Positions 1-64,000 of a stretch of DNA of 64,000 nt are shown piece by piece. A model generated the notes under the pieces. The model saw nothing but the letters and a program-made list of their open reading frames with translations, was not told where the DNA came from and ran no database searches. A program made the position numbers and the translations under genes. Positions within the stretch are counted from its first letter, which is position 1, and each line of letters opens with the position of its first letter. The stretch lies in assembly GCF_058153355.1 (NCBI RefSeq), contig NZ_CM177019.1, one strand, 5' to 3'.

Positions 1-1184
1 TTGTAACCCTGTCCTAAATCCTCTTTTTTCGATTGTGACGGAAAAATTCCAAAGTTGGTTTGACTTTTATACGTCAGCTGGAAGGCCTTACCCTGTTGTG
101 TTTCCAGCGTGATATTTTCACCTTCAGATAAACGTTCTTGTAGGCGAGTAAGTGCGCTATCCAACATTTCCTGCGCACCAGCATGACCAAAGGCGGCATC
201 CTCGCATATCTGTTTAAAAATACCTGCCTTTATTTCGTATTTTACATTACCGTCATCAGTAGTCTCAGCTCTTAAACCTTCAATAAACTCTTCATAACCA
301 AAGCTCTGATGAAAGGTGATAAAACGCACTCGATTATCTTTGATAAGCTGATCATAAATCTTTTTCAACTCGCGACGTTTTTCACTCTCATCCTTACCCT
401 CCTGCAGGGAGTAAGCGATCGGATCACAAATTTGTACAGCAAGCTCAATAGTACGATATGTTTTACCTGTACCTGGCGGGCCATAGAGAATTGTGTTTTT
501 AGGCAATGGCGAACTTATAACATCATCTTCTTGCTCATTTTCTTGTAAAGCACTTTCGCTTCCAACTAAACCGATAGCATTTTTATCCTGAATTTCATAC
601 GCATAGAGATGCCAAAGTGACATATTCAGCTCAATAGGGTCGATATCATCACCCAGCGCACGATTTAGCGTTTCTTTAAGATCAACATTGCGAGCCAGCC
701 ACTCCCGTTCTCCGGAAAGACCTAGCTGGAAATGGTTGTTGCAATAATTGTAGCAACTAAAAAAATTATTAACATTCACGACACTGCTAATTTTTGATGG
801 GTATATTGCTGCAAAAGCACGATTACAAAGAGCCCTATATACCTTATTTAATACTCCGTCCGCTTTAAGTTTGATAAGACGTTCAATGACCCGATTATAA
901 TTTTCTTGTGTACACTCTTCTGCTATCTGACGGGTGAGCGTTAGAAGGTCTTTTTGTGCATTTTCAAATTCAACCAATGACATCCCACCTTGCATCAGGC
1001 TGGAGACACCATTGTCACGTTCATACCATACCTGCCGAATCGTGGCTTCAGAAAAGTTTGGTTTTTCGGCCTGAATCTGTTCTACAAGCTCGCGGTAGTG
1101 TTTGCCCCAAACTGAATTGTATTGATTATTTTTTTCAATTTGAGCACGAAAGAAGGGGGCTAATGCTGATGAATCCTGAACCAT
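1..1184 (-). CDS. McrB-family AAA+ GTPase (restriction-system motor subunit homolog), N-terminal ~394 codons only; the 3' end runs off the window start
   Basis: Minus-strand reading frame opens at ATG (plus coords 1182-1184) and, as translated by hand, continues without stop to position 1. Contains a Walker A motif GPPGTGKT (around 459-482) and, further on, FHQSFGYEEFIEG, which resembles the McrB signature FHQSYSYEDFIQG. It is absent from the supplied ORF track, presumably because it is incomplete. Confidence 0.6.
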   Translation of the reverse strand, partial: MVQDSSALAPFFRAQIEKNNQYNSVWGKHYRELVEQIQAEKPNFSEATIRQVWYERDNGVSSLMQGGMSLVEFENAQKDLLTLTRQIAEECTQENYNRVIERLIKLKADGVLNKVYRALCNRAFAAIYPSKISSVVNVNNFFSCYNYCNNHFQLGLSGEREWLARNVDLKETLNRALGDDIDPIELNMSLWHLYAYEIQDKNAIGLVGSESALQENEQEDDVISSPLPKNTILYGPPGTGKTYRTIELAVQICDPIAYSLQEGKDESEKRRELKKIYDQLIKDNRVRFITFHQSFGYEEFIEGLRAETTDDGNVKYEIKAGIFKQICEDAAFGHAGAQEMLDSALTRLQERLSEGENITLETQQGKAFQLTYKSQTNFGIFPSQSKKEDLGQGY

Positions 1185-1542
1185 CTCTTAATCCAATATG
1201 TAGGGGGGAGGGAAATTGGGATAGCCTTATCTTATCGGATTAATCTCAAAAATGTTAAATTTTATGATAAAAAAAAACTTTCATCCTGAAATTACCTTCT
1301 GCCCTGGAGCCGCCACATTTATCTGATGACTTTGAACTGCAAAACGCATGGTGTTGGTGGTTCTCAGAGAAGGCCATAGCATTCTTTCAGACGTAAAATC
1401 GCTACTCGTTTTTCAACCTGTGTGCATTTTCTAGTTGCATAGGGAATCAACTGTTTTTCAGGTAGGTATTGTTTACAGTAAATGGATATGCCGAAATTCA
1501 GAGGGTTCCAGTAACGACATTTTGACAGCAAACATACGACAT

Positions 1543-2376
1543 TCATTTTGCTGATAACGCTGACGGATAGTGCTTCGCCACAATGTCATTCATCTTATCC
1601 ACCAGATCCAGTCGCTTGAATGTGATGTGTCCACTGCCTTTCTGGTAATAGCGGATGACAAATAAATCGTCATTAAATACCTGCTCATGCGGGTGAGCAC
1701 TAACGAAGTCCATAAACCGAATCGCAACATCATGCCGGTTATCGGGAATGGCCTTCCCATCCAGCAGATAGAACATCCGTTCCAGATCGGCAAGCTGATC
1801 TCGCCGCCAGCCCCAGTGCAGGCTGTAACCCCATCGGTCATGCTTCACCAGATTGTTAACGATAATCTTCTTACCGAAATAACAGGGATTATTGGTTTTG
1901 TAATCCCAGCTCAATCCCTTAAATACATTGATAATCCCACGTTCGAAAACGTCATGCTTATTGTGGTGGAGTTGTTCAAAGGTACTCAGGATGTTGGCTT
2001 CGCTAATCGCCGGGAGATCGCCCTCCTCCAGGTTCTTTGCCCACTGACTGCGGGCTTCGGCATCCATCAGAGTCAACATCCCGGACTTCAGCATGAGATC
2101 GCGCCAGATGCTGCGATCGATATTGCGGGTGATCGCCGACATCGCTTTGTCGGTTGGTTGCATCAGCCAGCAGTCAAAGGCATATCCATTACGCATTCCC
2201 CAGGTTCCAGCCACATCACCGCCAATACTGGATGTCAGACTGGAGATATCATCCAGTTTTTGGATTAGCGTCGCTATCAGCTTCAGTGCGCTATCACGTC
2301 CTGTGACGATACGCTCAATATTGGTCGAGCGAATTATCTCGTTGTGATCGGTTAAGACTTCAGCTTCTGTTTGCAT
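1543..2376 (-). CDS. Hypothetical protein, 277 aa, function unknown; lies between the McrB-like gene and the divergently transcribed hsdM
   Basis: Longest ORF in the interval and same strand as the McrB-like gene 358 bp downstream. I see no nucleotide-binding or methyltransferase motif. The plus-strand ORFs overlapping it (1687..2268, 2093..2347) look like antisense shadows. Confidence 0.45.
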   Translation of the reverse strand: MQTEAEVLTDHNEIIRSTNIERIVTGRDSALKLIATLIQKLDDISSLTSSIGGDVAGTWGMRNGYAFDCWLMQPTDKAMSAITRNIDRSIWRDLMLKSGMLTLMDAEARSQWAKNLEEGDLPAISEANILSTFEQLHHNKHDVFERGIINVFKGLSWDYKTNNPCYFGKKIIVNNLVKHDRWGYSLHWGWRRDQLADLERMFYLLDGKAIPDNRHDVAIRFMDFVSAHPHEQVFNDDLFVIRYYQKGSGHITFKRLDLVDKMNDIVAKHYPSALSAK

Positions 2377-2682
2377 AATCTTTCATCCGTAAAAAAATAC
2401 ACTCGCCGTTAGTAGCAGACGGATTATCCTCTGGTGAAAGATTGGGTAAATAATGAGATTGAAAATCGGGAAGGTGACTCGCAATAAATTATCTGATCAC
2501 CTACGGATGGACGATGGGCATATAAAATAGCCTCCTGACTCAAACGGTGAATGCTGAATAAGATGCACTAACAATCTGGTACTGAATCCCCTCCTCACCG
2601 TCATACAAATCTGAAAAACCAAAAAACTTCCGGTAAAATCCCGGCAAAAGCCGACGTTAAAAACACATTCAAAGGATAAAAA

Positions 2683-4239
2683 ATGACCAGTCTTCAGCAG
2701 CGCGCGGAGCTTCATCGCCAAATCTGGCAAATTGCTAACGATGTCAGAGGTTCGGTCGATGGATGGGATTTTAAGCAATACGTTCTGGGCGCGCTTTTCT
2801 ACCGTTTTATCAGCGAAAATTTTTCCAGCTATATTGAAGCCGGTGATGACAGCATCTGTTATGCGAAACTGGATGACAGCGTAATTACTGATGACATTAA
2901 AGACGATGCCATCAAAACCAAAGGCTACTTCATCTACCCAAGTCAGCTTTTCTGCAACGTAGCTGCGAAAGCAAATACCAATGACAGACTGAACGCAGAT
3001 TTAAACAGCATCTTCGTTGCTATCGAAAGTTCTGCTTACGGTTACCCTTCAGAAGCTGACATCAAAGGTTTGTTTGCTGATTTCGATACCACCAGTAACC
3101 GCCTGGGTAATACCGTTAAGGATAAAAATGCCCGCCTGGCCGCGGTTCTGAAAGGGGTTGAAGGGTTAAAGCTTGGCGACTTTAACGAACATCAGATTGA
3201 CCTGTTCGGCGATGCCTATGAGTTCCTGATTTCTAACTATGCGGCGAATGCCGGTAAGTCAGGCGGCGAGTTCTTTACACCGCAGCACGTCTCTAAGCTG
3301 ATTGCACAACTGGCTATGCACGGGCAGACCCACGTTAACAAAATCTACGACCCGGCAGCGGGTTCCGGTTCGCTGTTGTTGCAGGCTAAAAAGCAGTTTG
3401 ATGACCACATCATCGAAGAAGGTTTTTTTGGTCAGGAAATCAACCATACGACCTATAACCTGGCGCGTATGAACATGTTTTTGCACAACATCAACTACGA
3501 CAAGTTTGATATCAAGTTGGGCAATACGCTGACTGAGCCGCACTTCAGAGATGAAAAACCGTTTGACGCCATCGTATCTAACCCACCGTATTCGGTGAAA
3601 TGGATAGGCAGCGATGACCCGACGCTGATTAACGATGAACGTTTTGCCCCGGCTGGCGTCCTGGCCCCCAAATCAAAAGCTGACTTCGCCTTTGTACTAC
3701 ATGCGCTGAACTATCTTTCTGCCAAAGGTCGTGCTGCGATTGTCTGCTTCCCGGGTATTTTTTACCGTGGCGGCGCAGAGCAGAAAATCCGTCAGTATCT
3801 GGTTGATAATAACTATGTCGAAACCGTGATTTCACTGGCTCCGAACCTGTTCTTTGGCACCACCATTGCCGTCAATATTCTGGTGTTGTCTAAACATAAA
3901 ACCGATACCAAAGTTCAGTTTATTGACGCCAGCGAACTATTCAAAAAAGAGACTAACAACAACATTCTGACCGATGCCCATATCGAACAGATTATGCAGG
4001 TATTTGCCAGCAAGGAAGATGTTGCTCATCTGGCGAAATCTGTCGCGTTTGAGACCGTTGTCGCTAATGACTATAACCTGTCGGTAAGCAGCTATGTGGA
4101 AGCGAAAGATAACCGCGAAATTATCGATATCAGTGAGCTGAATGCTGAGCTGAAAACCACGGTCAGCAAAATCGACCAGTTGCGTAAAGATATTGATGCG
4201 ATTGTGGCTGAAATTGAAGGCTGCGAGGTGCAGAAATGA
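2683..4239 (+). CDS. hsdM: Type I restriction-modification system DNA methyltransferase subunit M (type IC-like)
   Basis: 518-aa ORF with an N6-adenine methyltransferase NPPY motif ([11 protein letters not shown]) and the AdoMet-binding region ([11 protein letters not shown]). RBS aaaggat sits upstream of the ATG at 2683. The stop overlaps the hsdS start (ATGA at 4236-4239). Confidence 0.9.
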
Positions 4240-5390
4240 ACGAGTTGAGTTATCTGGAAAAATTACTGGATGGGGTTGAGGTTGAGTGGTTGCCATTGGC
4301 TAAAGTTTGTCGTTTAATAAACGGGAGAGCATATAAGCAAGAAGAACTGCTTTCCAAAGGCAAATATCCAGTATTAAGAGTCGGTAATTTTTTTACTAAC
4401 CAAAATTGGTATTACTCAGATTTAGAATTAGATCAAGACAAGTATTGTGATAACGGTGACCTTTTATATGCTTGGTCCGCATCATTTGGTCCAAGAATTT
4501 GGCATGGGGGTAAATCTATTTACCATTATCACATATGGAAAGTGGTTCCAGATTCGAATCTTATTTGTAAACAGTTTCTATATTACTTGTTACAATGGGA
4601 TACTAAAGCACTTAAAGATGCACATAGCACTGGTTCTACTATGATGCACATCAGCAAAACTACAATTGAAAAAAGGTTAGTCCCCATCCCCTGCCCGGAT
4701 AATCCGGAAAAATCCCTTGCCATCCAGTCTGAAATCGTTCGGATTCTGGATAAATTTACTGCACTTACCGCTGAGCTTACCGCTGAGCTTAATATGCGAA
4801 AAAAACAGTACAACTACTATCTCGACCAGTTACTGAATCTTGAGGGTAGGGAAAATACTCGAGAAATGAGGATAGGTGATATTTATGATTTTCAGTATGG
4901 AACAGGCAATACAATTCCTAAATCTGGAGGGCAATATCCTGTTTATGGTAGCAACGGGATTGTAGGCTCCCATGACAAATATAACAGCGAAGACTCACCT
5001 GTTATTGGCCATATAGGTGCTTACGCAGGAATCGTTAACTGGGGCCAGGGTAAGCATTTTGTTACATACAACGGAGTTATTTGTAGGCACAAATCGAAGG
5101 AAGTTCTTCAAAAATACGCCTACTATTTATTACTTTTACAAGATTTCGGTTCAAAATCTAATAGTGCATCACAGCCTTTTGTTTCATATAACATATTAAA
5201 TGCTCCTATTGTTTTGGTTCCCCCTTTACAAGAGCAAGCTCGTATCGTCGCAATACTCGATAAATTCGACACCCTGACCAACTCCATCACCGAAGGTCTT
5301 CCGCGTGAAATCGAGTTGCGCCAGAAACAATACGAGTACTATCGTGATTTACTGTTCAGTTTCCCAAAACCTGAAACTCTCAGTAATTAA
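4236..5390 (+). CDS. hsdS: Type I restriction-modification system specificity subunit S (type IC-like, two target-recognition domains)
   Basis: 384-aa ORF translationally coupled to hsdM. It has two AT-rich variable regions separated by a conserved central region containing TAEL repeats, plus a conserved C-terminal region ([30 protein letters not shown]), as in EcoR124-type HsdS. Confidence 0.85.
4767..4790 (+). repeat. Two tandem copies of a 12-bp repeat ACCGCTGAGCTT (encoding TAEL-TAEL) in the central conserved region of hsdS
   Basis: Direct reading: accgctgagctt accgctgagctt at 4767-4790. In type IC HsdS, the copy number of this repeat is known to set the spacer length of the recognition sequence. 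Confidence 0.85.
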
Positions 5391-5511
5391 TTGACCATTA
5401 TTACAGACCGGACCATCTTAATATCCGGTCAGTATATAGACTATTTTTTACACGCCGGAAGTCACCATTAACCCCCTTCCGGCCCTTGCCAGACGGCACA
5501 AAGGATGCGCT

Positions 5512-8500
5512 ATGACTCATCAAACACACACCATTGCTGAATCCAATAACTTTATCGTTCTTGATAAGTACATCAAAGCTGAGCAAACAGGCGACAGCTA
5601 TCAGAGCGAATCGGACCTGGAACGTGAACTGATTCAGGACCTGCAAAATCAGGGCTATGAATTTATACCCGTAAAATCACAGTCAGCGATGCTGGCCAAC
5701 GTTCGGGAACAGCTTCAGAGCCTCAATGGTGTGGTGTTTAATGACAGCGAGTGGCGGCGTTTCACGGAGCAGTATCTGGATAACCCGAGCGATGGCATTC
5801 TGGATAAGACCCGTAAAATCCATATCGACTATATTTGCGACTTTATTTTTGATGACGAGCGACTTGAGAACATCTATTTGATAGATAAAAAGAATCTCAT
5901 GCGCAATAAGGTGCAGATTATCCAGCAGTTTGAACAGGCGGGTTCCCACTCTAACCGCTATGATGTCACGATCCTGATTAATGGCTTACCACTGGTACAA
6001 ATCGAACTGAAAAAGCGCGGCGTGGCGATTCGTGAGGCTTTCAACCAGATACATCGTTACAGTAAAGAGAGTTTTAACAGCGAAAATTCCCTGTTTAAGT
6101 ATCTGCAACTGTTTGTCATTTCTAACGGCACCGATACCCGTTACTTTGCCAACACCACAAAGCGCGATAAAAATAGTTTTGACTTCACCATGAACTGGGC
6201 GAAATCAGACAACACGCTGATTAAAGACCTCAAAGATTTTACCGCTACCTTTTTCCAGAAACATACTCTGCTTAATGTTCTGGTGAACTACAGCGTGTTC
6301 GATATTAGCCAGACGCTACTGGTGATGCGACCGTACCAGATTGCCGCCACCGAACGAATCTTATGGAAAATCAACAGCTCCTATAAAGCGAAAAACTGGT
6401 CTACCCCCGAAAGCGGTGGCTTTATCTGGCACACCACCGGTTCCGGTAAAACCCTGACCAGCTTTAAAGCTGCGCGTCTGGCAACAGAGCTGGACTTTAT
6501 TGATAAAGTCTTCTTCGTGGTCGACAGAAAAGACCTCGATTACCAGACCATGAAGGAATATCAGCGTTTTTCGCCAGATAGTGTTAACGGTTCGGAAAAT
6601 ACCGCAGGCCTGAAACGAAATCTGGATAAGGACGATAACAAAATTATCGTCACCACTATTCAGAAACTTAATAACCTGATGAAAGCAGAAAGCGACCTGC
6701 CTGTATACAATCAGCAAGTGGTGTTTATATTTGATGAATGTCACCGCAGCCAGTTTGGAGAAGCGCAGAAAAACCTGAAGAAGAAATTCAAACGCTATTA
6801 TCAGTTTGGTTTTACCGGCACACCTATTTTCCCGGAAAACGCTTTAGGCTCAGAAACGACCGCCAGCGTATTTGGTCGTGAATTGCATTCGTATGTGATT
6901 ACCGATGCGATTCGTGATGAAAAAGTGCTCAAATTCAAGGTGGACTATAACGATGTGCGGCCACAATTTAAGTCTTTAGAGACAGAAACCGACGAGAAAA
7001 AACTGAGTGCGGCTGAAAATCAGCAGGCGTTTCTTCATCCCATGCGTATACAGGAAATTACGCAATATATTCTGAATAACTTCCGCCAGAAGACCCACCG
7101 TACTTTCCCAGGTTCCAAAGGCTTTAATGCCATGCTGGCAGTGAGTAGCGTGGATGCCGCGAAAGCCTATTACGCGACGTTTAAACGGTTACAAGAGGAA
7201 GCCGCTAATAAATCTGCTACCTATAAACCACTACGTGTTGCGACAATCTTCTCCTTTGCCGCTAATGAAGAACAAAATGCCATTGGTGAAATTTCCGATG
7301 AAACTTTTGATACCAGCGCAATGGACAGCAGTGCTAAAGAGTTTCTCGACGCTGCAATTCGTGAATATAACAGCTATTTTAAAACTAACTTCAGTACCGA
7401 CAGTAACGGTTTTCAGAACTACTATCGTGATTTAGCCCAACGGGTTAAAAATCAGGATATCGATCTGTTAATTGTCGTTGGGATGTTTTTAACCGGCTTC
7501 GACGCTCCAACATTGAACACGCTATTCGTCGATAAAAACTTGCGTTTTCACGGCCTGATGCAGGCATTTTCCCGCACCAACCGCATTTATGACGCCACTA
7601 AAACCTTCGGTAACATCGTCACTTTTCGGGATCTGGAACGCTCAACCATTGATGCCATAACGCTGTTTGGTGATAAAAATACCAAAAATGTGGTGTTAGA
7701 AAAGAGTTATGCCGAGTATATGGAAGGCTTTACAGATGCTGCCACTGGTGAAGCTAAACGCGGCTTTATGGCAGTAGTTTCAGAACTGGAACAACGGTTC
7801 CCTGACCCTGCCAGTATTGAAAGTGAAAAAGAGAAGAAAGACTTCGTTAAACTGTTTGGTGAATACCTGCGCGCCGAGAACATCCTGCAAAACTATGATG
7901 AATTTGCCACGCTGAAAGCCCTGCAACAAATCGATCTTAGCGATCCTGTTGCGGTAGAAAAATTCAAAGCAGAACATTATGTGGATGATGAAAAGTTTGC
8001 TGAATTACAAACGATTCGTCTCCCTGCTGAACGTAAGATTCAGGATTATCGTTCGGCCTATAACGATATTCGTGACTGGCAGCGCCGCGAGAAAGAAGCT
8101 GACAAAAAAGAAAAATCAACCACTGACTGGGATGACGTGGTTTTTGAGGTCGATTTGCTGAAGTCTCAGGAAATAAACCTGGATTATATCCTTGGACTGA
8201 TTTTCGAACACAACAGACAAAACAAAGGTAAGGGCGAAATGACCGAAGAGGTCAAACGCTTAATTCGTTCGAGCCTTGGGAACCGTGCCAAAGAAGGCCT
8301 GGTGGTCGATTTTATTCAACAAACGAACCTGGATGATTTGCCGGATAAAGCCAGTATCATTGACGCGTTCTTTATCTTTGCTCAACGCGAACAGCAACGT
8401 GAAGCAGAAGCGTTGATTAAAGAAGAAAATCTCAATGAAGAAGCAGCGAAACGCTATATTCGCACGTCTTTAAAACGCGAATACGCCACCGAAAATGGCA

Positions 8501-8628
8501 CAGAATTAAACGAGACGTTACCAAAACTTAGTCCGTTAAACCCGCAATATAAAACGAAAAAACAGACGGTTTTCCAGAAGATCGTCGCGTTTATTGAGAA
8601 GTTTAAAGGTGTAGGCGGGCAGATATAA
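5512..8628 (+). CDS. hsdR: Type I restriction enzyme endonuclease/helicase subunit R (type IC-like, 1038 aa)
   Basis: 1038-aa ORF with SF2 helicase motifs (Walker A TTGSGKT, DEAH-like [10 protein letters not shown]). The length matches type IC HsdR such as EcoR124I as I recall it. A 121-bp gap after hsdS leaves room for its own promoter. Confidence 0.9.
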
Positions 8629-8852
8629 TGTATTAATCCGAACCTGATCTGGCAGATAGCTGTCAGATCAGGACTGAGCTAATACAAATTAATATCGAAC
8701 CGAAAATACCAACGCCTGTACCAACATTTTTCGTTTGCGATGGGTTGAAATTGGTTGGCTCTGAGAGAGTTAAAATAGCGAGAAAGATAGGTAACTAATG
8801 GATCCCAGACACAAAAAAAGCCGCCCTTGAGCGACTCGATTTGCATACGATG

Positions 8853-8937
8853 TGGTGCCGAAGGCCGGACTCGAACCGGCACGTATTTCTACGGTTGATT
8901 TTGAATCAACTGCGTCTACCGATTTCGCCACTTCGGC
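8853..8937 (-). tRNA. leuX: tRNA-Leu (anticodon CAA)
   Basis: The minus-strand sequence GCCGAAGTGGCGAAATCGGTAGACGCAGTTGATTCAAAATCAACCGTAGAAATACGTGCCGGTTCGAGTCCGGCCTTCGGCACCA has acceptor stem, D-loop, anticodon loop UUCAAAA (anticodon CAA), the long variable arm of a class II tRNA, T-loop GGTTCGAGTCC and 3' CCA. Confidence 0.92.
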
Positions 8938-9132
8938 ACTGAAGAGGTATGCGGAAAACGTTGTGGATTATACCTGTCGCACGCCACCATGCAAGCGCCA
9001 GCTTGCACCCACTTTGCTAAGTGCTGAAATTTTCAGCATTGCATACCGCGATGTGTAACCTTTGTCACACTCCAGGCACCCCGCCCTACCATGCTCTACA
9101 CTTCCCAGACAACACCAGAGAAGGACAAAAAT

Positions 9133-10218
9133 ATGTCGATGATAAAAAGCTATGCCGCAAAAGAGGCTGGCGGCAAACTGGAAGTTTATGAGTACGATCC
9201 CGGTGAACTGAAGCCACAAGATGTCGAAGTGCAGGTGGATTACTGCGGGATCTGCCATTCCGATCTGTCGATGATCGACAACGAATGGGGATTTTCACAG
9301 TATCCGCTGGTTGCCGGGCATGAGGTGATTGGGCGCGTGGTGGCGCTCGGGAGCGCCGCGCAGGATAAAGGTTTGCAGGTCGGTCAGCGTGTCGGGATTG
9401 GCTGGACGGCGCGAAGCTGTGGTCACTGCGATGCCTGTATTAGCGGTAATCAGATCAACTGCGAGCAAGGTGCGGTGCCAACAATTATGAATCGCGGCGG
9501 TTTTGCCGAGAAGTTGCGTGCAGACTGGCAATGGGTGATTCCACTGCCGGAAAATATCGATATCGATTCCGCCGGGCCGCTGCTGTGTGGTGGTATCACG
9601 GTCTTCAAACCACTGTTAATGCACCATATCACTGCCACCAGCCGCGTTGGGGTAATTGGTATTGGCGGGCTGGGGCATATCGCTATAAAACTTCTGCACG
9701 CAATGGGATGCGAGGTAACGGCCTTTAGTTCTAATCCGGCGAAAGAGCAGGAAGTGCTGGCGATGGGTGCCGATAAAGTAGTGAATAGCCGCGATCCGCA
9801 GGCACTGAAAGCACTGGCGGGGCAGTTTGATCTCATTATCAACACCGTCAACGTCAGCCTCGACTGGCAGCCTTATTTTGAGGCGCTGACGTATGGCGGT
9901 AATTTCCATACAGTCGGCGCGGTCCTCACGCCGCTGTCTGTTCCGGCCTTTACGTTAATTGCGGGCGACCGCAGCGTCTCTGGTTCAGCAACAGGTACAC
10001 CTTATGAGCTGCGTAAGCTGATGCACTTTGCCGCCCGCAGCAAGGTTGCGCCGACTACCGAACTGTTCCCTATGTCGAAAATTAACGACGCCATTCAGCA
10101 TGTACGCGATGGTAAAGCGCGCTACCGAGTGGTCCTGAAAGCCGACTTCTGCTCCCTTTGCCGGGTGCCTGTCGCCCGGCTTTTAAATCTCTTTGGAAGG
10201 CGTCTCGCAATCTGCTGA
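9133..10218 (+). CDS. ahr: NADPH-dependent aldehyde reductase Ahr (zinc-dependent alcohol dehydrogenase family); the ORF runs about 22 codons past the expected C-terminus
   Basis: ORF starting [14 protein letters not shown] with the Zn-ADH motif GHEVIG and the NAD(P)-binding GxGxxG (GVIGIGGLG). The expected end ...[10 protein letters not shown] is followed here by [22 protein letters not shown] before the stop. Confidence 0.8.
10160..10184 (+). terminator. Putative rho-independent terminator hairpin (GCCGGG..CCCGGC then TTTT) at the ahr 3' end
   Basis: Inverted repeat gccggg/cccggc followed by a T run, seen directly. It lies inside the extended ahr reading frame. Confidence 0.45.
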
Positions 10219-10281
10219 ATTTAGCGGTGAAGAGTGCGCAGCCGTTGCCTATACTCCAGGCAGGAAACTGGAGGAAATCTC

Positions 10282-11784
10282 ATGAGCGAACCCCTGTTAA
10301 TTGCCCGCACGCCGGACACAGAACTGTTTTTACTGCCGGGAATGGCTAACCGTCACGGGCTGATTACTGGCGCAACGGGGACGGGTAAAACCGTTACGCT
10401 GCAAAAACTGGCAGAGTCATTGTCGGAAATCGGTGTTCCGGTGTTTATGGCCGATGTGAAAGGTGATTTAACGGGAGTAGCGGAGGAAGGTACATCTTCG
10501 GAAAAACTGCTCGCAAGGCTGAAAAATATCGGCGTCAATGACTGGCAACCACATGCTAATCCGGTGGTGGTGTGGGATATCTTTGGCGAGAAAGGCCACC
10601 CGGTGCGGGCGACGCTTTCAGACCTGGGGCCGCTGTTGCTGGCGCGACTGTTGAATCTCAACGATGTGCAATCTGGCGTGCTGGATATCATCTTCCGCAT
10701 TGCTGATGATCAGGGGCTGTTACTGCTCGACTTTAAAGATTTGCGGGCGATTACCCAGTACATCGGCGATAACGCCAAATCCTTCCAGAATCAGTACGGT
10801 AATATCAGTAGCGCATCGGTTGGTGCCATCCAGCGCGGGCTGTTATCGCTGGAACAGCAAGGCGCAGCACACTTCTTTGGTGAGCCGATGCTGGATATCA
10901 AAGACTGGATGCGTACCGATACCAACGGTAAAGGCGTTATCAATATCCTCAGCGCCGAGAAGCTTTATCAGATGCCGAAACTGTACGCCGCCAGCCTGCT
11001 GTGGATGCTTTCAGAGTTATATGAACAATTGCCTGAAGCGGGCGATCTGGAGAAACCAAAACTGGTGTTTTTCTTCGACGAAGCACATCTGCTGTTTAAC
11101 GATGCACCGCAGGTACTGCTGGATAAGATTGAGCAGGTGATAAGGCTTATTCGCTCAAAAGGCGTGGGCGTCTGGTTCGTTTCGCAAAACCCGTCAGATA
11201 TCCCGGATAACGTGCTCGGGCAGCTCGGTAATCGCGTTCAACACGCTTTGCGTGCTTTTACGCCTAAAGATCAGAAAGCAGTAAAAGCTGCGGCGCAAAC
11301 CATGCGGGCCAATCCGGCGTTTGATACCGAAAAGGCAATCCAGGAACTGGGGACCGGCGAGGCGTTAATCTCGTTTCTCGATGCGAAAGGAAGCCCTTCA
11401 GTGGTGGAACGGGCGATGGTGATTGCCCCCTGTTCACGAATGGGGCCGGTGACGGAAGATGAGCGTAACGGCCTGATTAATAACTCCCCGGTGTATGGCA
11501 AGTACGAGGATGACGTGGACCGGGAATCCGCCTATGAGATGTTGCAAAAAGGCTTTCAGGCCAGTACCGAGCAGCAAAATAATCCTCCCGCGAAAGGGAA
11601 AGAGGTGGCGGTGGATGACGGTATTCTTGGTGGATTGAAGGATATTTTGTTTGGCACTACCGGACCACGCGGCGGGAAGAAAGATGGTGTGGTGCAAACA
11701 ATGGCGAAAAGCGCCGCCCGCCAGGTGACGAATCAGATTGTGCGTGGTGTGCTGGGGAGTTTGCTGGGGGGGAGAAGAAGGTAA
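10282..11784 (+). CDS. yjgR: Putative ATPase YjgR (DUF853 family P-loop NTPase)
   Basis: 500-aa ORF starting [20 protein letters not shown] with Walker A GATGTGKT. The ATG at 10282 is preceded by ggaggaa. Confidence 0.85.
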
Positions 11785-11944
11785 GTCAGGTGCGATTTGT
11801 CTTTGCCTGATGCGACGCTGGCGCGCCTTATCATGCCTACACTACTGCAATATATTGAATTTTCATGATTTTTCAGGCATGAACGAAGCACACTTTGCTA
11901 ACAATAATAAAGGGAGCTTTCGCTCCCTTTATTCGTTCATCCAG

Positions 11945-13027
11945 TTACGATTTTCTCATTAACAGCCACAGGCTGATTAAGAAGAAGCTGGCGCTTGGCA
12001 ACAGTGCGCCGATGATCGGCGGGATGCCGTAAACCAGCGTCAGCGGGCCGAAGATCTGGTCCAGTACGTAGAAGACAAAACCGAAGCTGATACCGGTGAC
12101 CACACGCACGCCCATCGGCACGCTACGCAGTGGGCCGAAGATGAACGACAGCGCCATCAGCATCATCACCGCCACGGATAACGGCTGGAAGATTTTGCTC
12201 CACATGTTGAGCTGATAACGTCCGGCATCCTGACCGCTCGACTTCAGATACTTCACGTAGTTGTGCAAACCACTGATGGAGAGTGCATCCGGGTCCAGCG
12301 CCACCACGCCCAGTTTGTCCGGCGTGAGGTTGGTTTTCCAGGTACCGCTCACCGTCTGTGAACCAGTGATCTGTTTCGGATTGGTCAGATCAGATTCATC
12401 AACCTGCGACAGACGCCAGACTTTATGTTCCGGGTCAAACTTCGCGGTAGCGGCATAGCGTACAGATTGCAGACGACGATTCTCATTAAAGGCATAGATA
12501 CTGATGCCACCTAACTCTTCGTCACCTTTAACCCGCTCAATGTAGACGAAGTTGTTGCCATCTTTTGCCCATAAACCTTGCTGGGTAGAGAGCAACGAGC
12601 CACCGTACATCGCCTGCGCACGGTAGTTACGCGCCATCTGCTCGCCCTGCGGTGCGACCCATTCGCCAATCGCCATCGTCAACAAGACCAGCGGAATGGC
12701 GGTTTTCATCACCGACAGTGCCACCTGCATACGGGTAAAACCAGAAGCCTGCATGACCACCAGTTCGCTGCGCTGCGCCAACATCCCAAGACCAAGCAAC
12801 GCCCCAAGCAGAGCCGCCATCGGGAAGAAGATTTGCACATCTTTCGGCACGCTCAGCAAGGTATACATTCCTGCGCCTAACGCGTCGTAACTCCCCTGCC
12901 CGGCTTTTTTCAGCTGATCGACAAACTTGATAATGCCCGACAGCGACACCAGCATGAACAGCGTCATCATGATGGTGGTGAAAATAGTTTTACCGATATA
13001 GCGGTCAAGTACGCCAAAAGGTTGCAT
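11945..13027 (-). CDS. lptG: Lipopolysaccharide export ABC transporter permease LptG
   Basis: 360-aa polytopic membrane ORF, MQPFGVLDRYIGKTIF..., whose start overlaps the lptF stop. Confidence 0.9.
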   Translation of the reverse strand: MQPFGVLDRYIGKTIFTTIMMTLFMLVSLSGIIKFVDQLKKAGQGSYDALGAGMYTLLSVPKDVQIFFPMAALLGALLGLGMLAQRSELVVMQASGFTRMQVALSVMKTAIPLVLLTMAIGEWVAPQGEQMARNYRAQAMYGGSLLSTQQGLWAKDGNNFVYIERVKGDEELGGISIYAFNENRRLQSVRYAATAKFDPEHKVWRLSQVDESDLTNPKQITGSQTVSGTWKTNLTPDKLGVVALDPDALSISGLHNYVKYLKSSGQDAGRYQLNMWSKIFQPLSVAVMMLMALSFIFGPLRSVPMGVRVVTGISFGFVFYVLDQIFGPLTLVYGIPPIIGALLPSASFFLISLWLLMRKS

Positions 13028-14127
13028 CACACCGCTCCTTTACGCGAAAAACTGGCGCGCAGGCGGCGGACCGGCACGGTGTCCCAAAGGTTGAGAACAA
13101 TCGCCAAAGCCAGATAAATCAGGTTAACGGTCCACATCCACAGCGTCGGGTCCAGCTTACCTTTACCGCCGTTCGATTTCAGGGAGGTCTGGATCAGGAA
13201 GAACAACAGATACAGCAGCATGGCTGGCAGCATCGACAGTACGCGTCCCTGACGCGGGTTAACCACGCTCAACGGTACAACCATAAGTGCCATCATAAAC
13301 ACGGTGAATACCAACGTGATACGCCAGTTCAGTTCTGCGCGGGCACGATCGGTGTCAGTGTTCCACAATGTGCGCATGTCCATCTGGTCGGTATCGTTCG
13401 GATCGAGCGCCACCGCCTGGTGACCAATGATCGCCTGATAATCCTGGAAGTCCGTAATGCGGAAATCGCGTAACAGTGCAGTGCCTTCGAAGCGCGTTCC
13501 CTGGTTGAGAGTGACGACCTGGGAGCCGTCGCGCAGCTGGGTTAAATGTCCGGAATCGGCCACCACCACAGAAGGACGTGCATTACCTTTTGGTCGAATT
13601 TGCGCGAGGAACACATCTTTGAAATCGCTGCCGTCAACGCTTTCGATGAACAGCACCGAGCTGCCATTAGTCGCTTGCTGGAATTGCCCTTGCGCCAGCG
13701 CCGCCATGCCAGGGTTCGCTTTCGCTTCTGCTAACACTTCATCCTGATGACGCGATGACCACGGTCCCGCCCACATCACGTTAACCGCCGCGACGATTGC
13801 CGTGAATACCGCAAGGATCATTGCCGCTTTCACCAGCACCGCTTTGCTCAGGCCGCAGGCATGCATTACCGTAATTTCACTTTCGGTATACAGTTTGCCC
13901 AGCGTCATCAGCAGCCCGAGGAACAGGCTTAATGGCAGGATAAGCTGCGCCATTTCCGGCACGCCCAACCCGAGAAGGGAGAGCACCAGATTCGCCGGAA
14001 TATCGCCGTCAACCGCTGCGCCGAGGATCCTCACTAACTTTTGACAGAAGAAGATCAAAAGCAAGATGAAGAGTATCGCCAGCTGGCTTTTGAGCGTCTC
14101 CCGCACCAGATATCTTATGATTATCAC
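13027..14127 (-). CDS. lptF: Lipopolysaccharide export ABC transporter permease LptF
   Basis: 366-aa ORF, MIIIRYLVRETLKSQL..., divergent from pepA. Confidence 0.9.
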   Translation of the reverse strand: MIIIRYLVRETLKSQLAILFILLLIFFCQKLVRILGAAVDGDIPANLVLSLLGLGVPEMAQLILPLSLFLGLLMTLGKLYTESEITVMHACGLSKAVLVKAAMILAVFTAIVAAVNVMWAGPWSSRHQDEVLAEAKANPGMAALAQGQFQQATNGSSVLFIESVDGSDFKDVFLAQIRPKGNARPSVVVADSGHLTQLRDGSQVVTLNQGTRFEGTALLRDFRITDFQDYQAIIGHQAVALDPNDTDQMDMRTLWNTDTDRARAELNWRITLVFTVFMMALMVVPLSVVNPRQGRVLSMLPAMLLYLLFFLIQTSLKSNGGKGKLDPTLWMWTVNLIYLALAIVLNLWDTVPVRRLRASFSRKGAV

Positions 14128-14390
14128 TTTAAATACGCCCGTAAAAACTCGTCTTTTGCAGGATTTTAGCTTGTTTCATGGCTTAAACGTCATTTATTCT
14201 CTTGAGTCGTCGAAATCGTCGCTAAGATAATTATACTCAACGGATTCACCTCTCAGATTTTGTTCTGACGTGCCAATGCCGTAATAACGTTAAGATTAAC
14301 ACGAAGTCATCGCAACAGCGGACATGAGTTACGAAAGCTTGCAATTCTATCTGTAGCCACCGCCGTTGTCTTTAAGATTCAGGAGCGTAG

Positions 14391-15905
<1,515 letters not shown>

Positions 15906-15926
15906 TTGCATCAGGCTGTGTTGTTA

Positions 15927-16014
<88 letters not shown>

Positions 16015-16067
16015 AACGCTGTGTATTACCAAATGCATATTTAAATCCACCACAAGAAGCCCCATTT

Positions 16068-16511
16068 ATGAAAAACGCGACGTTCTACCTTCTGGACAAT
16101 GACACCACCGTCGATGGCTTAAGCGCCGTTGAGCAACTGGTGTGTGAAATTGCCGCAGAACGTTGGCGCAGCGGTAAGCGCGTACTCATCGCCTGTGAAG
16201 ATGAAAAGCAGGCTTACCGGCTGGATGAAGCCCTGTGGGCGCGTCCGGCAGAAAGCTTTGTTCCGCATAATTTAGCGGGAGAAGGACCGCGCGGCGGTGC
16301 GCCGGTGGAGATCGCCTGGCCACAAAAGCGTAGCAGCAGCCCGCGCGATATATTGATTAGTCTGCGAACAAGCTTTGCAGATTTTGCCACCGCTTTCACA
16401 GAAGTGGTAGACTTCGTTCCTTATGAAGATTCTCTGAAACAACTGGCGCGCGAACGCTATAAAGCCTACCGCGTGGCTGGTTTCAACCTGAATACGGCAA
16501 CCTGGAAATAA
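16068..16511 (+). CDS. holC: DNA polymerase III chi subunit
   Basis: 147-aa [60 protein letters not shown].... Its stop overlaps the valS start. Confidence 0.9.
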
Positions 16512-19366
16512 TGGAAAAGACATACAACCCACAAGATATCGAACAGCCGCTTTACGAGCACTGGGAAAAGCAGGGCTACTTTAAGCCTAATGGCGATGAA
16601 AGCCAGGAAAGTTTCTGCATCATGATCCCGCCGCCGAACGTCACCGGCAGTTTGCATATGGGTCACGCCTTCCAGCAAACCATCATGGATACCATGATCC
16701 GCTATCAGCGCATGCAGGGCAAAAACACCCTGTGGCAGGTCGGTACTGACCACGCAGGGATCGCTACCCAGATGGTCGTTGAGCGCAAGATTGCCGCAGA
16801 AGAAGGTAAAACCCGTCACGACTACGGCCGCGAAGCTTTCATCGACAAAATCTGGGAATGGAAAGCGGAATCCGGCGGCACCATTACCCGTCAGATGCGC
16901 CGTCTCGGCAACTCCGTCGACTGGGAGCGTGAACGCTTCACCATGGACGAAGGCCTGTCCAATGCGGTGAAAGAAGTTTTCGTTCGTCTGTATAAAGAAG
17001 ACCTGATTTACCGTGGTAAACGCCTGGTAAACTGGGACCCGAAACTGCGTACCGCAATCTCTGACCTGGAAGTGGAAAACCGCGAATCGAAAGGTTCGAT
17101 GTGGCACATCCGCTATCCGCTGGCTGACGGCGCGAAAACCGCAGACGGTAAAGATTATCTGGTGGTTGCGACCACTCGCCCGGAAACCCTGCTGGGCGAT
17201 ACCGGCGTGGCCGTTAACCCGGAAGATCCGCGTTACAAAGATCTGATTGGCAAATATGTCATTCTGCCGCTGGTTAACCGTCGTATTCCGATTGTTGGCG
17301 ACGAACACGCCGATATGGAAAAAGGCACCGGCTGCGTGAAGATCACTCCGGCGCACGACTTTAACGACTATGAAGTCGGTAAACGTCACGCCCTGCCGAT
17401 GATCAACATCCTGACCTTTGACGGCGATATCCGTGAAAGCGCTCAAGTGTTCGATACTAAAGGTAACGAATCTGACGTTTATTCCAGCGAGATCCCAGCA
17501 GAGTTCCAGAAACTGGAGCGTTTTGCTGCGCGTAAAGCGGTCGTTGCCGCGGTTGACGCACTCGGCCTGCTGGAAGAAATTAAACCGCACGACCTGACCG
17601 TTCCTTACGGCGACCGTGGCGGCGTGGTTATCGAACCGATGCTGACCGACCAGTGGTACGTACGTGCCGACGTGCTGGCGAAACCGGCGGTTGAAGCGGT
17701 TGAGAACGGCGACATTCAGTTCGTACCGAAGCAGTACGAAAACATGTACTTCTCCTGGATGCGCGATATTCAGGACTGGTGTATCTCTCGTCAGCTGTGG
17801 TGGGGTCACCGCATCCCGGCATGGTATGACGACGCGGGTAACGTTTATGTTGGCCGCAACGAAGACGAAGTGCGTAAAGAAAATAACCTCGGTGCTGATG
17901 TTGCCCTGCGTCAGGACGAAGACGTTCTCGACACCTGGTTTTCCTCCGCGCTGTGGACCTTCTCCACGCTCGGCTGGCCGGAAAACACCGACGCCCTGCG
18001 TCAGTTCCACCCAACCAGCGTGATGGTATCTGGTTTCGACATCATCTTCTTCTGGATTGCCCGCATGATCATGATGACCATGCACTTCATCAAAGATGAA
18101 AATGGCAAACCGCAGGTGCCGTTCCACACCGTTTACATGACCGGCCTGATTCGTGATGACGAAGGCCAGAAGATGTCCAAATCCAAGGGTAACGTGATTG
18201 ACCCGCTGGATATGGTTGACGGTATTTCGCTGCCGGAACTGCTGGAAAAACGTACCGGCAATATGATGCAGCCGCAGCTGGCGGACAAAATCCGTAAGCG
18301 CACCGAGAAGCAGTTCCCGAACGGCATTGAGCCGCACGGTACTGACGCGCTGCGCTTCACCCTGGCGGCGCTGGCTTCTACCGGTCGTGACATCAACTGG
18401 GATATGAAGCGTCTGGAAGGCTACCGTAACTTCTGTAACAAGCTGTGGAACGCCAGCCGCTTTGTGCTGATGAACACAGAAGGTCAGGATTGCGGCTTCA
18501 ACGGCGGCGAAATGACGCTGTCGCTGGCGGACCGCTGGATTCTGGCGGAGTTCAATCAGACCATTAAAGCGTACCGCGAAGCGCTGGACAGCTTCCGCTT
18601 CGATATCGCCGCAGGCATTCTGTATGAATTCACCTGGAACCAGTTCTGTGACTGGTATCTCGAGCTGACCAAGCCGGTAATGAACGGTGGCACCGAAGCA
18701 GAACTGCGCGGTACTCGCCATACGCTGGTGACTGTACTGGAAGGTCTGCTGCGCCTCGCGCATCCGATCATTCCGTTCATCACCGAAACCATCTGGCAGC
18801 GTGTGAAAGTACTTTGCGGCATCACCGCTGACACCATCATGCTGCAGCCGTTCCCGCAGTACGATGCGTCTCAGGTCGATGAAGCCGCACTGGCCGACAC
18901 CGAGTGGCTGAAGCAGGCGATCGTTGCGGTACGTAACATCCGTGCAGAAATGAACATCGCACCGGGTAAACCGCTGGAGCTGCTGCTGCGTGGTTGCAGC
19001 GCGGATGCAGAACGTCGCGTAAATGAAAACCGTGGCTTCCTGCAAACGCTGGCGCGTCTGGAAAGCATCACCGTGCTGCCTGCCGATGACAAAGGTCCGG
19101 TTTCTGTTACGAAGATCATCGACGGTGCAGAGCTGCTGATCCCGATGGCTGGCCTCATCAACAAAGAAGATGAGCTGGCGCGTCTGGCGAAAGAAGTGGC
19201 GAAGATTGAAGGTGAAATCAGCCGTATCGAGAACAAACTGGCGAACGAAGGCTTTGTCGCCCGCGCACCGGAAGCGGTCATCGCGAAAGAGCGTGAGAAG
19301 CTGGAAGGCTATGCGGAAGCGAAAGCGAAACTGATTGAACAGCAGGCTGTTATCGCCGCGCTGTAA
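16511..19366 (+). CDS. valS: Valine--tRNA ligase
   Basis: 951-aa ORF with class I aaRS HIGH ([13 protein letters not shown]) and KMSKS motifs and a C-terminal coiled coil. The large antisense ORF 16466..19045 is a shadow of it. Confidence 0.95.
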
Positions 19367-19385
19367 TACTCATAGTGAAAACGAA

Positions 19386-19411
19386 GGCCGGAGCATACTC
19401 CGGCCTTTTTT
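19386..19411. terminator. Bidirectional rho-independent terminator between convergent valS and yjgN
   Basis: ggccggag-cata-ctccggcc hairpin followed by TTTTTT. Confidence 0.7.
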
Positions 19412-20190
19412 ATCTCTTACAGAAATGGTAAAGAAGGCATAACTCCCCGAGAAATACTGGCTAAGAAGCCTTTATCTGGTTGTTCTTCTTTATTGATTAA
19501 AGGAAGGTCATCCAAATCGCCCAGCAAATACGTATTTTTTGCCTGCCAGTCAATCATCCATATTTTCAACAGTGGATAAGCCAGACCGCCCGTAATCCCG
19601 GATATCACCACCAACGCACACATGCGATAAAGCATACCGTGGTACGTTAAAGTTGAGCGAAAACGAATACGCCCATCATTCAGTGACAGGTTGCTCATAA
19701 AATGGTTTCGCAACGACACCGTTAAATAACTGGTGCTAACAGCAATCCCAAAATAATAGATTAACTGCGCGATTATCATTTTACGTTGCATTTCCATAAA
19801 TTGCTGTAAATTCTCAATGTCATCATTTGCATATACAGAACTATCATACGCATTTAATATTTGATCGAAGATAATATAACCAGCAACAGCGAGAAAAGGC
19901 AATAAAGCTAAAAATGCGAGAATGGCATATTTTATACAATACGTAGTATCTAATTTCACCTTGAAACGATGTATACCGAAACTGGTATTGCTCCAGAGAA
20001 AACTCATTACCAGACTATATAAAGTACCATTAAAAATACCAATGGAAACAATACCAACTATTGCCATCAGAACCATAGATATAATAACACTACTTGAACT
20101 ATTGGCATGTAGCATCTTTGTCGAGATAAAGAAAACAGTCCCCATCCCAACGGCCATTAAAATCGGCAAGAAAAAGGTCACCCACCAGAG

Positions 20191-21616
20191 TAATGCCGAT
20201 CAGTTAAGGATCAGTTGACCGATCCAGTGGCTGTGTAAGAATCCGGAAACGCTCACTTGTTTCCGGATTTTTTTATGCACATTGGACAGGCTCTTGATCT
20301 GGTATCCCGTTACGATTCTCTGCGTAACCCACTGACTTCTCTGGGGGATTACCTCGACCCCGAACTCATCTCTCGTTGCCTTGCCGAATCAGGTACTGTA
20401 ACGCTACGCAAGCGCCGTCTTCCCCTCGAAATGATGGTCTGGTGTATTGTTGGCATGGCGCTTGAGCGTAAAGAACCTCTTCACCAGATTGTGAATCGCC
20501 TGGACATCATGCTGCCGGGCAATCGCCCCTTCGTTGCCCCCAGTGCCGTTATTCAGGCCCGCCAGCGCCTGGGAAGTGAGGCTGTCCGCCGCGTGTTCAC
20601 GAAAACAGCGCAGCTCTGGCATAACGCCACGCCGCATCCGCACTGGTGCGGCCTGACCCTGCTGGCCATCGATGGTGTGTTCTGGCGCACACCGGATACA
20701 CCAGAGAACGATGCAGCCTTCCCCCGCCAGACACATGCCGGGAACCCGGCGCTCTACCCGCAGGTCAAAATGGTCTGCCAGATGGAACTGACCAGCCATC
20801 TGCTGACGGCTGCAGCCTTCGGCACGATGAAGAACAGCGAAAATGAGCTTGCTGAGCAACTTATAGAACAAACCGGCGATAACACTCTGACGTTAATGGA
20901 TAAAGGTTATTACTCACTGGGACTGTTAAATGCCTGGAGCCTGGCGGGAGAACACCGCCACTGGATGATACCTCTCAGAAAGGGAGCGCAATATGAAGAG
21001 ATCAGAAAACTGGGTAAAGGCGATCATCTGGTGAAGCTGAAAACCAGCCCGCAGGCACGAAAAAAGTGGCCGGGACTGGGAAATGAAGTGACAGCCCGCC
21101 TGCTGACCGTGACGCGCAAAGGAAAAGTCTGCCATCTGCTGACGTCGATGACGGACGCCATGCGCTTCCCCGGAGGAGAAATGGCGGATCTGTACAGTCA
21201 TCGCTGGGAAATCGAACTGGGATACAGGGAGATAAAACAGACGATGCAACTGAGCAGGCTGACGCTGAGAAGTAAAAAGCCGGAGCTTGTGGAGCAAGAG
21301 CTGTGGGGTGTCTTACTGGCTTATAATCTGGTGAGATATCAGATGATTAAAATGGCGGAACATCTGAAAGGTTACTGGCCGAATCAACTGAGTTTCTCAG
21401 AATCATGCGGAATGGTGATGAGAATGCTGATGACATTGCAGGGCGCTTCACCGGGACGTATACCGGAGCTGATGCGCGATCTTGCAAGTATGGGACAACT
21501 TGTGAAATTACCGACAAGAAGGGAAAGGGCCTTCCCGAGAGTGGTAAAGGAGAGGCCCTGGAAATACCCCACAGCCCCGAAAAAGAGCCAGTCAGTTGCT
21601 TAACTGACTGGCATTA
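20191..21616 (+). mobile_element. Insertion sequence IS4 (1426 bp) with 18-bp imperfect terminal inverted repeats and a 12-bp target-site duplication
   Basis: Left end TAATGCCGATCAGTTAAG; right end reverse complement TAATGCCAGTCAGTTAAG (16/18 match). Direct repeats CACCCACCAGAG at 20179-20190 and 21617-21628. Confidence 0.9.
20275..21603 (+). CDS. insG: IS4 transposase (DDE family)
   Basis: 442-aa [30 protein letters not shown]..., spanning almost the whole element. Confidence 0.9.
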
Positions 21617-22249
21617 CACCCACCAGAGCCCTTTCATAGAGCAATTAAAACTAAATCTTACGCCGTTGAGACTGGTCATTAAGGCCTGATGACGCAGTCC
21701 TTTTGCTGCCATAAATATAAGCAAAACCAACAGTAACAAAGTCAAAACACAACCAACAAGCGGCATATCTGCTGACACTGTCATTAAGATTGCGAAATAG
21801 AAAAAAACAAAAACAAAAACAAGACAACTAACAAAAACATTCCCACCGGTAATTCCATAAGAAAATCGTTGTCCGTTAACTTCCATATTAGCATAAAGAT
21901 AACGCTTACATTTCATTAATGCCCATGGTAAATAGATACCTAACGTTATAATCGTTAACAACACATTCACCACACAAATAAGAAAATATCTCTCACCTGT
22001 ACCATGAAAAACAAACGAATGGGACGGAACATCCATTTCATTAATAACTTGAGCCATAAAAAATCCCTGAATTAAAAAATCCATTGATATAACTTATATA
22101 TACAGACAGTAAAATGTTCTGCCACGTTACAATACTCTTATCAGTAATAGGCTGGCAAAAACTTTATTACTTTATAAGTCGCTTGCGCACGTAAGAAGAG
22201 AGTGGTATTAAACAAATGTATAATTACTTTATTTTTATTGGGTTAAACT

Positions 22250-22753
22250 ATGAATAACATTGCGCCGCAATCACCTGTAATGCGTCGCCTGACGCTGCAG
22301 GATAATCCTGCTATCGCCCGCGTCATTCGTCAGGTATCCGCCGAATACGGTCTTACCGCTGATAAAGGCTACACCGTCGCCGATCCGAATCTTGACGAGC
22401 TGTATCAAGTGTATAGTCAGCCTGGCCATGCATATTGGGTAGTTGAGTACGAGGGTGAAGTGGTCGGCGGCGGTGGGATAGCGCCATTAACCGGGAGTGA
22501 GTCGGACATTTGCGAACTGCAAAAGATGTATTTTCTTCCGGCTATCCGCGGCAAAGGGCTGGCAAAAAAACTGGCCTTAATGGCGATGGAGCAGGCGCGA
22601 GAGATGGGTTTCAAACGCTGCTATCTGGAAACGACAGCTTTTTTAAAGGAAGCCATTGCGCTTTATGAGCATTTGGGCTTTGAGCATATCGACTATGCGC
22701 TTGGCTGCACGGGCCATGTCGATTGTGAAGTACGGATGTTGCGCGAACTCTAA
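22250..22753 (+). CDS. yjgM: GNAT-family N-acetyltransferase YjgM
   Basis: 167-aa ORF with an acetyl-CoA binding motif (RGKGLAKKL). Confidence 0.85.
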
Positions 22754-22897
22754 AAAAATGCCCGCGTGTTCAACTCGCGGGCATTCGAACATTAACAACG
22801 TACGTTTTGTTTATGCCGGATGTGACATGAATGCCTTATCCGGGCAACAAATTCACCAGGTTGCAGGAACTACCTGGGCCTGATGCGCTACGCTTAA

Positions 22898-23314
22898 TTA
22901 GTGGCGAACTCCGTCATCGTCTTCATCGACAAAATCTTCATCGTCGCCATCTTCGCCGTTAGGATCTTCAAAGTAAGTGCCCCAACCGTCATACTCGACG
23001 TCAAATTTCTCCGCCAGCGTCATCAGTTGTTCCACCTGAGCATCAATCAGGTCGGCATTCAGGGCGCATTCGCTGAGGATGTCGCAGCAAATCACCACAT
23101 CACCATCCTCTACTTCCAGTTCTTCCGGATCGGTGACTTCATATCCGAGTTTAAACGCTTCTACCGCTGCTTTCTCCAGCGTTTCAAGGTCGTCTGCGGA
23201 AAGATGGTGCTCAATGGTGTACAGCGCATCTGGATCGCTGCCATCTTCCAGTAATTCTTCAATAATCAGACGTGTCTCTTCACGCTGCTCTTCCAGTTGT
23301 TCCGGGTTTGCCAT
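22898..23314 (-). CDS. rraB: Regulator of ribonuclease activity B
   Basis: 138-aa highly acidic [40 protein letters not shown].... Confidence 0.88.
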
Positions 23315-23409
23315 GGCTCATTCCTCTTAATGTCCTGCCGATACTCTTATTGTCACACACCACTGACATTGCCTCCACCTTTGTGATAAAGATTTATGCT
23401 TTAGACTTG

Positions 23410-23452
23410 CAAATGAATAACCATACATATAAATTGAATTTTAATTCATTTA
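23410..23452 (+). promoter_or_regulatory. argI promoter/operator with tandem ARG boxes (ArgR binding)
   Basis: aaatgaataaccatacatataaattgaattttaattcat contains two TGAAT-N-ATTCA-like half-palindromes 25-65 bp upstream of the argI ATG. Confidence 0.5.
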
Positions 23453-23475
23453 AGCGTTAGCCACAGGAGGGATCT

Positions 23476-24480
23476 ATGTCCGGGTTTTATCATAAGCATT
23501 TCCTGAAATTACTCGATTTCACGCCAGCTGAACTTAACAGCCTACTGCAGTTAGCCGCGAAGCTGAAAGCCGATAAGAAAAGCGGTAAAGAAGAAGCCAA
23601 ACTCACTGGTAAAAACATCGCGCTCATCTTCGAAAAAGACTCGACCCGTACCCGATGCTCTTTCGAAGTTGCCGCATATGACCAGGGTGCTCGCGTTACT
23701 TATCTCGGTCCAAGCGGCAGCCAAATTGGTCATAAAGAGTCGATTAAAGACACTGCCCGCGTGCTTGGTCGCATGTATGACGGTATTCAGTATCGCGGCT
23801 ATGGTCAGGAGATTGTCGAAACACTGGCGGAATACGCTGGCGTACCGGTATGGAACGGCCTGGCCAATGAGTTTCACCCCACGCAGCTGCTGGCGGATCT
23901 CCTCACCATGCAGGAGCATTTGCCCGGCAAAGCGTTCAACGAAATGACGCTGGTCTATGCAGGTGACGCACGTAACAACATGGGCAATTCGATGCTCGAA
24001 GCTGCAGCGCTTACCGGTCTGGATTTGCGTCTGGTCGCGCCACAGGCGTGCTGGCCAGAAGCTGCGCTGGTTACGGAATGCCGCGCCCTGGCACAACAAA
24101 ATGGCGGGAATATTACGCTGACGGAAGATGTAGCTAAAGGAGTTGAAGGTGCTGACTTTATCTATACCGATGTATGGGTGTCGATGGGTGAAGCAAAAGA
24201 AAAATGGGCTGAACGCATTGCATTACTGCGTGATTATCAGGTGAACAGCAAGATGATGCAGTTGACCGGTAACCCGGAGGTCAAATTCCTCCACTGCCTG
24301 CCCGCGTTTCATGACGACCAAACGACGCTTGGCAAAAAAATGGCGGAAGAGTTTGGCCTACATGGCGGAATGGAAGTGACTGATGAGGTCTTCGAATCTG
24401 CCGCCAGCATTGTATTTGATCAGGCGGAAAACCGCATGCATACCATCAAAGCGGTGATGGTCGCGACGCTCAGTAAATAA
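23476..24480 (+). CDS. argI: Ornithine carbamoyltransferase
   Basis: 334-aa ORF with the carbamoyl-phosphate binding STRTR motif and HCLP motif. Confidence 0.92.
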
Positions 24481-24537
24481 TTGACATCTCTATAAAGATG
24501 CCGGGAAATACAAAAAATATCCCGGCATCATATTATT

Positions 24538-36739: not shown

Positions 36740-38161
36740 ATGATGAGCAAAATAAACCAAACGGATCTCGATCGGTTGATTGAACTGGTCGGCGGGCGCG
36801 GCAACATTGCGACGGTGAGCCACTGTATTACTCGCCTGCGCTTTGTCCTCAACCAACCGGCCAATGCCAGACCGAAAGAGATTGAGCAACTCCCCATGGT
36901 GAAAGGCTGTTTCACCAATGCCGGGCAATTTCAGGTGGTAATTGGCACCAACGTGGGTGATTACTATCAAGCGCTGATAGCGACGACCGGACAGGCGCAG
37001 GTTGATAAAGAGCAGGTGAAAAAAGCTGCCCGGCAGAATATGAAATGGCATGAGCAGTTGATCTCTCATTTCGCGGAGATCTTCTTCCCGCTGCTGCCCG
37101 CGTTGATTAGTGGTGGTTTGATCCTCGGTTTTCGCAATGTGATCGGTGATTTGCCCATGAGCAACGGTCAAACGCTGGCGCAAATGTACCCTTCCCTGCA
37201 AACGATCTACGATTTTCTATGGTTGATCGGTGAAGCGATCTTCTTCTACCTGCCGGTCGGAATTTGCTGGTCAGCGGTGAAAAAAATGGGCGGCACGCCG
37301 ATCCTCGGTATCGTGCTTGGCGTGACGCTGGTTTCCCCACAGTTGATGAACGCTTATCTGCTCGGGCAGCAGCTACCGGAAGTATGGAACTTTGGCATGT
37401 TCAGCATCGCCAAAGTGGGCTATCAGGCACAGGTTATTCCGGCACTGTTAGCCGGGCTGGCGCTGGGCGTGATAGAAACTCGCCTTAAGCGTATCGTGCC
37501 GGATTACCTCTATCTGGTGGTGGTGCCGGTCTGTTCGCTGATCCTCGCGGTGTTCCTCGCCCATGCGCTGATTGGTCCGTTTGGTCGCATGATTGGCGAT
37601 GGCGTTGCCTTTGCGGTGCGTCACCTGATGACCGGCAGCTTTGCCCCCATTGGTGCGGCATTGTTTGGCTTCCTTTATGCACCGCTGGTGATCACCGGCG
37701 TACACCAGACCACGCTTGCTATAGATTTGCAGATGATTCAAAGCATGGGTGGCACGCCAGTATGGCCGCTTATTGCGCTGTCGAATATCGCTCAGGGCTC
37801 CGCCGTGATAGGCATTATCATTTCCAGCCGCAAGAGCAATGAACGCGAGATCTCCGTACCTGCCGCTATCTCCGCCTGGCTTGGGGTCACTGAGCCTGCA
37901 ATGTACGGCATCAACCTGAAATATCGCTTCCCGATGCTGTGCGCGATGATTGGTTCTGGTCTGGCAGGATTGCTATGTGGTCTGAACGGCGTTATGGCGA
38001 ATGGCATCGGCGTAGGCGGCCTGCCGGGAATTCTCTCTATTCAACCGAGCTATTGGCAAGTGTTTGCGCTGGCAATGGCTATCGCCATCATCATCCCGAT
38101 TGTACTCACCTCATTTATCTACCAGCGGAAATACCGCCTGGGTACGCTGGACATTGTTTAA
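36740..38161 (+). CDS. treB: PTS trehalose-specific EIIBC component
   Basis: 473-aa ORF, MMSKINQTDLDRLIELVGGRGNIATVSHCITRLRF..., with the EIIB cysteine motif followed by a polytopic EIIC domain. Confidence 0.92.
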   Translation: MMSKINQTDLDRLIELVGGRGNIATVSHCITRLRFVLNQPANARPKEIEQLPMVKGCFTNAGQFQVVIGTNVGDYYQALIATTGQAQVDKEQVKKAARQNMKWHEQLISHFAEIFFPLLPALISGGLILGFRNVIGDLPMSNGQTLAQMYPSLQTIYDFLWLIGEAIFFYLPVGICWSAVKKMGGTPILGIVLGVTLVSPQLMNAYLLGQQLPEVWNFGMFSIAKVGYQAQVIPALLAGLALGVIETRLKRIVPDYLYLVVVPVCSLILAVFLAHALIGPFGRMIGDGVAFAVRHLMTGSFAPIGAALFGFLYAPLVITGVHQTTLAIDLQMIQSMGGTPVWPLIALSNIAQGSAVIGIIISSRKSNEREISVPAAISAWLGVTEPAMYGINLKYRFPMLCAMIGSGLAGLLCGLNGVMANGIGVGGLPGILSIQPSYWQVFALAMAIAIIIPIVLTSFIYQRKYRLGTLDIV

Positions 38162-38210
38162 TTTTCTTCGGGGCGCAATTGCGCCCCCTCGCATTTGCAG
38201 GAATAACGTA

Positions 38211-39866
38211 ATGACGAATCTTCCCCACTGGTGGCAAAACGGCGTTATCTACCAGATTTATCCCAAGAGTTTTCAGGACACCACGGGTAGCGGCACCGGT
38301 GATTTACGTGGCGTTATCCAACGCCTGGACTATCTGCATAAACTGGGCGTCGATGCTATCTGGCTAACCCCCTTTTATGTCTCTCCCCAGGTCGATAACG
38401 GATACGACGTAGCGAACTATACGGCGATAGATCCCACTTACGGTACGCTGGACGATTTTGACGAAATGGTGACGCAGGCGAAATCACGCGGCATTCGTAT
38501 CATTCTCGATATGGTGTTTAACCATACCTCTACCCAACATGCCTGGTTTCGCGAGGCGCTGAGCAAAGAAAGCCCTTACCGCCAGTTTTATATCTGGCGC
38601 GATGGTGAACCAGAAACGCCACCGAATAACTGGCGTTCAAAATTTGGCGGTAGTGCGTGGCGCTGGCATGCAGAAAGCGAACAGTACTATTTGCATCTCT
38701 TTGCACCAGAACAGGCGGATCTCAACTGGGAGAATCCGGCGGTACGCGCAGAACTGAAAAAAGTCTGTGAGTTCTGGGCCGATCGCGGGGTCGACGGGTT
38801 ACGCCTGGATGTAGTGAATTTGATCTCTAAAGATCCGCGTTTTCCTAATGACCTGGATGGCGACGGGCGTCGCTTCTACACCGACGGGCCACGAGCACAC
38901 GAGTTTTTGCACGAGATGAACCGCGATGTGTTTACGCCTCGCGGTTTAATGACCGTGGGTGAAATGTCCTCCACCAGCCTTGAGCATTGCCAGCGATACG
39001 CGGCACTAACAGGCAGTGAATTGTCGATGACCTTTAATTTTCATCACCTGAAGGTCGATTATCCCGGTGGTGAAAAATGGACGCTGGCTAAACCTGACTT
39101 TGTGGCGTTGAAAGCATTGTTCCGCCACTGGCAACAAGGAATGCACAACGTGGCATGGAATGCCTTGTTCTGGTGTAACCACGATCAGCCGCGCATTGTT
39201 TCTCGTTTTGGTGATGAAGGGGACTACCGCGAACCTGCGGCAAAAATGCTGGCGATGGTGCTGCATGGCATGCAGGGAACGCCATATATCTATCAGGGCG
39301 AAGAGATTGGCATGACTAATCCACATTTCACGCGCATTACTGACTATCGCGACGTGGAGAGCCTCAATATGTTTGCCGAACTGCGCAACGATGGGCGTGA
39401 CGCCGAGGAGTTATTGGCAATCCTCGCCAGTAAATCCCGTGACAATAGTCGCACGCCAATGCAATGGAGCAACGGCGATAATGCCGGGTTTACAACGGGT
39501 GAACCGTGGATTGGCCTGGGCGATAACTATCAAGAAATCAACGTAGAAGCTGCGCTGGCCGATGAGTTCTCAGTGTTTTACACCTACCAAAAGTTAATCG
39601 CACTGCGTAAGCAAGAAGCCGTCCTGACATGGGGCAATTACCAGGATCTGCTGCCAGACAGCCCTGTATTGTGGTGCTATCGCCGTGAATGGAAGGGGCA
39701 AACCTTGCTGGTCATTGCCAACCTTAGCCGTGAGATCCAACCCTGGCAGCCAGGGCAAATGCGCGGAAACTGGCAGCTTGTGATGCATAACTACGAAGAA
39801 GCCTCAGCACAACCCTGTGCCATGACTTTACGGCCTTTTGAGGCCGTCTGGTGGTTACAGAAGTAA
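38211..39866 (+). CDS. treC: Trehalose-6-phosphate hydrolase (GH13)
   Basis: 551-aa ORF, MTNLPHWWQNGVIYQIYPKSF..., with GH13 catalytic regions (GVDGLRLDVV, EMS). Confidence 0.92.
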   Translation: MTNLPHWWQNGVIYQIYPKSFQDTTGSGTGDLRGVIQRLDYLHKLGVDAIWLTPFYVSPQVDNGYDVANYTAIDPTYGTLDDFDEMVTQAKSRGIRIILDMVFNHTSTQHAWFREALSKESPYRQFYIWRDGEPETPPNNWRSKFGGSAWRWHAESEQYYLHLFAPEQADLNWENPAVRAELKKVCEFWADRGVDGLRLDVVNLISKDPRFPNDLDGDGRRFYTDGPRAHEFLHEMNRDVFTPRGLMTVGEMSSTSLEHCQRYAALTGSELSMTFNFHHLKVDYPGGEKWTLAKPDFVALKALFRHWQQGMHNVAWNALFWCNHDQPRIVSRFGDEGDYREPAAKMLAMVLHGMQGTPYIYQGEEIGMTNPHFTRITDYRDVESLNMFAELRNDGRDAEELLAILASKSRDNSRTPMQWSNGDNAGFTTGEPWIGLGDNYQEINVEAALADEFSVFYTYQKLIALRKQEAVLTWGNYQDLLPDSPVLWCYRREWKGQTLLVIANLSREIQPWQPGQMRGNWQLVMHNYEEASAQPCAMTLRPFEAVWWLQK

Positions 39867-40010
39867 GTATCCGCTAAGCCCCGGTAATACTGGTCATTCC
39901 GGGGTTTTGCCTTTCAGTATGTTGTTTTTGTTGATTTTATAATCAAAAAATTCATTAAAAAATTTACATAACGCTGTAGCGCCCGTCATCCGTACGCTCT
40001 GCTTTTTACT

Positions 40011-40100
40011 TTGAGCTACATCAAAAAAAGTTCAAACATCCTTGATGCAAAGCACTATATATAGACTTTAAAATGCGTCCCGACCCAATATGTTGTATTA
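40011..40100 (+). promoter_or_regulatory. nrdDG promoter region with FNR-like sites and NrdR-box-like palindromes
   Basis: TTGAGctacATCAA (40011-40024) fits the FNR consensus TTGAT-N4-ATCAA; cactatatatag and caatatgttgtat resemble NrdR boxes. Motif-level call only. Confidence 0.45.
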
Positions 40101-40259
40101 ATCGACTATAATTGCTACTACAACACCACACGAAAAAGGTGCGGCGTTGTGGATAAGCGGATGGCGATTGCGGAAAGCGCCGGAAAACGAAACGAAAAAA
40201 CCGGAAAACACCTTTCCCAATTTCTGTGGATAACCTGTTCTTAAAAATATGGAGCGATC

Positions 40260-42398
40260 ATGACACCGCATGTGATGAAACGAGACGGCTGCAAAGTGCC
40301 GTTTAAATCAGAGCGCATCAAAGAAGCGATTCTGCGTGCAGCTAAAGCAGCGGAAGTCGATGATGCAGATTATTGCGCCACTGTTGCCGCGGTTGTCAGC
40401 GAGCAGATGCAGGGCCGCAGCCAGGTGGATATCAACGAGATCCAGACCGCCGTTGAAAACCAGCTTATGTCGGGTCCATACAAACAACTGGCTCGTGCTT
40501 ACATCGAGTACCGTCACGATCGCGACATTGAACGTGAAAAACGCGGTCGCCTGAATCAGGAGATCCGTGGTCTGGTCGAGCAGACCAACGCCTCGTTGCT
40601 CAACGAAAACGCCAACAAAGACAGCAAGGTGATTCCAACCCAGCGCGACCTGCTGGCCGGGATTGTGGCTAAACACTATGCACGTCAGCACCTGCTGCCG
40701 CGTGACGTGGTGCAGGCGCATGAGCGTGGCGATATTCACTATCACGATCTCGATTACTCGCCGTTCTTCCCGATGTTCAACTGCATGTTGATCGACCTGA
40801 AAGGTATGCTGACCCAAGGCTTTAAGATGGGTAACGCCGAGATTGAACCACCGAAGTCGATCTCTACGGCAACCGCGGTAACAGCGCAGATTATTGCTCA
40901 GGTCGCCAGTCATATTTATGGCGGCACCACCATTAACCGTATCGATGAAGTGCTGGCACCGTTTGTCACCGCCAGCTACAACAAACACCGCAAGACCGCA
41001 GAAGAGTGGAACATCCCGGACGCCGAAGGTTACGCTAACTCTCGTACCATCAAAGAGTGCTACGATGCCTTCCAGTCGCTGGAGTACGAAGTAAACACCC
41101 TGCACACCGCCAACGGTCAAACACCGTTTGTGACCTTTGGTTTTGGTCTGGGCACCAGCTGGGAGTCGCGCCTGATTCAGGAGTCTATCCTGCGTAACCG
41201 TATCGCGGGCCTCGGTAAAAACCGCAAAACTGCGGTGTTCCCGAAACTGGTGTTTGCGATTCGCGATGGCCTGAACCATAAAAAAGGCGATCCGAACTAC
41301 GACATCAAACAGCTGGCGCTGGAGTGCGCAAGCAAGCGCATGTATCCGGATATCCTGAACTACGATCAGGTAGTGAAAGTCACCGGTTCGTTTAAAACCC
41401 CGATGGGCTGCCGTAGCTTCCTCGGCGTGTGGGAAAATGAAAACGGCGAACAGATCCACGATGGTCGTAACAACCTCGGCGTGATCAGCCTGAACCTGCC
41501 GCGCATTGCTCTGGAAGCGAAAGGCGATGAAGCCACCTTCTGGAAGCTGCTGGATGAACGTCTGGTGCTGGCACGTAAGGCGCTGATGACCCGTATCGCT
41601 CGTCTCGAAGGCGTTAAAGCGCACGTGGCCCCGATCCTCTATATGGAAGGTGCTTGTGGCGTTCGTCTGAATGCTGACGACGACGTTTCTGAAATCTTCA
41701 AAAACGGTCGTGCGTCTATTTCGCTGGGTTACATCGGCATCCACGAAACCATTAACGCGCTGTTTGGCGGCGAGCATGTGTATGACAACGAGCAGCTGCG
41801 CGCGAAAGGTATCGCCATTGTTGAACGTCTGCGTCAGGCGGTGGATCAGTGGAAAGAAGAAACGGGTTACGGTTTTAGCCTTTACAGCACGCCAAGTGAA
41901 AACCTGTGCGACCGCTTCTGCCGTCTCGATACCGCGGAGTTTGGCGTGGTGCCGGGCGTGACTGATAAAGGTTACTACACCAACAGTTTCCACCTCGATG
42001 TCGAGAAGAAGGTGAACCCGTACGACAAGATCGACTTTGAAGCGCCTTACCCGCCGCTGGCGAACGGTGGCTTCATTTGCTACGGCGAATATCCAAACAT
42101 TCAGCACAACCTGAAGGCGCTGGAAGATGTCTGGGATTACAGCTATCAGCATGTACCGTATTACGGCACCAATACGCCGATTGATGAGTGTTACGAGTGT
42201 GGTTTTACCGGTGAGTTTGAGTGCACCAGTAAAGGCTTCACCTGCCCGAAATGCGGTAACCATGACGCCTCCCGTGTGTCGGTGACTCGCCGCGTGTGCG
42301 GATATTTAGGTAGCCCGGATGCGCGTCCGTTTAACGCTGGTAAGCAGGAAGAAGTTAAGCGCCGCGTTAAACATTTGGGAAATGGGCAGATCGGTTAA
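40260..42398 (+). CDS. nrdD: Anaerobic ribonucleoside-triphosphate reductase
   Basis: 712-aa ORF with the C-terminal glycyl-radical region and zinc-ribbon cysteines (CYECGFTGEFECTSKGFTCPKCGN). The 651-aa antisense ORF 40308..42263 is a shadow of it. Confidence 0.95.
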   Translation: MTPHVMKRDGCKVPFKSERIKEAILRAAKAAEVDDADYCATVAAVVSEQMQGRSQVDINEIQTAVENQLMSGPYKQLARAYIEYRHDRDIEREKRGRLNQEIRGLVEQTNASLLNENANKDSKVIPTQRDLLAGIVAKHYARQHLLPRDVVQAHERGDIHYHDLDYSPFFPMFNCMLIDLKGMLTQGFKMGNAEIEPPKSISTATAVTAQIIAQVASHIYGGTTINRIDEVLAPFVTASYNKHRKTAEEWNIPDAEGYANSRTIKECYDAFQSLEYEVNTLHTANGQTPFVTFGFGLGTSWESRLIQESILRNRIAGLGKNRKTAVFPKLVFAIRDGLNHKKGDPNYDIKQLALECASKRMYPDILNYDQVVKVTGSFKTPMGCRSFLGVWENENGEQIHDGRNNLGVISLNLPRIALEAKGDEATFWKLLDERLVLARKALMTRIARLEGVKAHVAPILYMEGACGVRLNADDDVSEIFKNGRASISLGYIGIHETINALFGGEHVYDNEQLRAKGIAIVERLRQAVDQWKEETGYGFSLYSTPSENLCDRFCRLDTAEFGVVPGVTDKGYYTNSFHLDVEKKVNPYDKIDFEAPYPPLANGGFICYGEYPNIQHNLKALEDVWDYSYQHVPYYGTNTPIDECYECGFTGEFECTSKGFTCPKCGNHDASRVSVTRRVCGYLGSPDARPFNAGKQEEVKRRVKHLGNGQIG

Positions 42399-42420
42399 TC
42401 TTCACTCTGCGCTAAGCAAA

Positions 42421-42504
<84 letters not shown>

Positions 42505-42532
42505 CACGCGGACTGATAAGCCAGGCGAAATA

Positions 42533-42997
42533 ATGAATTATCATCAGTACTATCCTGTCGACATCGTCAACGGCCCCGGCACTCGCTGCACCCTGTTTGT
42601 CTCCGGGTGTGTTCATGAATGCCCCGGTTGCTATAACAAAAGCACCTGGCGGGTAAATTCCGGTCAGCCATTTACCAAAGCAATGGAAGACCAGATCATT
42701 AACGATCTGAATGACACCCGCATCAAACGCCAGGGTATTTCCCTCTCCGGCGGCGATCCGCTGCATCCGCAAAACGTGCCGGATATTCTAAAACTGGTAC
42801 AACGCATCCACGCCGAATGTCCGGGTAAAGACATCTGGGTGTGGACAGGCTATAAACTCGACGAACTCAACGCTGCGCAAATGCAGGTTGTTGATTTGAT
42901 TAACGTGCTGGTCGACGGCAAATTTATGCAGGATCTAAAAGACCCTTCCCTGATCTGGCGCGGCAGCAGCAATCAGGTGGTGCATCATTTGCGTTAG
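42533..42997 (+). CDS. nrdG: Anaerobic ribonucleotide reductase activating protein (radical SAM)
   Basis: 154-aa ORF, MNYHQYYPVDIVNGPGTRCTLFVSGCVHECPGCYN..., with radical-SAM cysteines. Confidence 0.92.
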   Translation: MNYHQYYPVDIVNGPGTRCTLFVSGCVHECPGCYNKSTWRVNSGQPFTKAMEDQIINDLNDTRIKRQGISLSGGDPLHPQNVPDILKLVQRIHAECPGKDIWVWTGYKLDELNAAQMQVVDLINVLVDGKFMQDLKDPSLIWRGSSNQVVHHLR

Positions 42998-43288
42998 TCA
43001 CTCATCCAGCCGTTTTGTCGCGTCTTCATAAACGGCTGAGTTCTCTCTCTTACCAATAGCTATCACCAACACGAGTAACTCTTTATCATTGACCTGATAG
43101 ACCAGGCGATATCCCAGTGTGCGAAGCTTAATTTTGTAGCAGTCCGGCAAATCCCGTAGTTTAGCCGATGGATTGCGCGGCCTTTTCAGCACATCCCCAA
43201 GCTTTTTTTTAAATTGTTCCCGGACTTTCACGCCCAGTTTTTGCCACTCCTTCAGCGCCCGCGGATCAAAAGCCAGTTCATAGTTCAT
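42998..43288 (-). CDS. relE: RelE/ParE-family mRNA interferase toxin
   Basis: 96-aa ORF from MNYELAFDPRALKEWQKLGVKVREQFKKKL... ending ...GKRENSAVYEDATKRL; by recollection close to E. coli RelE. Its start overlaps the antitoxin stop by 11 nt, and its stop codon abuts the nrdG stop codon. Confidence 0.85.
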   Translation of the reverse strand: MNYELAFDPRALKEWQKLGVKVREQFKKKLGDVLKRPRNPSAKLRDLPDCYKIKLRTLGYRLVYQVNDKELLVLVIAIGKRENSAVYEDATKRLDE

Positions 43289-43520
43289 CCAGTCGGACCT
43301 TAATGGCCTCCTGTGGGTTGGCCAGTCGTTCCCTGACAGTGCGTAACAAGGCTTCTTCACTATCACTGACAGTGAGCGTTTTTACCGGCATTCGTCCATT
43401 TTCCGCAACGTACTGAAACAGCAGCCGCACTGCTTCAGTAGGCGTGATATTTAATTTTTCCAGCACCGCATAAGCCTCATTTTTCAGTTTGTCATCCAGG
43501 CGGACGTTAAGTGTGGCCAT
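43278..43520 (-). CDS. relB: RelB/DinJ-family antitoxin
   Basis: 80-aa ORF, MATLNVRLDDKLKNEAYAVLEKLNITPTEAVRLLFQYVAENGRMPV..., resembling RelB (ribbon-helix-helix N-terminus), upstream of and overlapping the toxin gene. Confidence 0.85.
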   Translation of the reverse strand: MATLNVRLDDKLKNEAYAVLEKLNITPTEAVRLLFQYVAENGRMPVKTLTVSDSEEALLRTVRERLANPQEAIKVRLDEL

Positions 43521-43545
43521 TATGCCTCCGGTAATTATGAAAAGT

Positions 43546-43578
43546 GTAATGCATTATAGCATTACATATGCATTACAT
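43546..43578 (-). promoter_or_regulatory. Putative relBE-like operator: three repeats of TGCATTA(CA) with embedded palindrome TAATGCATTA upstream of the antitoxin gene
   Basis: gtaatgcattatagcattacatatgcattaca lies 25-60 bp upstream of the antitoxin start; repeats seen directly. Confidence 0.55.
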
Positions 43579-43678
43579 TCATTTCTGGAAAACGCCTCGC
43601 AAAAATGAGGACGACACGCAGGAATATGCCGTAGTGAAGATAGATATTGCGGTGATTTTACGAAGGGGAAGAAAGCGT

Positions 43679-43706
43679 TGGGCGGTAACGTTTCACCGCC
43701 CAATAA
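43679..43706 (-). terminator. Putative cybC terminator hairpin
   Basis: ttgggcgg-N-ccgcccaa inverted repeat immediately downstream of the cybC stop. No strong T run, so this is weak. Confidence 0.35.
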
Positions 43707-43710
43707 GGAA

Positions 43711-44100
<390 letters not shown>

Positions 44101-44149
44101 TCACTTCCTTTTTCTTATTAAGATTTGGCGCGGCAGGTCGCGCCTTTTT

Positions 44150-45502
44150 TTACTGCCCGGCGATTTTCATCTCCGGCAACAGCACAGAACCACACTGTAT
44201 ATTGCTGCGTGTTTCAATATCGTTACCGACGGTGACAATATTGCGCCACATATCTTTTAAATTACCTGCGATGGTGATTTCGCTAACCGGATACTGAATT
44301 TCGCCATTCTCTACCCAGAAGCCTGCAGCACCACGGGAATAATCACCGGTAATGGCACTCACGCCCTGGCCCATCAGCTCCGTCACCACCAGCCCGGTGC
44401 CCATCTCTTTGAGCATTTGTTCGAAGCTTAGCCCTTGCCCGGCAATCCGCCAGTTGTGAATACCGCCCGCATGTCCGGTGCTTTTCAGCCCCAGTTTCCG
44501 CGCCGAATAGCTGGTCAGCAGCCACTGAGTCAGGATACCATCTTTGACGATATCGCGGCGCTCGGTGCGCACACCTTCGCTGTCGAATGGTGTAGATGCC
44601 AGTCCTTTCAGCAGATGCGGATGCTCTTCAATGGTCAGCCAATCCGGCAGAATTTGTTTACCCAGCGAATCCAGCAGGAAGGTGGATTTACGGTAAACCG
44701 ATCCACCCGCTATCGCCCCCACCAGATGGCCAAAAAGTCCGGTTGCCACTTCATTGGCAAAAATTACCGGCGCTTTCATGGTGGAAAGTTTACGCGGTGA
44801 CAGGCGCGATAAAGTACGGCGAGCACAGTCGGCCCCGACCCACTCTGGCGTCTGCAGATCGCTCATCGCGCGACCAATGGTGTAGGCGTAATCACGCTCC
44901 ATATCGCCATTTTCTTCGGCAATTACGCAGCTTGAGAGTGAATGACGCGTTGAGCAATAACCCTGCAACATGCCGTGGCTGTTGCCAAAAACTTTGACAC
45001 CGTAGTGGCTGTTAAAACTGCCGCCTTCGGTATTGGTGATGCGTTTATCCGCCTGTAATGCTGCCTGTTCTGCGCGAGCCGCCAGTTCAATAGCTTCATC
45101 CGGGGAAACTTCCGCAGGGTGAAACAAGTCGAGATCCGGCGCGTCAAAGGCCAGCAGCTCTTTGTCTGCCACGCCGGCACAGGGATCTGGCGAAGTGTAA
45201 CGAGCAATATCCAGCGCTGCCTGTACGGTGCGGGCAATGGCCTGCGGGCTTAAATCGGTAGACGATGCGCTACCTTTACGGTTCTGGTGATAAACAGTGA
45301 TCCCCAGCGCGCCATCGCTATTGAATTCGACATTCTCCACTTCGCCATATCGCGTGCTAACGCTAATGCCGGTGGTCTTGCTGACGGCAACTTCCGCACC
45401 GTCCGATTTGCCTGAGGCCAACTCCAGCGCAGTGGAAACTGCTTCTTCCAGAATCTTGCGCTGCGCTTCAACTTGAGAGATTACTTTCATTGCAAGTGCC
45501 AT
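44150..45502 (-). CDS. pmbA: Metalloprotease PmbA (TldE)
   Basis: 450-aa [35 protein letters not shown].... Confidence 0.92.
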
Positions 45503-45595
45503 AATGTAGAGAGTTTCTCTGAAGTCTAACAGAGAACCGTTTTTCAGTGCGCATCTTAACTGGTAACATTAGCCTCTTTTTTTAAGGAGCCTGAG

Positions 45596-46147
45596 ATGAC
45601 TAAGCAGCCCGAAGACTGGCTCGACGACGTTCCCGGTGATGACATCGAAGACGAAGACGATGAAATTATCTGGGTCAGTAAAAGTGAAATTAAACGCGAT
45701 GCCGAGGAGCTAAAACGCCTTGGCGCAGAAATTGTTGATCTGGGGAAAAACGCGCTGGATAAGATCCCGTTAGACGCGGATCTGCGCGCGGCTATTGAGC
45801 TCGCCCAGCGTATTAAGATGGAAGGTCGCCGCCGCCAGTTGCAGCTCATCGGTAAGATGCTGCGCCAGCGCGACGTAGAACCGATCCGTCAGGCGCTGGA
45901 TAAGCTGAAAAATCGCCACAACCAGCAGGTGGTGTTGTTCCATAAACTGGAAAACCTGCGCGATCGTCTGATCGACCAGGGTGATGACGCCATTGCTGAA
46001 GTATTAAATCTGTGGCCCGATGCCGATCGTCAGCAACTGCGTACTCTGATCCGCAACGCGAAGAAAGAGAAAGAAGGGAATAAGCCGCCGAAATCCGCGC
46101 GCCAGATTTTCCAGTATCTGCGTGAGTTAGCGGAAAACGAAGGGTAA
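45596..46147 (+). CDS. yjgA: Ribosome-associated protein YjgA/DarP (DUF615)
   Basis: 183-aa ORF with an acidic N-terminus, [43 protein letters not shown].... Confidence 0.88.
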
Positions 46148-46174
46148 TTTTCGTTGTTGATGTGAGTATGGTTT

Positions 46175-46276
46175 GCCGGATGCGGTGCACCTGTAGGCCT
46201 GATAAGACGCATCAAGCGTCGCATCAGGCACTATGCTCAAATGCCGGATGCGGCGTGAACGCCTTATCCGGCCTAC
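46175..46276. repeat. Cluster of REP/BIME elements between yjgA and mpl
   Basis: gccggatgcggtgcacctgtaggcctgataagacgcatcaagcgtcgcatcaggc ... gccggatgcggcgtgaacgccttatccggcctac. Confidence 0.75.
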
Positions 46277-46302
46277 ACACACTATATCAGGCTGAGGCCG
46301 AA

Positions 46303-47676
46303 TTACTGCGCGGCTTCCGCTTTTTTCGCCAGACCATCCAGCAGTTTCTGATGAATACCACCAAAACCGCCGTTGCTCATCACCAGAATATGGTCGCCAG
46401 GCTGAGCGGTTTTCACCACCATATCTGCCAGCGTATCCACATCGCCACTCCAGTGTGCAGGCTGAACGCAGGCTTCTGCCACTTCTGCGACCTGCCACGG
46501 AATATGCGCCGGTTGCAGCAGGAAGACTTCATCGGCACGACCTAATGAAGGTGCCAAATCGTCTTTGCAGATCCCCATTTTCATGGTGTTTGAGCGCGGT
46601 TCCAGCACGGCAATAATGCGCGCCGTACCGCCAACTTTGCCGCGCAGCGCAGCCAGCGTTGCCAGAATCGCCGTCGGGTGATGGGCAAAATCGTCATACA
46701 CCGTCACGCCATTTGCTTCTCCGCGCAACTCCAGACGACGACGAGCGTTAATAAACGAACCCAGCGCGTTAGCAGCATCTGCCGGCGCTACGCCAACATG
46801 ACGGGCCGCCGCAATCGCCATCAGGCCGTTGTGCATATTATGTTCGCCCACCAGCGACCATTTCACTTCGCCCACTTTTTCGCCATCCAGCAAGACTTCC
46901 CATTCGGAAGCGTCAGTGGTCAGCTTTTTCGCCTGCCAGTGCCCCTGCTCGCCCACCAGCTCCTGCTCGCTCCAGCAGCCCATCGCCATGGTCTGTTTCA
47001 GGTTGATGTCGTTTTCAGGCCAGATAATACGCCCCTGCCCCGGAACGATACGCACCAGATGGTGGAACTGTTTCTGGATCGCTTTCAGGTCGTCAAAGAT
47101 ATCGGCATGATCGAACTCAAGGTTGTTGAGGATCAGCGTACGCGGGCAGTAATGGACAAATTTAGAGCGTTTGTCGAAGAAGGCGCAGTCATACTCATCC
47201 GCTTCGATAACAAAGAAGTCGCTTTCGCCTAAACGTGCCGAAACGTCAAAGTTCCCCGGAACACCGCCGATCACAAAACCCGGTTTATAGCCACACTGTT
47301 CCAGAATCCAGGTCGCCATTCCCGCGGTGGTGGTTTTGCCGTGTGTACCGGCAACGGCCAATACCCAGCGGTCACGCAGCACAAAATCGTGCAGCCACTG
47401 CGGGCCAGACATATAAGGGATGTTTTTTTCCAGTACCGCTTCCACACACGGATTTCCACGGGTCATGGCGTTGCCAATAATCACCAGATCCGGCTGCGGG
47501 TCGAGCTGGCTGGCATCGTAACCCTGAATCAGTTCAATGCCTTGCTTCTCAAGTAAGGTGCTCATCGGCGGATACACATTGGCGTCCGAACCCGTTACTT
47601 CATGGCCTAACTGGCGCGCCAGCATCGCCAGACCGCCCATAAATGTGCCACAAATTCCTAAAATATGAATGCGCAT
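46303..47676 (-). CDS. mpl: UDP-N-acetylmuramate:L-alanyl-gamma-D-glutamyl-meso-diaminopimelate ligase (murein peptide ligase)
   Basis: 457-aa ORF with the Mur-ligase P-loop GTHGKTTT. Confidence 0.92.
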   Translation of the reverse strand: MRIHILGICGTFMGGLAMLARQLGHEVTGSDANVYPPMSTLLEKQGIELIQGYDASQLDPQPDLVIIGNAMTRGNPCVEAVLEKNIPYMSGPQWLHDFVLRDRWVLAVAGTHGKTTTAGMATWILEQCGYKPGFVIGGVPGNFDVSARLGESDFFVIEADEYDCAFFDKRSKFVHYCPRTLILNNLEFDHADIFDDLKAIQKQFHHLVRIVPGQGRIIWPENDINLKQTMAMGCWSEQELVGEQGHWQAKKLTTDASEWEVLLDGEKVGEVKWSLVGEHNMHNGLMAIAAARHVGVAPADAANALGSFINARRRLELRGEANGVTVYDDFAHHPTAILATLAALRGKVGGTARIIAVLEPRSNTMKMGICKDDLAPSLGRADEVFLLQPAHIPWQVAEVAEACVQPAHWSGDVDTLADMVVKTAQPGDHILVMSNGGFGGIHQKLLDGLAKKAEAAQ

Positions 47677-47851
47677 ACGTCACTATCCTTTTTTAATCTG
47701 CCGCTCATTTTACGCATATGTCGGGCAAGTGAGAAACGCATTTCAGGATAATCCGTAATTTGCTGGCGCGATTCACCTGAGCGCAACATTGAGATTATTT
47801 GTTAAGATTGTTGCGGTCGCTTTACTCCATAAACATTGCAGGGAAAGTTTT

Positions 47852-48850
47852 ATGAAAACGTTAGGTGAATTTATTGTCGAAAAGCAGCACGAGTTTTCTC
47901 ATGCTACCGGTGAGCTCACTGCTTTGCTGTCGGCAATAAAACTGGGCGCCAAGATTATCCATCGCGATATCAACAAAGCAGGACTGGTTGATATCCTGGG
48001 TGCCAGCGGTGCTGAGAACGTGCAGGGCGAGGTTCAGCAGAAACTCGACTTGTTCGCTAATGAAAAACTGAAAGCCGCACTGAAAGCACGCGATATCGTT
48101 GCGGGCATTGCCTCTGAAGAAGAAGATGAGATTGTCGTCTTTGAAGGCTGTGAACACGCAAAATACGTGGTGCTGATGGACCCACTGGATGGCTCGTCCA
48201 ACATCGATGTTAACGTCTCTGTCGGTACCATTTTCTCCATCTACCGCCGCGTTACGCCTGTTGGCACGCCGGTAACGGAAGAAGATTTCCTCCAGCCTGG
48301 TAACAAACAGGTTGCGGCAGGTTACGTGGTATACGGCTCCTCTACCATGTTGGTTTACACCACCGGATGCGGTGTTCACGCCTTTACTTACGATCCTTCG
48401 CTTGGCGTTTTCTGCTTGTGCCAGGAACGGATGCGCTTCCCGGAGAAAGGCAAAACCTACTCCATCAACGAAGGGAACTACATTAAGTTTCCAAACGGGG
48501 TGAAGAAGTACATTAAATTCTGCCAGGAAGAAGATAAGTCCACCAACCGTCCATATACCTCACGTTATATCGGTTCACTGGTCGCGGATTTCCACCGTAA
48601 CCTGCTGAAAGGTGGGATTTATCTCTACCCAAGCACCGCCAGCCACCCGGACGGCAAACTGCGTTTGCTGTATGAGTGCAACCCGATGGCATTCCTGGCG
48701 GAACAAGCGGGCGGTAAAGCGAGTGATGGCAAAGAGCGTATTCTGGATATCATCCCGGAAACTCTGCACCAGCGCCGTTCATTCTTTGTCGGCAACGACC
48801 ATATGGTTGAAGATGTCGAACGCTTTATCCGTGAGTTCCCGGACGCGTAA
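47852..48850 (+). CDS. fbp: Fructose-1,6-bisphosphatase class 1
   Basis: 332-aa [32 protein letters not shown]..., with the metal-binding DPLDGSSN motif. Confidence 0.95.
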
Positions 48851-48859
48851 ATGAGTTAA

Positions 48860-48881
48860 CGCCGGAGCAGTCCGGCGTTTT
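48860..48881. terminator. Rho-independent terminator downstream of fbp
   Basis: cgccggagcagtccggcg hairpin followed by TTTT. Confidence 0.65.
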
Positions 48882-48887
48882 CAATTA

Positions 48888-49403
48888 TCAATTAACAAAG
48901 GTTAATTTGACTCGTTTAGATACGCAAAAATAGGGGATCCAGATTGCAAGATGGATGATACTTTTCAGAAGCTCCCATGCATCTGTCAATTCAAATGAGG
49001 CATTAAGAAAGTGCATTGTCCCCCAAATATCAGCCACAATGAATGCAAACAGTGACAGAAGAAGGGCAATATAATACTGTGGAAGCTGGCGTTTTTTGTT
49101 AAAAAACAAATAAGTAGTATAAATCAACAGCAGAAACAAAACGGCAAATCCGGCGGTTTCCAGATAAAGTGCCGTCCTGAGCGGTTCTTCGTAAATTACG
49201 TGAGTAAGCCCCCAAGTATGGATAATTGAATACGCGTTCGCAAGAATACCAAGCACTAAACCAATTGCCGGCAGAAATAGCCAGCCGCCAATCCCTGTAA
49301 GCTTTTTATCCGCACAACTTTTACAATAATCGTCAGGTGGTAAAACAGCCACACCACAGTTTTTACATGTTGTTTGTAATTCTTCGCCGTCCTTCACCCA
49401 CAT
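48888..49403 (-). CDS. Hypothetical AT-rich membrane protein with N-terminal zinc-ribbon (CxxC-N10-CxxC) and about four predicted TM helices (171 aa)
   Basis: Complete ORF MWVKDGEELQTTCKNCGVAVLPPDDYCKSCADKK... followed by hydrophobic segments. By eye it is clearly more AT-rich than its neighbours. I do not recall a gene at this position between fbp and yjfF in K-12. Confidence 0.55.
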   Translation of the reverse strand: MWVKDGEELQTTCKNCGVAVLPPDDYCKSCADKKLTGIGGWLFLPAIGLVLGILANAYSIIHTWGLTHVIYEEPLRTALYLETAGFAVLFLLLIYTTYLFFNKKRQLPQYYIALLLSLFAFIVADIWGTMHFLNASFELTDAWELLKSIIHLAIWIPYFCVSKRVKLTFVN

Positions 49404-49430
49404 AAAAATATCCTTATATATCAGTAAAAT

Positions 49431-50435
49431 TTATTCTTTTAGTCTAATTTCCGGACTCACTCTCATTACTGGCGAACTCTGGCGATTCTCCCACAGCACC
49501 GTTAATCCACGCTGTAAGGCAATAAAAATGAACAGCAAAATGCCGATGGCGATTTTCGTCCACCAGGAACTCAGCGTACCGTCAAAGTTGATATATGTCT
49601 GAATCAGTCCCTGAATCGCCACGCCAAAAAGCGTCCCAAGTACTGTTCCAACGCCACCGCTCAAAAGTGTACCGCCAATCACCACTGAGGCGATAGCGTC
49701 CAGTTCCACACCTACGCCCGCCAGCGCATATCCGGCTTGGGTATAAATCGAGAAAACAATCCCCGCCAGTGTTGCCAGCCCGGTGGAGAGCATATAAATG
49801 CGAATAGTGGTGCTGCGAGTGGAAATGCCCATCAGGTTCGCCGACGTCGCGTTGCCACCAATGGCGTATACCTGATTACCAAAACGGGTACGATGCGCGA
49901 GGAATATGCCGATAACCACCACCGCAAGCATCAGCAGCCCCATCGCACTTAAGCGACCGCCGCCAGGGATTTTCCATGCAAGGCTTGAGAGCGTGTCATA
50001 AACAGGATGATTTATCGGGATCGACTCTTCCGAAACTAGATAGCTGACGCCACGCAAAAAGAACATTCCTGCCAGAGTAATGATAAACGCCGGGATCTTC
50101 AGGGCGTCGATCAAAAGCCCCATAAATGCGCCAAAGGCACAGCCCATCACCAGCACCAGTGGAAACGCCAGCAGCGGCGAGAGGCCGAAATCGCCAATCA
50201 CTTTTGCCAGAAACACGCCGGTAAAGGCGATCACCGAACCGACGGAGAGATCGATCCCACCGGAGAGGATCACAAAGGTCATGCCAACGGCGATGATCCC
50301 CAGAAAAGCGTTATCGGTCAGGATATTGCAGATCACTCTTGTGGAAGCAAAACCGGGAAACTGCGTCAGACAGTAGAGATAACCCAGCACAAAGACGCCG
50401 ATGGTGATCATAAGCGGCAGGTTACGTTTTATCAC
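49431..50435 (-). CDS. yjfF: Galactofuranose ABC transporter permease YjfF
   Basis: Polytopic ABC permease ORF, MIKRNLPLMITIGVFVLGYLY.... Confidence 0.9.
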   Translation of the reverse strand: MIKRNLPLMITIGVFVLGYLYCLTQFPGFASTRVICNILTDNAFLGIIAVGMTFVILSGGIDLSVGSVIAFTGVFLAKVIGDFGLSPLLAFPLVLVMGCAFGAFMGLLIDALKIPAFIITLAGMFFLRGVSYLVSEESIPINHPVYDTLSSLAWKIPGGGRLSAMGLLMLAVVVIGIFLAHRTRFGNQVYAIGGNATSANLMGISTRSTTIRIYMLSTGLATLAGIVFSIYTQAGYALAGVGVELDAIASVVIGGTLLSGGVGTVLGTLFGVAIQGLIQTYINFDGTLSSWWTKIAIGILLFIFIALQRGLTVLWENRQSSPVMRVSPEIRLKE

Positions 50436-51447
50436 GGCTACGCACTCCTTTAATCAGACTGATAAAGCGTTGCGACTGAACAATCAGCACGCAAAGCACC
50501 ACTACCGCTTTCACCACCTGGTTCATCTCTGGCGGAAAGCCAGAAAGTAAAATTCCGGTGTTCATCCCCTGAATAATCAGCGCCCCTACCACTGAGAGCA
50601 GCAGGTTAAAACGCCCGCCCATCAGCGATCCGCCGCCAATCACCACCGCAAGAATGGCGTCCAGCTCCAGCCATAATCCGGCGTTGTTGGCATCGGCACC
50701 GCGAATATCCGCCGCCACGATAATGCCCGCAATCGCCGCACACAGCCCGCTCAACACATAAGTGAGCATGACGATGATTCGTGTGTTGACTCCGGCATTT
50801 TTTGCCGCCCGAATGTTGATACCAACGGCTTCGATAAACATCCCCAGTGCCGTTTTGCGGGTCAACAGCCAGAAGAGGAGAAGCGTCAGTACCGCAATAA
50901 TGACTGGTGTTGGCAGGAACACCAGCGATCCGCTGCCAAACCATGAGAGATCCGGCGAGTTAAACGTGACGATCTGTCCGGAGGTGATCAGTTGCGCCAC
51001 GCCGCGCCCGGCGACCATCAGGATCAGGGTGGCGACAAACGGCTGAATTTTGAGGATCGCTACCAGTATGCCGTTCCACAACCCCGCTAGGATGCCGGTG
51101 CCCAGGGCGCTTAACAAAACAATCGGCAGGCTGAATCCCGCGACCGTCATCGCAGCCGTTGTGGCTCCGGCGATAGCCATCACCGCCCCTACGGAGAGAT
51201 CGATACCACCGGTGGCGATAACCAGCGTCATGCCAATCGCCAGTAGCGCAACCGGGGCGGCGCGATTAAGAATGTCGATGGGGCTACCGAACAAACGCCC
51301 ATCCTGAAGCACGACCTGCCAGAAATGCGGGGCCACCAGGCTATCGACCAGCAGCACCAGCAATAGCGCCGCCAGCTGCGGCATTCCCGTTGGCCAGCGA
51401 AAGCGCCTTTTCGACGGCGTAGTGTCCGGGAGAGATTGAGGCATCAC
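50422..51447 (-). CDS. ytfT: Galactofuranose ABC transporter permease YtfT (GTG start inferred)
   Basis: 341-codon ABC permease ORF, (M)MPQSLPDTTPSKRRFRW...; the start is chosen to give the K-12 length as I recall it. Confidence 0.88.
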   Translation of the reverse strand: MMPQSLPDTTPSKRRFRWPTGMPQLAALLLVLLVDSLVAPHFWQVVLQDGRLFGSPIDILNRAAPVALLAIGMTLVIATGGIDLSVGAVMAIAGATTAAMTVAGFSLPIVLLSALGTGILAGLWNGILVAILKIQPFVATLILMVAGRGVAQLITSGQIVTFNSPDLSWFGSGSLVFLPTPVIIAVLTLLLFWLLTRKTALGMFIEAVGINIRAAKNAGVNTRIIVMLTYVLSGLCAAIAGIIVAADIRGADANNAGLWLELDAILAVVIGGGSLMGGRFNLLLSVVGALIIQGMNTGILLSGFPPEMNQVVKAVVVLCVLIVQSQRFISLIKGVRSRDKT

Positions 51448-51457
51448 ACAGTTCTCC

Positions 51458-52960
51458 TTACGCCGCAATGGCGTTCATGATCGCCGGAACGGAAAGCTCT
51501 GCCAGCGGGATCTCCGCAACCTGTTTGCGATCGCGCATGATAATCACCCGGTCGGCATAGCCCACCAGCTCTTCCAGTTCGGAGGAGATCACCAGCAGCG
51601 CCAGACCATCGGCGCATAGCGTTTCAATCAGGCGGATGATCTCAGCGTGGGCACCAACATCAATGCCGCGCGTTGGCTCGTCGAGGATCAGAAATTGTGG
51701 ACGAGTCAGCAGCCAGCGAGAGAGCAGCACTTTTTGCTGATTGCCACCGGAGAGAAACTCAATCGGCTGTTCGGTGGAAGGTGTGCGAATGCCAAGCTGG
51801 CGGATAAAACGTTCGGCAATCTCTTGCTGTTCTTTACGGGAAATCGGCCGTAGCCAGCCGCGCTGGGCCTGGAGAGCGAGGATGATATTTTCCCGCACTG
51901 AGGCGGCGGCGATGATGCCATCAGTTTTCCTGTCTTCCGGGCAAAAGCCGATGCCCAGTACCGAAGCCTGATGTGGCGATCGTAGCGTTTGCGGTTTTCC
52001 TTTGATCAGCGCCGTGCCGCTATCGGCTGGTTTGATGCCGAAGATCACTTCAGCGGTTTCTGTCCGCCCTGATCCCAGCAAACCTGCCAGCCCGACGATC
52101 TCACCAGGACGTACTTCCAGATCAAACGGTGCGATCGTTCCTTTTTTGCCGTAATTTTTGAACGCGGCAACGGGTTTGTCGCTCAGCAATGTTCGTCCGG
52201 CACGCTGTAGCGCGTGGGTGTCCAGCTCGCGCCCCAGCATCATTTTTACCAGTTCGATCTGCGGTAGCTCGCAGGTTTCCCGACAGCCTACGAAACTGCC
52301 GTTGCGTAAGACGGTGATCCGATCGCTGACCTGATAGACCTGATCGAGAAAGTGAGTAACGAAGATCAGGCTGACGCCGCGATCGCGCAACTGACGCATC
52401 AGGCCAAACAGTAACTCTACTTCCTGAGTGTCGAGGCTGGCGGTGGGTTCATCGAGGATCAGCACTTTGGCGGAGAGATCGATGGCCCGGCAAATGGCGA
52501 CGATTTGCTGCATCGCGACTGAAAAGCGGTTGAGCGGTTCCCGCACGTCGAGGGAGAAACCGTAAGATGCCATCAGTTCGGTGGCGCGCTTTTCCATCTC
52601 TTTACGGCGTAGAAGGCCGAAACGTTTGGGTTCGCGACCTATGAATAGATTATCAGCGACCGACATATTGGGTAGCAGGTTGACTTCCTGATAGACGGTG
52701 CCGATGCCGAGTTGTTGTGCGTGGGCGGTATTTTTCGGTGAGATAGTCTGGCCTTCCAGCCAGATGGTGCCACGATCGGCGTGGTAGACACCGGTTAATG
52801 CTTTGATTAGCGTTGATTTACCTGCTCCGTTTTCACCGAGCAGCGCCATGATTTCACCACGGCGCAGGCTGAAATCAACGTTGTCTAACGCTTTGACGCC
52901 GGGGAAAAATTTACTTAATCCTTCGGTGTGGAGGATTTCCTGGTGTTGGTTAGTATTCAT
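51458..52960 (-). CDS. ytfR: Galactofuranose ABC transporter ATP-binding protein YtfR (tandem ABC domains)
   Basis: 500-aa ORF with two Walker A motifs (GENGAGKST, GLLGSGRTE) and ABC signatures. Confidence 0.92.
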   Translation of the reverse strand: MNTNQHQEILHTEGLSKFFPGVKALDNVDFSLRRGEIMALLGENGAGKSTLIKALTGVYHADRGTIWLEGQTISPKNTAHAQQLGIGTVYQEVNLLPNMSVADNLFIGREPKRFGLLRRKEMEKRATELMASYGFSLDVREPLNRFSVAMQQIVAICRAIDLSAKVLILDEPTASLDTQEVELLFGLMRQLRDRGVSLIFVTHFLDQVYQVSDRITVLRNGSFVGCRETCELPQIELVKMMLGRELDTHALQRAGRTLLSDKPVAAFKNYGKKGTIAPFDLEVRPGEIVGLAGLLGSGRTETAEVIFGIKPADSGTALIKGKPQTLRSPHQASVLGIGFCPEDRKTDGIIAAASVRENIILALQAQRGWLRPISRKEQQEIAERFIRQLGIRTPSTEQPIEFLSGGNQQKVLLSRWLLTRPQFLILDEPTRGIDVGAHAEIIRLIETLCADGLALLVISSELEELVGYADRVIIMRDRKQVAEIPLAELSVPAIMNAIAA

Positions 52961-52984
52961 AGTTTCCCCCGTTGTAAAGCGTGC

Positions 52985-53090
52985 GCCAGATAAGACACAA
53001 CAGCGTCGCATCAGGCATCTCGCACAACCGCCGGATGCGGCATAAACGCCTTATCCGGCGGCGTACAAGTCGGCATCAGGTATTGATGTC
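52985..53090. repeat. REP/BIME elements between ytfR and ytfQ
   Basis: gacacaacagcgtcgcatcaggc ... gccggatgcggcataaacgccttatccggcg match the REP consensus. Confidence 0.7.
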
Positions 53091-53092
53091 CC

Positions 53093-54049
53093 TCAATACC
53101 CCATATTTTTCTTCTTCTCTAACTCTTCTTTTGCGGTATCAGGCAGGTAAAGGGTGGACTTGGTCAGCGTCAGCTTTTCAGGCATCGTGCCGTCTTTTTT
53201 GTATTTCTCCAGCGCGTCAAAAGCAGGGCCTGCCATATTCGGCGTCAGTTCAACGCTGGCGTTCGCTTCGCCATCAATCATCGCTTTGTAGATGTCCGGC
53301 ACGCCGTCGATAGAGCCTGTCAGGATATCTTTGCCCGGTTTCAGGCCCGCTTCTTTAATTGCCTGAATTGCACCAATCACCATGTCATCGTTATGGGCGT
53401 AAACCATGCAGATGTTTTTGCCGTTGTTTTCCGCTTTGATAAAGCTCTCCATCACTTCTTTGCCTTTGCTGCGGGTGAAGTCACCTGACTGCGAGCGGAT
53501 AATTTTGATATTTGGCGCATTCTTAATGGCTTCGGCAAAGCCTTTCTTACGGTCAATGGCGACGCTGGCCCCAACGGTGCCCTGCAGCTCCACCACGTTA
53601 CACGGTTTGCCATTCACTTCTTTTACCAGCCAGTCACCGATCAATTTGCCTTCGAGGATGTTGTCGGCAGTGACGGTGGTCATATAGAGAGATTTGTCTT
53701 TCACATCGATGGAACGGTCAAGCAAGAAGACCGGGATTTCGGCATCTTTCGCCTCTTTTAATATCGGCTCCCAACCGGTCGCTACCACCGGAGCGATAAA
53801 GATCGCATCCACCCCTTGCGCGACGAAGGAACGTACCGCTTTAATCTGGTTTTCCTGCTTTTGCTGACCATCGGCAATTTTCAACGTAATTCCGCGCTTT
53901 TCGGCTTCACTTTTCGCCACATTGGTTTCTGCGGCGCGCCAGCCGGATTCCGATCCGACCTGCGAAAATCCTACGGTTAATGGAGCAGCCAACGCCATAG
54001 ACGACATGGCTGCCGAGACTGCAGAGACTACAAGTAAGCGTTTCCACAT
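53093..54049 (-). CDS. ytfQ: Galactofuranose-binding periplasmic protein YtfQ
   Basis: 318-aa ORF with a signal peptide (MWKRLLVVSAVSAAMSSMALA) and a periplasmic sugar-binding fold. Confidence 0.92.
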   Translation of the reverse strand: MWKRLLVVSAVSAAMSSMALAAPLTVGFSQVGSESGWRAAETNVAKSEAEKRGITLKIADGQQKQENQIKAVRSFVAQGVDAIFIAPVVATGWEPILKEAKDAEIPVFLLDRSIDVKDKSLYMTTVTADNILEGKLIGDWLVKEVNGKPCNVVELQGTVGASVAIDRKKGFAEAIKNAPNIKIIRSQSGDFTRSKGKEVMESFIKAENNGKNICMVYAHNDDMVIGAIQAIKEAGLKPGKDILTGSIDGVPDIYKAMIDGEANASVELTPNMAGPAFDALEKYKKDGTMPEKLTLTKSTLYLPDTAKEELEKKKNMGY

Positions 54050-54358
54050 AGGGTTGTCCTCGTCGGGGTAATTATTATTGGTGAAAAGATGTTCGCGAAA
54101 AAACTATAGACAATTCGTTATGTAACGGATTGCGTTACATCACACTTCAAAAAAGTAAATAAAACGTTAATCACAAGTTTGTAATCGCTTTCATCTCACT
54201 ATGAAAAATGCGGCTACGGTTATGGATTTTCCTGCTCTGTAAACCTTCTTAAAACTGGCGAAAAAGGAAAATGAAGACGAAAACAAGCGAAGACATTCGG
54301 CGCGAGTTGGCTATAATACTCGGCACTTGTTTGCCACATATTTTTAAAGGAAACAGAC

Positions 54359-54889
54359 ATGAGCTTACTCAACGTCCCTGCGGGTAAAGATCTGCCGGAA
54401 GACATCTACGTTGTTATTGAGATCCCGGCTAACGCAGATCCGATCAAATACGAAATCGACAAAGAGAGCGGCGCACTGTTCGTTGACCGCTTCATGTCCA
54501 CCGCGATGTTCTATCCGTGCAACTACGGTTACATCAACCACACCCTGTCTCTGGACGGTGACCCGGTTGACGTACTGGTCCCGACTCCGTACCCGCTGCA
54601 GCCAGGTTCTGTGATTCGCTGCCGTCCGGTTGGCGTTCTGAAAATGACCGACGAAGCTGGTGAAGATGCGAAACTGATTGCTGTTCCGCACACCAAGCTG
54701 AGCAAAGAATACGATCACATCAAAGACGTTAACGATCTGCCTGAACTGCTGAAAGCACAGATCGCTCACTTCTTCGAGCACTACAAAGACCTCGAAAAAG
54801 GCAAGTGGGTGAAAGTTGAAGGCTGGGAAAACGCAGAAGCCGCTAAAGCTGAAATCGTTGCCTCCTTCGAGCGCGCAAAGAATAAATAA
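54359..54889 (+). CDS. ppa: Inorganic pyrophosphatase
   Basis: 176-aa [35 protein letters not shown]..., with DGDPVDVL. Confidence 0.95.
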
Positions 54890-55237
54890 GTTCTTCTAGT
54901 GCCATAACCCTGAACGCCGGGCTTCGGTTAGTAAGGGTTTTTTATGCCCGCGATAAATAAACTCTCTATTCCCCTATCATTATTCTCAGCGCTTGCAAGG
55001 CTTGAACGGTAAGAACAAGCAAACACGACCACCATTTTGCTGTTCATAGCCGCTTGCTGGAAATTAGCCGACCTCACTCATTCTCACCGTTCAAAGCATG
55101 CCCCCGTTTTACCCCTACGTAATTGTGAACGCCAGCAGAGTTTTTTATGCGTTTACGGATATGGAAAGCGGCTCGGAGAGAAAAGCTAAAGATAGGGAAG
55201 TTACAAAAAAAATCGCGAGATACATCGCATAAAACAA

Positions 55238-55264
55238 CGCCACCCGAAGGTGGCGTGCTTTTAT
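55238..55264. terminator. Bidirectional terminator between ppa and ytfP
   Basis: cgccacccgaaggtggcg hairpin flanked by A/T runs. Confidence 0.6.
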
Positions 55265-55266
55265 TA

Positions 55267-55608
55267 TTACTTATCCCTGTCTAACCAGTCGCCGCTTTCA
55301 ATTAGCTTTAATCCATCGACGGGTCGTTGATAAACGTACATCCATGCACTCCCGTACGGCGTCTGAATCAACTGGCGCGCATATTCACCGCCCCTGGTGC
55401 GCAAGGCATCAAGTTCGGCCAGCGTGGCGTTGTCAATACGATAAACTTCACCGTGTACTGTTCCGTTCCCCGGAACTGCGCCTGGATAGTGGCCCAGGCT
55501 ATACAACTGGTAGTTATCGATACTGAAATCGCCCAGTAACTGGGCATTGGTCATCCAGTGACTGTTGCCTTGTTTGTGGCGTAAACTGCCGTAGACAAAT
55601 ATTCGCAT
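55267..55608 (-). CDS. ytfP: Gamma-glutamylcyclotransferase family protein YtfP
   Basis: 113-aa ORF, MRIFVYGSLRHKQGNSHWM... (YGSL motif). Confidence 0.88.
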   Translation of the reverse strand: MRIFVYGSLRHKQGNSHWMTNAQLLGDFSIDNYQLYSLGHYPGAVPGNGTVHGEVYRIDNATLAELDALRTRGGEYARQLIQTPYGSAWMYVYQRPVDGLKLIESGDWLDRDK

Positions 55609-55610
55609 TG

Positions 55611-61162
<5,552 letters not shown>

Positions 61163-61325
61163 TTAAACGGCTTAACAAAAATCCAGTAATATGGATTAAA
61201 AAGCAGACTAAACCCCAAATATTTCTTATGTTTTACTTTAGACCTATTCACGGTGGTTATTGTGTGCAAATACGTCTCTTGTTACAACCTTAACCCCAAT
61301 GACCGATTTTCGGGAGAGCGACACC

Positions 61326-61964
61326 ATGAGTTTATTTGATAAAAAGCATCTGGTTTCCCCCGCCGATGCCCTGCCTGGACGTAACACCCCGATGCCCGTA
61401 GCCACGCTGCATGCGGTCAATGGTCACTCAATGACCAATGTACCTGACGGAATGGAGATTGCCATTTTTGCGATGGGTTGTTTCTGGGGTGTGGAGCGTC
61501 TGTTCTGGCAGCTACCCGGCGTTTACAGCACCGCCGCAGGTTACACCGGCGGATATACGCCAAACCCCACTTATCGGGAAGTGTGCTCCGGTGATACTGG
61601 TCATGCCGAAGCGGTGCGCATTGTTTACGATCCTTCCGTCATCAGCTATGAGCAGTTGCTACAAGTATTTTGGGAGAATCACGATCCCGCCCAGGGAATG
61701 CGTCAGGGCAATGACCACGGCACGCAGTATCGTTCAGCGATTTATCCGCTGACCCCAGAACAGGATGCCGCCGCTCGTGCCAGTCTGAAGCGTTTTCAGG
61801 CGGCGATGCTTGCCGCCGATGACGATCGTCACATCACCACGGAAATCGCTAACGCCTCACCATTTTATTATGCCGAAGATGACCACCAGCAATATCTGCA
61901 TAAAAACCCATATGGTTACTGTGGAATTGGCGGAATTGGCGTCTGTCTGCCGCCGGAAGCATAG
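61326..61964 (+). CDS. msrA: Peptide methionine sulfoxide reductase MsrA
   Basis: 212-aa [22 protein letters not shown]..., with the active-site motif GCFWG. Confidence 0.95.
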
Positions 61965-62011
61965 CGTTACGGTTACAAACTCAGATTGTTGATAAAGTGA
62001 GCTTTGTTTAT

Positions 62012-62110
62012 GCCGGATGCGGCGTAAACGCCTTGCCAGGCCTACAAAACCCTCAAAATTCAATGTATTGCAGAGACTTCGTAGGCCTGAACAGCATAGC
62101 GCATCAGGCA
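62012..62110. repeat. REP/BIME elements between msrA and ytfL
   Basis: gccggatgcggcgtaaacgccttgccaggcctac ... gtaggcctgaacagcatagcgcatcaggc. Confidence 0.7.
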
Positions 62111-62286
62111 GTTTTGCATTTATCAGTCGTCTGAATTTTAACCCTCTGGCGACTTTACAGTACCTTACGCTATACTAGCCACTGAAAATGCCGGTTCACT
62201 TTCTTCGAATCGGCTTTCAATGTGTATTTCACACAAATTAATCAACTTCCCCTTCCGAGGATCTGGCCTGAAAGGTCGGATAAGAT

Positions 62287-63630
62287 ATGTTAAACAGTAT
62301 TTTTGTCATACTCTGCTTGATCGCTGTAAGTGCGTTCTTCTCGATGTCCGAGATCTCACTTGCCGCTTCACGCAAAATCAAACTAAAACTGCTGGCTGAT
62401 GAAGGCAATATAAATGCCCAACGCGTTCTGAATATGCAAGAAAATCCTGGCATGTTCTTTACCGTGGTACAAATCGGTCTTAACGCAGTGGCGATTCTCG
62501 GCGGTATTGTCGGTGATGCGGCGTTTTCTCCAGCTTTTCACAGCCTGTTCTCCCGCTATATGTCGGCGGAACTCTCTGAGCAACTGAGCTTTATTCTCTC
62601 TTTCTCGTTAGTAACTGGCATGTTTATCCTGTTTGCGGATTTAACTCCGAAACGCATCGGTATGATTGCGCCAGAAGCGGTGGCTTTGCGTATCATCAAC
62701 CCGATGCGCTTCTGCCTGTACGTTTGCACCCCGTTGGTGTGGTTCTTCAACGGCCTGGCGAACATGATCTTCCGTATCTTTAAACTGCCAATGGTACGTA
62801 AAGATGACATCACTTCTGATGACATCTATGCAGTTGTGGAAGCAGGTGCACTGGCAGGCGTGTTACGTAAACAGGAACACGAGCTGATAGAAAACGTCTT
62901 TGAGCTGGAATCCCGTACCGTTCCGTCGTCAATGACACCGCGTGAAAACGTGATTTGGTTTGATCTCCACGAAGATGAGCAAAGTCTGAAGAATAAGGTG
63001 GCGGAACATCCGCACTCGAAATTTCTCGTCTGTAATGAAGATATTGACCACATCATCGGCTATGTCGATTCTAAAGACCTGCTGAACCGCGTGCTGGCTA
63101 ACCAAAGCCTGGCACTGAACAGCGGCGTACAAATTCGCAACACACTGATTGTGCCGGATACATTAACCCTTTCAGAGGCATTGGAAAGTTTTAAAACTGC
63201 GGGTGAAGACTTCGCGGTGATCATGAACGAGTACGCGCTGGTCGTGGGGATCATCACCCTCAACGACGTAATGACCACACTAATGGGCGATCTGGTCGGT
63301 CAGGGACTGGAAGAGCAGATTGTCGCCCGTGATGAGAACTCATGGTTGATTGATGGCGGCACCCCGATTGACGACGTAATGCGTGTGCTGGATATTGATG
63401 AGTTCCCGCAGTCAGGCAACTACGAAACCATCGGCGGCTTTATGATGTTTATGCTGCGTAAAATCCCGAAACGCACCGACTCGGTGAAATTCGCCGGCTA
63501 CAAATTTGAAGTGGTGGATATCGATAACTACCGCATCGACCAGTTGCTGGTAACGCGGATCGACAGCAAGGCCACCGCCCTTTCGCCCAAACTGCCTGAC
63601 GTTAAAGATAAAGAAGAAAACGTCGCGTAA
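62287..63630 (+). CDS. ytfL: UPF0053/CNNM-family inner-membrane protein YtfL (DUF21-CBS-CorC)
   Basis: 447-aa ORF with an N-terminal DUF21 membrane domain and a CBS pair. Confidence 0.9.
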   Translation: MLNSIFVILCLIAVSAFFSMSEISLAASRKIKLKLLADEGNINAQRVLNMQENPGMFFTVVQIGLNAVAILGGIVGDAAFSPAFHSLFSRYMSAELSEQLSFILSFSLVTGMFILFADLTPKRIGMIAPEAVALRIINPMRFCLYVCTPLVWFFNGLANMIFRIFKLPMVRKDDITSDDIYAVVEAGALAGVLRKQEHELIENVFELESRTVPSSMTPRENVIWFDLHEDEQSLKNKVAEHPHSKFLVCNEDIDHIIGYVDSKDLLNRVLANQSLALNSGVQIRNTLIVPDTLTLSEALESFKTAGEDFAVIMNEYALVVGIITLNDVMTTLMGDLVGQGLEEQIVARDENSWLIDGGTPIDDVMRVLDIDEFPQSGNYETIGGFMMFMLRKIPKRTDSVKFAGYKFEVVDIDNYRIDQLLVTRIDSKATALSPKLPDVKDKEENVA

Positions 63631-63692
63631 CCCCAAGAAACATCAACGGCTCCTGAATCAGGAGCCGTCTTATTTACTGCATAGCACTTTGG

Positions 63693-63899
63693 TTAAGCCA
63701 TCTCTGTTTGCAGACGCATAACCTGACGGTTAACTTCGGACATCACTGACAAATGCAGCTTATCCTTCACTTTTGGGATAAGAATCTTACCCTTATCAAA
63801 TTCAAAAGCGCCAACGTCCTTGATGTATAACCGTCCACGGAACAGGATCTTTACGTACTTCGCCACCTGCAGTGGGTTGTACCGTTGGAAAATTTTCAT
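63693..63899 (-). CDS. ytfK: Small protein YtfK (DUF1107)
   Basis: 68-aa [71 protein letters not shown]; the longer ORF 63693..63965 is trimmed to the ATG with an RBS. Confidence 0.85.

Positions 63900-64000: not shown

Follow-up and report, generated by a model that had tools for sequence, protein, structure and literature searches.

A chpB relic between ppa and ytfP points to in situ decay of a chpSB toxin-antitoxin module in Escherichia coli

The closest described relative of the locus considered here is the chpS-chpB module (ChpBI/ChpBK) of Escherichia coli K-12, a toxin-antitoxin (TA) pair of the MazEF/PemIK family that in MG1655 lies in the 886-bp spacer between ytfP and ppa (chpS, b4224; chpB, b4225). 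A second point of comparison is the chromosomal ccdO157 TA system of E. coli, whose decay Mine et al. are said to have described in 2009, with inactivating mutations reportedly found in many independent lineages. The ytfP-ppa site itself has been characterised as a locus that carries chpBS, esiB or neither, at frequencies of 53%, 15% and 32% respectively in 47 genomes (Pastorello et al. 2013, mBio 4:e00206-13, PMC3735183). Presence or absence of chpSB at this site is therefore already published and common, and the chpB relic that we describe here is a minor new detail, which we did not find reported in that paper or in the papers examined that mention chpB and phylogroup.

We analysed a 64,000-nt stretch of E. 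coli DNA (contig NZ_CM177019.1 of RefSeq assembly GCF_058153355.1), referred to below as the window, which runs in the opposite orientation to that of K-12. The spacer is bounded on the left by ppa (inorganic pyrophosphatase; 54359-54889, plus strand), a 176-aa ORF annotated as ppa in the syntenic strain 2020CK-00188 and in K-12, and on the right by ytfP (gamma-glutamylcyclotransferase family; 55267-55608, minus strand), a 113-aa ORF annotated as ytfP in syntenic records. The neighbours beyond these genes are ytfQ (53093-54049, minus strand) and tamB (55611-59390, minus strand), respectively. A sequence-only reading of the window had given the spacer as 54890-55266, 377 bp, which is exact, and had stated correctly that chpS-chpB lies here in K-12. 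It was also right that the spacer holds no intact chpSB module and no ORF that could match ChpS (83 aa) or ChpB (116 aa) in length, as the longest ORFs touching the spacer encode 44-50 aa. A functional toxin would be an intact PemK/MazF-fold ORF of about 110-116 aa, and the longest ORF in the spacer is one of 50 aa; the 83-aa MazE/AbrB-like ChpS ORF expected upstream of it, and the autoregulatory promoter/operator expected upstream of the antitoxin, are both missing. The window falls in the class of the published three-state locus in which both chpBS and esiB are absent; for chpSB this applies to the 64 kb analysed, and a copy may exist elsewhere in the genome.

The spacer is not a blank site: a ChpB-like coding sequence is detectable within it by both blastn and tblastn. 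The relic occupies 54997-55095 on the minus strand, and its 99 nt correspond to nt 19-119 of chpB (codons 7-40). In a pairwise blastn comparison with K-12 chpB, 77 of 101 positions are identical (76%, E 1e-15), collinear and in the shared orientation, and the local alignment score of 74 was reached by none of 2000 dinucleotide-preserving shuffles (mean 18.6, sd 2.2, maximum 30; z = 24.7). When ChpB was searched by tblastn against the whole window, residues 15-38 were recovered at 54% identity (55072-55001, minus strand), while the best ChpS match in all 64 kb had an E value of 2.5 and none lay in the spacer, such that this check of the earlier reading came out differently for the two proteins. 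Alignment of the spacer to K-12 likewise bore out the missing module and at the same time revealed, by short-word local blastn, three collinear blocks: spacer positions 1-83 on the ppa side at about 90% identity, positions 108-206 (the relic itself) at 76% to chpB, and positions 216-367 on the ytfP side at 86% (132/153), the last including a terminator hairpin. A global MAFFT alignment of the two spacers had placed one large gap opposite chpSB and misplaced the central block, thereby hiding the chpB homology, which was recovered by the short-word local blastn together with a gap-tolerant global alignment. Translated in the chpB frame, the relic gives F E R (stop) E (stop) … before the frame changes; it carries three in-frame stops (TGA, TGA and TAA) as well as frameshifts. 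Significant homology at the orthologous position and in the orthologous orientation, combined with disabling lesions and the loss of expression signals, is what is expected of a decayed TA locus. As a chpB fragment is detectable in the spacer, the difference from K-12 is best described as decay of a formerly present module rather than as a module that was never there, an order of events, loss after presence, that we infer from the remnant.

Two segments of the intact cassette are missing from the window, one on either side of the relic. Deletion 1, of about 310 nt, took an operator-like palindrome, the Shine-Dalgarno sequence, all of chpS and codons 1-6 of chpB; alignments to K-12 and to intact cassettes place its junction at a 9-nt filler (55096-55104, minus strand). 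Deletion 2, of about 220 nt, took chpB from nt ~120 to ~335, roughly the last two thirds, and its junction filler lies at ~54960-54996 (minus strand) in the global alignment to the K-12 spacer, where the match is short and weak. The last chpB codons and stop may possibly be kept there as GGAATA (54972-54967), an assignment in which we have low confidence given so short and weak a match. Between deletion 1 and the ytfP terminator there remains a leader remnant of about 130 nt (55105-55236, minus strand), derived from the ytfP-chpS intergenic region and 86% identical to K-12 over a stretch that includes the hairpin. The perfect palindrome GAGTTATACTTTGTATAAC, whose first base varies, lies upstream of chpS in nine of the nine intact cassettes aligned, which represent five Escherichia lineages, four other named genera and one Enterobacteriaceae isolate. 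It sits about 40 nt upstream of chpS (L012-L014, L016, L038, L047, L056, L074 and L091; positions 1917-1935 of the K-12 locus, L001) and, apart from the ytfP terminator, nothing else in the leader is conserved across Escherichia, Enterobacter, Lelliottia, Kluyvera and Pseudocitrobacter. This palindrome presumably serves as the operator for ChpS/ChpSB, and the window lacks it. The GGAGG Shine-Dalgarno sequence is similarly kept in all nine intact cassettes and falls inside deletion 1 in the window.

These features are most readily accommodated if a resident chpSB module decayed in situ by two deletions and then drifted neutrally, an explanation that we regard as highly probable. The ancestor would have carried the cassette in the K-12 place and orientation, with the ytfP terminator, a leader of about 210 nt containing the palindromic operator, chpS, chpB and the ppa terminator in succession. 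One deletion would have taken out the operator/promoter, the whole of chpS and six codons at the start of chpB, and the other approximately the last two thirds of chpB, leaving the distal leader and the 99-nt chpB fragment. This fragment would then have gained stops, frameshifts and about 24% substitutions, and the resulting remnant, with no promoter-like site, start codon or antitoxin, would be inert DNA between the ppa and ytfP terminators. The former presence of chpS is suggested by the structure of the cassette elsewhere; 99 nt of coding sequence are left, all from chpB, and no trace of chpS was detected. The window therefore resembles the K-12 module in site, in orientation, in a homologous leader and in a homologous 99-nt stretch of chpB, and differs from it in having no chpS, no operator/promoter and no chpB start, with approximately 70% of chpB deleted and the rest disrupted, so that neither protein can be encoded.

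The sequence-only reading had described the spacer as containing only a bidirectional terminator. Such a terminator-like hairpin, placed there at 55238-55264, is indeed present and spans 55237-55256, but the spacer also holds a ppa-proximal hairpin, the chpB fragment and the chpS-upstream leader. The hairpin at 55237-55256, found by a terminator scan, is GC-rich (8 bp, 6 of them GC pairs), and A/T runs flank it (55229-55264) so that on each strand the hairpin leads into a U-run. Its folding energies are -19.9 kcal/mol (minus strand, z -3.8) and -17.4 kcal/mol (plus strand, z -5.2), none of 200 shuffles folds as well, and matches of 26-35 nt at 94-100% identity occur in most other Enterobacteriaceae loci. 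It is most likely the ytfP terminator, terminator-like on both strands, given that ppa has a hairpin of its own (54906-54939, plus strand) followed by UUUUUU (54940-54945). The ppa-proximal hairpin, identified by fold and conservation, folds at -12.4 kcal/mol, no better than shuffles, and its sequence is conserved in K-12 and in Citrobacter amalonaticus (L020), whose short 164-bp spacer matches positions 17-63 of the spacer in the window at 89.6% identity. The segment 54906-54945 is probably the ppa terminator, judging from its position and conservation, and wherever chpSB is present the chpB 3' end would face it as well.

The absence of chpSB is not peculiar to this strain: the species has two widespread alleles, and this is one of them. 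In a set of 5426 complete E. coli genomes (28 Gb), intact chpSB is present in 3100 (57%), and a 166-nt query taken from the central segment of the spacer detects the relic in 2324 (43%), with at least 80% query coverage and nothing annotated there. In the other 3102 genomes all that this query matches is annotated chpB (query positions 38-136, 76%, E 1e-8). The counts of chpSB and relic together account for all genomes but two, and hence a truly empty site appears not to occur in any complete E. coli genome. Relic sequences from six E. coli alleles, two esiB alleles included, align gap-free through the relic block with 0.5-15% substitutions among them, indicating deletions as in the window, and all eight relic sequences examined, with the E. 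albertii type strain and one further Escherichia lineage among them, lack the segments missing from the window. The esiB gene was found in 188 of the 5426 genomes (3.5%), and about 39% have neither chpSB nor esiB. Compared with the published frequencies in 47 genomes, this larger set gives 57% rather than 53% for chpSB, 3.5% rather than 15% for esiB, and about 39% rather than 32% for neither. The published third class was described as lacking both genes, with no mention of a chpB remnant, whereas here the 'neither' allele carries the relic, as do the two esiB alleles examined.

In those two esiB loci, esiB lies between the relic spacer and ytfP. In both (L004 1004-1416 and 2890-3038; L008 1001-1413), the relic spacer has at its end a diverged ytfP terminator hairpin (AACGCCACCCGCAGGTGGCA), and a second copy of the hairpin adjoins ytfP, so that esiB is bracketed by a duplicated terminator. 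The short direct repeats with partial inverted symmetry that have been described as flanking esiB (Pastorello et al. 2013, PMC3735183) are probably these terminator copies.

To place these alleles in a wider context, we collected 80 Enterobacteriaceae loci by YtfP, with one genome per species. Both states occur across Escherichia: the relic allele is found in the E. albertii type strain and in the divergent 'E. coli' lineage SCPM-O-B-8794, with spacers of 378 bp, and intact chpSB in E. whittamii, Escherichia sp. E1V33, Escherichia sp. MOD1-EC7003 and strain E69. It could be argued that the intact (57%) and decayed (43%) alleles of E. coli have coexisted since before the Escherichia species diverged, and that presence and absence are selectively maintained rather than drifting; such a possibly balanced polymorphism could stem from conflict with the pemIK/kis-kid addiction modules of plasmids, modules that ChpS might be able to neutralise. 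We regard this idea as unlikely.

Outside Escherichia, intact chpSB occupies the identical site in Enterobacter asburiae, Lelliottia, Kluyvera, two Pseudocitrobacter loci and one Enterobacteriaceae isolate, with ChpB identities of 64-78%, and in these genera as in Escherichia the chpS start lies about 210 nt after ytfP. The leader belongs to the chpSB cassette and is lacking in species whose spacers are minimal; in species with neither chpSB nor the relic, matches to the ytfP side of the spacer are confined to the hairpin and its immediate side (spacer positions 334-377). The ytfP-ppa site is an insertion hotspot across the family (L018-L091), with spacers of 87 bp to 3.8 kb and, in other species, unrelated cargo of 0.3-3.8 kb. 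For example, Salmonella arizonae (L024) has a gene for an Hcp-domain protein followed by a small ORF, a Pluralibacter-labelled metagenome-assembled genome (L062) has a RelE/HTH TA pair together with a methyl-accepting-type protein, and Citrobacter portucalensis (L025) has two large ORFs that by eye appear to be of TonB-dependent-receptor type and beta-propeller type. A site that takes cargo as varied as the S. arizonae Hcp-domain protein, the Pluralibacter-labelled RelE/HTH pair and the esiB of E. coli might also once have held another element with a more distant mazF/pemK-type gene, of which the fragment would be a piece, and its identity to chpB is only 76%, below that of the flanks. However, the fragment has the orientation and order of chpB, lying between leader and 3' end as in the K-12 cassette, and the chpS-upstream leader is retained. 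Among the 80 loci, moreover, its nucleotide matches are confined to relic alleles and Escherichia chpB, with none to the chpB of Enterobacter, Lelliottia or Kluyvera. A foreign source of this kind is therefore very unlikely.

The divergence of the relic suggests that the decay is old. Against every intact Escherichia chpB the relic differs by 23-24%, while the flanking spacer blocks differ by 10-14% and intact chpB differs between Escherichia species by 3-9%. Between the window and E. albertii the relic differs by 14.5% (85.5% identity), similar to the fourfold-site divergence of its neighbours ytfP and ppa in the same comparison (13-18%). From this high divergence relative to the spread of intact chpB, and this parity with the neighbouring genes, the decay looks old and appears to have happened before the relic alleles of E. 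coli and E. albertii diverged. The excess of relic divergence over that of the flanks fits an old pseudogene, although it could also mean that a different chpB lineage was the source. The junction of deletion 1 (ending …GGGGTAAAACG at the breakpoint) is common to the window, the E. albertii type strain (L017) and E. coli SCPM-O-B-8794 (L015). That the E. albertii type strain has this same junction suggests that the decay was probably one old event, and a single ancient origin of the allele is what the shared junctions would imply. Both alleles may have been passed down vertically, or they may have been exchanged between species by recombination, in a region that is visibly mosaic.

We note several signs of this mosaicism. 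The spacer is 100% identical to that of strain 2020CK-00188, and identity to this strain in 500-bp windows across 51890-58266 ranges from 94.6% to 100%, with flanks of 94.6-99.4%, swings that indicate a recombination mosaic. Another segment peaks at 99.4% identity with a strain other than 2020CK-00188. The tamB gene of the window is unusually divergent, with no complete E. coli genome above 97.6% identity, and its fourfold-site divergence from K-12 is 17.6%, as against 2% for the adjacent ytfP.

The persistence of the relic also bears on whether selection maintains the remnant in some co-opted role, for example as a small RNA or as a 3' UTR or antisense element of ppa. Co-option would explain the presence of the relic in every chpSB-less genome, 2324 in all, and in E. 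albertii at 85.5% identity, and the 14.5% divergence of the relic between the window and E. albertii is below the 35% at fourfold sites of tamB. We therefore considered whether conservation of the relic between the two species is unusually high. It appears so relative to tamB, but not relative to the adjacent ytfP and ppa, whose fourfold divergence of 13-18% in the same pair means that the relic is no more conserved than its surroundings. Furthermore, a promoter scan found no sigma-70-like site within the spacer, and an Rfam scan of 54200-55700 at E values up to 1 gave no match, and hence no known sRNA or riboswitch. RefSeq has no annotation over the relic in any of the listed relic-bearing records. 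The leader at 55105-55236 was likewise considered as a conserved functional element and rejected, as conservation beyond Escherichia is limited to the terminator hairpin and the now-deleted operator. Co-option is thus highly improbable, and the remnant most likely has no function. That the 377-bp spacer is instead an ancestral, never-occupied state, with chpSB inserted in the K-12 lineage and the chpB similarity due to chance, would be in keeping with the short chpSB-less spacers of many Enterobacteriaceae, but the truly minimal spacers, of 87-188 bp in 25 species, have just two terminator regions in common with the window, and the extra ~200 nt of the window match leader and chpB collinearly at 76-86%, with a score that no shuffle attained, and are best seen as cassette debris, making this reading scarcely credible.

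The probable decay of a resident chpSB module is one of several differences from K-12 in the window. The claim that TA content in this region is strain-variable is supported both by the distribution of chpSB among the complete E. coli genomes and by an extra TA pair near nrdG, where a relBE-type gain had been proposed. This type II pair, absent from K-12, lies between nrdG and cybC at 42998-43520 on the minus strand and consists of an 80-aa RelB-family antitoxin (43278-43520, minus strand; Pfam PF04221 RelB, E 6e-16) and a toxin of the ParE/RelE superfamily, 96 aa from an internal ATG (42998-43288, minus strand; PF05016 ParE_toxin, E 4e-14). The two ORFs overlap by 11 nt, and the ~700-bp segment 42993-43702 that contains them has no match in K-12. 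TA content thus differs from K-12 at two sites, with one loss by decay and one extra module. The adjacent cybC (cytochrome b562; 43711-44097, minus strand) is a full-length 128-aa ORF covered end to end by PF07361, and is a pseudogene in the K-12 MG1655 annotation.

Further differences were seen elsewhere in the window. A copy of IS4 (20184-21618), 99.65% identical to K-12 IS4, lies inside yjgN, and the K-12 coordinates on either side of it have 11 bp in common (4480154-4480164), suggestive of a target-site duplication. Between mgtA and ridA, an insertion of 1.28 kb relative to K-12 (31200-32479) encodes an IS110-family transposase of 326 aa (PF01548 and PF02371). The idn (L-idonate) cluster from idnK to idnR (K-12 4490102-4495191) is missing, with approximately 90 bp in its place between ahr and yjgR (10151-10243). 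A gene for a 171-aa DUF2569 membrane protein (48888-49403, minus strand) lies between fbp and yjfF in a segment of about 600 bp that is absent from K-12. Beside the tRNA-Leu(CAA) gene leuX (8853-8937, minus strand), the region 1543-8937 holds a DUF4942 gene and a complete type I restriction-modification system, with hsdM at 2683-4239, hsdS at 4236-5390 and hsdR at 5512-8628. The DUF4942/hsd region has no match in 73 kb of K-12 (4437000-4510000), and what K-12 carries beside leuX is a cryptic prophage and IS elements.

In its general features the chpSB locus resembles ccdO157, being a chromosomal type II TA system with a fixed intergenic position whose state, intact or degraded, varies among strains of one species. 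Unlike what is reported for ccdO157, it presents a single deleted allele with fixed junctions, found species-wide and also in E. albertii. Since RefSeq leaves the relic unannotated, surveys of gene content miss this history of loss. The absence of chpSB from about half of E. coli is that of an old, shared, decayed allele, and the locus offers a clean example of a chromosomal TA module that was probably lost once and whose loss has persisted, rather than one of repeated gain, and bears on the debate as to whether selection maintains chromosomal TA systems or they are simply decaying junk.
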